Of a DNA stretch of 64,000 nucleotides, positions 1 to 64,000 are shown piece by piece. Both the position numbers and the translations under genes were made by a program. Each line of letters opens with the position of its first letter. Position 1 is the stretch's first letter. Source of the stretch: Spirochaetota bacterium. GTDB lineage: Bacteria; Spirochaetota; UBA4802; UBA5550. The stretch is taken from assembly GCA_963664815.2 (NCBI GenBank), contig CAXXHB010000003.1, positions 1,536,001-1,600,000 of the forward strand. Direction: 5' to 3'. Under the pieces are notes generated by a model that saw only the letters and a list, made by a program, of their open reading frames with translations, made no database searches and was not told the DNA's origin.

Positions 1-203
1 AATGATAAAAAATGAAACGCTATATTTCGGTTTTTATATTAAATATTATGTCACAGTATTGAGGTTTTTAATTGACACAGTTATAAAAAAAATATTTATT
101 ATTCAATGTTTATTCCTTTATTTCTATCAGTAAAAAGATATTATCATCTCCATGCCGCAATTGTCGGTGAGTTAAAATATTTGGTATTTAAATTCCGGGG
201 TTT

Positions 204-950
204 ATGATGGAAAAAAGTTTGATTAGAGCAGCGGAAATTATAAAAAAAACAAAAAATGTAATAGCGTTGACCGGCGCTGGAATTTCAGTGGAAAGTGGTA
301 TTCCTGATTTCAGAAGTGCCGGCGGTTTATGGGACAAATATGACCCGTCAATTTATGCGTCAATATACTCATTTAAGAGTATGCCTGAAAAGGTCTGGAA
401 TATGATATTTGAGATGATAGATATTACGGAAAATGCAAAACCGAACAATGCTCATTATGCACTTGCGGAGCTGGAGCAAATGAACCTGCTGAAGGCTGTT
501 ATTACCCAGAATATAGATAATCTTCATCAGGAGGGGGGGAGCAGAAATGTAATTGAATACCATGGGAATGCTAAACACCTTGTGTGTCTTTCATGCTCGG
601 TTGAATACAGCGCCCAGGATTTTAATGTCATGGAAAAGAAGATACCACATTGCGGAAAATGCGGTAAAATATTAAAACCATCGGTAATTTTTTTCGGTGA
701 AAATATTCCGGATAATGCTCTCCGTGATTCACAGAAGTTTGCCGAAAATGCAGGTGTTGTTCTTGTGGTTGGAACTTCGGCAGTTGTATATCCCGCAGCG
801 GGGATTCCAAAGATAGCAAAAAACAGAGGTGCATGCATAATTGAGTTTAATATTGAGGAGACCGAGTTGACCAGGGGTGATACTGATATATTCATAAAGG
901 GCTCGGCAGGAAAAACTCTCCCCGAACTTGTACAGCTGCTGAAAAAATAG
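204..950 (+). CDS. cobB: NAD-dependent protein deacylase (sirtuin, Sir2 family)
   Basis: GAGISVESGIPDFRS, TQNIDNLH, HG, CxxC..CxxC zinc motif, VGTSAVVYPA. Confidence 0.95.
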   Translation: MMEKSLIRAAEIIKKTKNVIALTGAGISVESGIPDFRSAGGLWDKYDPSIYASIYSFKSMPEKVWNMIFEMIDITENAKPNNAHYALAELEQMNLLKAVITQNIDNLHQEGGSRNVIEYHGNAKHLVCLSCSVEYSAQDFNVMEKKIPHCGKCGKILKPSVIFFGENIPDNALRDSQKFAENAGVVLVVGTSAVVYPAAGIPKIAKNRGACIIEFNIEETELTRGDTDIFIKGSAGKTLPELVQLLKK

Positions 951-959
951 GTTGAAAAA

Positions 960-2708
960 TTGAACAAAATTATACTTTTACCCGATCATATAAAGCATAT
1001 GATTGCAGCAGGAGAAGTTGTTGAAGGGCCTTTTTCTGTTGTAAAAGAACTTGTTGAAAACTCGGTAGATGCCGGGGCTGACATTATTGATGTACAGGTT
1101 TTTGATTCCGGTCTGAAAAAAATCCTTGTAATGGATAATGGAGCCGGTATGCTGAAAGATGATGTTATACTTTCAATAAAAGAACATGCCACGAGTAAAA
1201 TTACCGGCAGTGCCGGACTGCATAATATTACAACATATGGATTCAGGGGGGAGGCTCTTTCCAGTATATCCTCCATTTCAGATATGGTAATACTTACCAG
1301 GGCTTTGGAAGAGGATTTTGGTTCCAGGCTTGAATCGACAGACGGGAAGGTTGTTGTTACTGAATTTGCCGGGATGCCTGGTACAACTGTAATTATTGAA
1401 AATCTCTTTTATAATATGCCGGCGAGAAAAAAATTTTTAAAATCCAAAAAAACCGAGCTGCGGAATATCAGGGAAACTGTTCTTTGCATGGCATTGTCGG
1501 CATATAATATTTCTTTTACACTTGATGTTGACGGCAGGAGGGAGGTCTCTCTTCCTGCCGTTAAAACTGCCGATGAGCGCATACAGCAGGTTTTCGGTAA
1601 AACAATACTTCAAAGCCTGTATGTTGAGGAGCTGGTTGATATTAAAGTTAAACTTCGGGGGTACCTCTCAAAGCCTGATTTTATGAGAAGCTCAAAGAAT
1701 ATGCAGTTTATATTTGTAAACGGCAGGCCGATAGAATATAAATACCTGTCATTTCATCTTTCACGGGCATATGATGCGGTGATACCTAAAGGTAAATATC
1801 CAGCCGCAATAATATTTATTGAGATTGATCCTGAGCTTATTGATGTTAATATACATCCGGCCAAACGCGAAGTGAAACTTTTCGATCAGAAATACATTGA
1901 TGATATGATTTTCAACCTTGCATCTAAATGTCTGAATAAACCTCATTCCATACCTGATTCATTTCTCAGGAGTGCTGCCGGTGATTATAAATCGGTAAAT
2001 ATTCCGGAGAAGGACAGTTCCTATTCACTCCTGCAGAAGACTGTTCAGCTATCTTCAGTTGATGAGTTATCGGAAAATGCATATGGCGGAACACTTTTTA
2101 ATCAGGCAGAGGAGCGTATACCTGTAAATCGTGAGATCAGGACAGGCGGAGGAATAAAAATTCTGGGTACCCTGTTTGATACATACATTCTGGCTGAAGA
2201 TGATAATAAGCTTCATCTGATAGATTTTCATGCTGCACATGAAAGGATTCTATACGATAAGCTTAAGGCTTTTCATAATGAAATTGAATATCAGGAACTT
2301 ATTTTTCCTGTTACTGTGGAACTATCAATTGATGAATTTAATCTTGTGACAGATAATGTTGAAATTTTTAATGAAATAGGATTTGAAATTGAAGAATTTT
2401 CTGATTATACAATAATAATCAGATCTGCACCCGTTATTGCAGGGAATGATAAAATTGATGAATTAATTAAAAATATGATTGATAATATAAAAGATGGAAT
2501 AAAAAGTAATGATCTGACTGAGCGATTTTATTCATTAGTTGCGTGTCATTCGGCAAAAAGAGCCGGAGATAAGCTGAGCGACCCTGATATTGAAACTCTG
2601 ACACGCAAGGTAATGGATGGAAGCATGGAATTAAGGTGTCCGCACGGCAGGCCTTTTTTCTTTACAATAAATCGGAACGATCTTGAGAGGATATTTAAAA
2701 GGATATGA
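960..2708 (+). CDS. mutL: DNA mismatch repair protein MutL
   Basis: IAAGEVVE, KELVENS, GFRGEAL, DVNIHPAKREV, endonuclease motif DFHAAHER, ACH, CPHGRP. Confidence 0.97.
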   Translation: MNKIILLPDHIKHMIAAGEVVEGPFSVVKELVENSVDAGADIIDVQVFDSGLKKILVMDNGAGMLKDDVILSIKEHATSKITGSAGLHNITTYGFRGEALSSISSISDMVILTRALEEDFGSRLESTDGKVVVTEFAGMPGTTVIIENLFYNMPARKKFLKSKKTELRNIRETVLCMALSAYNISFTLDVDGRREVSLPAVKTADERIQQVFGKTILQSLYVEELVDIKVKLRGYLSKPDFMRSSKNMQFIFVNGRPIEYKYLSFHLSRAYDAVIPKGKYPAAIIFIEIDPELIDVNIHPAKREVKLFDQKYIDDMIFNLASKCLNKPHSIPDSFLRSAAGDYKSVNIPEKDSSYSLLQKTVQLSSVDELSENAYGGTLFNQAEERIPVNREIRTGGGIKILGTLFDTYILAEDDNKLHLIDFHAAHERILYDKLKAFHNEIEYQELIFPVTVELSIDEFNLVTDNVEIFNEIGFEIEEFSDYTIIIRSAPVIAGNDKIDELIKNMIDNIKDGIKSNDLTERFYSLVACHSAKRAGDKLSDPDIETLTRKVMDGSMELRCPHGRPFFFTINRNDLERIFKRI

Positions 2709-3241
2709 AAAAAATAGTACTGGCGGTTGGGTCATCAATTTCAGCGTATAAATCGTGTGATCTGTCCCGGCTTTTCGTTAAGGGGGGGTATGATGTCTTT
2801 ATGGTGTTGACTGAGAACGCAACAAAACTCGTATCTCCGCTGGCACTTGAGGCTCTGACAGGTCACCCTGTATATACTGATGAAACATTATGGGAAAAAC
2901 ATGAAATGGGGCATATAACCCTGAAAGATAATGCGGCACTCTTTCTGGCTGCCCCCGCTACAGCAAATATGCTTGGTAAGTTCGCAAACGGTATCGCAGA
3001 CGATATAGTAAGTACAACATTTCTCGCCATGAAATGCCCTGTACTTATTGCACCTGCCATGAATCCTGATATGTACAGCCATCCATCAGTCAGGTTTAAT
3101 ATTGAAAAGCTGAAAGGATGGGGATTTAAATTTGTTGAACCGGAGGAAGGACTGGTTGCGTGCGGAGATACAGGAAAAGGAAGACTTGCTGATATAAATG
3201 TAATTTATGAGGCGGCAGTCAATGTTATTGAAGGAAAGTAA
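2705..3241 (+). CDS. coaC: Phosphopantothenoylcysteine decarboxylase (CoaC half of CoaBC)
   Basis: SISAYK, APATAN, APAMN, ACGDTGKGRL flavoprotein motifs. Confidence 0.9.
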   Translation: MKKIVLAVGSSISAYKSCDLSRLFVKGGYDVFMVLTENATKLVSPLALEALTGHPVYTDETLWEKHEMGHITLKDNAALFLAAPATANMLGKFANGIADDIVSTTFLAMKCPVLIAPAMNPDMYSHPSVRFNIEKLKGWGFKFVEPEEGLVACGDTGKGRLADINVIYEAAVNVIEGK

Positions 3242-3902
3242 GATTATCGTAACCGGTGGTCCAACCCGTGAGTGGTTTGATCCGATAAGGTATATCTCTA
3301 ATGCATCAAGCGGCAAGATGGGGGTCGCTCTTGCCGATGAATCTTACAAAATTTCAGCAAATACTCTTTTCATTCACGGTCCTATAAATGAAAATCTCGT
3401 TAAAGATAAACCTTACAAATGTATTAAGGTCGAAACTACATCAGAACTGCTTGAAGCGGTACTCGGGCAGATTGGAGAAAATTCAGTGCTGATTATGTGT
3501 GCTGCACCGGCTGATTACACACCAATGGAAAAGTCTGAAGAAAAAATAAAAAAACAGGACGGTGACATTACCATTCGCATGAAAAGAACACCGGATATAC
3601 TTAAAAATGTTGCGGAATTCAGAGAGTCAGCCGGATTGAAAAATATTTTTGTAGCAGGATTTGCAGCTGAGACCATTAATACAGAAGATTATGCAATATC
3701 CAAACTGGCCGGTAAAAATCTTGACATGATATGTCTTAATGATGTGTCGAAAGAGGGAGCCGGATTTAACCTGGATACAAATATAATGACGCTTTTCACC
3801 AGAACCGGGCTGAAAATTGAATTACCCATGCTTGCAAAGGATAAAGTTGCTTTCGAAATACTAAATCTGATTAATACTGAGCTTCTAAAAAGAGGTGAGT
3901 AG
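3222..3902 (+). CDS. coaB: Phosphopantothenate--cysteine ligase (CoaB half); ATG 3222 preferred to the track start 3207
   Basis: IIVTGGPTREWFDPIRYISNASSGKMG, AAPADY, GFAAET, ND motifs; GAGG upstream of ATG 3222. Confidence 0.9.
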   Translation: MLLKESKIIVTGGPTREWFDPIRYISNASSGKMGVALADESYKISANTLFIHGPINENLVKDKPYKCIKVETTSELLEAVLGQIGENSVLIMCAAPADYTPMEKSEEKIKKQDGDITIRMKRTPDILKNVAEFRESAGLKNIFVAGFAAETINTEDYAISKLAGKNLDMICLNDVSKEGAGFNLDTNIMTLFTRTGLKIELPMLAKDKVAFEILNLINTELLKRGE

Positions 3903-3904
3903 TT

Positions 3905-4735
3905 ATGTTTATACGAAAACCGGTAGTGGCAGGTTCTTTTTATCCGGGAGATCCCCTGGAGTTGCAGAAGATGATAACTGAGTTTCTGGATTTTGCGGGA
4001 CCTGTATCTGGGGAGTTTGAAAATGATAAAATAATGGGGATAATATCTCCGCATGCCGGTTATGTCTATTCCGGACCTGTGGCTGCTTATGGATATAACT
4101 ATCTTGCCCATAGCAGGTATAACCGGTTTGTGGTGCTTGCACCTTCTCATCACGGGAGGTTTAACGGTGCATCAGTAATTCCGGGTGGTATTTTCAAAAC
4201 TCCGCTTGGTGATGTTAAAATAGATTCAGGCATTGGTGAAAGGCTTGAAAAAAGAGGCCATTTCGGATTCATAAAGGAAGCTCACGAGATGGAACATTCT
4301 CTGGAGGTACAGATTCCCTTTCTGCAGATGGTAAAACCAGAAGCGGAAATTGTACCGGTTGTGATGGGAACAATAGAACCTGAGCTCTGCAGAGTAATCG
4401 GTGAGACAATAGCGGAGGAGGTTATCTCTTCAGGAAGGGAGTATGGAATAATAATCTCCACGGATCTTTCCCATTATCATGCTTATAATGTAGCTGTTAA
4501 AAAAGATAAAGAGTTTATAACTGCACTTGAATCGTTCGATGGGCGAAAAGTTGCAGATGTAATCCTGTCAGGAAGGGGTGAAGCATGTGGAGAAGGCGGG
4601 ATTCTGGCGGGGATTTCACTTGCGAGGATGCTTGGAGCGAAACGAATTAAAACTGTAAAGTATGCGAATTCTGGCGACACTGCAGGACCGAAGGATCAGG
4701 TTGTCGGTTATCTATCGGCGTTAATTCTTGGCTGA
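3905..4735 (+). CDS. amrB: AmmeMemoRadiSam system protein B (MEMO1 family)
   Basis: RKPVVAGSFYP, PHAGYVYSG, EHSLEVQIPF, STDLSHY, ACG, VVGY. Confidence 0.93.
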   Translation: MFIRKPVVAGSFYPGDPLELQKMITEFLDFAGPVSGEFENDKIMGIISPHAGYVYSGPVAAYGYNYLAHSRYNRFVVLAPSHHGRFNGASVIPGGIFKTPLGDVKIDSGIGERLEKRGHFGFIKEAHEMEHSLEVQIPFLQMVKPEAEIVPVVMGTIEPELCRVIGETIAEEVISSGREYGIIISTDLSHYHAYNVAVKKDKEFITALESFDGRKVADVILSGRGEACGEGGILAGISLARMLGAKRIKTVKYANSGDTAGPKDQVVGYLSALILG

Positions 4736-4750
4736 TGGGGGGTAAATGAT

Positions 4751-5314
4751 ATGATAGAGCTAAACAGGGATCAGCAGATAAAATTGCTTAAGCTTGCAAG
4801 AAGAACAATTGCAGATAAACTCGGTATTTCCGGAGCACCCGAGATACCCTCTTTTAATGATGATATTTTTAATGAAAAATGTGGCGCCTTCGTAACTATT
4901 CATATTAAAGGCAGACTTAGAGGATGTATCGGGTATATTGAGGGTGTAAAATCGATTCCTGAAACAGTAAAAGATATGGCAGCTGCATCCGCTTTCAGCG
5001 ATCCCCGGTTTTCATCGCTTACAGCTGATGAATATAAAAAGATTGATATTGAAATTTCTGTTCTCAGCCCTGTAGAAAAAGTAAGCAACATCGATGAGAT
5101 TGTTGTGGGAAGAGATGGACTTATAATAACAAGGGGATACAGCAGAGGTTTATTGCTTCCACAGGTTCCGGTAGAACAGGGGTGGGATAGAAATACTTTT
5201 CTTTCTCAAACATGTTATAAAGCCGGGATATCCGGCGATTCATGGAGAAAACAGGATGTGATGATAGAAAAGTTTTCAGCACAGGTCTTTTCGGAAAATG
5301 AACTTCCTGTGTGA
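4751..5314 (+). CDS. amrA: AmmeMemoRadiSam system protein A (AMMECR1 family)
   Basis: GAFVT, LRGCIG, DPRF, EISVLS, GLLLPQV, KAG. Confidence 0.93.
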   Translation: MIELNRDQQIKLLKLARRTIADKLGISGAPEIPSFNDDIFNEKCGAFVTIHIKGRLRGCIGYIEGVKSIPETVKDMAAASAFSDPRFSSLTADEYKKIDIEISVLSPVEKVSNIDEIVVGRDGLIITRGYSRGLLLPQVPVEQGWDRNTFLSQTCYKAGISGDSWRKQDVMIEKFSAQVFSENELPV

Positions 5315-5458
5315 GAATAAGCTGGTTTACATGTATTTTGGTGATGGCTTTTCATTTAAATTTGTAATATTACGTGGAATTTAAACAATGCGGTTAATAA
5401 AAGAATATTTAAAAGCAGTCAGTATGAATAAGATGTATTAATAAAATGGATTAATTAA

Positions 5459-5923
5459 ATGAATATAAATAAAGCAATAGCAGTGTTACTGATTTTCACG
5501 TTTTCTATTACGCTTTCATGTAAGGGAAAAAAAGCTTTTGTTGATCCCGCTTATGTCTTTTTGAAATGGTCAAGTGCTGTTAAGAATCTTAATTATAAAG
5601 AGTACAGCGAATGTGAAGCCTTTCCAAAAGATGAAATTGTGTTTCGTGAGCTTTATACGGATTTTTATTATGCAGATCTCCTTATACGAAATCTTGGCGA
5701 ATACAATGAGAATGATATCAGGAGAGATATCGAAGGGAATAAATATAACTTACGTAAGGTTTACTTTGAATGTAAAAGAGTGGAACGGAAGAGCGGGCAT
5801 GCAGTTCAGGAAATGAAGGGTGATATTGAATTTGTAAATTATATTAATGGTCCAAAATTAAATAAGGGATGGCTGATGTATAACAGAACAATTATAAGTA
5901 CGGGGATAAATATTAGAAAATGA
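5459..5923 (+). CDS. Putative lipoprotein of unknown function
   Basis: Basic N-terminus, hydrophobic stretch and lipobox TLSC; overlaps lolE start by 4 nt. Confidence 0.75.
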   Translation: MNINKAIAVLLIFTFSITLSCKGKKAFVDPAYVFLKWSSAVKNLNYKEYSECEAFPKDEIVFRELYTDFYYADLLIRNLGEYNENDIRRDIEGNKYNLRKVYFECKRVERKSGHAVQEMKGDIEFVNYINGPKLNKGWLMYNRTIISTGINIRK

Positions 5924-7224
5924 AATTTTTTGAATTTTTTGTCGGGTTCCGCTATTTAAAATCGAAAAAAGCACAGGGATTTATATCTTTTAACACGCTT
6001 CTTTCTGTTTTCATAGTTTTTATTGGAGTATTCATTTTAATTGTTGTGCTCTCTGTAATGAACGGTTTTCAGGGGCAGATAAAGAACAAGATTCTTGATG
6101 TCGATTCACATATTGTTGTTTCAACACTGGCCGGTGAAATAGATGGCGTGGCCATTCCCGATTACAGGCATGTTGTGGATAAAATAAGAATGATAGAGGA
6201 CGTTACATCAGCAAATGCATATATTCAGGGTCAGGGCTTATTCAGATTTAAAAGTAATGTAGGTCCGATAATGATCAGGGGTATGGGAACCAGAGAGGAT
6301 GTTCCATCAGATATATTGAAGTTTATAACTTCAAATAAAAGCGGATTCTGCCATGAAAAGGGTGTTTATATCGGGGAGGAAATGGCGTTTAATTATGGTA
6401 TAAAAGCAGGTAACCAGATTGAGTTGATTGTCCCGCAGGGGAGGCTTAGTGCAGTTACTGGTATAACACCAGGTATAGGGAAATTCAAGGTACTGGGTTT
6501 TTTTAAAACAGGTTATTATGATTTCGATACAAAACTTATTATTATGTCTCTTTCTGATTGCCAGAATCTTTTTTCACTTGGTGATGTTGCGTATAACATA
6601 GGGGTAAAAATTAATGACATATATAAGTTGAATAAGATGTCGTCCATTATTCAGTCGGCGATAGGTTTTGAATATGTTACTATGACTGCGGAACAACGGA
6701 ATCATAATCTGTTTTATGCACTTAAGCTTGAGAAACTTATCATGACAATAATACTTTTTCTGGTAATAATTTCAGCGGGATTTACAATTATGGGTACAAT
6801 TGTAATGGTTGTGATGGAGAAGAGAAGAGCGATAGGAATTATGAAATCGATGGGCGCAAAACCTGAATCTATAATGATAATATTTGTCCTTGAGGGTTTT
6901 CTAATAGGTATTATTGGTACCTTTTTGGGCGTTATCCTGGGGCTTGCAGCTTCGCTTAATCTTGAAGCTATTATTTTATGTATTGAAAATGTAATCAATG
7001 CGGTGATGGAATACATGTATGTTTTATTTGATCTTGGAGTTTTTTACCGTATCAATATAGTACCAACCAGTGTTTATTATATTGATTCAATTCCGACGGA
7101 GATCAGTCCTGAATTCATTGTTTTTATAGCGGCGGCAGCAATTTTTCTCTCTACATTCGCTGCTATCTTCCCGGCATGGCAGGCATCAAGACAGAAGCCT
7201 GTTGAAACTATCAGATATGAATAG
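5920..7224 (+). CDS. lolE: Lipoprotein-releasing ABC transporter permease (LolC/E family)
   Basis: RYLKSKK, VLSVMNGF, EKRRAIGIMKSMGA, FPAWQASRQKPVETIRYE; FtsX-type TM pattern. Confidence 0.9.
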   Translation: MKFFEFFVGFRYLKSKKAQGFISFNTLLSVFIVFIGVFILIVVLSVMNGFQGQIKNKILDVDSHIVVSTLAGEIDGVAIPDYRHVVDKIRMIEDVTSANAYIQGQGLFRFKSNVGPIMIRGMGTREDVPSDILKFITSNKSGFCHEKGVYIGEEMAFNYGIKAGNQIELIVPQGRLSAVTGITPGIGKFKVLGFFKTGYYDFDTKLIIMSLSDCQNLFSLGDVAYNIGVKINDIYKLNKMSSIIQSAIGFEYVTMTAEQRNHNLFYALKLEKLIMTIILFLVIISAGFTIMGTIVMVVMEKRRAIGIMKSMGAKPESIMIIFVLEGFLIGIIGTFLGVILGLAASLNLEAIILCIENVINAVMEYMYVLFDLGVFYRINIVPTSVYYIDSIPTEISPEFIVFIAAAAIFLSTFAAIFPAWQASRQKPVETIRYE

Positions 7225-7233
7225 GTTATTTCA

Positions 7234-7929
7234 ATGAATTCAGATAATAAAATAATTGATGTAAAGGGGCTTGAAAAAACATATGGTTCAGGCAGAAACA
7301 GTATACATGTTCTCAAGGGAATCGATCTTGAAGTTATAAAAGGGGATACAGTTTCAATAACCGGGCCGAGTGGAACCGGAAAGTCTACCCTGCTTAATAT
7401 GATCGGCTGTCTTGATAATTTTGACAAAGGGAGCCTGAGACTTTCCGGTCGTGAGGTATCATCTTTTTCTGTAGATGAGCTTTCTTCATTCAGAAACAGA
7501 CATATAGGATTTATCTTCCAGCTTCATAACCTGCTGCCGGAATTTACCGCAGTTGAAAATGTGATGATTCCTCTGCTGATACGGAGGACACCATCAAAAA
7601 AAGCGCGGGAGATGTCGATGGAGTTGTTGAAAAAATTTCATATGGAAGACAGATCAGATCATAAGCCCGGGGAGATGTCCGGTGGAGAGTGTCAGCGGGT
7701 TGCAGTGGCAAGGGCGATAGTCGGTGAACCTGATCTGATATTAGCTGATGAACCTACAGGGAGCCTTGATTCCAGAAACTCAATGACTCTTCTTGAGATA
7801 TTGCTTGATTTATGCAGAGAAAAGGAGAGTACAATTGTTATAGTAACGCATGATATGAAAATTGCCGGGATGACCCGCAGAAAAATATCCATGCTTGATG
7901 GTCTTATAGTGGATAATGAAGTTCTGTAA
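7234..7929 (+). CDS. lolD: Lipoprotein-releasing ABC transporter ATPase
   Basis: Walker A GPSGTGKST, GFIFQLHNLL, MSGGECQR, LADEPTG; follows lolE. Confidence 0.9.
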   Translation: MNSDNKIIDVKGLEKTYGSGRNSIHVLKGIDLEVIKGDTVSITGPSGTGKSTLLNMIGCLDNFDKGSLRLSGREVSSFSVDELSSFRNRHIGFIFQLHNLLPEFTAVENVMIPLLIRRTPSKKAREMSMELLKKFHMEDRSDHKPGEMSGGECQRVAVARAIVGEPDLILADEPTGSLDSRNSMTLLEILLDLCREKESTIVIVTHDMKIAGMTRRKISMLDGLIVDNEVL

Positions 7930-7945
7930 ATAGCGGAATGGTTAT

Positions 7946-9028
7946 ATGCCCGATTTAATTAAAACGGTTACTGATAAAGCTCAGTTTCAATTTCTTCTTG
8001 AAAATTTTTTTAAAGAAGCTGCTGTTTTTATAAAAACAAGCAGCGGCAGTATTACTCTTCAATATATCGGCTTTTCCGAAGGCAATGTTGCATTCAGGAT
8101 CCCGCTTGTTAAATCTTCACCGGAAAACGTTGTTGTTTTTACCCGTCACAAAACAAACACAATATATCTGAGCATGAAATTTCTGGAAAGAAGTGAAGAT
8201 ACTTTTGTTTATATACCGATTAAATTCCAGATAATTTCCGAATCGAGAAAGGAAGACCGTAAGCTTGTCAATATTGAGGGCGGGAAAAGTATAATGTATC
8301 TCAATAATCTGATAAGTGATTATATTATTGAAAGGGGATTATCAACGGCTGAAAAAAAAATTGATAAGGTAAAGGAATTCACTGAATTTGAACTGAAAAA
8401 GAAATTTGATCTTGTGAAGATAGTTTTTATTAATGAAAGTAAAACAGATAACAGGCTCAAACATATTTTAAATACTTCAAAACCGATATATATGCCTAAT
8501 CTTAATGTTGATCCTGATCCGGATAAAGAGGAGGATTATAATTTTTACATCAACAATATTTATAAATACGACATTTCTCTCTCATCAAGAAATAAGTATA
8601 TCTCAGAGATAACGATTCCTGTGACGTATAATAATGTTATTATATATGGTTATCTTCAGGTTAATAACACACAGGCGGTAACAGATGGGATGGTGGCTGT
8701 TGTCAGGAGGATGAGTATAGCCATAAACCAGTTGATGATAAAACATCAGCTTTTCTTCCCGCTTGAAGACAGGTTTCTTGTCGCTGATATTTCACCTAAC
8801 GGTTTAAGCTTTGTGTTTAAAGAGAAAAAATACCTGAGATATTTTGAAGAGGGGAGTAAAATAAGTTTTGATATTTTACTGCCGACTCAGAAAAAGGCCA
8901 TCATAGGTGCTATAGTCAGGAATGTTACATTCATGGAAAACAGAATTATAAAAACCGGATGTGAAATATATGTAATGGATGATATCAGTAAATCAAATTA
9001 CGATGAATTTTTACAGTTATCTCAATAA
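7946..9028 (+). CDS. PilZ-type c-di-GMP-binding protein (DUF1577-like)
   Basis: RKEDR (RxxxR) and DISPNG (DxSxxG) motifs separated by a long insert. Confidence 0.6.
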   Translation: MPDLIKTVTDKAQFQFLLENFFKEAAVFIKTSSGSITLQYIGFSEGNVAFRIPLVKSSPENVVVFTRHKTNTIYLSMKFLERSEDTFVYIPIKFQIISESRKEDRKLVNIEGGKSIMYLNNLISDYIIERGLSTAEKKIDKVKEFTEFELKKKFDLVKIVFINESKTDNRLKHILNTSKPIYMPNLNVDPDPDKEEDYNFYINNIYKYDISLSSRNKYISEITIPVTYNNVIIYGYLQVNNTQAVTDGMVAVVRRMSIAINQLMIKHQLFFPLEDRFLVADISPNGLSFVFKEKKYLRYFEEGSKISFDILLPTQKKAIIGAIVRNVTFMENRIIKTGCEIYVMDDISKSNYDEFLQLSQ

Positions 9029-9100
9029 TACTGCAAATATCACAGTAAACCATATTTAATATTATATATAACCGATTTGCTGATGCAATTTCTTCCAGTT

Positions 9101-9847
9101 TTATATGAAATGATCTACCGTGGCAATTATATCTTTTAATTTAGGTTTGATGTATTCCAGCCCCTCATTAACATCATCAAAGAAATGAAATATATTGAGA
9201 TCTTCTGCTGAAATCATCCCTGTATCCACGAGTTTCCGGAAATTAATAAGATCTTTCCAGTAGGCACTGTCATATAACAGAACAGGTATATCAGATTTGG
9301 CCATTTTTTTTGTCTGTATCAGAGTTAATGTTTCAAAAAGTTCATCGAATGTACCAAATCCGCCGGGGAATACTATTATTGCTTTTGCGTGGTATAGAAG
9401 CCAGAGCTTTCTCATGAAAAAATAGTGAAATTCAAAATTCAGATCTTCAGAAATATATGGATTGGGATGCTGTTCGAAAGGAAGAGATATGTTAAGTCCG
9501 ATAGTTTTACTACCTGCATCTCTTGCTCCGCGGTTTGCAGCCTCCATTACACCGGGGCCCCCTCCGGTGCATATAAAAAAAGTTTCACCCGTCTCATTCT
9601 GAAGCTCCTGGCTGTATTTTGCCAGTTCAAAGGAGAAAGTTCTTGCTATGTTATAATATTCGGCAGTTCCGAATTTATTGTCATCTGGATGAATTCTGGC
9701 TGAACCGAAAAAAACTACAGTATGATATATCTCCATTTTTCTGAATTTTGCTTCAGGCTGGATATATTCGCTAAGAATTCTTAGTGTACGACCGTCTCTT
9801 GAGTTCATAAAATCCGGATCTTTATATGCTTTGAGAGGTTTGTCCAT
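9101..9847 (-). CDS. LOG family (TIGR00730-like) nucleotide phosphoribohydrolase
   Basis: FFGSAR, TGGGPGVMEAANRGA, FFMRK, PGGFGTFDE. Confidence 0.9.
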   Translation of the reverse strand: MDKPLKAYKDPDFMNSRDGRTLRILSEYIQPEAKFRKMEIYHTVVFFGSARIHPDDNKFGTAEYYNIARTFSFELAKYSQELQNETGETFFICTGGGPGVMEAANRGARDAGSKTIGLNISLPFEQHPNPYISEDLNFEFHYFFMRKLWLLYHAKAIIVFPGGFGTFDELFETLTLIQTKKMAKSDIPVLLYDSAYWKDLINFRKLVDTGMISAEDLNIFHFFDDVNEGLEYIKPKLKDIIATVDHFI

Positions 9848-10424
9848 GCTTAAAGTACCGCCTTTTGCGTTTTATATTAAATATTGTTCCGTCAGTTGAA
9901 TCGGTAACATTTGAAGCGATTATCGTTTTTTTATCAATATACTCTATTGAGACGGAATCCATGAAACTTAATATAATTTTAAGACCAGCCCCGATGCCCC
10001 TGAGGGGAACTGTTTCTCCATTTACTTTTATTGAGAGTTTGGATTTTTCTGATTCTGTTGCATAGCTTATAATCTGGTCATGGTAATTTCTTGACTGTAT
10101 ATCAGGGGTTGTGCTTAATATTTTTATAAAATCCAGACCGGTTCCATGATCGATTATTGTTGCGTCAAACTCGGTTTCGGTTACGGTATATCTTATAGTT
10201 ATATTACGTTTTTCCGGGATTTTACTTTTATTGTCGTTACAGTTAAGAGTAACCTGAACTGCATTGGTAATAGATTCATCCATGGACAGAATTATTTCAT
10301 CTATCTCTTCCTGGGGATATTCAATTTTAATTAAATCTATCATCAACCTGTCAATTACTTCGGGAACAATAGAAGTACTTGCAGTGAAACTGTCCAGAAA
10401 ACCTATCTCTTTATCTTTTATCAT
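9822..10424 (-). CDS. Anti-sigma factor / RsbW-like HATPase_c kinase
   Basis: DESITNAV (N box), IIDHGTG (G1), RGIGAGL (G2). Confidence 0.7.
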   Translation of the reverse strand: MIKDKEIGFLDSFTASTSIVPEVIDRLMIDLIKIEYPQEEIDEIILSMDESITNAVQVTLNCNDNKSKIPEKRNITIRYTVTETEFDATIIDHGTGLDFIKILSTTPDIQSRNYHDQIISYATESEKSKLSIKVNGETVPLRGIGAGLKIILSFMDSVSIEYIDKKTIIASNVTDSTDGTIFNIKRKRRYFKHGQTSQSI

Positions 10425-10720
10425 ACCATTACTTAGATTTTTTAATTATAACATGAGAATGGAAAAATAGTCAAAAAAAATCAATTCATTAATTATTTTT
10501 ATCAGTTACACTAATTCTTTTTAAATTAACGGTTAGTAATACTTGATATAATTAGTATAAATTTATTTTTTGATTAAAAAAAGATGTTTCAGAATGCTTA
10601 ACGATGTATGTGAAAAAATGTTGCTTAAGACTTAATTGGTTTTAAAAAATTAATAAATGTATTGATTATTGTTGAATTAATCTGAAATGTAAAACAACTA
10701 ATGATTTTTATAACAGAAAT

Positions 10721-11845
10721 ATGATAAACAACGGTATTTATATACACATTCCATTTTGCAGAAGTAAATGCGATTACTGCAGCTTTTATTCCATAAAACC
10801 AGGTGGCGATGGTTATATGGAGGAATACATTGATTCTTTATTGAGTGAAATAAATTTTATATCTGAATCTCATATGAAGGTCAATGTTGATTCGGTTTAT
10901 TTCGGTGGAGGAACACCCTCTTTGCTGGAACCGTCTCATATTGAGAAGATAATAAAGCTTCTTTCCGGCAGATTTTCTCTCAGCATCGATTCCGAAATAA
11001 CAATTGAAATGAATCCTGATGATCTTACCATTAATAAACTGGATGGTTTTATCGCGTCGGGTGTAAACAGAATAGTTCTGGGCGTTCAGACATTTGATCC
11101 GGACCTTGGAAGAGAAATCGGACGTAAAGGAAAAATTATTTCAAAGGCTGACATGGATATTTTTTTCTCTTATAAAAAATTTATCAGATGCATTGATATT
11201 ATGGCCGGGCTTCCGGGACAGAATGCGTCCCAACTAATAAAAGATCTGGAAACAGTTACAGAGTATAAACCTGAACATATCTCTCTTTACCTCCTTTCAG
11301 TTGATGAAGATACACCGCTGGGTTCAAGGTTTTTTCCCGATGAAAAATTTGAAGAAAAACAGGCTGAATTGTGGGGAGCTGCTATAAGTTTTCTTGAGTG
11401 TAAAGGATATAATCATTACGAGATTTCGAACTATGCGCTTCCCGGATTTGAGTCGAGACATAATTCAAAGTACTGGGACTATACTCCATATTTCGGCTTC
11501 GGTTCAGGTGCTCACTCGTTTGTTGACGGGAAAAGGTATTACAACAGGCTGGAAGCTGGTGAATATATTAAGAGTGGGGAGTTTATGTATGAGGTTGAAA
11601 CACCCGATGAAAATAACATCGTTGTTGAATTTATAATGACTTCTTTAAGGCGTATGAAGGGTTTCAGTTCCGGTGAATTTGCTGCGGTAACCGGGCATCC
11701 GCTTCCCGGGAATATTCGTACAAAGCTTAACAATCTAGAAGAAGAGGGTATGATGGAGATATCCGGCGGAAGATTTTATTTATCGAAAAAAGGAATTTTT
11801 TTTACGGATTCGATAATCTACAGACTCGTAGAGGATTTTCTCTGA
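10721..11845 (+). CDS. hemW: Radical SAM heme chaperone HemW
   Basis: YIHIPFCRSKCDYC, GGGTPS, YEISNY, HNSKYW (HNxxYW). Confidence 0.9.
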   Translation: MINNGIYIHIPFCRSKCDYCSFYSIKPGGDGYMEEYIDSLLSEINFISESHMKVNVDSVYFGGGTPSLLEPSHIEKIIKLLSGRFSLSIDSEITIEMNPDDLTINKLDGFIASGVNRIVLGVQTFDPDLGREIGRKGKIISKADMDIFFSYKKFIRCIDIMAGLPGQNASQLIKDLETVTEYKPEHISLYLLSVDEDTPLGSRFFPDEKFEEKQAELWGAAISFLECKGYNHYEISNYALPGFESRHNSKYWDYTPYFGFGSGAHSFVDGKRYYNRLEAGEYIKSGEFMYEVETPDENNIVVEFIMTSLRRMKGFSSGEFAAVTGHPLPGNIRTKLNNLEEEGMMEISGGRFYLSKKGIFFTDSIIYRLVEDFL

Positions 11846-12174
11846 ATTGATAGGGAGCAGATTCAATTTTCTCAGACATTTATACCCGTATTTATTGAAG
11901 GATTGCCTGAATTTACATTGATTTCCTCCGAAATTTTTAATTATTGTATCGATAAAAGGTCTTGACTTTATATTCGGATTATAGTTTTAAGAATAAACTT
12001 TTAAAGGGCTTTATTTTTTCAGAAAGATCAGTTTAAATTTTCAAATCATCGCTGATTTTAATCTTAAAAAAATTTTCTCGCGAAATTGTTTAAGTAAAAC
12101 TTGCAGAATGCCAGGTAAATGATGGCATCGGCTTTTATAGTAAAATTAATCATATTAAGGATGGAATTCAGGAA

Positions 12175-12915
12175 ATGCAAAGAAAAGTGTATTTAAAAAC
12201 TGTTATGTTAATTATGTTTATATTCATAACAATTATTGCAGATGCGGTATATCAATCCTCACCACAAATGATAGCAGAGCATGAACGATGGATGAAGCGT
12301 TATCGTGCCGAGAAAAAATTTAAAGAGAATGTCTTTACTGCATTTCAAAGTGTTCCACGTGAATTTTTTGTACCGGCGGATAAACAGAGTCAGACTTATA
12401 GAGATATAAATGTTCCAATAGGCTACGGGCAGACAATTACCAAAGCCTGGTTTGTTGCATATATGACTGATAAACTTGATGTACAACCGAGTGATAAGGT
12501 TCTTGAAATCGGATCAGGTTCAGGATATCAGGCTTCAATATTATATCAGATTACAAAAAATGTATATTCAATAGAGATTGTTGAACCTCTTGCAGTTCAG
12601 GCAGCAAAAAGATGGATGGAAATTGGCTATACGGGAATCAAGGGAAAAGCGGCAGATGGATATTACGGCTGGACAGAACATGCTCCATTTGACAAGATTA
12701 TTGTAACATGTGGAGCAGACCATGTTCCGACCTATCTGCTTCAGCAGCTTAAACCGGGTGGAATTATGGTTATACCAGTAGGCAATCCCTTTGATCATCA
12801 GACCCTGCTTCTTTTAAGAAAAAAAGAAGATGGCAAAATAACAACCGAGCGTCTCTACTCCTGTAAGTTTGTCCCTTTTACAGGCAAGATGCTTGAAAAG
12901 TATAACAAGAAGTAA
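12175..12915 (+). CDS. pcm: Protein-L-isoaspartate O-methyltransferase with N-terminal signal-like segment
   Basis: VPREFF, PIGYGQTI, VLEIGSGSGYQA, APFDKIIVT, QLKPGG, FVPFTG. Confidence 0.9.
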   Translation: MQRKVYLKTVMLIMFIFITIIADAVYQSSPQMIAEHERWMKRYRAEKKFKENVFTAFQSVPREFFVPADKQSQTYRDINVPIGYGQTITKAWFVAYMTDKLDVQPSDKVLEIGSGSGYQASILYQITKNVYSIEIVEPLAVQAAKRWMEIGYTGIKGKAADGYYGWTEHAPFDKIIVTCGADHVPTYLLQQLKPGGIMVIPVGNPFDHQTLLLLRKKEDGKITTERLYSCKFVPFTGKMLEKYNKK

Positions 12916-12919
12916 CTTT

Positions 12920-15313
12920 ATGCAGCTTTATATACCTGTTTTTTTTATATCCATAGCTATTCTTGCCGCAGAGATGGTTATAATCCGTGTGATGAGTGTG
13001 GTAAACAGCGCATCCTTTGCCTCGATGGTTATAAGTATTGCTCTTCTGGGTTTTGGTATTTCAGGGACAATGATTACCATGCTTCGCAAAAGGATTGAAC
13101 CACAGATTGACAAAGTGCTTTTTATCTCTGCAATGGCTGCGATGCTTTTAACTTCAGTAACACTTCCACTTGCGGGCTTTGTGGATTTTGTTCCACAGAG
13201 TCTTCATGAGGACTATACTCAGATATTCAGAATCGGCGCGTTTTACCTGATTTTCTTCATGCCGTTTTTCGTCGGGTCTTTTTTTATAAATCTTTCTTTT
13301 TTAAAGGCAAAAACCGGTATAGGTCACCTCTACTTTTTCAATCTCACAGGTTCGGGAATAGGTGCCCTTGCAATTCTGCTGCTTATGACTGTAATTGAAC
13401 CATCAATGCTGATGCTGCCGGTTGTACTTTTCTCTGTTGTGCCGGTATTGATTACTATGCCGCGGACAGTAAAAGGTATTGCAGTCGCAGCTTCCGGAAT
13501 AATACTCTCTCTTGTTCCTTTTATTGTCATGCCCGGATTGACGGTGTCTGCATATAAGGATATTTCATACGCGATGAAGTATCCGGACGTGAAGGTTATT
13601 GCAACAAAACCATCTCCATCGGGGTATATACAGGCAGTGCAGAGTTCAATGCTCCGTTTCGCACCCGGACTTTCACTTTCAAGCTATGATGTTATTACTC
13701 CAAATCAGGTTGGAATTTATACCGACGGATCCTCCGCTTCCGGTATCGCAATGCCTTTATCCGGTGATGAAGCGCGTTATATTGACTATCTCCCTTTTGC
13801 TCTGCCATTCGCAGTGAAGAAGTCACCCTCTGTACTGATACTCGGTGCAGGGGGAGGGAATCCGGTAATGTTTTCACGGCATCTGGGTTCATCCCGGGTT
13901 ACTGCCGTGGAACCTGATCTTCCACTGATGGAAATGATCCGTACAAAGTTTCCAAAGGCATGGAAAGGGGTATGGGAAGATCCATCCGTTCGTGTAGTAA
14001 ATTCTGACGGACGCTCTTTCTGCTCTGCAGATACCGGTAAATACGATATTATTACAATTCCGGCAATGTTATCATCGGGGATCTCTTTTTCATCAGGCTC
14101 CGGTCATGGTGAGAATTATCTTTTTACACGTGAGGCTTTTGCCGATTACATGGCCCGTCTTAAAAATGACGGGTTGTTAAATATTACCATGACGATGGAA
14201 TCTCCACCATGTGCGCTGCTTAAGCTCGAGACCCTTTCATTCAGCTACCTGAAGGATAGATATCCGGATGATTTCATGAAACGTATCATTTTCATGCGAG
14301 GGATGGACTGGGGAATGGTGCTTATCAAGAATGGTGTGTTTACTGCAGCGGAGATAACTGCTGTAAAGAAGTTCAACAATACACTTTCTGCTGATTTCAG
14401 CTGGTATCCGGGAATTAAAGAGAGTGAACTTAACAGTTATAACCTTATTGATGATGAACTCTATTATAAACTTGCATGTGCCTACAGAGATAACTGTGAG
14501 AAGGATTTTATATCATCATACGCTTTTATAATTGAACCCCCGGTGGATAATAAACCGTTTTTCAGGCATAATCTGAGAATCTCTGAAATTTCCAGATTAT
14601 TCAAGTCAGAAGATGAAGGGGAAGTTCTGCCATTTTCTGAATGGGGTTACCTGGTAATGTGGGCGACCCTGCTTCAGGGAATTGTGTTCGGAATAGTCGT
14701 AATCCTTATACCGGTATTTGCGCCTGGGGTAAGGTTTGTCAGCGAGAAGGGCAAAACAACTGTAATTACATATTTTTCAGCTCTTGGCCTTGGTTTTATG
14801 CTGGTGGAGATGTCGGTAATTCAAAAACTTACACTTGTGATTGCCAATCCTCTTTATAGTGTGGCGGTGGTAATTTCTGCTATATTAATTTTCTCAGGTA
14901 TGGGAGCATGGACAAGCGCGCGTTTCAGAACTGATCCGGTAAAGGGAATTAAAATTGCAGTAGCCGGTATAGCCATGGGAATGATTTTTAATGTTGCGCT
15001 TTTTGCTTTTTTTGCAAATAGTTTCCTGTCGTTTTCTGCAGCAGCGCGTATATGCATTGCAGTGCTTTCACTCGCGCCGGTCGGATTCTGCATGGGAATG
15101 CCTTTCCCTCTGGGGCTTCAGGTACTTGGCGACAGAAAAGAAGCTTTTATGCCGTGGGCCCTCGCTGTAAACGGTTCTGTATCAGTTTTTGCAGCGGTTC
15201 TGACAAATATTCTTTCAATGCACCTTGGTTTCATGACTGTTGCCGTTATAGCTATAGGTTGTTATTGTATAGCACTTATTTCTTTTCCGGGAAGATGGAT
15301 AAAGGAATCATAA
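12920..15313 (+). CDS. Multi-TM membrane protein with central spermidine-synthase-like SAM-binding domain; ATG 12920 preferred
   Basis: About 7 N-terminal and 6-7 C-terminal hydrophobic helices; VLILGAGGG, VTAVE, DGRSF, YDII, ENYLFT, DNKPFF; C-terminal GMPFPLG, WALAVNG. Confidence 0.75.
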   Translation: MQLYIPVFFISIAILAAEMVIIRVMSVVNSASFASMVISIALLGFGISGTMITMLRKRIEPQIDKVLFISAMAAMLLTSVTLPLAGFVDFVPQSLHEDYTQIFRIGAFYLIFFMPFFVGSFFINLSFLKAKTGIGHLYFFNLTGSGIGALAILLLMTVIEPSMLMLPVVLFSVVPVLITMPRTVKGIAVAASGIILSLVPFIVMPGLTVSAYKDISYAMKYPDVKVIATKPSPSGYIQAVQSSMLRFAPGLSLSSYDVITPNQVGIYTDGSSASGIAMPLSGDEARYIDYLPFALPFAVKKSPSVLILGAGGGNPVMFSRHLGSSRVTAVEPDLPLMEMIRTKFPKAWKGVWEDPSVRVVNSDGRSFCSADTGKYDIITIPAMLSSGISFSSGSGHGENYLFTREAFADYMARLKNDGLLNITMTMESPPCALLKLETLSFSYLKDRYPDDFMKRIIFMRGMDWGMVLIKNGVFTAAEITAVKKFNNTLSADFSWYPGIKESELNSYNLIDDELYYKLACAYRDNCEKDFISSYAFIIEPPVDNKPFFRHNLRISEISRLFKSEDEGEVLPFSEWGYLVMWATLLQGIVFGIVVILIPVFAPGVRFVSEKGKTTVITYFSALGLGFMLVEMSVIQKLTLVIANPLYSVAVVISAILIFSGMGAWTSARFRTDPVKGIKIAVAGIAMGMIFNVALFAFFANSFLSFSAAARICIAVLSLAPVGFCMGMPFPLGLQVLGDRKEAFMPWALAVNGSVSVFAAVLTNILSMHLGFMTVAVIAIGCYCIALISFPGRWIKES

Positions 15314-15336
15314 ACAGGGATCATTATATAATTGAA

Positions 15337-15386
15337 ATATGGTATTGGTACTGCTTTTCATAAATCAACAGAGTACCAATCCATAT
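15337..15386. terminator. Inverted repeat downstream of the membrane methyltransferase-like gene
   Basis: ATATGGTATTGGTACT ... AGTACCAAT-CCATAT, 15-bp stem with one bulge. Confidence 0.4.
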
Positions 15387-15656
15387 GGTATTTTTACAGA
15401 ATTGTTGCTGTATATTTTTTTATACTTCTCAAATAAGAACTTCGTCTGCCGGTTGCTGATTAATTTAATATATATCGGATTTTACCGAAAATAAATCTAT
15501 CGCTGTTAATATACCTGAAAACTTCATTTAACTGCCTGATTCAAGAAGTTAAAATCCTGAAAACTACCCTGAGAACTGCCACAAAAACTTCTTATTGAAT
15601 TATGATACATTGCCGATACTAAAATGAATATTCATGTTCGGATCATGGAGGAGCAG

Positions 15657-16163
15657 ATGCATTATATTGCGCAAAAGCTGGTTAATATTATGAATCTTGA
15701 AAGAGAAATCTATCAGGACATTTTGGATATAGAAGAGAAAAAAAGTGAGGCAATACTGGGGAAGGATGGCAGAGTAATTGAAGAACTATCTGCCGGTCAG
15801 GAAAAACTACTTGTGAAGATTGAATCACTGGAAAATGAAAGATTGAAGTTTATGACTGAGTGCAGGAAGCAGATAAAGATGAACGCCAATCAGTCTGATA
15901 TAACTCTGCAGGATATAATTGATTCGGAAGACAGTAAAACCGGTTCAGTTTTGAATGAGTCGGGAGTTGAGTTGAAGAAAATTCTTCTTAAATTAAAGAA
16001 AATCCGGGATCTGAACTCACAGTTATTAAAGGATAATATGGAATTTTATGAAATACTGATTTCCGGGTTAAAAAACAGTTCAACCCTTAAGTCCGGTTAT
16101 GGGAAAGATGGCAAGGAAAAGGGGAGAGTTTTTAATCCGGTTTTGTTTAATATAAAAGCATAA
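15657..16163 (+). CDS. flgN: Flagellar export chaperone FlgN; ATG 15657 after GGAGG preferred
   Basis: Helical coiled-coil pattern, N..LL..N..F and YG tail; directly upstream of flgK. Confidence 0.8.
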   Translation: MHYIAQKLVNIMNLEREIYQDILDIEEKKSEAILGKDGRVIEELSAGQEKLLVKIESLENERLKFMTECRKQIKMNANQSDITLQDIIDSEDSKTGSVLNESGVELKKILLKLKKIRDLNSQLLKDNMEFYEILISGLKNSSTLKSGYGKDGKEKGRVFNPVLFNIKA

Positions 16164-16175
16164 AAGGGGAAAGAT

Positions 16176-18086
16176 ATGAATTCAACATTCATGGGACTTG
16201 AAATAGGCAAGAGGGGGCTTCAGTCTCATCAGCAGGCTCTTCATGTTACGGGTCATAATATTTCAAATGCAGAGAACAAGGAATATTCCAGGCAGAAGAT
16301 CGTAATTACATCGGCAGATCCTATTTATGCACCCGCGCTTAACAGGGACAATAATCCAGGGCAGATTGGACAGGGAAGTACGGTGGCATCGGTGGAAAGA
16401 ATAAGAGATTCTTTTATCGATGACAGAATGGTTTCAGAAAAAAATACAATGGGGTACCTGAAATCAAAAAATGACTTTATATACCAGATTGAAACAATTT
16501 ATAACGAACCCTCAGACCAGTCTATCCGCAGCAGAATGGATGCCATGTGGGCTTCGTGGCAGGAACTTTCAAAATATCCGGAGGAAAGATCTACAAGGGA
16601 GGTTGTAAAAGAAAAGGGAGTGCATCTTGCAAATGAAGTAAACAGTGTGTTCCGGCAGCTGTATGATCTCAGAAATGATGCCAACAGGCAGGTTGAGCAT
16701 CGCGTTAACCAGATTAATATATATGCATCAGAAATTCGTGACCTTAACGAGAGAATTCAGAAATCAGAATCTCTAGGAGATAGTCCGAATGATCTTAAAG
16801 ATCGACGTGATTCACTTATTGAAAAACTGTCTACTGTAGTCAATGTTTCGGTAGGAAGAAGCGACAAGAATGAAGTTATAGTATATATAGGGGGTGAAAA
16901 TCTGGTACAGGGCCCTATTTTAAGAGAACTTAAAGTCGTAAAAAATCCTGAAAACAGCGGGATGTTTGATGTAATATGGAAAAAAACAGAAACTCCTGTA
17001 TCGGTTAAGGGAGGAGAGCTTTATGGTCTTCTGGAAGTGAGGGATGTTATCATGAGGCAGAATCTTAATGATGTGAATGCTCTTGCCGTAAATATCTCTG
17101 ACCTTACAAATGAAGTTCACCGCGACGGATTCGGGAGAAGAGGAGAAACCAACAAGAATTTTTTCGATCATATAAACATCAGCGATGACAACGAGGGGAA
17201 TTTTGATTATAATAATGATGGCGTGAATGATACTACGGCTGTTTTTAAGGTTGCGGGGAGTAATAAAATTGATTCATCAGCTGCAATAGGAATGAGCGGT
17301 ACTCTGACTTTCGCAAAAAACGATGAGCTGAATTCAATTTCAGAGATTGATTATAACGAATCTGATACTGTTAATTCAATTATAAGAAAGATAAATGATG
17401 CCAAAATCGGAGTTGTGGCGTATATGGATCATAATGGAAATTTTGCGATAAAAGCAACAGTTGCTGCGGATACAGATAAAAAGAATTTTATGCTGCGGCA
17501 TATTGAGGATTCGGGTCAGTTTCTTGTAGGGCTGACGGGTGTTTTAAAGCAGAGCGGACAGCAGGGGTCATTTGACTATCGCAGGGTGAATGATATAGTT
17601 AAATTTCTTCCGGATAAGGAACATATAACAATTACTCCAAAATTAAATCCTGCAGCACATATGGCTGTTTCGCGTGAAATAGTCGAAGATGTTGATAAAA
17701 TTGCCGCAGCCAGGGGGAGTGACACAGGTGGAACCGGCGATTATAATACGTCAAACGGTGTTGGTGACGGTACGAATGCTCTTGCTATTGCCTCACTCAG
17801 ACATAAAGCAGCCATGGTTGACAGTAAAACCACTTTCAGTGAATTTTATACAGCATTAATTGCAAGAATTGGAACTCAGGGCGAAGAGACCAAGGATAGA
17901 ATAGAAAACCAGACAACCTTGATTAAAAACCTTGAGAACATGAGACAGTCGGTTTCAGGGATAAATCTTGATGAAGAGATGGCGAACATGGTTGCCTTTC
18001 AGCATGGTTATAATGCATCGGCCAGAGTAATTTCAACAATGGATAAAATGCTTGAAACTGTAATCAGATTGGGGGCAGGAGCGTAA
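16176..18086 (+). CDS. flgK: Flagellar hook-associated protein FlgK
   Basis: GLEIGKRGL, TGHNISNA, YSRQ, SGINLDEEMANM. Confidence 0.96.
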   Translation: MNSTFMGLEIGKRGLQSHQQALHVTGHNISNAENKEYSRQKIVITSADPIYAPALNRDNNPGQIGQGSTVASVERIRDSFIDDRMVSEKNTMGYLKSKNDFIYQIETIYNEPSDQSIRSRMDAMWASWQELSKYPEERSTREVVKEKGVHLANEVNSVFRQLYDLRNDANRQVEHRVNQINIYASEIRDLNERIQKSESLGDSPNDLKDRRDSLIEKLSTVVNVSVGRSDKNEVIVYIGGENLVQGPILRELKVVKNPENSGMFDVIWKKTETPVSVKGGELYGLLEVRDVIMRQNLNDVNALAVNISDLTNEVHRDGFGRRGETNKNFFDHINISDDNEGNFDYNNDGVNDTTAVFKVAGSNKIDSSAAIGMSGTLTFAKNDELNSISEIDYNESDTVNSIIRKINDAKIGVVAYMDHNGNFAIKATVAADTDKKNFMLRHIEDSGQFLVGLTGVLKQSGQQGSFDYRRVNDIVKFLPDKEHITITPKLNPAAHMAVSREIVEDVDKIAAARGSDTGGTGDYNTSNGVGDGTNALAIASLRHKAAMVDSKTTFSEFYTALIARIGTQGEETKDRIENQTTLIKNLENMRQSVSGINLDEEMANMVAFQHGYNASARVISTMDKMLETVIRLGAGA

Positions 18087-18089
18087 CAT

Positions 18090-19352
18090 ATGAACAGAAT
18101 TACAAACTCAATGATAAATAACACGATGACCTATAATCTGCAGAGACAACAGACAGATATGGATACCCTCCAGAATCAGCTTGGGACAGGGAAAACTGTA
18201 CAGTTGCCACGTGATAATCCAATCGCTGCAACAAACCAGATGATGTACCGGACACGTCTTTCCGAGATTGATCAGTATATTTCCAATATAAATGAAACTC
18301 AATCAAGGCTGAATGAGGTTGATACTGCACTTCAGTCAACTCTTCGAATTTTCCAGAGAATCAGAGAGCTTTCTGTTCAGGGTGCTAATGGTATTTATTC
18401 CAACTTTGAAAGAAAGGAGGCTGCCGCAGCTGAAATAAATCAGCTGCTTGAGGAGGTAGTAAGTCTTGCTAATACAAGGGGTGCAACAGGCAAAGCAATA
18501 TTCGGCGGATTTAAAACCGGTACGGAAGATCAGCCTAATCCATTCGTCCCGATATATATGACTCTTACTGCGGGAAGGCAGGGAGATGCAATGATCGGTG
18601 TTGAATATCGAGGAAATATCGGCCAGCAGGCAAGGGAAGTCGGAAAAAATGATTTTATGAATGTAAATATACCGGGAAATAAAGTTTTCTGGGCAACAGA
18701 TCAGATGCTCACCTCAAGCCTTGATGCGACTAATTATAATCCGACGACAAATCAGAAAATAAAAATCGATGGCAAGGAGATCTCAATATCTGCAGGAGAT
18801 AACATTGATATAATAATAGATAAAATCAATAATGCCGGATTAAATGTCAATGCGGCGAAGGGAGGAGTCAACAATCTAATTCTGTCAACAACTACACCTC
18901 ACCAGATATGGCTTGAGGATATGGGGAGCGGCACTGTTCTTCAGGATCTGGGTATAATCAACAAGAATTATCCCCAGCCTCCGAACAATATAGATTCCAC
19001 AGTAACGATAGGGGGCATGTCTATTTTTGAGATGATCATACAGGTAAGAGACGATCTGGTGCGTGGAGACCAGGAGCTTGTAGGGGGAAGAGATTTAGGT
19101 CTTATAGATATGGCTCTTGATAATATACTCAAGCATCTTGCATCAACAGGGGCTAAACAGAACAGAGCTGATGAGCTTGCAAAAAAAGCTGAATATGAAA
19201 AAGGGAATGTAACAGAGATTCTTGCTAAAAATGAAGGAATAGATTATCCTGAAACAATAATGAACTTCAAATGGCTTGAAAGCGTTCATGAATACGCCCT
19301 TTCAGTCGGAGCTAAAACAATAAGATCCACTTTAATGGATTTTTTAAGATAA
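18090..19352 (+). CDS. flgL: Flagellar hook-associated protein FlgL
   Basis: Flagellin-like N-terminus (QLGTGK, DNP), C-terminal TLMDFLR. Confidence 0.95.
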   Translation: MNRITNSMINNTMTYNLQRQQTDMDTLQNQLGTGKTVQLPRDNPIAATNQMMYRTRLSEIDQYISNINETQSRLNEVDTALQSTLRIFQRIRELSVQGANGIYSNFERKEAAAAEINQLLEEVVSLANTRGATGKAIFGGFKTGTEDQPNPFVPIYMTLTAGRQGDAMIGVEYRGNIGQQAREVGKNDFMNVNIPGNKVFWATDQMLTSSLDATNYNPTTNQKIKIDGKEISISAGDNIDIIIDKINNAGLNVNAAKGGVNNLILSTTTPHQIWLEDMGSGTVLQDLGIINKNYPQPPNNIDSTVTIGGMSIFEMIIQVRDDLVRGDQELVGGRDLGLIDMALDNILKHLASTGAKQNRADELAKKAEYEKGNVTEILAKNEGIDYPETIMNFKWLESVHEYALSVGAKTIRSTLMDFLR

Positions 19353-19435
19353 TATCTTTAACATGTCATGTCAGTAGATATTGAACAATCAGTTTTAATG
19401 TGTTGTAATGTTAATAATAATTGTGAGGTTTATGC

Positions 19436-19897
19436 TTGAGTATAAAAGTTGACACCAAACCTTTTGGAGAAATAGAGGTAAATGAACTTCAAATCATCGA
19501 TTTTCCGGAAGGAATTCTCGGATTTGATTTTATTAAAAAATTTATTATAATGGATGCTGAAGACGAAGGCTCACCATTTAAGTGGATGCAGGCTTTTGAT
19601 GAAAAGAATCTCGCATTTGTAATAATACAACCGGTTGATTTTATGGGCGAATATGAACTGGTTATTTCACAGAGTGATCTCGAAACTGTAAAATCTGAAA
19701 ATATAGATGAACTTATCACTTTTGCAATTGTTACAATTCCCGATAACCCAAGAAAAATGACTGCTAATCTTCAGGGACCTATTATTATCAATCCTGTAAA
19801 AAGAATAGGGAAACAGGCAATTTCGATGAGCGAACGCTATTCAGTCCGTCATAATATCCTTGACGAAATGAAAAAACATACAAAGGCGGGAGGATGA
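19436..19897 (+). CDS. fliW: Flagellar assembly factor FliW
   Basis: [27 protein letters not shown]. Confidence 0.95.
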
Positions 19898-19901
19898 GAT
19901 T

Positions 19902-20147
19902 ATGCTTGTTCTTGCCAGAAGATTGAATGAAAGTATAATGATAGGCGATGATATTGAAGTCGTTGTGATAGATATTAAAGGTGATCAGGTTAAACTGGGA
20001 ATTAAAGCTCCAAGAAAAATCACAGTTCACAGGAAAGAAATTTATCAGGAAATAAAACAGGAAAATATTGCTGCAATCAGTTCTGATTTTGATCCTAATA
20101 CGTTAAGAGATCTGTCTGACTTATTTAAAAAAGATAAAAAGAAATGA
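19902..20147 (+). CDS. csrA: Carbon storage regulator CsrA
   Basis: [33 protein letters not shown]. Confidence 0.97.
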
Positions 20148-20809
20148 ACAGCTACAGTCTTGTGTGTGCTCTTTCATCTGTATTTTTAATTTTTTTTATA
20201 ATGAGAGAGTATTTTGCTTATAAAAAGAATCTTTTTCTGAAATATTTTTTTACTCCATCATTGACATTAATACTTACAATAATGACTGTTCTATCAATTA
20301 TACAAAATGGATCTGAAAGATACAGAGTAATGATACTATTATCTTTGTTGATGGCGTTAATTGCCGATACGCTGTTAATGATAGAGGAAATTAATCTTTT
20401 AAAAAACGGGATAATTTTTTTTATTATGGCTCATGTTTTTTATATCATAGCATTTTCAGAATGTTTATCATTTAAGCCATGGAATTTAATCCTGATTGCA
20501 ATAATCGTATTTTTAAATTTCATATATATAAAAAAACTGGCAGCAACAGGGAATAAGATGTTAATACCTGTTCTGTTCTATATATTTATTTTGAACATGA
20601 TGGTCTATTCTGCAATAATAAGATTAAATAATGGAGTTTCTGTTTCTGCTGTTCTAGCTGCATCAGGAGCTATTATGTTTATTTTTTCAGATTTTATACT
20701 TTCGGTTAATGCATTTATAAAACCGGTGAAAAACAGTACGGTAATTACGTGGTTATTATATGCTCCAGCTCAGTATCTTATTGTTTTATCAACATTTACA
20801 AATAATTAA
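20144..20809 (+). CDS. YhhN / lysoplasmalogenase family membrane protein
   Basis: [30 protein letters not shown]; about 8 TM segments. Confidence 0.8.
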
Positions 20810-21258
20810 AACAGCTTATTTTGATGACATATAAACAAACCAGAAATTAGTCGTAACAATAATTTGTAAAAAAATAATGTTACATTAATATAAAAAATAT
20901 AGAATTGATGGTAAAATAGTCGTCAATAAAGGCTTGACTTTGATTAACGTTTTTTTAATTTGTCGAAACTTTTTATAAAATTAATTTTACATAAAATACA
21001 TTCAATTGCATTATTGTACAATTATTATAAATCAGACTTTTTGCCAAGCTGATCAGGTTAAAAGGGATAAGTGAATTAATCTCTTTAAAACGCTCTCCGT
21101 AGTGCCGCACTTTTTGCACAGAGTTATTCGAAGCGGGGCTCACCTGTGAGTGTGAGATGTAGTTTCGCAACAGGTCAAATGTAATGATTCATTAAATTCC
21201 TGAACGGTTTGAAATTATTAAAAAAATAAATAAGTATTCAAATATATATAAAAGGAGA

Positions 21259-24200
21259 ATGAAGATGAATAAAAAGCAGATGAAGTCAATGGACGGTAAC
21301 CAGGCAGCAGCCCATGTGGCTTATGCTTTTACTGAAGTAGCAGCAATTTATCCCATTACTCCATCATCACCTATGGCGGAACATGTTGATGAATGGACGG
21401 CACATGGGAAGAGAAATATTTTCGGGAACATGGTCAAAGTGGCAGAGATGCAGTCTGAAGCGGGAGCTGCAGGTGCTTTGCATGGTTCACTTCAGGGGGG
21501 AGCTCTTACAACTACATTTACTGCTTCACAGGGATTGTTGCTCATGATTCCGAATATGTATAAAATTTCAGGAGAACTTCTTCCGGCGGTTTTTCATGTC
21601 ACCGCGAGAACACTGGCAGCGCATGCGCTTTCAATTTTTGGTGATCATTCAGATATTTATTCCGTCAGACAGACCGGATTTGCCATGCTTGCAAGCAGCA
21701 GCGTACAGGAGGTTATGGATCTTGCAGGTGTTGCACATCTTACAGCAATTAAAAGCAGGGTGCCGTTTCTGCATTTCTTTGATGGTTTCAGAACATCACA
21801 TGAAATTCAGAAAATAGAGGTTATTGATTACGAGGATCTTGAAAAACTTCTGGATTATGAAGCACTTGAGAGATTCAGGGCCAATGCGCTTAACCCTGAA
21901 AATTCGTGCACCAGAGGTACAAACCAGAATCCGGATATATTCTTTCAGGCGCGTGAAGCATCAAACAGGTTCTATGTCTCTCTTGATGATACTGTTGAAG
22001 AATACATGAAGGAAATTACAAAAATTACAGGCCGCGAATATCATCCTTTCACATACTATGGAGCGCCTGATGCTGAAAATATTATAATAGCAATGGGTTC
22101 TGTTACAGAAACAATTATTGAAGTAATAGATTATCTGCGGAAACAGGGTGAAAAGGTAGGACTGATAAATGTTCATCTTTACAGGCCATTTTCTGAAAAA
22201 TATTTGATGAAAGTTCTCCCTAAAACTGTAAAGAGAATAGCGGTTCTTGACAGAACAAAAGAGCCGGGAGCAAATGGGGAACCTTTATATCTGGATGTCA
22301 GGGATATATTTTATGGAAAACCGAATGCTCCTGTTATTGTGGGTGGAAGATATGGGTTGAGTTCAAAAGATACAACCCCGGAACAGATGTTTGCGGTTTA
22401 TAACAATCTGAAACTGCCTGAACCGAAGAATGGCTTTACCGTAGGGATTAATGATGATGTTACGTTTAAATCCCTTCCTCTTCCCGAAGCTGTGAGTGTC
22501 GTTGCCGATGGTACAATCGAGGCAAAATTTTATGGTATCGGGTCAGATGGAACTGTCGGAGCTAATAAAAATTCAATAAAAATTATTGGTGATACTACTG
22601 ATCTTTATTCTCAGGCATATTTCTCCTATGATTCAAAAAAATCAGGAGGTGCAACGGTATCGCATCTACGCTTCGGAAAATCCCCTATAAAATCGACATA
22701 CCTTATTTCACAGCCGGATTTTGTGGCCTGTCACGTTTCATCGTACATCTATAAATATGATATGCTCAAAGGGCTAAAAAAAGGTGGTACATTCCTTCTT
22801 AATATAGTGGGGGATGTTGAAGAGACAGTCGAAAAGCTTCCCGACAGAATGAAGTTATACATGGCCAAGAATAACATAAATTTTTATGTGATAAATGCTA
22901 CCAGAATTGCTGAGGAGATCGGACTCGGTTCCAGAACTAATACAATTATGCAGTCAGCTTTCTTCAAGCTTGCCAATGTTATTCCATATGAGAAGGCGAT
23001 GGCAGAAATGAAAGGTGCTGCCAAGAAGAGCTATGGTAACAAAGGTGATGATATCGTAAATATGAATTACGCAGCAGTTGATAAAGGCGCGGATGGTCTT
23101 GTGAAAATCAATATTCCTGAAAGCTGGAAGAATATTGACGGGAAATCTGACGGGAAGAGAACCGATATTACTGAATTTTTCGAGAAAATAGCATTGCCGA
23201 TCAATAACCTTGACGGTGATCTTCTGCCGGTAAGTGCATTTATAGGAAGAGAGGATGGTACTTTCCCTGCATCGACTACACAGTATGAAAAACGTGGAAT
23301 AGCAATAAATATTCCGGAATGGTTGCCTGAAAACTGTATACAATGTAATCAGTGTTCGTACGTATGCCCGCATGCTGCAATAAGGCCTTTCCTGCTAGAT
23401 GAAAAAGAAGCTGCAGGAGTAACACAGGGTACAAAACTTGTTGAAGCAAAAGGCAAAGGTCTTGAAGGTATGAAATTCAGAATACAGGTAAGTCCACTTG
23501 ACTGTACAGGCTGTGGAAACTGCTCACAGGTTTGTCCTGCAAAGGAGAAGGCCCTTGTGATGAAACACCTTGAAACTCAGCTGGGCGAAACAAAGAACTG
23601 GAATTATATCAGTGCGAATGTTACATACAAGAACACTCTGATGCCGGTAAATACGGTAAAAGGAAGTCAGTTCTCACAGCCTTTGTTTGAGTTTTCCGGG
23701 GCGTGCGCAGGTTGCGGTGAAACTCCCTATATAAAACTGATTACACAGCTTTACGGCGAGAGAATGATGATCTCAAATGCAACAGGTTGTTCTTCAATTT
23801 ACAGTGGTGCAGCACCGGCAACCCCATACTGCAGAAATTCAAAAGGTCATGGTCCTGCATGGGCTAACTCGCTTTTCGAGGATAATGCTGAATATGGATT
23901 TGGTATGAATCTTGGTGTTGAACAGATGAGAAACAGGATTGCGGACCTTACGGATATTTATAATTCCGAAGGAAGCTCATCTGAACTGAAATCTCTTTTA
24001 AGCCAATGGAAGGCTGAGAGAAATAATGCAGAGAAAACAAAAGTGCTTGTAGAAAAAATTGTACCAATTCTTGAAAAGGATAATTCCAAATCTGCAAAAG
24101 AGATTTATAAACTGAAGCAATACATTGTTAAAAAATCACAGTGGATATTCGGAGGCGACGGATGGGCATATGATATAGGTTACGGCGGACTTGATCATGT

Positions 24201-24786
24201 TGTTGCATCAGGTGAGGATGTAAATATACTGGTAATGGATACTGAAGTTTATTCGAATACCGGGGGTCAGTCATCTAAAGCAACTCCTACTGCCGCTGTT
24301 GCAAAATTCGCAGCATCAGGTAAAAAGATAAGGAAAAAAGACCTTGGTATGATGCTTATGTCATACGGATATGCTTATGTTGCCCAGGTAAATATGGGGG
24401 CCAATCAGTCACAATACCTGAAAGCATTGATGGAGGCTGAAGCTTTTCCCGGTCCATCTGTCCTGATTGCATATTCGCCATGTATTAATCATGGTTTGAG
24501 ATCAGGAATGGGGAAATCACAATATGAAGCCAAGCTTGCTGCTGAGTGCGGCTACTGGAGCATGTGGAGATATAATCCGTTACTTGAAGCTGAGGGCAAG
24601 AATCCGTTTATACTTGATTCAAAAGAACCTGATTTCAGTAAATTTCAGTCTTTCCTTGCAGGTGAAGTGAGATATTCTTCTTTGAAAAAAGAATTCCCGG
24701 ATAAAGCGGATGAGCTTTTTGCTGAAGCTGAAAGGAATGCAAAATGGAGATTTAACAGGTATCTGAAACTTTCAGAGAGTAATTAA
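21259..24786 (+). CDS. nifJ: Pyruvate:ferredoxin (flavodoxin) oxidoreductase
   Basis: YPITPSS, EMQSEAGAAG, two CxxCxxCxxxCP ferredoxin motifs, GACAGCGE, GGDGWAYDIG, SPCI. Confidence 0.98.
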   Translation: MKMNKKQMKSMDGNQAAAHVAYAFTEVAAIYPITPSSPMAEHVDEWTAHGKRNIFGNMVKVAEMQSEAGAAGALHGSLQGGALTTTFTASQGLLLMIPNMYKISGELLPAVFHVTARTLAAHALSIFGDHSDIYSVRQTGFAMLASSSVQEVMDLAGVAHLTAIKSRVPFLHFFDGFRTSHEIQKIEVIDYEDLEKLLDYEALERFRANALNPENSCTRGTNQNPDIFFQAREASNRFYVSLDDTVEEYMKEITKITGREYHPFTYYGAPDAENIIIAMGSVTETIIEVIDYLRKQGEKVGLINVHLYRPFSEKYLMKVLPKTVKRIAVLDRTKEPGANGEPLYLDVRDIFYGKPNAPVIVGGRYGLSSKDTTPEQMFAVYNNLKLPEPKNGFTVGINDDVTFKSLPLPEAVSVVADGTIEAKFYGIGSDGTVGANKNSIKIIGDTTDLYSQAYFSYDSKKSGGATVSHLRFGKSPIKSTYLISQPDFVACHVSSYIYKYDMLKGLKKGGTFLLNIVGDVEETVEKLPDRMKLYMAKNNINFYVINATRIAEEIGLGSRTNTIMQSAFFKLANVIPYEKAMAEMKGAAKKSYGNKGDDIVNMNYAAVDKGADGLVKINIPESWKNIDGKSDGKRTDITEFFEKIALPINNLDGDLLPVSAFIGREDGTFPASTTQYEKRGIAINIPEWLPENCIQCNQCSYVCPHAAIRPFLLDEKEAAGVTQGTKLVEAKGKGLEGMKFRIQVSPLDCTGCGNCSQVCPAKEKALVMKHLETQLGETKNWNYISANVTYKNTLMPVNTVKGSQFSQPLFEFSGACAGCGETPYIKLITQLYGERMMISNATGCSSIYSGAAPATPYCRNSKGHGPAWANSLFEDNAEYGFGMNLGVEQMRNRIADLTDIYNSEGSSSELKSLLSQWKAERNNAEKTKVLVEKIVPILEKDNSKSAKEIYKLKQYIVKKSQWIFGGDGWAYDIGYGGLDHVVASGEDVNILVMDTEVYSNTGGQSSKATPTAAVAKFAASGKKIRKKDLGMMLMSYGYAYVAQVNMGANQSQYLKALMEAEAFPGPSVLIAYSPCINHGLRSGMGKSQYEAKLAAECGYWSMWRYNPLLEAEGKNPFILDSKEPDFSKFQSFLAGEVRYSSLKKEFPDKADELFAEAERNAKWRFNRYLKLSESN

Positions 24787-24790
24787 CAAT

Positions 24791-24825
24791 ATATAAAGGG
24801 CTATCGTTTTGATAGCCCTTTATAT
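24791..24825. terminator. Hairpin terminator between nifJ and the convergent 6S RNA
   Basis: Perfect 15-bp inverted repeat ATATAAAGGGCTATC/GATAGCCCTTTATAT. Confidence 0.8.
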
Positions 24826-24857
24826 CACGCATATAAATTTTTTTCATGTTATTAGAA

Positions 24858-25030
24858 TACCCGTAGATGCCGCGTAGTCAAAGTTTTTAGAACCTGGAAA
24901 CCAGGTGGGTTCCCGCATATGATATCAGGTCTTCTCCTCGAGAGAGTATGATCTTTAATCATAAATATTGAGATCCCAAAATTTTTGTAGGTTCAAAACA
25001 TTGTATGACTAATCACGGGCACCACAGGCA
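24858..25030 (-). ncRNA. ssrS: 6S RNA
   Basis: Minus strand folds as a rod: 5' UGCCUGUGGUGCCCGUG..UAGUCA..UUGAACCU pairs with AGGUUC..UGACUACGCGGCAUCUACGGGUA 3'; central bubble followed by UGGG/CCCA; about 175 nt. Confidence 0.8.
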
Positions 25031-25237
25031 TAATGGAAATAAAAAAGAGAGGTTATATTTAGGCAACAATTTTTTAATTATTGACAATAATTAAAAAATG
25101 AAAATGAAATATTTTAATTCACAATAAATTGTTAAAAAATTTCAGGTCTATATTTTCTTGAAATCCGGTTGTTTTAATTAATAATATTTGAATATTGTTT
25201 TATATATAATAATGATATAGTAAATAAGGAAGTTATA

Positions 25238-25954
25238 ATGTTAAAAAGTTATTTTATTGATTTTAATAAAAAAATTGTAAAAAAAGCATCGGTTGCAAAA
25301 TCAGCTTCTACGAAGGGAAGTGCAAAAAAAAACAGTTTAAATATTGATTTTAATGCTTTTACAGAAAAATTGGATGGTATAATACCCAGAAAATTACGCG
25401 TTGATTCATTAAAACCAGTAGATAGTTCAGGTTTCTCACCAGATGGAACAGATTTAATCGTTTATAGTGAATATTGCAGAGATATAAAAACTCTTTTAAA
25501 TGGTTATATTCCCTATGAACTGATTCATGGAGCTTTTTTTCTCGTGAATGATCTTAATAAGAGTTCATTGGCGGATGTATTCGGGCGTGTTGCAACATTA
25601 AAAAAAATAAATCATTTTACAGATGCTGCAGGAACATTTAATATCCCGTCATTTATTATAACCAATAATAATCCGGATTATACACTCTCTGAAATAAAAA
25701 ATGATGTTATAAACTACTGTATGTCAAAAAATATTTCTTCCGAATCTGAATTTGAGATAATTATGATACATAATACCGGATTATTGATAAAAGACTGGCA
25801 TAAGGGAGATCACAGGTTTATAGGTCTTGAGACGGGAGAAGATACTATGATGTGGTTTTTTATACTGATGAATGAATATCTTGATGTTGAAAGAGAAGAT
25901 GTTTTTGATGTACGAAATTATGTCAGGACAGAAAAATCATATAATGAGTTTTAA
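25238..25954 (+). CDS. Hypothetical protein with weak resemblance to DUF6602-type nuclease-fold proteins
   Basis: TDLIVY ... IPYELIHG pattern; no clear ExK motif. Confidence 0.5.
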   Translation: MLKSYFIDFNKKIVKKASVAKSASTKGSAKKNSLNIDFNAFTEKLDGIIPRKLRVDSLKPVDSSGFSPDGTDLIVYSEYCRDIKTLLNGYIPYELIHGAFFLVNDLNKSSLADVFGRVATLKKINHFTDAAGTFNIPSFIITNNNPDYTLSEIKNDVINYCMSKNISSESEFEIIMIHNTGLLIKDWHKGDHRFIGLETGEDTMMWFFILMNEYLDVEREDVFDVRNYVRTEKSYNEF

Positions 25955-26031
25955 TTTGTATGTTTTTTTAATTATTCTTGACATTCTTTATTAAATATAC
26001 TAATTTAAAAAAAAATGTTAAGGGGATAATA

Positions 26032-27165
26032 GTGTTACGTATAAAAAAGACTACTTATAAATTATTGTTACTGTTAATTGCAGGATTCATCTTATTACCT
26101 GAACCTGAATCCCTAAAAGCAGCAGCCACAGTGGCTAACAAAGATGTGATCCTGGTGCTTGATACATCGTTAAGCATGGTAGGATATCAGGGTAAAAACA
26201 TTCTTGATTCTGTTAAAGGGAGCGTTAATTCCTATATTGACAGTCTTCAGGATGGTGACAGGGTTACTTTTGTAACATTTGATGAACAGGTTAAAGTATA
26301 TCCGCAGGTTTTGATTGATGATCAGAATGATAGAGATATAGTTAAAAAATATATATCTATAACTGAAGCAAAAGGGCAGTGGACATATACGCTGGATATG
26401 CTCAAAACAGTTTTCGCTCTTGCGGATAAACTTACAAAAGAGTCGGCACAGAGCAATACTGAATTAAAGAGAAATGTTGTTATAGTTATCATGAGCGATG
26501 GACTTGATGATCCACCCCCGACAAAGGTTAAAGAAAAGTTTGATTTGAAAAAGGTTTCGGCTCAATATAGTGGTAACGACTGGTGGATATATCTTGTCAA
26601 TCTAGATGAACTTCAAAAATCTAAAGAAATAACGGCGGCTCAGAAGAATTTATTAAATGAATTGAATAAGGTAAGCAGTAATACAAGTATGCTTGATGGC
26701 AGTGATCCCAATAAGGCTATTAATGATGCTCTAAAAAAAGATATCGAACGTAGAGAAAAGGAACAATTTTATAAGCTGTTAGCTGTATCTTCGGCTGCAC
26801 TTATTCTGCTTTTAATTATTATTATAGTAATTGTTAAAATCAGGGCAATAAAAATTATCGGACATCTTGAATACTGGAACCATGAATTATTAAAACCTGA
26901 AGTTTTTACTATATCATTGACAAACCATGAGAAGAAAGAAATCGTTCTTGGAAGAACAAGTACGTGTACAATCAAACTCAGGGAATATGAATCGCGTATA
27001 CCTTTCACTTTGAAAGCAGTGAGAAAAAGCGGGAAAGTTCTGATTAAAATAAGTCATGAAGAAGGTCTCAATCTGGCCTTTAAAAACAAGGAAGCTGATG
27101 GATTTGTGCTTAATGGCGATATTTTTAGTGCTTCCAATATGAGTTTTAGGTATCTTGCTGAGTAA
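26032..27165 (+). CDS. vWA-domain membrane protein with C-terminal FHA-like domain; GTG 26032 after AGGGG preferred
   Basis: Signal-like N-terminus, MIDAS DTSLS, T and SDG; TM helix; LGRTSTC segment. Confidence 0.75.
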   Translation: MLRIKKTTYKLLLLLIAGFILLPEPESLKAAATVANKDVILVLDTSLSMVGYQGKNILDSVKGSVNSYIDSLQDGDRVTFVTFDEQVKVYPQVLIDDQNDRDIVKKYISITEAKGQWTYTLDMLKTVFALADKLTKESAQSNTELKRNVVIVIMSDGLDDPPPTKVKEKFDLKKVSAQYSGNDWWIYLVNLDELQKSKEITAAQKNLLNELNKVSSNTSMLDGSDPNKAINDALKKDIERREKEQFYKLLAVSSAALILLLIIIIVIVKIRAIKIIGHLEYWNHELLKPEVFTISLTNHEKKEIVLGRTSTCTIKLREYESRIPFTLKAVRKSGKVLIKISHEEGLNLAFKNKEADGFVLNGDIFSASNMSFRYLAE

Positions 27166-27258
27166 AATAAATGTTTTTTTTAAGATGATGCCGATAATAT
27201 GTGTATATTAATTTCTAATAAAGAATAAATTTTTATTCTTTATTAATAGAAATAAATC

Positions 27259-27286
27259 TTGACATAGGACATATTGTTGTTATCTT
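27259..27286 (+). promoter_or_regulatory. Sigma70 promoter of cfpA
   Basis: TTGACA-16 nt-TATCTT with TGn extended -10. Confidence 0.55.
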
Positions 27287-27402
27287 TATCTTTAATTATA
27301 AAAAGTAAAATAACTGATGAAGGTATTATAGGCAGTTTCTAACAGTTACAGGAAGTATGATAGTAAACCGTGTTTTGTTATATATTTAAGGAGGATTAAA
27401 TA

Positions 27403-29376
27403 ATGCCATTAAATCAATTTCCAAAGAGTCCAAATAAGGTACATCCAACTGTTCCAAGTGCTGTTGGTTCAAGAGAATCAATTGCTCAGGAGGGAAGGGA
27501 TAAGATAGAAGAAGGAAAGATTATACTTGATGAAACCTTCGATAAAGTGTTGAATCATATACAGACAAAACTTCCTGAAGAAGTATTGAGAGAACTTGAT
27601 GTAATGGGCGGTTTGAAGGAAAAACTGTATAATTATATTAACCAGACATATGTCAATATGTTTAACAGGTATACTGTTACAATGGAAGATGAATTCATGA
27701 AGAAAATACGTGAATTCGTTGATAAGGAGGAATCAAAAGGTCTTGCAAGATATACTCCAAAAGAAATTGTGGAAATTCTTGATAAAATTGGTGGAGCAGA
27801 CAAGTTTCATACCGGTGAAATAGAAAAATCTATAGTAAATATGTATGGCCACCTTCAGGGACATATTCAGAGAGGAGTCAATGATCTAGAAACAGAAACG
27901 AACTCCATTCTAAGACAAAAAACTGATGTTGGTGCCTTTGTTCGTGGTGAAAATGCGTATGCTATCCTCAAGTGCGTATTTAAGGACAATGAGTTACGTC
28001 CCAAATATGTTGATGATGTAAAACTTTCGATCAATATCCTTGAAAGTGAGTTAATAAGTCCTATGTATCATTATCAGGTAACTGTTGAGTCTATCATGAA
28101 GGATACTATTCAGAAACATATACAGGATCTAATAGAAAAACAGGTTCAGCAATTCAATGATGATCTTGTTGATAAAGGTAAAAATGAATTGTCATCAAGT
28201 GAAAAAATGTTTGAGAAAGTAAAACGAATTGATAATTTTACTGATGATGACAAAGAAGATGATAAATCAAAAAGGTATACTATTCTTGCCAAAAAATTTC
28301 TGGATAAAATAGAGGGTTTAAGGGCAGAAATTGATGTTGAAGAGATGGATCCTCTAAATATAAGAGAAAATATAAAATTTATTATTGATGAGGAAAATAT
28401 AAGAAACAGGGGATATAACACATGTGTTAATTCCATAACTTCGATTCTTGATACCAGTAAACTCGGTTATCAGGTATGTAACAACATGAAGAATGCCCGT
28501 GTATGTATAATCAGTGAATATGAAGAAACGGACAGAATGATGCTTCCAGATGAAAGATATACGATCAGAATGGCATATTATGATCAGAATCAGTTGAAAG
28601 AAGCAAAAAAAGAATATGACAAGCAGGTGGCTGCATTTACAACAGAAGTTGGTATGTTATGGGATGTAACACACGCACATTATGAATCAAAAAAGAGATT
28701 CAGATCTTTGGTTGATTTTGATGACTTAAGTGCCAGATTGATGAACAAAGAGTGGAAGAAACAGAAGAAAGCTTACGAAGATGATCCTGATGGCGTAATG
28801 TGGAATGAAGTTGGAGAAATGTATAATGAGAATTCTTTTGTTGAAAAAAATAACAGGACTTATGAAGACAGGTTTAAAAATCTGAAGAATAAACTTACTT
28901 ATTTAAAAGGTATACTTAAAAAAATGCACGGATTTCAGAATCCTGTTGAACGAGTTATTCTTGATGAAAGAATTTCATTCCTTGAAAAAAGGTTTAATGA
29001 ATTTGCCCATTTGGTAAATCCACATCATATACAGCCTGGACTTGTTCTTGATATAGATGTAACAACTGTTAAAAGAAAAAGATTTATCATGAAAAGTATG
29101 GCTAACTGTCTCAATGAATTTCTTTATAGTATTTCTAAAGGTTTTGCCGATGCCGCTTTTGCAACTTATTCAAGAAGGAGATCAACCGTCAGGGCGGATA
29201 TTGATCAGTCTTTTGGTGAAGATGAGATTGGTGAAGATCTTTTTGAAACTGCGTATAAGCAGGGTTCTGAGGCTGAATCGAGTGAAATTTTATTACCTGC
29301 TGAAGTTACAGGTTCTGTAAATTTAACTCCAAGCCAGGCTCCAAAAAAGAAAAGTTCAGGTTTAAAAGAGTTATAA
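27403..29376 (+). CDS. cfpA: Spirochaete cytoplasmic filament protein A
   Basis: PSAVGSR, NMYGHLQGHIQRG, NSILRQKTDVGAFVRGEN, IRNRGYN, HIQPGL; AAGGAGG RBS; motifs recalled from treponemal CfpA. Confidence 0.88.
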   Translation: MPLNQFPKSPNKVHPTVPSAVGSRESIAQEGRDKIEEGKIILDETFDKVLNHIQTKLPEEVLRELDVMGGLKEKLYNYINQTYVNMFNRYTVTMEDEFMKKIREFVDKEESKGLARYTPKEIVEILDKIGGADKFHTGEIEKSIVNMYGHLQGHIQRGVNDLETETNSILRQKTDVGAFVRGENAYAILKCVFKDNELRPKYVDDVKLSINILESELISPMYHYQVTVESIMKDTIQKHIQDLIEKQVQQFNDDLVDKGKNELSSSEKMFEKVKRIDNFTDDDKEDDKSKRYTILAKKFLDKIEGLRAEIDVEEMDPLNIRENIKFIIDEENIRNRGYNTCVNSITSILDTSKLGYQVCNNMKNARVCIISEYEETDRMMLPDERYTIRMAYYDQNQLKEAKKEYDKQVAAFTTEVGMLWDVTHAHYESKKRFRSLVDFDDLSARLMNKEWKKQKKAYEDDPDGVMWNEVGEMYNENSFVEKNNRTYEDRFKNLKNKLTYLKGILKKMHGFQNPVERVILDERISFLEKRFNEFAHLVNPHHIQPGLVLDIDVTTVKRKRFIMKSMANCLNEFLYSISKGFADAAFATYSRRRSTVRADIDQSFGEDEIGEDLFETAYKQGSEAESSEILLPAEVTGSVNLTPSQAPKKKSSGLKEL

Positions 29377-29394
29377 AATTGGAGTAAATTCTAA

Positions 29395-29430
29395 AATAAA
29401 AAAGGGATGATTAACATCCCTTTTTTTATT
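29395..29430 (+). terminator. Intrinsic terminator after cfpA
   Basis: AAAGGGATG-ATTAA-CATCCCTTTTTTT. Confidence 0.8.
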
Positions 29431-29533
29431 CAAAAAGGGATATTTTATTGCACCTGTAAAATTTAATACTTGAAATTTTTTATTTTATTACAGTATATTT
29501 TTAGTGTGCTCAATCATAACAGGAGAGTCAATT

Positions 29534-30490
29534 ATGGAAACTACATACTATTCATTGGCATCTAAATCTTCTTTCAATAAGGCGTTAAGGCATTTTTTTG
29601 CAGTAAATGATGCTGTTGGTGAAATTGAAACTAAAAAAAATCTGGCAGATTATATTAACGATTTACTGGATGAGGAAGAAATACATCCTGATCAGGTACT
29701 TCCGATTATTGGAGCTGTTGTAAGAGATAAATTTGAGTATAGTTATTATTCATATAGCGTTCCAAACACTGTAACTGAGTTTCAGAAAGTTCAGGATGAA
29801 GTTGCAAAATGGAATACATTAGATATTCTGGTTATTTATTTTGGTCCTGATGGAAAAAGATTTGTAATTAACCCAAAAAACATTGATAGCTGGGAAAGGT
29901 GCAGGGAAATACATAAAGACCAGCTTCTGGTAATATATGTTAAACTAGAGAAGGAAAAGAATCAAAAGCTTGAAGAAGAAGCAATAAAAACTTTCATTGA
30001 TCTGTTTACAGGTAAAGATGTTTTCGTTAATAAAAGTTTTATTGATCAGACTATAGTTAATCGACCTGCTGCTGCCTCTGCTCCAAAAGCTGTTGCAGCA
30101 ACCCCGGGAAGTAAACCTGCAGCTTCGGTTGTACAATCGGCTCCTCAAAAATCAAAAAAAGTGAATATAACTCCTAAATATGGGGTTCTCGTATCAAACG
30201 AGTTGTTTCACAATGGTAATGTTGAGGCATGGAAAAAAGTTTTGGAAAGTTTTAATGCAAAATATCCGGATTTAACAGTACATGTAATGTATGAAGGTGA
30301 GGTCATAAACGATATAAATTCCCTGTTCAAGTGGGGGAAGGTAAAACATGGAGATTCAATCTTTTTTCAGGTATCGGGTGAAAATATTATGGGTGTGTCA
30401 AAGCTACAAAAATATTTATATGAAGGTGCCAGCCAGCGTTATGAACAATTTCTTAAACTTGGTGTTGGTCGGGTTCTGAATATTTTTTAA
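29534..30490 (+). CDS. Conserved hypothetical protein with Ala/Pro linker and C-terminal HPr-like domain; ATG 29534 after AGGAG preferred
   Basis: VSNELFH (His codon 30209) and INSLFKW...GDSIFFQVSGEN resemble HPr NGLH and KSLFKL...[12 protein letters not shown]. Confidence 0.7.
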   Translation: METTYYSLASKSSFNKALRHFFAVNDAVGEIETKKNLADYINDLLDEEEIHPDQVLPIIGAVVRDKFEYSYYSYSVPNTVTEFQKVQDEVAKWNTLDILVIYFGPDGKRFVINPKNIDSWERCREIHKDQLLVIYVKLEKEKNQKLEEEAIKTFIDLFTGKDVFVNKSFIDQTIVNRPAAASAPKAVAATPGSKPAASVVQSAPQKSKKVNITPKYGVLVSNELFHNGNVEAWKKVLESFNAKYPDLTVHVMYEGEVINDINSLFKWGKVKHGDSIFFQVSGENIMGVSKLQKYLYEGASQRYEQFLKLGVGRVLNIF

Positions 30491-30511
30491 ATCAATTAAA
30501 AGGAGAAAAAA

Positions 30512-33100
30512 ATGAGTAATATTATATATTTTAATAAAGATTTAAAATTGGAAGATGAAAAAGTATTATCGAAGCTGGGAATCCGGGGGAGAAGAGCAGT
30601 TGAACTTGCAAGTATGGGTTTACCGATTGTACCTGGTTTTATAGTCGATTCTGAACTAACATTGAAACTGCCTCAGGTAAATATTAAAGAACAACTTCTT
30701 TCCCAGATATCTCAGATAGAAAAAGAAACAAAGAAAAAGTTTGGAGATAATAAAAAACCATTATTTTTAAAACTCGTTTTAAGTTCGGATTTGAATGTTC
30801 CATTCTTTCCTTCAATTCATAATATAGGTATGAATAGTGAAACTGTAGAAGCATTCGGAAAATTTACAGGTAATGAATTTGCTTATGGTGAATACCTGTT
30901 TTTAATGAGAAATCTTGCTACAAAGCTATTTAATATACCTGAAGAAAACAGAAAAAAAATTGAAGGGACTCTTCCGAAAAAACCATCACTTGATCAGATA
31001 AAGAATACAATAGATGCATATAAAAAGGAATTTGATAAGAATTTCAGTGATGATGTTATGGATCAACTGATATTGATAATGAAAAAAGCAGCTGAAACAT
31101 ATTGTGATTCTGATATTGATGTAGATAATACATTGTCAATAATGATTCAGGCAATGGTTTATGGAAATTTTGGTGATAATTCATACTCTGGTAATTATTT
31201 TACAAGAAACATAATAACTGGGGATGCAGAGATACAGGGCGATTTTTTAAAAAATGAGTTTGATTTTACTGGTGGTAAAGCTACTGAAATTAAAAATATA
31301 GATAAAAAATATTTCGATAAATTTACACAAATAGGTCATAAGATAGAAGAAAATTTTAAAGAAATTCGAAATATAAAGTTTACTATTGAAGAAGGAGATT
31401 TCTGGCTTGTTGAACAGAGGGAGGTTGATGAAAAATCAACACAATCGCAAATAAAAACTCTTTTAGACTTAAATGCTAATAAAATAATAACTGATGAATA
31501 TCTTATTAAAAATATTAAGCCAGGACAGCTGAATGAATTACTTCATCCTGTTATTGATCCACGTACTGTAAAGAATATAAAAACTATCAAGGGTGGTATT
31601 GCCGGATCTACTGGGGCTGCAATTGGTAAAGTATTTTTTTCAACGCCAAAGCTTTTAGAAGAATATAAGAAAGCAATAATGCATGGGTCTGATACAAATA
31701 TGATTTTAATTTTAACTTCTTCTTTTGCTGAAGATGTAAAGGCAATAGAGGTTGCTCAGGCTGTTGTTACATGCGAAGGTGGCTTTTCTTCTCATGCACC
31801 AGTTGTTGCAAGAAGTCTTGGAAAAGTTGCGATGGTTCAGCCGGAAATGAAAATTAAAGGTAATTCTCTGACAATTGATGGTAAAACTGTTAAGGAAGGA
31901 GATTATATATCTATCAATGTCCCGTATTATGAAGAACCGACATTATATCTTGGTAAAATAGGTCTCATTGAACCGGATTTTAAAAATAATGGGCTACTGG
32001 ATTTTCTGAAAATTGTAGAAAAGTATATTGGACCATTTAATGTAAGAGCTAATGCTGACCAGGGAAGAGATGCGATAGTATCGAAAGAATTTCAGGCCGA
32101 TGGAATCGGCTTGTGTCGTACAGAACATATGTTTTTCAATGAAAAAAGAATTATGAAATTCAGGGAAATGATTATTGCTGATGGTTCAAAAGAAAGAATT
32201 AAAGTGTTGGATATATTGAGACCTATGCAAAGATCTGATTTTTATGATCTTTTTAAAACTATGGAAGGTAAACCGGTAACTATAAGGTTACTGGATGCTC
32301 CATTGCATGAGTTCCTGCCGAGATCAGAAGATAGTATGAAAGAATTCGTTGAATATATGCAACAGAAGAAAAAGGATATTAAAGCAACAGAGATCGCAGC
32401 CAGATGTGAAGAGCTTGAAGAGATGAATCCAATGCTCGGACACAGGGGATGTCGTGTTGCAGTAACATATCCTGAAATTTATGAGATGCAATGCAGAGCG
32501 ATTTTTGAAGCTGCTTGTATGTTGAAAAAAGAAGGATTGGTGGTATCGCCAGAGATAATGATACCGATAGTTATGAGTGAACAGGAAATAAAATTTATTA
32601 AGAATGGCAAAAAGATTGAAGGTATTGTTGTCAAAGGAATAAGAGATATTAAAGAAGAGGTATTGCAGGAATATGGAGTTGACGATCTGCATTACAGCGT
32701 CGGAACAATGATAGAACTTCCTGCTGCTGCATTATCAGCAGGGTATATTGCAGAATATGCAGAGTTTTTCAGTTTTGGAACTAATGATTTAACTCAGACA
32801 ACTTATGGACTTTCACGTGACGACTCAAACTCATTTTTCCCGGATTACTCACTTTTTGATTTAATGAAAAATAATCCGTTTAAAGTTCTTGGTGATCCTG
32901 TAAAGGAACTAATCAGTATAGCTGCAATGAGAGGAAAACTTACCAGGCCTGATATTAAAATGGGCCTTTGCGGTGAACATGGGGCAAATCCGGATAATAT
33001 TGCTTTCTGTATTGAAGCAGGATTAAATTATGTATCATGTTCGCCTTTTGCAATACCATTGGCAAAACTGGGTATTGCTCAATATAATCTTAATAAATAA
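30512..33100 (+). CDS. ppdK: PPDK-family PEP-utilising protein with degenerate ATP-grasp domain
   Basis: GGFSSHAPVVAR, GIGLCRTEHMF, TIRLLD, NPMLGHRGCR, FSFGTNDLTQ and GLCGEHG present; N-terminal nucleotide motifs altered. Confidence 0.85.
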   Translation: MSNIIYFNKDLKLEDEKVLSKLGIRGRRAVELASMGLPIVPGFIVDSELTLKLPQVNIKEQLLSQISQIEKETKKKFGDNKKPLFLKLVLSSDLNVPFFPSIHNIGMNSETVEAFGKFTGNEFAYGEYLFLMRNLATKLFNIPEENRKKIEGTLPKKPSLDQIKNTIDAYKKEFDKNFSDDVMDQLILIMKKAAETYCDSDIDVDNTLSIMIQAMVYGNFGDNSYSGNYFTRNIITGDAEIQGDFLKNEFDFTGGKATEIKNIDKKYFDKFTQIGHKIEENFKEIRNIKFTIEEGDFWLVEQREVDEKSTQSQIKTLLDLNANKIITDEYLIKNIKPGQLNELLHPVIDPRTVKNIKTIKGGIAGSTGAAIGKVFFSTPKLLEEYKKAIMHGSDTNMILILTSSFAEDVKAIEVAQAVVTCEGGFSSHAPVVARSLGKVAMVQPEMKIKGNSLTIDGKTVKEGDYISINVPYYEEPTLYLGKIGLIEPDFKNNGLLDFLKIVEKYIGPFNVRANADQGRDAIVSKEFQADGIGLCRTEHMFFNEKRIMKFREMIIADGSKERIKVLDILRPMQRSDFYDLFKTMEGKPVTIRLLDAPLHEFLPRSEDSMKEFVEYMQQKKKDIKATEIAARCEELEEMNPMLGHRGCRVAVTYPEIYEMQCRAIFEAACMLKKEGLVVSPEIMIPIVMSEQEIKFIKNGKKIEGIVVKGIRDIKEEVLQEYGVDDLHYSVGTMIELPAAALSAGYIAEYAEFFSFGTNDLTQTTYGLSRDDSNSFFPDYSLFDLMKNNPFKVLGDPVKELISIAAMRGKLTRPDIKMGLCGEHGANPDNIAFCIEAGLNYVSCSPFAIPLAKLGIAQYNLNK

Positions 33101-33115
33101 AAAAATTATTAATTG

Positions 33116-33158
33116 TTTAGAATAAAAAAACGGCTGAATGCCGTTTTTTTATTCTAAA
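33116..33158. terminator. Bidirectional intrinsic terminator between the ppdK-like gene and pgk
   Basis: Perfect 19-bp inverted repeat TTTAGAATAAAAAAACGGC/GCCGTTTTTTTATTCTAAA. Confidence 0.9.
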
Positions 33159-33192
33159 TTTTACTGAAATATAACAAAAAGTGTATTTTAAA

Positions 33193-34377
33193 TTATTTAT
33201 CCAGTGCAGCGATTCCCGGAAGTATTTTACCTTCGAGAAGTTCAAGAAAGGCGCCTCCACCGGTTGAGATATAACTTATTTTATCAGTTACTCCTGCCTG
33301 ATTAATTGCCGTAACACTGTCTCCACCTCCGACAATACTTAAACAATCTGATTCAGCAAGTGTGTTGGCGATTTCATTTGTACCTGTGGCGAAATTTGAC
33401 ATTTCAAATGCTCCCATCGGTCCGTTCCAGACAATCGTTTTTGCTTTCTTTATTTTTTCTGAAAATAAAGAAATAGATTTAGGTCCAATATCAAGACCAA
33501 TTATATTATCAGGGATTTCATCGATTGAATATATTGATCTTGGTGAATCATTATCAAATTCTTCTGCGCCGACTATATCAACTGGAAGAAGTAATTCCAC
33601 ATTGTTTTCTCTGGCCTTTTTCAGTATTTCTCTCGCGGTATCGAGTAATTCATCTTCAAGAAGAGAATTTCCAATGGAATAACCTTTTGACTTAAGAAAT
33701 GTAAAAGCCATTCCACCGCCAATGATAAGAAAATCGACTTTGGATAAAATATTAAGTAAAACATCAATTTTGGAAGAAACTTTTGCGCCGCCAATTATTG
33801 CGCCGAACGGACTTTTTGCTGATTGAATTGTTTTCTGGCTGAATTCAATTTCATCTTTCAGTAAAAATCCGGCTGCTGTAACATCCATAAATTCGGTGAT
33901 TGCAAAATTTGAAGCATGTCCCCTGTGTGCTGCTGCAAAAGCATCGTTGATGTATATATCTGCATGTTTTGAAAGCAGTTCACCCAGAGATCTGTCGTTT
34001 TTTTCCTCTCCAGGATAAAAACGTATATTTTCAAATAATACAATGTCTCCAAAGTTTAAATCGTTGGTTATTTTTATTGTTTCTTCACCAAGCGGTATAT
34101 CAATGAAATTAACCGGCATGTTTAAAATCTTACTTAAACTGTCGGAAACAGGTTTTAAAGAAAGACTGGATTTTACCTGTCCCTTGGGACGTCCCAGGTG
34201 GGATATCAGTATTATTTTACAATTATTATTAAGGCAGTATTTGATAGTTGGTATAGTTGCAGTAATTCTTGTGTCGTCAGTGATTCTCATCTCCTTGTCA
34301 TAAGGTACATTATAATCAACACGAATCATAACACGTTTGTTTTTAAGATCTATCTGGTCTATATATTTTACTGTCAT
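33193..34377 (-). CDS. pgk: Phosphoglycerate kinase
   Basis: RVDYNVP, SHLGRP, GGAKVSSK, WNGPMG, GGGDS, STGGGAFLE. Confidence 0.98.
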   Translation of the reverse strand: MTVKYIDQIDLKNKRVMIRVDYNVPYDKEMRITDDTRITATIPTIKYCLNNNCKIILISHLGRPKGQVKSSLSLKPVSDSLSKILNMPVNFIDIPLGEETIKITNDLNFGDIVLFENIRFYPGEEKNDRSLGELLSKHADIYINDAFAAAHRGHASNFAITEFMDVTAAGFLLKDEIEFSQKTIQSAKSPFGAIIGGAKVSSKIDVLLNILSKVDFLIIGGGMAFTFLKSKGYSIGNSLLEDELLDTAREILKKARENNVELLLPVDIVGAEEFDNDSPRSIYSIDEIPDNIIGLDIGPKSISLFSEKIKKAKTIVWNGPMGAFEMSNFATGTNEIANTLAESDCLSIVGGGDSVTAINQAGVTDKISYISTGGGAFLELLEGKILPGIAALDK

Positions 34378-34393
34378 AAAACTTAATCCTCTT

Positions 34394-35398
34394 TTATGTA
34401 TTTCTTAATTTTAATTCTTTTCTTTTTTTCCTTACAAGAACGAATTTTGAAACAATAATTGAAATTTCATATAGAAACATAAGTGGAACTCCGACAAGAC
34501 TTTGCGATAAAAAATCTGGTCCGGGCGTAACTATTGCAGCTGTAATCCAGATGATGATTACAGCATATTTCCTTTTACTTATTAGAAATTGTGGTGTAAT
34601 TAAACCAATTTTAGTCAGTAATAGCACTAAAATTGGGAGCTCGGAAAGAAAACCCATTATGCAAGACATAAAAAATATAAAATGCAGATAATCATTAGCG
34701 TCAATAGTGCTAAGCATTGAAGTATCAATGAAACTTAACAGTACTTTAACCATTGATGGTAGAATTAGGAAAACAAAAATAACTCCGGCATAAAAAAGTG
34801 TAATAGATGAAATAATTATTGATCTTGAAACATATCGGGTAGGTTTTTCTATAGCTGGTGAAATAAACCTCCAAACATGAAATAAAATTAATGGTATAAG
34901 AATTATTAATGCAATTGCAGCTGCGACTTTCATCTTTATAATGAATCCACCGACTAATGTAAAAACATTAAGTTTATTTCCTGTTTGCTGAAACGGTTTA
35001 TTAATAAAAGTAATTAAGAAATCCGAAAAATAAAAAGCAACAGACGCCAGTATAAAAAATGATATAATTATTACAATTAAACGTGACCTGAGTTCATCAA
35101 GATGTTCTACAATGGTCATCGGCTCATCACCTCTTGCGAGTGCAGATGGATCTATTGGTTCGTTTTCTTCATTGGATGTAAGTTCTTTTATCTTGCTGAG
35201 TTGCTTTTTACCGTTTGTTTTAGTATTAATGGCAGGTTTATTATCGCCAGATTTTTTATTTGTAACGCTTTTTTCAGTTATTGAGCTTTTTTTTCCGATA
35301 CTTTTCTTGGTTTCAGGTTTTGAATTCTTTACCTGAGTATTTTTTTCAGAATTTACCTTTTTAATGTCAGAAACTTTTTTTTTATTATTATCAGTCAA
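34394..35398 (-). CDS. tatC: Twin-arginine translocase TatC with Lys-rich N-terminal extension
   Basis: MTIVEHLDELRSRL, WRFISPA, ELP, AAIVTPGPD, LYE. Confidence 0.92.
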   Translation of the reverse strand: MTDNNKKKVSDIKKVNSEKNTQVKNSKPETKKSIGKKSSITEKSVTNKKSGDNKPAINTKTNGKKQLSKIKELTSNEENEPIDPSALARGDEPMTIVEHLDELRSRLIVIIISFFILASVAFYFSDFLITFINKPFQQTGNKLNVFTLVGGFIIKMKVAAAIALIILIPLILFHVWRFISPAIEKPTRYVSRSIIISSITLFYAGVIFVFLILPSMVKVLLSFIDTSMLSTIDANDYLHFIFFMSCIMGFLSELPILVLLLTKIGLITPQFLISKRKYAVIIIWITAAIVTPGPDFLSQSLVGVPLMFLYEISIIVSKFVLVRKKRKELKLRNT

Positions 35399-35410
35399 AA
35401 TGATCTCCGG

Positions 35411-36124
35411 TTAATAGTCTTCTGTACTTACTATTTTTTCATTTTCATCAAAAATTTTCCATTTACCGGTTTTTAAATCATTTTTGTAATATCCTTCAGA
35501 TGTTCTTTTTCCAGTTTTATCATAATATTTCCAGAGTCCGTTTTTTATACCGCCTTTATATTCGCCAATTGAACATCTTTTACCATTCGGATAGTATAGA
35601 TTTTCTGTACCCTCTTTGTTGTCTTTTGAGTACATTGAGATCTCTTTAGGATTTCCATCAGGGTAATAAATTCTGAAAGTTCCGTCTTTTTTATTGTTTT
35701 TATAAATAATTTCCGAAAGTGGAACTCCTTCCTCGGAAAATTCATTAAAAGGACCGTTTAATTCGCCATTTTTAAAAGTCGCCTGGATTTTCTTTGCTTT
35801 ACCACCCGGGTAGTATGTAATCCAGAGTCCGTTTTTTTGATTAGCTTTGTACGGTCCCCTGGCAAGAAGATTTTTTTCATTCGAATCATATGAATAAATT
35901 TTCCAGTCACCCTCTTTCTGAGAATTCCTTACATTGCCTTCAGCTATGACTTCGTTGTTATCGTTGAGTAGTTTAAAATATCCATTTTTAACAGTTATTT
36001 CATAACCTTTGAGTTCGTCTTCTGCAATAATTGAAATGTCTGGAATATCATTATTTGAATATAAGGCTAGAGCATAATTCATTAGCAATATCATAATAAT
36101 GATAATTATTGATTTTTTCATCAA
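35411..36124 (-). CDS. Exported MORN-variant repeat protein (YwqK-like)
   Basis: Signal-like N-terminus; repeated G.YK.G.K.G.W..YY..G units. Confidence 0.8.
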   Translation of the reverse strand: MMKKSIIIIIMILLMNYALALYSNNDIPDISIIAEDELKGYEITVKNGYFKLLNDNNEVIAEGNVRNSQKEGDWKIYSYDSNEKNLLARGPYKANQKNGLWITYYPGGKAKKIQATFKNGELNGPFNEFSEEGVPLSEIIYKNNKKDGTFRIYYPDGNPKEISMYSKDNKEGTENLYYPNGKRCSIGEYKGGIKNGLWKYYDKTGKRTSEGYYKNDLKTGKWKIFDENEKIVSTEDY

Positions 36125-36320
36125 CCATACCTTTTAAAAGTTATTTAATTCAGAAAAGTTTTATGTCTTCTTAGATTTTGTTTGTTTTTATAAACTTTAT
36201 ACCGATAATAAATCTGTATCAGGTTTATTTAAGGCAGTTATAAGCTTTAAAGTTATATAGTCAAATATTTTTTGAGTCAGATTTATAAGATAAAAAATTT
36301 ACATACCGAGGTATAATTCT

Positions 36321-37115
36321 ATGATGAGATCACTCTGGACTGCTGCATCTGGAATGGTGGGGCAACAGTTTAATATTGATACAATTTCCAATAATCTTTC
36401 GAATGTAAATACAACCGGTTTTAAAAAGCAGAGGGCGGAGTTTGAGGATCTGCTTTATCAGACAGTTTTATCTGCCGGGACACCGGCTACTGAAGTGACA
36501 GAAATACCTACCGGTATACAGGTTGGGCATGGAGTTAAGGTGGCTGCTACTCAAAAAATGTTTGAACAGGGCAGCCTTCAGTCAACAGAAAATAAACTTG
36601 ATATTGCTCTTGAAGGTGAAGGTTTTTTTAAGATACAGCTTTATGATGGATCAAGTGCATATACACGGGACGGTTCATTCAAAATAGATTCAAACAGGCA
36701 GGTAGTTACATCTAACGGGTATCTTCTTGAGCCTCCGGTTGTCCTGCCGGAAAGTTTCATTATGAACACATTAACTATCAGTCAGGATGGAAAAATTACT
36801 GTAAAAACCGTTGGTGAAGAGGATCCGATTGAAGTAGGTCAGCTGGAAATTTACAGATTTATAAATCCGGCCGGTTTAAGCAGCATAGGTGGGAACCTGT
36901 TTAAAACCAGTCCTGCTTCCGGTGATGAGATTCCGGGACAACCAGGTATTGAGGGAATGGCTAAAACACATCAGGGATTCCTTGAAATGTCCAATGTTAA
37001 GGTTGTTGAAGAGATGGTCAATATGATAGTTGCACAGAGAGCTTATGAAATTAACTCAAAAGCTATTCAGACTTCGGATTCTATGCTTAGTACAGCGATA
37101 GGACTTAAGCGATAA
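36321..37115 (+). CDS. flgG: Flagellar basal-body distal rod protein FlgG
   Basis: MRSLWTAASGM, NNLSNVNTTGFK, YTRDGSF, LEMSNV, AQRAYE. Confidence 0.97.
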   Translation: MMRSLWTAASGMVGQQFNIDTISNNLSNVNTTGFKKQRAEFEDLLYQTVLSAGTPATEVTEIPTGIQVGHGVKVAATQKMFEQGSLQSTENKLDIALEGEGFFKIQLYDGSSAYTRDGSFKIDSNRQVVTSNGYLLEPPVVLPESFIMNTLTISQDGKITVKTVGEEDPIEVGQLEIYRFINPAGLSSIGGNLFKTSPASGDEIPGQPGIEGMAKTHQGFLEMSNVKVVEEMVNMIVAQRAYEINSKAIQTSDSMLSTAIGLKR

Positions 37116-37627
37116 TGAAATTTTTTAAAGTAGCAGCTATTCTGATCTTTTTACTGGGATTCTATATAAGCGGATTCACTTATACAAGGATTTATCTTTT
37201 TTCAGAAACTGAGACCGGTAAAGAGAATTTAGTATTATCCGATATCTGTAAAATGGAAGGAGATGGTATCGATAAAATAGCCGGAATTGTTATATCATCC
37301 GGACTCTATAAAGACGGAATTGTTGACAGTCAGGAATTATACGATTTACTTAGTAAAAGTCTGGGCAACAAATTATTAATTTTCGGGAGTGGAGTTAAGA
37401 TCAGAAAAATTAAAACCATGAACGGGCCTGAAGTAATGAAAACAATTCTGGTCGAAAAGGGCGAGATGGTTGATCTTTCAATAAAAAAAAATGGTATCGT
37501 TATAGAAATTAAAGGCAAAGCTTTAAGCAGCGGTTCAGAGAAAGATAAGATTGATTTCAGATTATCGACAGGAAAAGTTATAAAAGGTAAAATCATCTCA
37601 CTCAACAGGGCGGATATAGATTTATGA
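37115..37627 (+). CDS. flgA: P-ring chaperone FlgA-like protein
   Basis: Signal-like N-terminus; C-terminal VEKGEMV..I.IKGKALSSG..GKVIKGKI; lies between flgG and flgH. Confidence 0.65.
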   Translation: MKFFKVAAILIFLLGFYISGFTYTRIYLFSETETGKENLVLSDICKMEGDGIDKIAGIVISSGLYKDGIVDSQELYDLLSKSLGNKLLIFGSGVKIRKIKTMNGPEVMKTILVEKGEMVDLSIKKNGIVIEIKGKALSSGSEKDKIDFRLSTGKVIKGKIISLNRADIDL

Positions 37628-38253
37628 TAAAAGGTTTTCGAATATCCTTTTTATTTATTATAATTACTACATCTGTATGTGCTGCAACAATATGGAAGGA
37701 AAAAGATATCTATTCCACAGATAAAAATCTTCAGGTGGGAGATATTATAATAGTGAACGTAAGAGATTTTTCAAAATTAAAATTTGATATTGCTCTTAAT
37801 AATAATACTTCTTCAAATGTTGCTTCCAACCCGGATATGACAATAACAGGATTCCTGCCGAAAATATCTGCCAATAAAAATATTAAAAATAATGAATCAA
37901 CTAATTTTAATGGTAATTCAAAAATTGAAATTGCAATAGCCGCAAGAGTAACTGAAAAACAGAATAACGGTTTATCCGTTATCAATGGTAACAGGATATA
38001 CACATTTGATGGAGTAACAAATACAATTCAGATAGCAGGCATTATTGATCCTAAACTGTTGAATGCAGGCACAATTGATTCCGGGCATGTGGCGGATTTC
38101 ACAATTCAGATAACCGGAAGAAAGGATGGCCTCACTATAAGAAAAGCACAGGTTTCCGGAAGTGAACAGGCAGATACAAAACTTTCCGAGCAGGAAAAGC
38201 AGCAGATAGTAATAGATTATCTTGAAAAAATTATAAGGGAATTAACCAGGTAA
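37624..38253 (+). CDS. flgH: Flagellar L-ring protein FlgH
   Basis: VGDIIIVNV, AARVTE, IAGIIDP, IDSGHVAD; operon position. Confidence 0.75.
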   Translation: MIKGFRISFLFIIITTSVCAATIWKEKDIYSTDKNLQVGDIIIVNVRDFSKLKFDIALNNNTSSNVASNPDMTITGFLPKISANKNIKNNESTNFNGNSKIEIAIAARVTEKQNNGLSVINGNRIYTFDGVTNTIQIAGIIDPKLLNAGTIDSGHVADFTIQITGRKDGLTIRKAQVSGSEQADTKLSEQEKQQIVIDYLEKIIRELTR

Positions 38254-38254
38254 A

Positions 38255-39265
38255 ATGAAAATTTATAAACTGACGTCTCTCATAATTTTTATATTTCTGT
38301 CAGTAAACCTCAATGCAGAGATACCTGTGAAAGTAAAAAATATCTGTTTTATTGACGGTTATAAAACCAACCAGGCATATGGTTATGGGCTTGTTGTAGG
38401 ACTTCAGGGGACTGGAGATTCAAAGTCAGGTTTAACTAAAAATTCATTGAAAAATCTTCTGGCGTCAATGGGACTGCAGGAGGAAAACCCCGTAATAAAG
38501 AATACAGCAGCAGTGATTATATCAGCAACTCTTCCTCCAAATTTAAGGGTCGGTGAAAAGATTGATGTAAACGTATCATCAGTCGGTGATGCGAAGTCTC
38601 TTGCAGGGGGTATTCTTGTCCAGTCATCTTTGAAAGGGGGAGATGGCCTGATTTATATAGCTGCGCAGGGGAAAATCTCATTTCCTTCGGGAGAGAATGC
38701 AAGAAGTACTGTTAAAACTGCCGGAATTATTGTCGGTGGAGGAGTTGTCGAGAAAGAGATAAAACCGGATTTTGTATTTAAAACATCGGATAACAAAGAT
38801 TTTATTTACCTTGTGCTGAACAACTGGGATTATTCAACAGCGGATAAGCTGATTAAAGCATTGAAAGTGAAACTTAAAACCAGTGAGATAACCCTTGCTG
38901 AAAATGGAAGGATAAGTATAACGATTGATAATGCGATTCCTTTATCAGAATTTATTTCGAGTATTGAGAATGTTGAAGTAGTGCCGGAGACAAGGGCTAC
39001 TATAGTAGTAAATGAAAAAGATGGAACTATTGTTACAGGTGGGAATGTTACAATTTCAGAGGCAATGGTCAGCAGGCGTGGGATGCTGGTTCAGATTGAA
39101 AAATCTGATAAAAAGCTGAGCGCTTCAGTTATTAAGGATTCTTCAACTGTTAAAGATCTGGTGGACAGCCTGAATGCGGTAGGCGCCAATACAGAAGACA
39201 TTATTTCAATACTTAAAGCCCTTAAAGATTCCGGGGCATTACACGCAGAGTTGATTATTAAGTGA
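38255..39265 (+). CDS. flgI: Flagellar P-ring protein FlgI
   Basis: GYGLVVGLQGTGD, GDAKSLAGG, AAQG, GALHAEL. Confidence 0.95.
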   Translation: MKIYKLTSLIIFIFLSVNLNAEIPVKVKNICFIDGYKTNQAYGYGLVVGLQGTGDSKSGLTKNSLKNLLASMGLQEENPVIKNTAAVIISATLPPNLRVGEKIDVNVSSVGDAKSLAGGILVQSSLKGGDGLIYIAAQGKISFPSGENARSTVKTAGIIVGGGVVEKEIKPDFVFKTSDNKDFIYLVLNNWDYSTADKLIKALKVKLKTSEITLAENGRISITIDNAIPLSEFISSIENVEVVPETRATIVVNEKDGTIVTGGNVTISEAMVSRRGMLVQIEKSDKKLSASVIKDSSTVKDLVDSLNAVGANTEDIISILKALKDSGALHAELIIK

Positions 39266-39272
39266 GGTCGTT

Positions 39273-39650
39273 ATGAACGGAATTGAAGGTATAATCAGTA
39301 ATACGGTTTCTTCAAGAGTTAAACCGGCGGAGAATAGTCTTAACAGAATGAATTCCGGTGATAAATTTGAAACTGAGTTAAAATCGGCAGTTGCACAGAA
39401 TGATCCTGCCAAAATGGATAAAGAACATAAAAAACTCTGGAATACCTGTGTTGAAGCTGAGTCTCTGTTTGTAGGGAAAATGCTGAAAGAGATGAAAAAG
39501 ACAGTTCCGAAAGATGAATGGCTGCATGGAGGACAGGCTGAAGACATTTTTGAAGATATGCTTTATGATGAGTACTCACTGCAGATGTCCAAGAATTGCA
39601 ATTTCGGAATGGCTAAACTTCTATATAATGAAATGAGCAAAAGAATTTAA
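39273..39650 (+). CDS. flgJ: Rod-binding FlgJ (no muramidase domain)
   Basis: ESLFVGKMLKEMKKTV, IFEDMLYDEYS, GMAKLLY. Confidence 0.85.
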   Translation: MNGIEGIISNTVSSRVKPAENSLNRMNSGDKFETELKSAVAQNDPAKMDKEHKKLWNTCVEAESLFVGKMLKEMKKTVPKDEWLHGGQAEDIFEDMLYDEYSLQMSKNCNFGMAKLLYNEMSKRI

Positions 39651-39679
39651 TTGCTTTAAATAAATAATCCGGATATGAT

Positions 39680-39712
39680 AATCCCTCATGCGTAATGCAG
39701 AGGGATTTTTTA
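39680..39712 (+). terminator. Intrinsic terminator after flgJ
   Basis: AATCCCTC...GAGGGATT followed by a T run. Confidence 0.75.
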
Positions 39713-39774
39713 ATCTGCAGACAGTTAAGAATGCATGAATACTTTCGTAATTGAATATATTTGTATCAATGATA

Positions 39775-39803
39775 TTGACATTTTTATGGGCAATTATTAT
39801 TTT
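39775..39803 (+). promoter_or_regulatory. Sigma70 promoter for the small basic ORF
   Basis: TTGACA-17 nt-TATTTT; AGGAGG RBS at 39818-39823. Confidence 0.55.
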
Positions 39804-39828
39804 GCTTATAATGTAGCAGGAGGATATT

Positions 39829-40050
39829 ATGATTAAAAAGGTAAAAGATTTAAGGGCAGGGATAAGGCTGAAAATCAGGAAGCCGCCAAAAGTCGAAATT
39901 CCGAAAAATGTCTATAACCGCAAGGTTAAACACAGAAGGGGTCTGGAAGATGAGAAATTCAGACCCCTTTTTTATCCCTCCGGTTTATCATTGCATCTAA
40001 ATAACCATATAAGAAACAGTATTACTGTTAATTCTGTTATAGCTGCCTGA
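39829..40050 (+). CDS. Small basic protein, candidate alternative ribosome-rescue factor (ArfA/BrfA-like)
   Basis: AGGAGG RBS; KVEIPKNVYNRKVKH motif; terminator inside the ORF. Confidence 0.6.
   Translation: MIKKVKDLRAGIRLKIRKPPKVEIPKNVYNRKVKHRRGLEDEKFRPLFYPSGLSLHLNNHIRNSITVNSVIAA
39936..39973 (+). terminator. Intrinsic terminator inside ORF 39829-40050
   Basis: AAGGGGTCTGGA-10 nt loop-TTCAGACCCC followed by TTTTTT. Confidence 0.75.
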
Positions 40051-40270
40051 ACTCCATTGCTTCAAAATGATTTTCAAGAATGGTTTTGGTTTTCACAATA
40101 AGATCTTCCTCTAATCGTATACATACCCCGCAGTCGGAACTGATTGATTTAGGAACCGGTATAATCTTAATAGGAATTTTTTCATTGATGAGGATCTTTT
40201 CAGCTTTCATAACATGGCTGACAGATGAAAAGATTATTACATAATATTTTTTTATAGTTTCATCGGTCAT
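40037..40270 (-). CDS. DUF3343 family (Se/S-carrier-like) protein
   Basis: FSSVSHVMKAEKIL, IPVPKSISSDCG. Confidence 0.85.
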   Translation of the reverse strand: MTDETIKKYYVIIFSSVSHVMKAEKILINEKIPIKIIPVPKSISSDCGVCIRLEEDLIVKTKTILENHFEAMEFRQL

Positions 40271-40860
40271 GGGTTGATTATTCTTGATGCGCTGTTTAAA
40301 GTGTTCAGGATATCAAACATGTTGGAGATGGTACCTGTTTTTATCTTATCTGAGAGGTTGAAATAATTGACGCATGTTCCGCATATGGTTATTTCAACGC
40401 CTTTATTATTTAAGTCATGTATGTCGTCAGTAACCCCGGAACCATCCGCAGTGAGTTTAACTCCTGAATTATAGAATATAAGTCTGGAGGGGATCGGTTC
40501 AACAGATAACAGAGTATGCACAAATGCCTTCATTAAAATAGCGCCAAGTTCATCATCACCTTTACCCATTCTGTCAGATGAAAATACTACAACTGTTTCT
40601 CCAGTGCTGCATGAAGCGACAATATCATGACTGCTGCCTGATGCCTGGGGATTGACTTCTTTTAAAGTAATTGTGAAATAACCGCTGTAGGCAGCATCTT
40701 CATATGACCAGCCTGATGATGAAGCAAGACGTTTTAAATTTTCACGCGCTGTTTCATTATCTACAAGGACTTCAATAACATTAAACTCATTCATTTTGTT
40801 TTTTGTAAGTACAACCGGCTGCGGACACGCAAGACCTCTGGCGTCAATTTCGCACTTCAT
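40267..40860 (-). CDS. yedF: Sulfurtransferase-like selenium metabolism protein YedF (TusA + DsrE domains)
   Basis: IDARGLACPQPVV, MGKGDDELG, FYNSGV, CGTC. Confidence 0.9.
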   Translation of the reverse strand: MKCEIDARGLACPQPVVLTKNKMNEFNVIEVLVDNETARENLKRLASSSGWSYEDAAYSGYFTITLKEVNPQASGSSHDIVASCSTGETVVVFSSDRMGKGDDELGAILMKAFVHTLLSVEPIPSRLIFYNSGVKLTADGSGVTDDIHDLNNKGVEITICGTCVNYFNLSDKIKTGTISNMFDILNTLNSASRIINP

Positions 40861-40894
40861 TTTTTTACCTCGGATTTATATTGTAAAAAAAAAC

Positions 40895-42058
40895 TTATAT
40901 ACCTTTAACTGACTTTTTTGATAATTCAGAGACAGCCTTTATGGCCGTATCTGCATCTTCAATTGAATTGAAGTAACCGAAACTGATTCTGTTTGTTCCT
41001 GATGGGAATGTCCCTGTCGTTTTATGAGCGGAGGGAGCGCAATGCAGTCCCGGTCTTGTGAGAATATCATAGTTCTCATCGAGAAAGAATGCTGTATCGG
41101 AAGGTGACTGACCTTCGATGTTAAATGACAGAACCGAAACTCGATCTGACATATTCTCTGTTCCGTAAATAACGACATTTTTCAACTTGGAAATGCCGTC
41201 AGCAAATCTGCTTAAAAGCATCTGTTCTTTTGAATGAATGTTTTGAATACCGCTTTCCATTATGAATTTAACCCCGGCATACAGACCGGCTATTCCGATT
41301 GTATTTAATGTACCCGCTTCATATTTATCCGGCATAAAATCAGGCTGAATCTCAAATTCTGAACGGCTTCCGGTACCCCCGAACATAAGGGGATTGATTC
41401 TTTTATCGAGATCTTTCCTGATGTAAAGACCACCAGTTCCCATGGGGCCGAATAATCCCTTGTGTCCTGTAAAGCATAGTATGTCAATGTGGGACTTTTC
41501 AACGTCAATATCCAGTGTGCCTGCAGTTTGTGCGGAATCCACACAGAATGGAATACCGAACTCAGAGGCTATTTTACCAGTTTCTTCGATCGGGAGGATT
41601 GTTCCTGTCACATTTGAAGCATGAGTTGATATGATGAGTTTTGTATTTGATTTTATATATTTGTGTATTTTTCCGGTATCAAGCTTCCCGGTTCTGTCAC
41701 ATTCAATTACTGTTAACTGAACTCCTCGGGATTCCATTTCACGCAGTGGGCGCATTACTGAGTTATGCTCAATGGAAGTTGTAATTACATGGTCCCCCGG
41801 CTTTAATAATCCCTGTATTACAATATTTAACGAATGAGTTATACCGGAAGTAAATACGATTCTGAGAGGATCGGATATACCAAATAACCGTGCGATAATC
41901 TCTCGTGTGTTAAATAATACCCGGCCGGCTTCGATTGATAAATTATGGCCTGATCTGCCGGGGTTACTCCCGATAAATGTATTAAAATTATTCATAGCTT
42001 CTGTTACTGATGCAGGTTTAGGCCATGATGTTGCCGCGTTATCAAGGTATATGCTCAT
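40895..42058 (-). CDS. Cysteine desulfurase / selenocysteine lyase-like class V aminotransferase
   Basis: IYLDNAATSWPKP, NPGRSGH, EHNSV, DSAQTAG, TGHK, RPGLHCAP. Confidence 0.9.
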   Translation of the reverse strand: MSIYLDNAATSWPKPASVTEAMNNFNTFIGSNPGRSGHNLSIEAGRVLFNTREIIARLFGISDPLRIVFTSGITHSLNIVIQGLLKPGDHVITTSIEHNSVMRPLREMESRGVQLTVIECDRTGKLDTGKIHKYIKSNTKLIISTHASNVTGTILPIEETGKIASEFGIPFCVDSAQTAGTLDIDVEKSHIDILCFTGHKGLFGPMGTGGLYIRKDLDKRINPLMFGGTGSRSEFEIQPDFMPDKYEAGTLNTIGIAGLYAGVKFIMESGIQNIHSKEQMLLSRFADGISKLKNVVIYGTENMSDRVSVLSFNIEGQSPSDTAFFLDENYDILTRPGLHCAPSAHKTTGTFPSGTNRISFGYFNSIEDADTAIKAVSELSKKSVKGI

Positions 42059-42511
42059 TAAAATCACCTGCTGTTGAGATGATTAAAATTGCGCGGTTTC
42101 GTCAAGATATTTATCATCATTATTGATGTTTAAGATAAATAAAATTTATGGTAAATATATGCTTTGATAAAATAATTCATTAATAATTAATATCATACAA
42201 AGTTAATTCATTAATTTTTATTTTTGCGTAAAATGAACAATTATATCTACCGGAAGCTTTAAACATCCGGGATAATGGAATTTTTTTATCATAAAAATAG
42301 TTCAGGAATTATTACTGTAGATTAAATTAAAGCTTTATAATGTATGTGATAATTCTGCTGTTATTTATTCTATTCCGCACAGAGTCAGGCAGGAGCAGAG
42401 TTTAAAAAGTTGATTTTTTTCATGGCAGAACTATTTGTTGACAGATGCAGAGTTTTGTAAGTATATAATGATGAATATCATACAATATTACAATGAATTA
42501 AAAATGGAATT

Positions 42512-42967
42512 ATGGAGATAAAAATGAATGAAGAGAATAAAAAACCGGCTGATATAGCGGGTGATTATCATAACAAAGGATTTAACTGTGCCGAGTCTAT
42601 TTTCATGACGTTCAGGAGCATTGCAGCGACCGGTTTAAGCGAAGATATGGTAAGGCTTGCAACCCCTTTCGGAGGTGGACTGGGACGTTCAGGGTGTGTC
42701 TGCGGGGCATTAAGCGGAGCAGTAATGATTCTCGGCGCTGCACGGGGAAGGATAACTCCTGATGTGCCGAGAAAAGAATCTTATGAATTATCGAACGAGT
42801 ACCATGAGCTTTTCCGGAAGAAGTTTGGAGCTACATGCTGCCGGGCATTGGTTAAAGAGAAATTCGGGACACCTGAACAGGGTGCAAAATGTTTTAAAAT
42901 TATAACCGAGAGCGCTGAGATGCTGATGGAGTTTATTACTGAGAAGGGTATAGTAAAAGATAACTGA
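42512..42967 (+). CDS. C-GCAxxG-C-C family putative redox protein
   Basis: NCAES, FGGG, CGALSG, TCC and distal C. Confidence 0.88.
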   Translation: MEIKMNEENKKPADIAGDYHNKGFNCAESIFMTFRSIAATGLSEDMVRLATPFGGGLGRSGCVCGALSGAVMILGAARGRITPDVPRKESYELSNEYHELFRKKFGATCCRALVKEKFGTPEQGAKCFKIITESAEMLMEFITEKGIVKDN

Positions 42968-43008
42968 CAGTATTTAAGCATTATAAACATTTAGTCTTAA
43001 AATTTTTT

Positions 43009-43746
43009 TTATTGATTATTGATTGAAGTTATCAGAATGTTGCCGTTAACATTTTTGATCCAGATTTCGCCCGTTCCGATCTTCAGTCCCTTTGAAGATG
43101 CAGTGATGTCAGCAAGAGACTGGTTGATTACGGAATTTTTTACTTTGCTGTTAAAGATGTTGTCATATTCTTTAATAAGCATTTCCGGGCTGCTGATTCT
43201 CTGTTTTCTTTTATTGATGACGGCAATTACCGGATAGGAGATCATTTCTGCGATTTCACCGGAAGAACCGGTTTTAACATACTTTTTTAGATCAAGTATA
43301 AAGTTGTCAGCCGATATATCATCATCAATCCCGGCTCCTGAATACCTGTCGCTTTTGGCGCGAATGATCCCCTTCAGCCTGTTTATTATAATATTTTCAC
43401 CTGTAAGCGGATCGGTGATTTTTTCCTCAGTGTAGTTTACATAAAAACGGCTGTTAATAAAATCAGGATTTGTTATATATCCGTTTTCAGATGATGTAAC
43501 AAGTTCATCTTTATACATTTTCATTTTATTGATATCTGCATAAAAAAGTATATATAATGAATCATCAAGTTTTCGGAAAACCAGTTTCCATTCGTTATCG
43601 TACAGATGTTCGGCGCTTTTAAAAGCTGCAGCAGTCTGGATGGTTAACTCGGGTTTCATGCTGTCAATCTGATTTTTTCTGTTGCTTCCGGAGCATGATA
43701 ATGCTGTAATGATAACAATCAGTATATATAAATATTTATTTTTCAT
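43009..43746 (-). CDS. Putative lipoprotein
   Basis: Lipobox ALSC; C-terminal ISYP..YDNIF..GLKIGTGEIW..ITSIN segment. Confidence 0.7.
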   Translation of the reverse strand: MKNKYLYILIVIITALSCSGSNRKNQIDSMKPELTIQTAAAFKSAEHLYDNEWKLVFRKLDDSLYILFYADINKMKMYKDELVTSSENGYITNPDFINSRFYVNYTEEKITDPLTGENIIINRLKGIIRAKSDRYSGAGIDDDISADNFILDLKKYVKTGSSGEIAEMISYPVIAVINKRKQRISSPEMLIKEYDNIFNSKVKNSVINQSLADITASSKGLKIGTGEIWIKNVNGNILITSINNQ

Positions 43747-44042
43747 ATGAAATAAACACCTTGAAATGTAATGCTGCCAAAATAGTCTATAAGATACGGA
43801 ATGATGAAAATAACATTATAAAAAAGAGAATAATTCCGACATCATCACAGGCTTCACCGGATAGTAAAGTAAATATTTATAAAAAAATTTATAATAGATA
43901 ATCAAGAAATTGTTTACTAATACTATTAGTTCCTGAGCGGTAATAAATACAACCAATCAGATATATTGTCAAGTAATATGTTTTACGTGGAAGGTTCATA
44001 TTTTACATTTTTAGTGTGTTATTAAAAGTGTTGGAGATTTAT

Positions 44043-44387
44043 ATGATTCAGATTTTTGGTACAAAAAAATGCAGAGAGAGCGCTAAAGCACTCAGATTTT
44101 TTAAAGAGAGAAACATTAAGGTTCACTTTGTTGATCTTGCCGAGAAAGGGATAAGTAAGGGAGAGCTTCAGAATATATCAAGAGTGATTCCATTAACCGA
44201 GCTGATTGATGTTGAGAGTAAGGAATATGAAAGACTAAACCTGAAATATATGAAGTTCGTAATTGAAGATGAACTTCTGGAGCATCCATTGTTGATTAAA
44301 ACTCCCATAGTGAGATCGGGTAAAAAAGCGTCATCCGGTTTTAAGCCTGAGATATGGATTGATATGGCGATGGCTGAAAATTCATAA
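44043..44387 (+). CDS. ArsC/Spx/YffB family protein; ATG 44043 preferred
   Basis: IFGTKKC..KALRFFKER, HPLLIKTPIV. Confidence 0.85.
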   Translation: MIQIFGTKKCRESAKALRFFKERNIKVHFVDLAEKGISKGELQNISRVIPLTELIDVESKEYERLNLKYMKFVIEDELLEHPLLIKTPIVRSGKKASSGFKPEIWIDMAMAENS

Positions 44388-44395
44388 TCATTGAA

Positions 44396-44436
44396 CAGGT
44401 GCTATCTACAGCGGAAGACGATGAATATAGCACCTG
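44396..44436. terminator. Inverted repeat between convergent genes
   Basis: CAGGTGCTAT ... ATAGCACCTG, 10-bp perfect arms; no T tract. Confidence 0.35.
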
Positions 44437-44489
44437 ATGTGATAATGCCGGGGCATGCTGTTATAATAATAAGGATAGTTTGGAATATG

Positions 44490-45152
44490 TTATTCATTAT
44501 CAGAGTGCGGTGATACCGGCACCTCATCAACATTTATTATTTTTGATTTAACAATCTTTTCCTTGATTAATTTAAATATTACATAAAGTGCAATTAAACT
44601 GAAGAGAACGATAACAATTGCAATTTTTGTGTCTCTCATCCATTTTATAAGAAGCTCCCTGTTGCTGGCACCGTAAAATCCGAGGTAATTCCATATGGGA
44701 ACGCTTATAATTGCGGCAAAACTGTCTATAATAATAAATGTAGGGAATCCGACGAATTTAGTTATACCAGCGGTTAGAAAGATAGGTGTACGAAGCCCCG
44801 GCATGAACCTTGCCGCGAAGAGAACCATCCTCCCGTGATCATTAAAGCTTGAAATAATTTTCTCGTACCAGTTATGTTCGAGTATTCTTTTGCCGATCTT
44901 TTTGCTGAATATTTTTTCTCCGAAAACACGTCCAAGATTATAAACAATTATATCTCCGATCAAAACTCCGATAACTGATACAAGGCACATTATGTGTACA
45001 TTCCCATAACCGAGACCTGCAATTATTCCGCCGGCAATTATAGATATATCTTCGGGTATCGGGAGTCCGAAACCGCAGAGTATCAGCATTCCAAAGACGG
45101 AAAAATATCCGAAGGTGGAGTAGAAATTAATTATATAGTCAAGTGAAACCAC
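44490..45152 (-). CDS. dedA: DedA family membrane protein
   Basis: GLPIPED, GD..Y..GR, ARFMPGLR, AG. Confidence 0.92.
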   Translation of the reverse strand: MVSLDYIINFYSTFGYFSVFGMLILCGFGLPIPEDISIIAGGIIAGLGYGNVHIMCLVSVIGVLIGDIIVYNLGRVFGEKIFSKKIGKRILEHNWYEKIISSFNDHGRMVLFAARFMPGLRTPIFLTAGITKFVGFPTFIIIDSFAAIISVPIWNYLGFYGASNRELLIKWMRDTKIAIVIVLFSLIALYVIFKLIKEKIVKSKIINVDEVPVSPHSDNE

Positions 45153-45821
45153 ATGTATCTCCGTAAAACGAATTATTTTAATATATCAGATATTTACCGG
45201 TACGGATTGATTATAGTATTATCTTTCAGGGCTGTTTTGTCAGAATTAATATAATTATTTTATTTATGCTTTGATGTAACAGATTACCATAAATTCAGTA
45301 TAGAGTAAATCTCTGTAACGATCTACCTGTATAATCAGACTTTTGCCTGTAAACCTTTTATGTAGTATGAACCGCAAATACAGTCTGCTAAAAATAAAAT
45401 ATATTCAATAAAGCGGCTATAAAAACCGCCTGATTCAAGTTTATTAATCCAGTCTTTTAAAATAAGTATGTCATTATTATAAACTTTTTGTAAAAAAGAT
45501 AAAAAAGAATCTGTCAGTTGTTGCAAGAAAAACTTTTTTAAAACAAAACAAATCCTTATTCTATAAATATTTATCCTGTAATTAAGTCACGTATATTTTT
45601 CTTATTATACGTTTTTTTATCAGTTTTCCGGGAATTAAAAATGCTGTAAATGACTGCAAACTGTTCATGGGAACCGGCAGACAGGAAATATATTAAAAAT
45701 ATAATCCGGAAGCTATCCTCTGTTTGTTACAGTTTTAATGCTGTAATGGTCAATGGGGTAACCGGAATGATCTATAACCGGAAGAAACTGATTCTTAAAC
45801 AGATCAGGTGAGTGGATATGA

Positions 45822-46892
45822 TCAGACATACTCCTTGATCTCTGTTTCGCCTTTTATTGCAAAATAGACACCCTCTTCAAGCGCCTTCATCTCATCTTCT
45901 CCGGGATAGACAGCCACATTGCTTATAAAGCTTACCCTCTCTTCGATCCATCTGCACAGCATATCATCATAGGCTACTCCACCGGTAAGAATGACTGCAT
46001 CAACTTTCCCGTTAAGCACAACAGCCATGGCGCCAATCTCCTTTGATATCTGGTATGCCATTGCACGGTAGATCTCTTCGGCTTTTTTATCACCATCGCG
46101 GACTTTTTTGCTCACTTCGTAGGCGCTGTTTGTGCCCAGATAGGCAACAAGTCCCCCCTGGCCTGTAATCTTTTTTTTCATTTCTTCAAGAGAATATTTG
46201 CCGGAATAACAGATATTGACAAGATCGCCTACCGGTACATCACCGCTTCTCTCCGGGGAGAAGGGGCCTTCACCGTCAAGCCCGTTGTTGACATCAATGA
46301 CCCGTCCATGTTTATGAGCACCTACAGTAATGCCTCCACCCATATGAACTACGATAAGATCAAGATCCTCGTATTTTACATTGTATTCCCTGGCATATTT
46401 TCTTGCAACTGCCTTCTGGTTAAGGGCATGAAAGATGCTTATTCTTGGATTCTCTGGCATGCCTGAATACCGTGCCAGTGGTTCAAGTTCGTCGACAATA
46501 ACCGGATCAACTATGTAAGAATCTGTATTATTTCCTGTCTCCTTCGATATCTCATGTGCGAGAATACCTCCAAGGTTGCTGGAGTGGGCCCTCGTTGATT
46601 CGTCATTCAGGTCGTGGAGCATTTTATCATTTATTCTGTATACTCCGCCGGGTATAGGCTTAAGGAGACCGCCGCGTCCCACGATAATATTGATGGATGA
46701 GAGTTCTATGCCTGCCTGTTCAAGTTCCTTCAGTATCATTTTTTTACGGAAGCCGTACTGGTCGATTATTTTCCGGAAGGGTGAAAGATCTTCCGCAGAA
46801 TGATTTATGTTGATTGTGAAAATATCCTCATGGTTTTCAAACACAGATATCTTGGTGGAGGTTGAACCGGGATTTATTGCGAGTATTCTCAT
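45822..46892 (-). CDS. buk: Butyrate kinase; start at 46892 (MRILAINPGSTSTK)
   Basis: INPGSTSTK, GRGG, HALNQKA, HMGGG, GPFSPER, PGEDE. Confidence 0.96.
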   Translation of the reverse strand: MRILAINPGSTSTKISVFENHEDIFTININHSAEDLSPFRKIIDQYGFRKKMILKELEQAGIELSSINIIVGRGGLLKPIPGGVYRINDKMLHDLNDESTRAHSSNLGGILAHEISKETGNNTDSYIVDPVIVDELEPLARYSGMPENPRISIFHALNQKAVARKYAREYNVKYEDLDLIVVHMGGGITVGAHKHGRVIDVNNGLDGEGPFSPERSGDVPVGDLVNICYSGKYSLEEMKKKITGQGGLVAYLGTNSAYEVSKKVRDGDKKAEEIYRAMAYQISKEIGAMAVVLNGKVDAVILTGGVAYDDMLCRWIEERVSFISNVAVYPGEDEMKALEEGVYFAIKGETEIKEYV

Positions 46893-46920
46893 ATTTTTCT
46901 CCTTTTTTTCTCCTTTTAAT

Positions 46921-47820
46921 TTACTGCATGGCTGCGGCAAGGGCGATTGACATAAGCTTGGTCCTGTCGGAATCAGACCTCGATGTAAGCACAATAGGAA
47001 CGGAGGCGCCGAGAGCTATGGACGCTGTAGTTGCGTTGCCGAGATAGGTAAGGGCTTTATAAACGCTGTTTCCTGTTTCTATATTCGGAAATACGATAAT
47101 GTCAACATCGCCTCCGACCTCGGTTGGTATCCCCTTGTGAATGCATGCCTCTCTGGATATTAAATTATCGAAGGCGAGTGGGCCGTCTATGATGCAGTCC
47201 CTGATCTGCCCCCTTCTGTTCATCATAACAAGCAGTCCGGCATGGATAGTTGCCTCCATCTTTTCATTGATAAGTTCAACTGCGGCGAGTATCCCCACCT
47301 TCGGTTTATCGAGTTTAAGTTTTTTGTAAATATCAACGGCGTTGATGATAATGTCCGCCTTTTCCTGCAGACCGGGCGAGACATTCATTCCCGAATCGGT
47401 AATGCAGATGAGTTTGTGATAGTTGGGTGATTCAAGGAGTGCAGCATGGCTCATAACCCTGCTGCGGCTTATGCCGTTTTCTTTATGCAGAACAGCGCGG
47501 AGAAGGTCTGCAGTACCGACAAGCCCCTTCATAAGAATCCGGGCTTTACCGGCTTTTACAATGGACACGGCAACAGCACAGGCCTTTATCGGATCCTTTT
47601 CATCGATTATTTCCACTCCATCGAGGCTGAAACCGATTTTGAGGGCTATCTCCCTGATAGCTTCGGTATCACCCGTGAGTATCGGTGTTATTATTCCGGC
47701 TTTTGATGCCTCCATTACAGCGTCCAGTGCATGGTCGTCAGCTGCTGCAGCTATAACCATTTTTACGGCAGGTTTTGACTTTGCAATATCAAGTAAAGAT
47801 TCAAGAGATTTGAGAACCAT
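46921..47820 (-). CDS. ptb: Phosphate butyryltransferase; start at 47820 after GAGGGG
   Basis: LMKGLV, DGPLAFD, PNIETGN, VLTSRSD; upstream of buk. Confidence 0.93.
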   Translation of the reverse strand: MVLKSLESLLDIAKSKPAVKMVIAAAADDHALDAVMEASKAGIITPILTGDTEAIREIALKIGFSLDGVEIIDEKDPIKACAVAVSIVKAGKARILMKGLVGTADLLRAVLHKENGISRSRVMSHAALLESPNYHKLICITDSGMNVSPGLQEKADIIINAVDIYKKLKLDKPKVGILAAVELINEKMEATIHAGLLVMMNRRGQIRDCIIDGPLAFDNLISREACIHKGIPTEVGGDVDIIVFPNIETGNSVYKALTYLGNATTASIALGASVPIVLTSRSDSDRTKLMSIALAAAMQ

Positions 47821-48056
47821 ATATTTCCCCTCATAGTATAATTCAGACCGGCATATGTAAAATAAACAAGCAATATAAAAATACAACAATAATTTAACAC
47901 ATAGTAATAAATAATATTAAAAATCATATATAAAGTATGAATAATGTTAAATATATGTGATTTAAAAACAGATATAATGATCAAAAACTAATAGAAGGTA
48001 AAGTGCGCGGGTAGAGTTAAAAGATTGTAGCAGCAGCAGTAAAAAAGTGAAATTTT

Positions 48057-48668
48057 TTATTTGAAAATACTTATATACTGTTCGAATCTGATGTCAGCAC
48101 CATCTTTACCCATACCGATCAAAGCTTGTGGTGAAGGTGAGTAAAGAATATTAACATCAAATATTCGTTCTTTTATAATCAGTTTATAGTAGCGACTTGA
48201 TACATCAACTGTTTCATGGTGTGAATTGAGCGCCCTGTTCATGCATGTTTTGATAAAACCGCTTGTATAAATCAGTTGTTGTATCTGAGGATTAGTTTCG
48301 AGCAGAGTTGAAATGTCAGTATAGGTTATATCGAAAAGATCGGTATCGGAAGAGCTGTTGTTTCTCCGGCGGCATGAGTATATTATATCAGTGATTCCGG
48401 TTTTCTTTTCAGTAAGAAAAGTCTTCCGCTGGGAGACAGCACCTTCACTGTTCTTCATAAGAAAACATATTCCGCAGGCCTCACCAACGAGTTTCCAGAA
48501 ATGGTTCCTGCAGCTTCCGTAATAGAACATGACATCTTTTTCACTGATATTTTTAACTGGATTGCTATTAATACAGAACCGGTGAGGCGGGATTGATCCG
48601 ATAATAAGCTTTGAAGCGTTTACAGGTATAAACGGATCGAAAGGGTGTATATCTTTTACTGAATACAT
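48057..48668 (-). CDS. Uracil-DNA glycosylase superfamily protein (MUG / family-6-like)
   Basis: HPFDP, LIIGSIPP, FYYG..RNHFW, SPS. Confidence 0.8.
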   Translation of the reverse strand: MYSVKDIHPFDPFIPVNASKLIIGSIPPHRFCINSNPVKNISEKDVMFYYGSCRNHFWKLVGEACGICFLMKNSEGAVSQRKTFLTEKKTGITDIIYSCRRRNNSSSDTDLFDITYTDISTLLETNPQIQQLIYTSGFIKTCMNRALNSHHETVDVSSRYYKLIIKERIFDVNILYSPSPQALIGMGKDGADIRFEQYISIFK

Positions 48669-48869
48669 CAGTGAGATTTATAATGATATAATATTTATTT
48701 CAAGTGAAATCCGGTTTTTATTAATGAACTGACATTGTATCTGATAAAAAATTTAGTAATAATCGCCAAAACTGATTACATTATTTATGAACGAGATTTA
48801 TTAAGATCCCCGGTATTCTTTCAAACGATGTTTCATGGGGCTGACATATAAATCTGAAAGTATGGGGAA

Positions 48870-51422
48870 TTGACAGTGAACAGTAAAAAACAAACAATTC
48901 TGCTTGTTGAAGATGAAGCTGTAATAGCCATAGCACAGAAAAAGTCTCTGGAAAAATACGGATATAAGGTTATATCTTCAAATACCGGCGAAAAAGCACT
49001 GGAAATTTTTAAAAGTAATAAAATAATAGATCTTATTCTTATGGATATCGATCTAGGCAGAGGTATTGACGGCACTGATACTGCCAGAGCAATGCTTGAA
49101 TATCGGAATGTTCCCATAATGTTTTTGTCCTCCCATACGGAACCTGAAATAGTAAAGAAGACCGAAAAGATCACCAGTTACGGATATGTTGTAAAAAACT
49201 CAGGTATTACAGTTCTTGATGCCTCGATAAAAATGGCCTTTAAGCTTTTCCATGCAAATACAAAAATTACTGACAGCGAAACCAGGTTCCGCAGCTACTT
49301 TGATCTCCCATTGCATGGCGTAGCAATTACATCACCTGCAAAAGAGTGGATAGAAGTTAATGATACACTCTGTCTGATGCTCGGCTATACAAAAGAGGAA
49401 TTAAAAAACATGGCATGGGTTGACATAACTCATCCTGATGATATCGCAGCTGATATAGAAATGTTTAACCGTATTATGTCAGGGGAGACTGAATACTATT
49501 TTTTAGACAAACGCTTTATCCGGAAAGATGGCAGATTCATATGGACCAGACTTTCTGCAGGATGCGTAAGAAAATCAGACAGAAGCGTAGACTATTTTAT
49601 AGCTATTCTGGAGGATATTACAGATCGTAAAAATATTGAGGAAAATTTAAATCGTAACCTGTATAACCTTAACGAGCGTAATAAAGAACTTAACTGTCTT
49701 TATTCAATCTCTGAGTTAGTCCGCAGACCAGACATATCACTTGAAGAAATACTTAAGGAATCAAGTGTTATTCTTGTGCAATCATATCAATACCCTGAGG
49801 TTACCGCATGCCGGATTATACTTTATAACATTGAAGGTAAAACTGCAAATTTCAGGGAAACCGGGTGGCAGCAGACAAGTGTTATTAAAATTCACAGCAT
49901 AACAGAGGGAAAAATTGAAGTACACTATCTGGAGGAGAGACCGTCAGAATATGATGGACCATTTCTGGCAGGAGAACGTAAACTACTTAACGCCGTTGCC
50001 GAGCTTATAGGTAGGTCCACTGAACGAAAGCAGGGGGAAGAATTATTAAAAAACACGCTGTTGTTTCAGCAGAAATTACTGGAAGCCATTCCTCTTCCCG
50101 TTTTCTATAAAGATGAAGAGTGTAAATTTAAAGGTGGAAATAAAGCCTTTGAAAAATTTCTGGGGCTTCTGCCGGAGAGCTATATTGGAAAGACCGTTAA
50201 TGAGATTTCGCAACCTGCACTTGCAGAAAATTATACCAGGGCGGATATGGATCTGTTGAATAATCCGGGAATTCAGATTTATGAAGAACAGGTAATTGAT
50301 GCTGAAGAGTTCCCGCACAATGTAATTTTCCATAAGGCAACTTTCACAAACAACAAAGATAAAACTGCGGGAATAATCGGAGTGATGTATGACATAACTG
50401 AGAGAAAGATGTTTGAGAAACAACTTGAATTCCAGCAGAATCTGCTTTCTATTATAATGAACAGTAAAACTGATACGATCATCTTCAGCCTTGATAAAAA
50501 CTATTGTTATACTGCTTTTAATGAAAAGCACCGGGAAGAGATGAAACTCGTATGGAATGCCGATATCAGAATCGGGATGAATCTGCCGGATTGTATGAAA
50601 CTTCCCGATTTAAGGGAACTTGCCAGAAAAAGTATGGACAGGGCTTTGAATGGTGAAAGCTTTTCAGAAATACAGCATCAGCCTGAGCTGGATATTTATT
50701 ATGAGTTTAACTGGAGACCGGTAATTCAAAAAAACGAAATTACCGGAATTATCGTTTTCATAGAGAACATTACCAGGCACAGACAGACTGAAGAATTATT
50801 AAAACTTGAAGAGGGGCGTTTAAAACATAATGAGCTTATCCTGAGGGAAGTTCACCATAGATTTAATAATTTTATGAATTCGATTAAAGGACTTCTCCTG
50901 TTACAGGCTGATTTACAGGAAGACAGATCTGTTGCATCAGTATTGGAAAATACAATAACACGTATTGACGGAATGTCTCTTTTATATGATAAACTTTACC
51001 GGCAGGATAATTTTGACGGGAAGTCAGTAACTGAATATATACCGGCACTGGCAGATGAAATTATACTGAATTTTCCCAACAGCAATAATGTCAGAATTTT
51101 AAAAAATATAGGTGATTTTGTTCTAAGTAAAAAGCTGCTGCAGCCTGTCGGCATAATTATCAATGAATTGCTGACAAATATTATGAAACATGCATTTCCC
51201 GGCGGGCGATCCGGTCTGATTAAAATATCTTTGTTGCTGCAGAACAAAAGGGTTACACTTGTTGTGCAGGACAACGGGATTGGAATTCCTGAATCGATAA
51301 ATTTTGAAAACTCCACAGGTTTCGGGATGCAGCTGGTAAGCATGCTTGTCGGACAGATTGACGGACATATCAGGGTTGAGCGTGGGGAAGGTACGAAATT
51401 TGTTCTTGAGTTTGATACATAA
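48870..51422 (+). CDS. Hybrid receiver-PAS histidine kinase (HisKA_2 type)
   Basis: ILLVEDE/LMDIDL receiver, several PAS/PAC segments (DITDRK, DITERK), EVHHR, ELLTNIMKHAF, DNGIG, GFG. Confidence 0.9.
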   Translation: MTVNSKKQTILLVEDEAVIAIAQKKSLEKYGYKVISSNTGEKALEIFKSNKIIDLILMDIDLGRGIDGTDTARAMLEYRNVPIMFLSSHTEPEIVKKTEKITSYGYVVKNSGITVLDASIKMAFKLFHANTKITDSETRFRSYFDLPLHGVAITSPAKEWIEVNDTLCLMLGYTKEELKNMAWVDITHPDDIAADIEMFNRIMSGETEYYFLDKRFIRKDGRFIWTRLSAGCVRKSDRSVDYFIAILEDITDRKNIEENLNRNLYNLNERNKELNCLYSISELVRRPDISLEEILKESSVILVQSYQYPEVTACRIILYNIEGKTANFRETGWQQTSVIKIHSITEGKIEVHYLEERPSEYDGPFLAGERKLLNAVAELIGRSTERKQGEELLKNTLLFQQKLLEAIPLPVFYKDEECKFKGGNKAFEKFLGLLPESYIGKTVNEISQPALAENYTRADMDLLNNPGIQIYEEQVIDAEEFPHNVIFHKATFTNNKDKTAGIIGVMYDITERKMFEKQLEFQQNLLSIIMNSKTDTIIFSLDKNYCYTAFNEKHREEMKLVWNADIRIGMNLPDCMKLPDLRELARKSMDRALNGESFSEIQHQPELDIYYEFNWRPVIQKNEITGIIVFIENITRHRQTEELLKLEEGRLKHNELILREVHHRFNNFMNSIKGLLLLQADLQEDRSVASVLENTITRIDGMSLLYDKLYRQDNFDGKSVTEYIPALADEIILNFPNSNNVRILKNIGDFVLSKKLLQPVGIIINELLTNIMKHAFPGGRSGLIKISLLLQNKRVTLVVQDNGIGIPESINFENSTGFGMQLVSMLVGQIDGHIRVERGEGTKFVLEFDT

Positions 51423-51503
51423 ATAACCATGATACACTTGACATAAATTCAGTCAGATTATTCAGTTATATCAAATAAATTATAATAAATTACAACAGGA
51501 AAT

Positions 51504-52199
51504 ATGGCATCTGAGAAATTACAGAGTTTTCAAAATGAAATTGATATATCTATTGAAAATTCATGCCGTCAATTATACAGAAATAACCGTAATATTTTAA
51601 AAATAAAAAATGAAGAACTTGCAGTTAAGAATTATAAAATCCTGGCCTTTGCTACTTTAAAGCTATGTACAGGAAAAGGATTTCAGGCAATGAGTATTCG
51701 CGATCTGAGCCGTGAAAGCGGATTGAGCCTGGGTGCGCTTTATTATTATTTTTCCGGTAAGGACGAAATCATTAAAATCATACATGAGCACGGGCAGCAC
51801 TTCATTCAGGAATTTTTCCCCAAGAAAATTTCAGATGTTGAAAATCCCCGGGAAAAACTATATAAGGCTATAGAAGCCTATATCATATTAAGTGAGCTGT
51901 CATCTGACATATTTTTATTTTTTTTAATGGAAACAAAAAATCTTCCTGCAGAATTGAAACGTATTCCCACGCAGGTTGAAATCTGGGTTGAAAATCTTTT
52001 TAAGGAAATTCTAAATGACGGGAAAAAAGCAGGTATATTCAGCTTTGATAATATAGATCTTATTTGTGCTGCGATAAAAGCTCTTCTTCATGACTGGTGT
52101 ATCAAACGGGAGATTTATAAACAGAAAAAAATAAATATGGAGAAATACATCAGTTTTGTTATCTCCATGATTGGATCATATATCGAACCCTGCAAATAG
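51504..52199 (+). CDS. TetR/AcrR family transcriptional regulator
   Basis: KGFQAMSIRDLSRESGLSLGALYYYFSGKDE helix-turn-helix. Confidence 0.92.
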   Translation: MASEKLQSFQNEIDISIENSCRQLYRNNRNILKIKNEELAVKNYKILAFATLKLCTGKGFQAMSIRDLSRESGLSLGALYYYFSGKDEIIKIIHEHGQHFIQEFFPKKISDVENPREKLYKAIEAYIILSELSSDIFLFFLMETKNLPAELKRIPTQVEIWVENLFKEILNDGKKAGIFSFDNIDLICAAIKALLHDWCIKREIYKQKKINMEKYISFVISMIGSYIEPCK

Positions 52200-52255
52200 T
52201 TGTACATAATGGATTTATCACTCTGTCCGGTTTGTAAAAAAAAAGACTCTTAATA

Positions 52256-52282
52256 CGGCATGGATTTTTTAAATCCATGCCG
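52256..52282. terminator. Hairpin between convergent tetR and CoA-transferase genes
   Basis: Perfect 12-bp inverted repeat CGGCATGGATTT/AAATCCATGCCG. Confidence 0.65.
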
Positions 52283-52310
52283 AAATGGTGAATAAGAACG
52301 ATTTTAAAAG

Positions 52311-54485
52311 TTACACACAATGAGAATTTCTTAATGCAAATGTTACAGTCTTGCACATAAATTTTTCTCTGAGATTTGAAGGTTTATCCAGATCCATTCT
52401 TTTAAGGTATTTATAAGCCGTTACCGGAACTGGTTTCAGTATTTCAGCCGCTAGCCCTCGCGCTAATTTTAACGGTTGATTCTCTTTAATATTTTTCAGC
52501 ATTTTCAGTGACGCACCAAGTGCGATTTCTTCATCAGTCATCTCTGTCCCGAACGGGAAGCTCTGAAACACTCCCTGTGACTGATATGACTTTATGAATG
52601 CCTCTATTTTTCCAGGATTGTTGTTCCTGTATTCCTCCGGTATTTCATAATCAGGCCGCAGTTTGCCCGCTTTTTTTGCCTGATCTGCAAGCGCTTTCTG
52701 GAAACGTGAGTCTGTTATATTTATCATCTCTTCAATTACCTTTCCGTCAGGTTTACCTTTAATATCTGCTATGCCGTATTCGGTAACAACAATATCACGA
52801 AGGTGCCTTGGTATAGAACAGTGTCCATAATTATAAACTATATTGGATTTTAAATTTTTGCCCGAACCTCTTGTACTCCTTATCATCATTATAAGCCTTC
52901 CATCCGGCAGTGCATGTGCCATTGCAACAAAATTATACTGTCCGCCAATACCACTGACTATTCGTCCGTCATCAAGCTGATCTGAAGTTATTGCCCCTAG
53001 TACATTTGCCATCATTCCGGTATTTACAAAACGGCCATCCTTTCTCTGCAGGGCTCTCAGCTTTTCATCGCCGTAAAGCTGGTTAACTTTATCAACTCCT
53101 GACATTCCAAACCGGGCACGTTCCTCCTCCGGCATGGCGTTGAGCGCATCGTAGAAAGCCCTGGGGCCAATAAAAAAAGCGCCGAGAATAACCTGACCGT
53201 TTTTCAGTCTGCAGCCAAGAAGCTTCTTTATAGATACAAGGTTTTCGGGATTATTCAGATCTGCTGAATATGCAGTATCATTGTCATATATAATTCCATC
53301 TTTGCAGGTAAGCCCGTCTTTAAGTATGCCAAAACGGGTAAGCATATCAAAATCTTTAACACGGAGCTTTTTATGAATCCCTTTCTTCTCATGAAGCATT
53401 TCCAGTATATTCTCAGGTATATAGTCAGTTGCCACCTTACCCTCATTTATAAGTTCCATGAGAGCTATATTATCATAAACATGCCGCTTGAGTATCCCCC
53501 GTTTGTACAGCTGCATAAAAGCATCAACAAACATCTCGGATGAACCATAAAGTCCCTGATGGAAGATTCCGGTTCCGCCGATATTGTTAATAAGATTTCC
53601 GTATCGTTTTGTCAGGCCGGCTTTTTCAATGACTTCATTATATAGGTCATTTCTGGTGTGCCGCATATCAAGACCAGCCACTATCGCATCACCAAGCGCT
53701 CCTATCCCCACCTGCAGGGTCCCTCCATCTTTAATAAGCGTGCTAACATTGAGTCCTATCATATGATCTTTAACAGCTACTGGATCCTTGGGGGGAGCAA
53801 ATAGGTCATAATTATACTTTGGACCTTTAAGTACAATATCGTATGAATCGACCGGTAACAGTGCGTCGCCATACATAAAAGGCATATTTTCATTAACTTC
53901 AGCCACATTTGCCACTTTCATCCCTGATAACCTTGCAAAATTTACTAAAGCATTGGCTTCCAGACATATATCGGTGTTGCATCCCATGGAGAGCATCAAT
54001 TGTCCGTTAATCTCCCTGCATCCGACAAGCTGACCAAATACATTGGCACCCATATTGAAGGCATCTGCAGGAACATGTGTATAGTTGGAATTCAGATGGT
54101 TTCGCTGGGCCTCGGGATTATTCATGTATCCGCCGGCTTTTGTATAAAATTCATATATTTCAACATTCTTTGGGAGTTTACCCGCGCGATAATCAAGCAT
54201 ATAATCAAATTGTGGAGATTTACCAAACAGCCTCTCCGCCAGCGGGTTAACAAGCCTTTTTTCAAGATCGCTTTTCCCGGTTGGTCGCTCAAGTGCAAGA
54301 GCAGTTATTATTTTAAGGTTAATTTCCGGGTCATCTTTAGCACGTCTGTAGAGCTCATTTATAAACATTACAGGTTTACCTAGGGCAAGTGTCATACAAA
54401 AAATAATTTTTTTACCTACATGTTCAATAACCCTGTCCACAGTTTTTGTTACATCATCAGTTATAATACCCCTCACTCCATCCAT
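52311..54485 (-). CDS. Long acetyl-CoA hydrolase/transferase family protein
   Basis: LALGKP, NYTH, DGGTLQVGIG, SEMF, SGIGGQYNFV, RDIVVTEYGIAD. Confidence 0.88.
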   Translation of the reverse strand: MDGVRGIITDDVTKTVDRVIEHVGKKIIFCMTLALGKPVMFINELYRRAKDDPEINLKIITALALERPTGKSDLEKRLVNPLAERLFGKSPQFDYMLDYRAGKLPKNVEIYEFYTKAGGYMNNPEAQRNHLNSNYTHVPADAFNMGANVFGQLVGCREINGQLMLSMGCNTDICLEANALVNFARLSGMKVANVAEVNENMPFMYGDALLPVDSYDIVLKGPKYNYDLFAPPKDPVAVKDHMIGLNVSTLIKDGGTLQVGIGALGDAIVAGLDMRHTRNDLYNEVIEKAGLTKRYGNLINNIGGTGIFHQGLYGSSEMFVDAFMQLYKRGILKRHVYDNIALMELINEGKVATDYIPENILEMLHEKKGIHKKLRVKDFDMLTRFGILKDGLTCKDGIIYDNDTAYSADLNNPENLVSIKKLLGCRLKNGQVILGAFFIGPRAFYDALNAMPEEERARFGMSGVDKVNQLYGDEKLRALQRKDGRFVNTGMMANVLGAITSDQLDDGRIVSGIGGQYNFVAMAHALPDGRLIMMIRSTRGSGKNLKSNIVYNYGHCSIPRHLRDIVVTEYGIADIKGKPDGKVIEEMINITDSRFQKALADQAKKAGKLRPDYEIPEEYRNNNPGKIEAFIKSYQSQGVFQSFPFGTEMTDEEIALGASLKMLKNIKENQPLKLARGLAAEILKPVPVTAYKYLKRMDLDKPSNLREKFMCKTVTFALRNSHCV

Positions 54486-54706
54486 ATGATAACCACCTCA
54501 ACACTATTGATATTTTATGAAAGATAAACGGTTTGGATTCCTTTTAAATCTTAAACCTGTTTACCTTAAAAATTTTCTATATTGGAACTGATGAAATTAT
54601 ATGTCAATTACAAATAAAACGAACGTTCGAAATATTTATATTATTGCAATTTATCTCATAAACAGCTATATTGTTATAAATATAATTAAAAAAAGGGGGA
54701 TTTATT

Positions 54707-55165
54707 ATGAACAGATTCAGCATATCAGCTTTAAGAGCAGTAATCATAATGCTTTTATTTGTAAGCTTTTCATACGCGCAAATGGGGATGATGTGGCGCG
54801 GCAGCGGCGGCTGGGGGTATGGGGGAAAATATTGCGGTTTGTATAAGACCGGTAAAACAGAGACTGTAACAGGTGAAATTGTAAGCATTGACAGCTTTAC
54901 CCCTTATAAAGGGATGGGAAATGGAGCACGTGTTACACTTAAGACAGATAAAGAAACTGTATCTGTTCACCTTGGACCGGTATGGTATCTTGAGCAGCAG
55001 GACTTCAAAATTGAAGCAAAAGACAAAATAACAGTAAAGGGTTCGGTAATAACATTTGACGGCAAAAAAACTGTCATGGCTGCCGAGGTTAAGAAGGGTG
55101 ATACAGTATTAAAACTATGGAATGATCAGGGGTATCCTCTCTGGAGCGGCTGCGGCTGGAGATAA
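54707..55165 (+). CDS. Exported OB-fold protein (MamS/MamX-like)
   Basis: Signal peptide, Gly/Met-rich segment, TVTGEI, VHLGPVWYL, ITVKGS, GYPLW. Confidence 0.65.
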   Translation: MNRFSISALRAVIIMLLFVSFSYAQMGMMWRGSGGWGYGGKYCGLYKTGKTETVTGEIVSIDSFTPYKGMGNGARVTLKTDKETVSVHLGPVWYLEQQDFKIEAKDKITVKGSVITFDGKKTVMAAEVKKGDTVLKLWNDQGYPLWSGCGWR

Positions 55166-55439
55166 CGTTTTATTAATCGCAACTGTAAAAAAATTACAGG
55201 TGTTTCAATTAAAAAACGCCTGTAATTGCCGGGATGTTCCGGGATTAATGTTTATGGTAAAGAATAAATCTGCAGAATATCAGAAGAAAATAAAAAAGAT
55301 TATATTTCAGAATTAATTTTTGTATCACTTGCGTTAAATAAAGAGACTGCATATTTGAATAGTTGACATTTTAATACTCTTCGTTTTTAACTACTTATAA
55401 TCAAATAAAGATTAATAAATTATCTCCGGAGGGATTTTT

Positions 55440-55589
55440 ATGAGTATGCCAGGTATAGGTGAATTGATTGTAATATTTATGATAGTTCTTGTTCTTTTCG
55501 GAGCAGGAAAGGTTCCCGTTATAGCAAAGGATATAGGAAAAGGTATACGGGATTTTAAAAAAGCAATGTCAGGCGATGATGAAGATTAA
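55440..55589 (+). CDS. tatA: Twin-arginine translocase TatA (49 aa, absent from the ORF track)
   Basis: MSMPGIGELIVIFMIVLVLFGAGKVPVIAKDIGKGIRDFKKAMSGDDED; GGAGG RBS. Confidence 0.93.
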   Translation: MSMPGIGELIVIFMIVLVLFGAGKVPVIAKDIGKGIRDFKKAMSGDDED

Positions 55590-55621
55590 AAAAAATAACA
55601 GGTAGTTTCAGACAGGAGAAA

Positions 55622-56752
55622 GTGTTCATGGCAGGCAGGGGAGATATATCGCGCTATAAACTGAATCTTAAGGAGGAGCGGAGGGCTGCGTATCTGTACC
55701 GGAAAATGGCCGGCATGGAGACAAAATCTGAATTGGCAAGGCTTTATGTGAAACTTGCTCTGACTGAGGAGAAACATGCGGCTTTCTGGGAGGGTAAGCT
55801 GACTGAGGCCGGAGAAAAGGTTCCGGTTTTCAGGCAGGGATTGAAGACAAGGTTTTTTGAATGGTCGGCCAGGCGATTTGGAACATCAGCAGTTGTTTCT
55901 GTGATAGCAGGGATCGAAAGAGAGGCTGCGTCAGGTTATGACGGGCAGAGTGATGCGGAGGCTGTAAATATGCCTGCTGATGAGCGGAGTCATGCGCGTA
56001 TTCTTGGTACACTGTCAGCAGCTGAACCGGGAAGGAACGGAAAATCTATAGCCAGGATGGAGGGTAAACATAAAACCGGAGGGGGAAACGCCCTGAGGGC
56101 AGGTGTACTGGGGGCAAATGACGGCCTTGTTTCGGTCTTTAATCTTGTTATGGGCGTTGCAGGAGCCGGCGTTAAAAATTCAGAGATATTGCTGACAGGT
56201 ATTGCAGGACTTCTTGCGGGTGCCCTTTCTATGGCGCTTGGCGAATGGCTTTCTGTACAGAGCTCGCGCGAACTGGCACAGCATCAGATTGATATAGAGA
56301 AATCTGAACTGGAAAGTTCACCGGAGGGTGAGGCTGAGGAGCTTTCCCTTATCTACCAGGCAAAGGGGATTGATGAAATTTCGGCGGATAATATGGCAAA
56401 ACAGATTATAGAATCCAAAAGCGGAGCACTGGATACCCTGATACGCGAGGAGCTTGGTATAGACCCTGAGGATCTTGGCGGATCGGCCTGGGAGGCGGCA
56501 TATACATCGTTCCTGCTGTTTTCAATCGGCGCGATAATACCTGTATTTCCATTTATATTCCTTGGAGGAACCACCGGTATAATAGTAAGTGCATCTGCAA
56601 GTGCTGCCGGTCTGTTTATAATAGGAGCGGTAATAACCCTGATGACCGGTAAACACCCGGTAAAGAACGGGTTAAGGCAGGTGCTTTTCGGCCTGACAAC
56701 TGCAGCTGTTACATTCGGAATAGGTAAACTGATCGGTGTTTCTATCAGCTGA
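55622..56752 (+). CDS. Rubrerythrin/ferritin-like domain fused to a VIT1/CCC1 transporter
   Basis: EE..AAYLY, EEKH, DERSH; LRAGVLGANDGL, SMALGEWLSV. Confidence 0.88.
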   Translation: MFMAGRGDISRYKLNLKEERRAAYLYRKMAGMETKSELARLYVKLALTEEKHAAFWEGKLTEAGEKVPVFRQGLKTRFFEWSARRFGTSAVVSVIAGIEREAASGYDGQSDAEAVNMPADERSHARILGTLSAAEPGRNGKSIARMEGKHKTGGGNALRAGVLGANDGLVSVFNLVMGVAGAGVKNSEILLTGIAGLLAGALSMALGEWLSVQSSRELAQHQIDIEKSELESSPEGEAEELSLIYQAKGIDEISADNMAKQIIESKSGALDTLIREELGIDPEDLGGSAWEAAYTSFLLFSIGAIIPVFPFIFLGGTTGIIVSASASAAGLFIIGAVITLMTGKHPVKNGLRQVLFGLTTAAVTFGIGKLIGVSIS

Positions 56753-57021
56753 ATAACATAATATATAAATACACCCATTGGATATGATCACCTTACAAAA
56801 TAACCGGAGAGAGTAATTCCAGGTTACATTCTCAGGTTATTACATAAAAGATTTTTTATTTTAAAAAACATACCTAAGCAGCTCTGCGGCATTTAATCTG
56901 AAAACGGATAAATAAATCTCAAGATAAAGATTAATCTTCTTGAAATCCTCTGAAATTATGAATTAAAAAAGAGTAAAGAGAAAATTCAGTATAGTATTAA
57001 TTCTGCATATGGAGAGTTAAG

Positions 57022-58554
57022 GTGAAAAGAAGATTATTAACGGTTGCCATACTGACAGCATTAGCAGTAGTCTTTATATATGACAACAGAAGAACAGAGG
57101 CTGCAGAGAATGAAAGTGTTATATGGCTGGCAGAGCCTCAGTTTGATAATGTCGGGAATTTTTACGAAGGCCTGGCCAGGGTAAAAAAAGGTTGGGGCTG
57201 GGGTTTTGTAAATAAGGGGGGTAAGGTTGTAATTCAGCCTGTATATGAGAGTATAAATAATTTTTCAGAAGATTTGGCTGTAATTCAGCAAGGTAAAAAG
57301 TGGGGTTTTATCAACAGAGATGGCAAAGTTGTAATAAAACCGCAGTTTGACAATGCCTGGAGCTTTTCTGAAGGTCTGGCAGCAGTACGCACAGGTGAAA
57401 AGTGGGGATTTATCGATAAAGAGGGAAAAGTTGTAACGGAGCCGCAGTTTGACAGAATATCTGATTTTTTCGAAGGTATGGTAAAAGTAAGAACAGGTAA
57501 TGGCAGCGGTTCAAATGATAAATATGGTTATGTGAATAAAGAGGGTAAAGTTGTAATTCAGCCGCAGTATGATGATGCGTGGAAATTTTCTGAAGGTTTG
57601 TCAGCAGTCCGGGCAGATAAGAAATGGGGATTTATTGATAAAGAGGGTAAAGTTGTAATAGATTTTCAGTATGATAAAGCAGCGTCTTTTTCTGAAGGTC
57701 TGGCCGCAGTCAGAAAAGATGGTAAGTGCGGATTTATTGATAAACAAAATAATGTTATAATTAAGTTTGAGTATGACGATGCTTATAAATTTTCCGAAGG
57801 GCTTGCTATAGTTATAAAAGATGGAAGACGTGGATTTATAAATAAAAAGGGAAAAGTAATAGTTAAGCCTCAGTTTGATGCTGCATGGGATTTTTCCGAA
57901 GGTATGGCGAGAATTATAAAAGATCATAAACAGGGTTTTGTAAATAAAGAGGGAAAAGTAATAGTTAAGCCTCAGTTTGATACTGCATGGGATTTTTCTG
58001 AAGGTATGGCGAATTTCAGAAATGGGGAAATAAACACCTTGTATGGCTATGTGAACAAAAATGGCAAAATTGCAGTTAAAGACAGGTATGAAAATGCATG
58101 GGGTTTTTCCGAAGGTCTGGGATCTGTCGGGTTAAATAAAAAACAGGGTTATATAGACAAGACGGGTAAGGTTGTAATAGAAATTCAGTTTGATAATGCA
58201 TTACCCTTTTCTGAAGGTATTGCAGCAGTTGAAAAAAATGGTATGTGGGGTTTTATAAAGAACCCACTTTCTTCAGAGATAAAGACCAAATCGCTGGAAG
58301 AAACGGGTCAGTATATCGGAAAAGTAAAATCGGTTTCAGGTAAAGAGATAATTGTCGGGGGGACAGATATAGCTGAAAATGTTTATATGGGTGATAAACT
58401 CTGCATATATTCCGACGATAATATAATAATCATCCGTTCCACTTTCCCTATGCAGACGATTACCAGGTGTGATGTAATTAAGGGGAGCATTAAAGATATA
58501 CAATCCGGCATGAAGGTTTTTAAATACAGAAAAGAAGCAAAAGAGGGTGACTGA
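57022..58554 (+). CDS. Exported WG-repeat protein with C-terminal 'TFPM' module
   Basis: About 11 repeats of FSEGLA.V..KWGFI.K.GKVVI.PQFD; signal/anchor; GGAG RBS. Confidence 0.88.
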   Translation: MKRRLLTVAILTALAVVFIYDNRRTEAAENESVIWLAEPQFDNVGNFYEGLARVKKGWGWGFVNKGGKVVIQPVYESINNFSEDLAVIQQGKKWGFINRDGKVVIKPQFDNAWSFSEGLAAVRTGEKWGFIDKEGKVVTEPQFDRISDFFEGMVKVRTGNGSGSNDKYGYVNKEGKVVIQPQYDDAWKFSEGLSAVRADKKWGFIDKEGKVVIDFQYDKAASFSEGLAAVRKDGKCGFIDKQNNVIIKFEYDDAYKFSEGLAIVIKDGRRGFINKKGKVIVKPQFDAAWDFSEGMARIIKDHKQGFVNKEGKVIVKPQFDTAWDFSEGMANFRNGEINTLYGYVNKNGKIAVKDRYENAWGFSEGLGSVGLNKKQGYIDKTGKVVIEIQFDNALPFSEGIAAVEKNGMWGFIKNPLSSEIKTKSLEETGQYIGKVKSVSGKEIIVGGTDIAENVYMGDKLCIYSDDNIIIIRSTFPMQTITRCDVIKGSIKDIQSGMKVFKYRKEAKEGD

Positions 58555-58629
58555 AATAAATTCTGCTGATGATTTGAAGAATCATAGAACTGCCGGTGCT
58601 GTATTGAACCTGGTGTAACATAGACAGAA

Positions 58630-58719
58630 CTCCCCCGGCCTGACGGCAAACCCCCTTGTTAAGGGGGTTTTTAGCTCTCCCAGCCTGATGCCCAAACCCC
58701 CTTGGTAAGGGGGTTTTTA
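58630..58719. repeat. Two tandem ~45-bp REP-like palindromic units
   Basis: Each unit has GCCTGA and AAACCCCCTT-g(t/g)t-AAGGGGGTTT. Confidence 0.85.
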
Positions 58720-58832
58720 ATCCATACACTTTTTTAAAAATTTACTTGCCCCATGTCATTTGCTTTTCCGCACTGATTATATAGAGAAATAAATCTTAAT
58801 ATATAACGATAATAAATAAGGAGAGTAAATGT

Positions 58833-59378
58833 ATGGCAAAGGTTAAACTTCATCCCTATTTAAGAACAGCGCATGGAGGTCTGGATGGTCTTGTGTTTTA
58901 CAGGCGCTATGGCAAAATCTATATTAAAGCGCGGACAATCCCGGCTAATCCGCGAACTGAACCGCAGGTGAAGTGCAGGGGTAATTTTGGCGGCGGCGTA
59001 AAGGCATGGCAGGTTCTTCCTGAAGAGGGGAAAGCTCTCTACAGAAACAGGGCAAAGAGAAAGAGAAAGTCAGGGTATAATCTTTTTATGTCGGAATACC
59101 TTCGCGGCATTGCTCCAGGTTCACCTGTAACTCCATCGGGAAGCGGCGGAGCAGGGAATACAGTAGTTGTATCCACATCAGAGGAAGCTACAGAATATAA
59201 CTGTAATTATTCAGAAAGCAGCAGATCAGCAGATGGACAGAGTAATTTTAATGCGGTAAAAGACAGATGTGCATCTGTTAAAGCGGGATTTAAGCAGTAT
59301 GTAAACCCTGTTGAAAACCGTTTCAATACCGTTTCAACTCCGTTATCGACAGAGAAAAACGCACGTTTAAAACTGTAA
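58833..59378 (+). CDS. Small basic protein (DUF6266-like N-terminal domain) with low-complexity tail
   Basis: GGLDGLVFYRRYGK, PANPRTEPQ..R.NF, W..L, SGYNLFMSEYL; AAGGAG RBS. Confidence 0.65.
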   Translation: MAKVKLHPYLRTAHGGLDGLVFYRRYGKIYIKARTIPANPRTEPQVKCRGNFGGGVKAWQVLPEEGKALYRNRAKRKRKSGYNLFMSEYLRGIAPGSPVTPSGSGGAGNTVVVSTSEEATEYNCNYSESSRSADGQSNFNAVKDRCASVKAGFKQYVNPVENRFNTVSTPLSTEKNARLKL

Positions 59379-59421
59379 GCAGCGTGTTTGAGGCGAAATT
59401 GAAGCGAAATGTAAGCGAAAC
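59279..59421. repeat. Degenerate 11-bp periodic array
   Basis: 13 in-phase 11-mers, e.g. tgaaaaccgtt/tcaataccgtt/tcaactccgtt and tgaggcgaaat/tgaagcgaaat/gtaagcgaaac. Confidence 0.6.
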
Positions 59422-59841
59422 TGAATACTCTGTAAACAGAGTCGGGATTTTGTCATAAATCTGCCTTGAATTTGAATCTGAATCAGCTGATGCACGACGA
59501 AAGCATGTTCGTGTACAGGACTTCCTGTCTGCAGAAAATCCTGCCTGTCTCTATAATCCTGTAATCGTGTTCAGACGATTGATATTTTTTAAATATTAAA
59601 AAAGTATTGAAATATTGATAATTCTATTATGGATTAATAACCGACTGCAGTTATGAATAAAAATTACATTCATATAGATCCATCTGACAATTTTCATCCT
59701 GCTGTAAAATTCATGTATAATCGGAAATTGTTTGCAGTCATCTGTCCATGAATGAGGGCAGAATAAAATATTATTAGCTTTTGCCACAAACGATAACATC
59801 GGCTGACAGCGAGCAGTTGTAAAATCAGCTTCAGATGGCTT

Positions 59842-59940
59842 GTGCCGTATGAAGGGCGACCGGAGGAAGTATCTGTGGTAAAACATTTACGTACAGTTCT
59901 TATGGAGGAAAGGTGGTGTGAGATCTCTAACCTGTCAGAC
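59842..59940 (+). mobile_element. Degenerate group II intron domain V/VI relic
   Basis: GTGCCGTATGAAGGG..AAACATTTACGTACAGTTC resembles D5 GAGCCGTATGAAGGGAAACTTTCACGTACGGTTC; D6-like TTATGGAGGAAAGG...AACCTGTCAGAC. Confidence 0.7.
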
Positions 59941-60004
59941 TACTTGGCTAAACTTTAATCAATCCGGACAATCTTAAACCTTAAAAAGATGGAGTTAAAA
60001 TTAT

Positions 60005-61396
60005 ATGATACAGGATAAATTGTTTAATGAAATAAAAAATAAAACAATATTTAGCCTTGCCAATGAGTATGGTATAGAATTTTTAGAAAAAATATTCGAT
60101 AGAAATGTATTCCCTGAAAAAAAAGCTCTTGAAGCTCTTACAGTTTTTGACGAAGAATTTCCTGAAAATTTTACACGTTCTGAAGACATACTTAATCTTT
60201 TAAACCACTATGGTTCACCTGCATGTTGTGCTCAAGTTGGTGGAAGATATTTTGGTTTTGTTAATGGAAGTGTTGTACCGGCAGGTCTTGCTGCAAGATT
60301 AATGACAGATTTCTGGGACCAGAATACAGCTATGCAGGTTATTTCACCTATATCATCTAAACTGGAGACAGTAGTGCAAAAATGGTTAAGGCAGATTCTG
60401 AATTTACCGGATAAAACAGTTGCAGGTTTTGTAAGCGGGACATCAATGGCGACCTTTTGCGGATTAGCCGCTGCAAGATATAGATTATTGAAAAAAAAAG
60501 ATTGGGATATCAATGATAAAGGCTTATTCGGAGCACCCATGATCAGAGTTATTGCAGGGGAACATGCTCATTCAACTGTTCTGAAGGCTATAGGGCTATT
60601 GGGTTTTGGTAAGGATAATATTGAATGGTCAGATTCAGATGCTGAAGGGCGAATTATTCCTGAAAATCTGCCGGTTCTTGACGACAACACAATTCTCATT
60701 TTGCAGGCAGGGAATGTAAATACAGGATCTTTTGATAATTTTAATATCATTTGCGATAAAGCCAATTCTGCAGGTGCATGGATACACATTGATGGTGCTT
60801 TTGGACTTTGGGCGGGTGCTGCTGAAAAGCTTAAAGACCTCACTTCAGGAATTGAAAAAGCTAATTCCTGGAGTGTTGATGGTCATAAAACATTGAATAC
60901 ACCTTATGATAATGGAATTATATTATGCCGGGATGAAGAGGCGTTAGTTTCTGCTCTTCATATGGCCGGTTCCTATATTATTCATGGAGATGAACGTGAT
61001 GGAATGTTCTACACTCCTGAAATGTCCAGACGAGCAAGAATTTTTGAATTATGGGCAACATTGAAATCATTAGGACGAACTGGTCTGGATGAAATGATTT
61101 ACGGGATGCACCAGAGAGCCAAACAATTTGCAAAAGAATTAAATTCAGAAGGATTCGAAATACTGAATGAAGTTTGTTTCAACCAGGTTCTCGTACATTA
61201 CAAAAGTAATGAAATTACAATGAAAATATTAAAACTGATTCAGGAATTCAGAATTTGTTGGTGTGGTGGTTCAAAATGGGACGGGAAGGATGTTATCCGG
61301 ATTAGTGTTAGTTCCTGGGCAACTACAGAAGAAGATGTAAATATATCAGTTAAATCATTTGTAAAAGCAAGAAAAATCATCGAAAGCAATATTTGA
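60005..61396 (+). CDS. PLP-dependent group II amino-acid decarboxylase
   Basis: RYFGFVNG, HSTV.KA, AGNVNTG, WIHIDGAFG, DGHKTLN (PLP lysine), SRRAR. Confidence 0.88.
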   Translation: MIQDKLFNEIKNKTIFSLANEYGIEFLEKIFDRNVFPEKKALEALTVFDEEFPENFTRSEDILNLLNHYGSPACCAQVGGRYFGFVNGSVVPAGLAARLMTDFWDQNTAMQVISPISSKLETVVQKWLRQILNLPDKTVAGFVSGTSMATFCGLAAARYRLLKKKDWDINDKGLFGAPMIRVIAGEHAHSTVLKAIGLLGFGKDNIEWSDSDAEGRIIPENLPVLDDNTILILQAGNVNTGSFDNFNIICDKANSAGAWIHIDGAFGLWAGAAEKLKDLTSGIEKANSWSVDGHKTLNTPYDNGIILCRDEEALVSALHMAGSYIIHGDERDGMFYTPEMSRRARIFELWATLKSLGRTGLDEMIYGMHQRAKQFAKELNSEGFEILNEVCFNQVLVHYKSNEITMKILKLIQEFRICWCGGSKWDGKDVIRISVSSWATTEEDVNISVKSFVKARKIIESNI

Positions 61397-61869
61397 GGAA
61401 ATTAAAATTATTCTAATATTTTTCTTTGATAATTACTGTTAAATGCCGGGCACTACACATAACTTATGGAAGTCTAAACGTAGATGCCCATAAAAAAATC
61501 GTAATTCTTTATTAAAGGTATATAAATATTATACAGATAGTTTTAAATTTCAGACAGCGGCTATGCTGAGACTTTTGTCAGACGAAAACACTGATATCTG
61601 ACAGAACATGCTTTGAAAATACTCAGAACAGCCGTAGGAATTTGAATCCCATTTAAAACGTGAATTCATATTCACTCTTTTATAAAAATATATTGCTTTT
61701 TATATAATTCATAAGAAGAACATCCTTTTATTATTTCTGTGTAGCATTCTGAAAATTTATGCGTATCATCCTCTGCTTGTCAGTTAGACACCGGCAGGTG
61801 AGCCTTTTATACGCAGCATAATCAAAACGCTGCACAGAATTCAGAAGCTTATAAATAAAGGAGACAAGT

Positions 61870-62214
61870 ATGACAGGAAAAATGAGGAAGGATTATGCCG
61901 TAATCGGTTTGCTTTTAATCCTGATGTCAGTTGGAGTGGATTATCTTTATAATCGTTTTGTCGGGGGGCAGAAGTTTTCTGATCAGTTAATCTATTATTT
62001 CTTAACAGTGATTCTTGCTTTCTATACTGCTTTAAATAAAACCTGGGCAAAATGGGTACAAAGTATTCTGTTGCTTATAAGCGGAGTTCTGTCTCTGATA
62101 TTCTTCCTTGTTTATATGTCAAAAAATTTCGTCGGGTCTCTTTTACTTCTGGTAATGGGTGTATTGTTTACTTTTTCCGGAGTATACATCATTAAAACAA
62201 GAAATAAAGTCTGA
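61870..62214 (+). CDS. Small 4-TM membrane protein
   Basis: AAGGAG RBS; four hydrophobic segments. Confidence 0.7.
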   Translation: MTGKMRKDYAVIGLLLILMSVGVDYLYNRFVGGQKFSDQLIYYFLTVILAFYTALNKTWAKWVQSILLLISGVLSLIFFLVYMSKNFVGSLLLLVMGVLFTFSGVYIIKTRNKV

Positions 62215-62499
62215 CTTTTGTTTGATGAAACCGCTGACATCGGGCAGAACATATAGGCAGATATAATATTCTTTCAGAGATATATTTAAACCAGCTTGAA
62301 CATTGCTGAACAGATGATTTTACAATGGAATATTAAGATATATATTTGTTATAAAAAATAACATATGGAACTTTTTAAAGATTTTCCGGGTCTAATAAAA
62401 AAATATAAAATAAAAACTACAGTTTTAAACCAGGTAAAATCTTAAGTAATTTATTTCCTGAGTTTACTGACCATTTTTATCAACTTGCCGGAGAACCCT

Positions 62500-63129
62500 A
62501 TGCTGAAAATAACCCGTTACATTATTCCTCTTTTTATACTTTCATTTTTAATATCCTGCAAAAGCTTTGATAGATCTCTTATCACAAACAAGGCGTATAT
62601 TGACCCAGGTGTTCCCCCGATGCGTGTGGTTGTTAATAAAAGCAGTATAAATTACTGTTTTGTTGAGCATCGAAGGGTTTTAGATTATTCAGATCCATAT
62701 ATAATTTTAGACTGTTCAGATTCAGATAGAAGTGATATCAGCGATGTTATTAAAAATAATTTAACATTTCCCGGAGAACCGGGAGATAATTATTTAAGCG
62801 TGATAGTGAGAAGAGTTGAAGGTGACTACAACGGAGCATGGTTTTGTTTATTCCTTCCGAATTTAGGTCTTGTTTTCCCCTTTGCAACAAAAACATTGTC
62901 GGTGGAACTGGATGCTGCAGTTATGAGTTCTGACGGACATATACTTAAAAGATTTCATTCAACAGGGAATGACTGGGAAAGGGCCGGCGGTATCGGCGGG
63001 TATGACATAGGCGGAAGGGATATCAGGAAAGCAACATATACAAAGGCTATTATTGACGCATGTGAGAACCTGCGGAACCAGCTTAAAAAAGATGCAATTG
63101 ATAATAATCTTATGAAACAGGTGAAATGA
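62500..63129 (+). CDS. Putative lipoprotein; ATG 62500 preferred
   Basis: GGAG RBS, lipobox LISC, internal hydrophobic hairpin. Confidence 0.7.
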   Translation: MLKITRYIIPLFILSFLISCKSFDRSLITNKAYIDPGVPPMRVVVNKSSINYCFVEHRRVLDYSDPYIILDCSDSDRSDISDVIKNNLTFPGEPGDNYLSVIVRRVEGDYNGAWFCLFLPNLGLVFPFATKTLSVELDAAVMSSDGHILKRFHSTGNDWERAGGIGGYDIGGRDIRKATYTKAIIDACENLRNQLKKDAIDNNLMKQVK

Positions 63130-63130
63130 T

Positions 63131-63541
63131 ATGAAAATCAGAATATTAATTTCATTGATCTTTATTACTTGTGTAAGTGTTTTTATTTCATGCAGTTCTG
63201 TGTCAAGAACTTACACTGGCGGTCATACTTTATCCGGAAATGATGATTCAAAGCAGTTAAAAAACTCCGAAAATCAGCCGGAAACAAATAACATAATAGT
63301 TCAGCCGGGGAAAATAGTCGGTACCATATCCTCTATAAATTACAGGAAGAATGAAGTTGTGGTGCATCAGAATAAAGTAATTGACCTTGGTTCTGTAGTA
63401 TATATAATCATAGACAATAAAGAAATAGTGATGAATGTTACGTTTCCCATGCTGAACTCATTCAAATGTGTAGTAGTTCCAAATCAGGTGCAGTACCTGA
63501 AAAGAATGAAGAATGGAATGACAGTATATATCAAAGAGTGA
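63131..63541 (+). CDS. Putative lipoprotein consisting mainly of the 'TFPM' module
   Basis: Lipobox FISC, polar linker, then VGTISSIN...VTFPML...GMTVY. Confidence 0.75.
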   Translation: MKIRILISLIFITCVSVFISCSSVSRTYTGGHTLSGNDDSKQLKNSENQPETNNIIVQPGKIVGTISSINYRKNEVVVHQNKVIDLGSVVYIIIDNKEIVMNVTFPMLNSFKCVVVPNQVQYLKRMKNGMTVYIKE

Positions 63542-63597
63542 TATTGGTATGATCCTATAAATATCTATCAGAGTTCAGATTATACAGGAGAAATTTT

Positions 63598-64000
63598 ATG
63601 TGCGGAATAATTAAATTCAGGACAGTCCTTGTAGTATGTCTATTGCTGGCTTTCTGCAGTGCCGGATATACAAAAGAAGGCCCTTATGTCGGTAAAATAG
63701 GCTCTGTAAATAAAGGAACAAAAGAGATAACAGTAAATACTGAAAGTGATAAGGGTCTCAAGCTCGATGATCAGGTATATGTCAGGGTGGATGGTAAACC
63801 TGTAATTATGAGAATAACCTTCCCAATGCTGACTGTGTCAAAATCTAAACTTGAAAAAGGCTATGAAAAATATCTGGAATCAATTGCTGAAGGTATGTCG
63901 GTATATAAGTATAATAAGAAGCTGCTGGCTGAAAAGGATAAGGATTCAGTTGAATCCGGATTAACAGGGAAGAATGTATTTGATCATCATGTCATAACTG
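63598..64000 (+). CDS. Exported protein with N-terminal 'TFPM' module, truncated by the window end (absent from the ORF track)
   Basis: AGGAG RBS; MCGIIKFRTVLVVCLLLAFCSAGYTKEGPYVGKIGSVN...RITFPMLT...GMSVYKY; open to 64000. Confidence 0.8.
   Translation, partial: MCGIIKFRTVLVVCLLLAFCSAGYTKEGPYVGKIGSVNKGTKEITVNTESDKGLKLDDQVYVRVDGKPVIMRITFPMLTVSKSKLEKGYEKYLESIAEGMSVYKYNKKLLAEKDKDSVESGLTGKNVFDHHVIT

Follow-up and report, generated by a model that had tools for sequence, protein, structure and literature searches.

A small ORF in a spirochete genome, crossed in frame by what looks like a transcription terminator, raises the question of whether its product is a back-up ribosome-rescue factor translated from mRNA without a stop codon. 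To our knowledge, the release factor (RF)-dependent alternative rescue factors known so far are only ArfA, ArfT, and BrfA, each in a narrow group. The elements of the locus within the window (the whole 64,000-nucleotide stretch of DNA analyzed here) are as follows.

39680-39712, + strand: upstream intrinsic terminator-like hairpin with U-run, ending the flgH-flgI-rod-binding operon (by fold)
39775-39803, + strand: sigma-70-like promoter, TTGACA (39775-39780), 17-nt spacer, TATTTT (39798-39803), 10/12 consensus matches
39818-39823, + strand: Shine-Dalgarno sequence AGGAGG, with the ATG 5 nt downstream
39829-40050, + strand: small ORF, 73 codons plus TGA
39829-39972, + strand: conserved stretch of the coding sequence (codons 1-48), specifying a basic peptide (by alignment, pN/pS, and third-position entropy)
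39928-39933, + strand: Lys34-His35 codons (KH motif), directly 5' of the hairpin (by sequence and alignment)
39934-39973, + strand: predicted in-frame intrinsic terminator, encoding residues 36-48 (by fold, the same position in 38/44 loci, and covariation)
39974-40050, + strand: non-conserved 3' part, codons 49-73 plus TGA (past codon 49, amino-acid identity is 7.8% and nucleotide identity 29.7%), expected to be absent from terminated transcripts
40037-40270, - strand: convergent Se/S-carrier gene (PF11823), its 3' end overlapping the non-conserved tail of the small ORF

The upstream hairpin is stable (-19.5 kcal/mol, z = -3.76; 1 of 200 shuffles as stable), and since it appears to terminate the flgH-flgI-rod-binding operon, the small gene is probably its own transcription unit. 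The promoter and ribosome-binding site lie where the original prediction had placed them. The 2-kb stretch holds 11 promoter-like sites against 7.8 ± 3.3 in shuffles, so that the promoter of the small gene is by itself not above chance; of 12 aligned relatives, however, 9 retain its TTGACA box, and the 12 have a G-rich GGAG or GAGG at the position of the ribosome-binding site. A very basic N-terminal part had also been described, which agrees with a count on the translation of 17 Lys/Arg against 5 Asp/Glu in residues 1-48; KVEIPKNVYNRKVKH occupies residues 21-35.

The in-frame hairpin starts straight after the codons of the conserved YxRKxKH motif. It has a stem of 14 bp (39934-39947 with 39958-39971), a 10-nt loop, and a run of six T (39968-39973), with the stop codon (40048-40050) 75 nt past the last T. 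The original prediction had seen the same element with a 12-bp stem and slightly different ends (39936-39973), and its spacing of about 75 nt to the stop is correct. A simple terminator scan, limited to loops of 3-8 nt, did not list the hairpin because of the size of its loop. Considered as a single sequence, the 66-nt hairpin stretch gives modest statistics (-21.8 kcal/mol, z = -2.6; 3 of 200 shuffles as stable), and the above-chance evidence comes from a comparison of 44 distinct loci.

A hairpin of at least 8 bp and at most -8 kcal/mol starts 0-2 nt past the KH codon in 40 of these loci, and in 38 an in-frame hairpin is followed by at least five T in 8 nt, a test passed by 563 of 37,966 background windows (1.5%). 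The idea of a stop-less message survived the concern, voiced at the outset, that homologs might stop before the hairpin, as 39 of the 44 run through to an in-frame stop beyond the stem. The anticipated pairing of a conserved terminator within the ORF with a variable C-terminal tail was likewise found, the terminator being present in 38 loci and protein conservation stopping at the T-run. Within an alignment of 19 sequences, 88.7% of stem cells are paired, against 32-71% with the partners slid; 8 of the 14 stem pairs are changed on both sides, and the 37 doubly changed cells (14.7 ± 2.7 after shuffling) were reached by 0 of 500 shuffles. Judged by this covariation, the stem is selected as RNA.

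Six of the 44 loci are without a full in-frame terminator. Three have an ordinary stop 8-12 codons past KH (L055, L059, and L103), one has no real hairpin (L101), and two have the hairpin with the T-run missing (L042 and L045); in five metagenomic relatives (43-58 aa), too, the stop comes shortly past the motif. Given these deviations, a stop-less message is not obligatory for the family. The T tract had been described as lying on the + strand only, which holds for this locus and fails for many relatives, in which AAAAAGGG...CCCTTTTT surround the hairpin as a symmetric A-run and T-run. Such a hairpin could act as a bidirectional terminator, including for a convergent neighbor. In the window, the Se/S-carrier gene is not part of the element, but might use the same hairpin as its terminator. 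A ribosome trailing RNA polymerase closely would mask the hairpin's 5' arm, and termination could be suppressed as a result; the same objection applies to brfA, for which termination has reportedly been shown all the same.

Selection on the protein follows the same boundary. Codons 1-35 have a pN/pS of 0.20 and a third-position entropy of 1.23 against 0.45 and 0.33, and by these measures purifying selection is acting on codons 1-35 only. Mean identity is 72% ahead of the terminator and drops to 7.8% beyond codon 49. Relatives are annotated with lengths of 52 to 92 aa, their tails cannot be aligned, and the part past the KH codon varies from 8 to 109 codons across loci. The alignment thus portrays a real protein, and one that ends at the terminator. 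Nine residues are invariant in 36 diverse sequences (Arg13, Leu14, Lys18, Pro20, Lys21, Glu23, Pro25, Tyr29, and Arg31) and four are nearly so (Gly11, Lys32, Lys34, and His35), with Lys34 and His35 present in at least 90% of the 36; a few family members lack the His and have KKKD or KKQK there. The AlphaFold2 monomer (mean pLDDT 65, pTM 0.16) shows a single short helix at residues 3-10, and we read the product of about 48 residues as basic and largely disordered.

Searches for known families gave weak leads. The window's protein matches no Pfam or NCBIfam family at E <= 10, the family profile matches no PDB chain at the same limit, and the ArfA family (PF03889) gives 0 matches at E <= 10 against 36 members. 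A structure containing BrfA is in the PDB as entry 6SZS, according to the available part of a review (PMC8012679). DUF7230 (PF23876), a family of small basic proteins, matches 7 of the 36 members weakly (best E = 0.0038, 15.1-17.7 bits), all short of its gathering threshold of 27 bits; the matches span K-x-PK-x-E-x-PKNVY-x-RK-x-KH, and DUF7230 has no match in the window's own protein or genome. The best ESM Atlas clusters are unnamed (0.91); next come one in which 20% of the members are DUF7230 (0.89) and one of ArfA (0.88), scores of 0.88-0.91 being in the range that provides leads only. Two unnamed PHROGs families match weakly, phrog_6310 in 17 of 36 members (best E = 0.00059) and phrog_18092 in 10 of 36. 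A tblastn search of 50,697 phage records with one relative (P0047) gave no match at E <= 10, scanning viral contigs with the family alignment gave 244 pattern matches of which 0 were confirmed, and in a word-index protein search P0047 found nothing but itself. A literature search found no paper on this small-protein family.

One close comparison is with ArfA (YhdL, PF03889) of beta- and gamma-proteobacteria. The original prediction had stated that ArfA and BrfA carry a KH motif and are made from truncated mRNAs, which is borne out by the E. coli record and by passages of PMC6881298 and PMC8012679. ArfA is likewise encoded by a stop-less mRNA truncated via a hairpin in the ORF just past the KH codons, the spirochete side of this parallel being at the level of sequence. 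An extended, basic tail with Y-x-R-K-x-K-H is common to the two, and hhalign places the motifs in register, aligning PKNVYxRKxKH of the family on GKGSYxRKxKH of ArfA (P = 0.0016, probability 15.8%, 21 columns) with a narrow ArfA profile of 18 Enterobacteriaceae-type sequences at 78-92% identity. The annotated sizes are 72 codons for ArfA and 73 for the spirochete gene, and the expected mature products about 55 and about 48 residues. In E. coli ArfA, KH is at 44-45, the hairpin begins 10 nt past the KH codons, and an annotated 54-nt 3' fragment leaves 55 codons (E. coli record); in the spirochete gene, KH is at residues 34-35 and the message would end near codon 48-49. The KGKGS motif of ArfA (bioRxiv 10.1101/465609) is absent from the spirochete family, which has PKNVY at that place, and nothing in the alignment corresponds to the N-terminal region with which ArfA binds RF2. 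In E. coli the arfA hairpin serves as a site for RNase III; that of the spirochete gene has the look of a simple intrinsic terminator, T-run included.

In this last respect the gene resembles brfA (yqkK) of B. subtilis, which encodes a small, basic, RF2-dependent factor from a stop-less mRNA made by a rho-independent terminator within the ORF, and is repressed by trans-translation. Small size, basic character, and the terminator in the ORF are common to both, as read here from the DNA. Passages of PMC6881298 place the KH of BrfA at K49-H50 and put its product, the result of an internal terminator, at about 62 aa; they also have the KH motif of ArfA and BrfA contacting U534 of 16S rRNA. The distance from KH to the predicted 3' end in the spirochete gene would therefore resemble that of the known factors. 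Two N-terminal helices of BrfA contact h44, H69, and H71, whereas for the spirochete peptide the model predicts one short helix. BrfA is limited to Bacillus and the spirochete family to one order of Spirochaetota. From these comparisons homology to ArfA or BrfA is not demonstrable, and the likeness to ArfA appears limited to the 11-residue motif.

The distribution of the family points to the niche of ArfB (YaeJ). Among 122 genomes of the window's order, the family is found in 62, and a third RF-1-domain (ArfB-like) match occurs in 3 of these carriers against 33 of the 60 non-carriers, related genomes being counted separately. Both are present in 3 genomes, the family only in 59, the third RF-1 match only in 33, and neither in 27. 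The switch from one to the other recurs in several families (g4 against the rest of f1, G340 within g13, G407 within g23, and g26 and g30 against g32, g34, and g36). The distribution is complementary to that of ArfB-like genes, a pattern weakened by kin that are not independent, by the 27 genomes with neither and 3 with both, and by third matches having been inspected in five genomes, in which the frames holding them are short (112-190 aa), as ArfB frames should be. The two apparently share a niche by different means: ArfB is RF-independent, has its own GGQ catalytic domain, and comes from an mRNA that is not stop-less, whereas the spirochete peptide lacks a GGQ and would depend on RF1 or RF2.

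The window's genome (96.2% complete) encodes a tmRNA (201.6 bits, tag ANDNFALAA) and SmpB, and has only two RF-1-domain genes, those for RF2 (with SPF) and RF1; ArfB was not found in this genome, nor was any NFACT_N/RqcH match. The available part of a 2024 survey of 108 Spirochaetota genomes (PMC11633108; column order read from the text) lists 107 and 107 in two columns for trans-translation, ArfB in 16, and 0 and 0 in two ArfA/BrfA columns.

The best explanation is that the small gene encodes an ArfA/BrfA-like back-up ribosome-rescue factor gated by tmRNA, to which we assign a probability of roughly 60%. Transcription from its own promoter would end at the terminator, whose stem starts with the codon that follows Lys34-His35, and a peptide of about 48 residues would deliberately be made from mRNA lacking a stop codon. 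With trans-translation working, the peptide would be tagged and degraded; with trans-translation saturated or lost, untagged peptide would build up. Its basic PK-x-x-Y-x-RK-x-KH segment would then enter the mRNA channel left empty in ribosomes that have stalled on other stop-less messages, and the peptide would recruit a class-I release factor (RF2 or RF1, both encoded), leading to release of the nascent chain. Termination in vivo, SsrA tagging, ribosome binding, RF recruitment, and the choice of RF are steps that we infer. The spirochete analog originally proposed is supported by the conservation and covariation of the hairpin, the nearly exclusive distribution with ArfB-like genes, and the lack of any other known back-up factor found in the genome.

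The alternative that survives best keeps the tmRNA-gated, stop-less design and gives the peptide another job that involves no RF recruitment, such as keeping vacant ribosomes blocked or in hibernation, serving as an RNA chaperone, or restraining growth in a toxin-like manner. The covariation, selection, and hairpin conservation fit any tmRNA-gated product, the N-terminal two thirds are unlike any known rescue factor, and a predicted structure of one short helix is in keeping with such a role. We nevertheless regard it as unlikely: ArfA and BrfA have a matching KH motif, in a matching basic context and at a matching distance from the 3' end, the near exclusion of ArfB-like genes suggests ArfB's own job, and a stop-less product needs a release route if tmRNA fails, with no ArfB or RqcH found here to provide one.

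It is considerably harder to regard the product as an ordinary protein that is small and basic, perhaps ribosome- or nucleic acid-associated, whose frame is merely overlapped by a terminator and whose active forms come from read-through or normal stops. That the peptide can exist in a normally terminated form follows from the three loci and five metagenomic relatives with ordinary stops, which fall 5-12 codons past the motif. Yet evolution could easily place a stop among the roughly 13 codons that make up the hairpin and T-run, and 39 of the 44 loci have none there; read-through products would bear unrelated tails of 8-109 residues, and the terminated messages would go to waste through tagging unless that is what they are for.

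The small gene stands alone, with no conserved neighbor: in 41 loci the next downstream ORF is co-directional in 21, convergent in 18, and absent in 2, and downstream genes form clusters of at most four members. The least credible reading, that of a leader peptide or attenuator, or of a neighbor's terminator with an incidental frame, was rejected given that the neighbors vary: a translation-responsive terminator could gate the downstream ORF where that is co-directional, and the convergent Se/S-carrier operon in the window ends 66 nt from the hairpin, but the downstream genes are unrelated between lineages, nine invariant residues together with the low pN/pS are atypical of a leader peptide, and the register of the hairpin is fixed to the KH codon and to no neighbor.

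The small gene is thus best viewed as a strong candidate for a new back-up rescue factor in one spirochete order. More specifically, we would put slightly better than even odds on a further RF-dependent rescue factor whose sequence is unlike ArfA, ArfT, and BrfA, the first in Spirochaetota, which in this one order would replace ArfB. The stop-less-mRNA switch and the KH channel probe would be all that it shares with ArfA and BrfA, and it would engage RF1 or RF2 through a new N-terminal module (GxRL...KPPKxExP). A bolder variant would unite ArfA, DUF7230, and the spirochete family in one ancient, fast-evolving superfamily of KH peptides across bacteria and phages.

More small rescue factors may exist and would be hard to find, according to the available part of a 2021 review (PMC8012679). 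If the proposal is true, the gap in back-up factors would be filled for one whole order of Spirochaetota, a further stop-less-mRNA switch would be added outside the sequence families of ArfA and BrfA, and structural work would gain a new RF-engaging peptide. A conserved terminator inside a small conserved ORF would also become a usable search signature for rescue factors. The proposal also has a bearing on whether these bacteria would escape inhibitors of trans-translation by such a bypass.

The small open reading frame is flanked on either side by unrelated gene groups. Features at the locus are as follows.

Features of the locus (strand where assigned)
37624-39650: flgH, flgI and rod-binding-protein genes, upstream operon (Pfam FlgH, FlgI, Rod-binding)
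39680-39712: terminator-like hairpin and U-run closing the flgH-flgI-rod-binding operon (-19.5 kcal/mol, z = -3.76)
39775-39780 and 39798-39803: predicted promoter, TTGACA, 17 nt, TATTTT (10/12 match)
39818-39823: AGGAGG, ribosome-binding site, 5 nt before the ATG
39829-40050, +: small ORF, 73 codons (ORF call)
39934-39947 with 39958-39971, +: in-frame hairpin, 14 bp, 10-nt loop, beginning at the codon after His35
40037-42067, -: convergent operon, class-V aminotransferase (cysteine-desulfurase-like), TusA/DsrE fusion and Se/S-carrier protein PF11823

The promoter-like site, AGGAGG, basic N-terminal part and in-frame hairpin with T6, 75 nt before the stop codon, were all confirmed as originally described. 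The promoter scan itself was not above chance (11 sites; shuffles gave 7.8 ± 3.3), yet 9/12 aligned relatives retain the TTGACA box. Residues 1-48 contain 17 Lys/Arg and 5 Asp/Glu (manual count), and residues 21-35 are KVEIPKNVYNRKVKH. The first four T of the T6 run (39968-39973) form the last four pairs of the hairpin, and the computed folding energy of the surrounding 66 nt is -21.8 kcal/mol (z = -2.6; equalled by 3/200 shuffles). A simple terminator scan missed this hairpin because it permits loops of 3-8 nt only. Termination within the T-run or directly downstream of it would yield a stop-less transcript encoding approximately 48 residues. The convergent operon and the small ORF overlap by 14 nt, the operon's last gene reaching with its 3' end into the ORF's non-conserved tail. 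The genome is of spirochaete type, and the L-ring protein FlgH and the P-ring protein FlgI, encoded upstream together with a rod-binding protein, would not be expected with periplasmic flagella.

A word-index protein search returned 22 relatives at E ≤ 0.1 among 23 candidates (52-92 aa), the named ones being hypothetical proteins of Spirochaetota, and HMMER, run exhaustively against 1.84 billion representatives, gave 30 at E ≤ 0.001, eight of them at E ≤ 1e-10. Alignments display strong conservation to residue 48, followed by unalignable tails of unequal length. R13, L14, K18, P20, K21, E23, P25, Y29 and R31 are invariant in 36 diverse sequences, and G11, K32, K34 and H35 occur in at least 90% of these. 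At 19 loci sharing the codon register, third-position entropy is 1.23 versus 0.45 and 0.33 at positions 1 and 2, and pN/pS over codons 1-35 is 0.20. Between codons 1-35 and 50-64, mean pairwise amino-acid identity falls from 72% to 7.8% and nucleotide identity from 71% to 30%, bearing out the variable C-terminal tail expected of homologues. By these codon statistics and the drop in identity, the small gene is protein-coding, and selection on the protein ends at the T-run. The monomer is modelled as largely unstructured.

The in-frame terminator is a trait of the family. Loci were drawn from a species-representative genome set, and 44 distinct loci were subjected to one fixed test over the 46 nt that follow the KH codon (Lys34-His35 in the window); two loci ran off contigs, and the motif was not found in one. 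At 40/44 loci, a hairpin with a stem of 8 bp or longer and -8 kcal/mol or better starts 0-2 nt after the KH codon. At 38/44, five or more T occur in the 8 nt after the last G-C pair, consistent with the conserved terminator within the ORF that had been proposed, and at 39/44 the frame does not stop before the hairpin, the in-frame stop lying past the stem at a distance of 36 to 327 nt from the motif. The same test is passed by 563/37,966 background windows (1.5%; both strands of these loci, genuine terminators included). Among the exceptions, family loci L042 and L045 have the hairpin and no T-run, L101 is without a real hairpin, and in L055, L059 and L103 KH is followed after 8-12 codons by an ordinary stop. 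These last three, together with relative proteins P0036, P0041, P0044, P0045 and P0047, make up a minority with an ordinary stop 5-12 codons past a KH-type motif and no in-frame terminator. The sub-branch of L048 and L050-L053 lacks the histidine (YSRKKKD, YNRKKQK) and retains the in-frame hairpin and T-rich tail.

In an alignment of 19 sequences, the stem sequence varies by lineage and pairing is retained (88.7% of cells, versus 32-71% with partners slid by 1-3 columns). Changes on both sides are seen in 8/14 stem pairs, with 37 doubly changed cells versus 14.7 ± 2.7 in shuffles (reached by 0/500), and the covariation score is 0.418 (slid controls at most 0.18). The encoded residues 36-46 are variable (GLENEKFRP, GTENEKFSP, GYENEKSWP, GYDDKDSYP and others); G38, P46 and F47-48 arise because they are encoded by the GGG, CCC and TTT of the terminator. 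Covariation of the stem and variability of the residues it encodes thus indicate that this stretch is under selection mainly as RNA.

Neighbouring genes were surveyed at 41 loci, with ORFs called crudely at a minimum length of 80 aa. The next downstream ORF is co-directional at 21, convergent at 18 and missing at two. That the hairpin is merely a neighbour's terminator or attenuator was rejected, as its register is fixed relative to the KH codon and not to any neighbour, and conservation of neighbours does not extend beyond close kin (largest cluster, the upstream rod-binding gene, eight members; downstream clusters, four at most). The hairpin may also stop convergent transcription, in the window and in the many relatives (alignment A4) in which Lys codons AAA AAG after KH give an A-run mirroring the T-run, AAAAAGGG...CCCTTTTT, such that the terminator is symmetric and could act both ways. 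This cannot, however, account for conservation of the hairpin.

The favoured reading, a rescue factor made from a stop-less message, follows ArfA and BrfA. Both were said to carry a KH motif and to be made from truncated mRNAs, in agreement with passages of the BrfA paper (PMC6881298) and the E. coli arfA record. According to those passages, brfA has a rho-independent terminator within its coding region, and its product of approximately 62 residues receives an SsrA tag and is broken down, except when trans-translation fails; U534 of 16S rRNA, in the mRNA channel, is contacted in the same way by BrfA K49-H50 and by the ArfA KH. For E. coli arfA, the record places KH at 44-45, with a long hairpin starting 10 nt after the KH codons; 55 codons remain once the annotated 3' fragment of 54 nt is taken off. 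In the window peptide, with KH at 34-35, the message is predicted to end at codon 48-49, a KH-to-3'-end distance of 13 codons, compared with ~12 in BrfA and ~10 in ArfA. The regulatory design and channel motif are common to all three, whereas the sequence family and N-terminal part differ. Of the spirochaete analogue originally predicted, the shared regulatory logic stands as a design read from sequence (38/44 loci), and the N-terminal part is indeed different.

Pfam and NCBIfam gave no match to the window's protein at E ≤ 10, ArfA PF03889 matched 0/36 relatives, and the family profile matched no PDB chain at E ≤ 10 in a set that includes ArfA complexes. BrfA is present in PDB entry 6SZS, according to a 2021 review (PMC8012679). 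Profile-profile comparison with a narrow ArfA alignment (18 enterobacterial-type sequences) yielded one 21-column match (P = 0.0016, probability 15.8%), aligning GKGSYxRKxKH of ArfA with PKNVYxRKxKH of the family; this resemblance is at the level of a motif and is no proof of homology. Pfam DUF7230 hits 7/36 relatives below threshold (15-18 bits versus a 27-bit cut-off) and matches neither the window's protein nor its genome. Peptide alignment A2 weakly matches the unnamed phage families phrog_6310 (17/36 members, best E = 0.00059) and phrog_18092 (10/36), and no relative was confirmed in phage and viral-contig collections. By analogy, the parallels to ArfA and BrfA are closer in putative function than in sequence.

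The window's genome (96.2% complete) encodes tmRNA (201.6 bits, tag ANDNFALAA), SmpB and exactly two RF-1-domain proteins, RF2 (370 aa, with SPF) and RF1 (355 aa, adjoining a prmC-like gene). Neither an ArfB-sized third RF-1-domain copy nor a match to NFACT_N (RqcH) was found in this 96.2% complete assembly. The RF2 gene (700-1923 of its region, L061) is a single open frame of 370 codons with a TTG start, and the 110 nt before it show no CTT-TGA-type frameshift site, so that this gene may lack the autoregulatory frameshift usual for prfB.

The family occurs in 36/401 sampled genomes of the phylum, all of them from the window's order, where they fall into five families, and in 0/321 outside that order (as assigned by family labels). 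Within the order, it is present in 62/122 genomes, which were cross-tabulated against a third RF-1 hit, an RF-1-domain match beyond RF1 and RF2 and a candidate for the RF-independent rescue factor ArfB.

Peptide family and third RF-1 hit in 122 genomes of the order (at least 90% complete in brackets)
Family present, third hit: 3 (3)
Family present, no third hit: 59 (34)
Family absent, third hit: 33 (26)
Family absent, no third hit: 27 (18)

Inspection of five genomes placed the third hit within a short frame of ArfB-like size (112-190 aa). Genus g4, the largest of its family, has the peptide in 0/17 genomes and the third hit in 16/17, and the alternation recurs in separate branches, with single switches in genera g13 and g23 and between genera of family f6. 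The three genomes with both carry the ordinary-stop form (L055), the form without a real hairpin (L101) and the terminator form (L100). The pattern is as two interchangeable back-ups would give, in counts that treat non-independent kin as separate. The 27 genomes with neither include all nine sampled from genus g20 (91-99% complete); such genomes may use another back-up factor, or tmRNA alone.

In a search of main texts (supplementary files might list more), neither an alternative rescue factor of spirochaetes nor DUF7230 was the subject of any paper; on rescue factors, non-stop mRNA and terminators it returned only the BrfA paper, the 2021 review and an arfA antisense paper. A table in a 2024 survey (PMC11633108) lists ArfA and BrfA as absent from 108 Spirochaetota genomes, and the available portion of Burroughs and Aravind (2019) does not mention spirochaetes. 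The peptide represents a sequence family distinct from ArfA and BrfA, in a phylum for which no such factor had been known. Its most likely mechanism, at a probability of roughly 60% and by analogy, is that of a tmRNA-gated rescue factor. The message would terminate at the in-frame terminator, and ribosomes would stall at its 3' end, where tmRNA-SmpB would tag the peptide for degradation. When trans-translation is overloaded, untagged peptide would build up and, like ArfA and BrfA, bring in RF2 or RF1 for stop-independent release.
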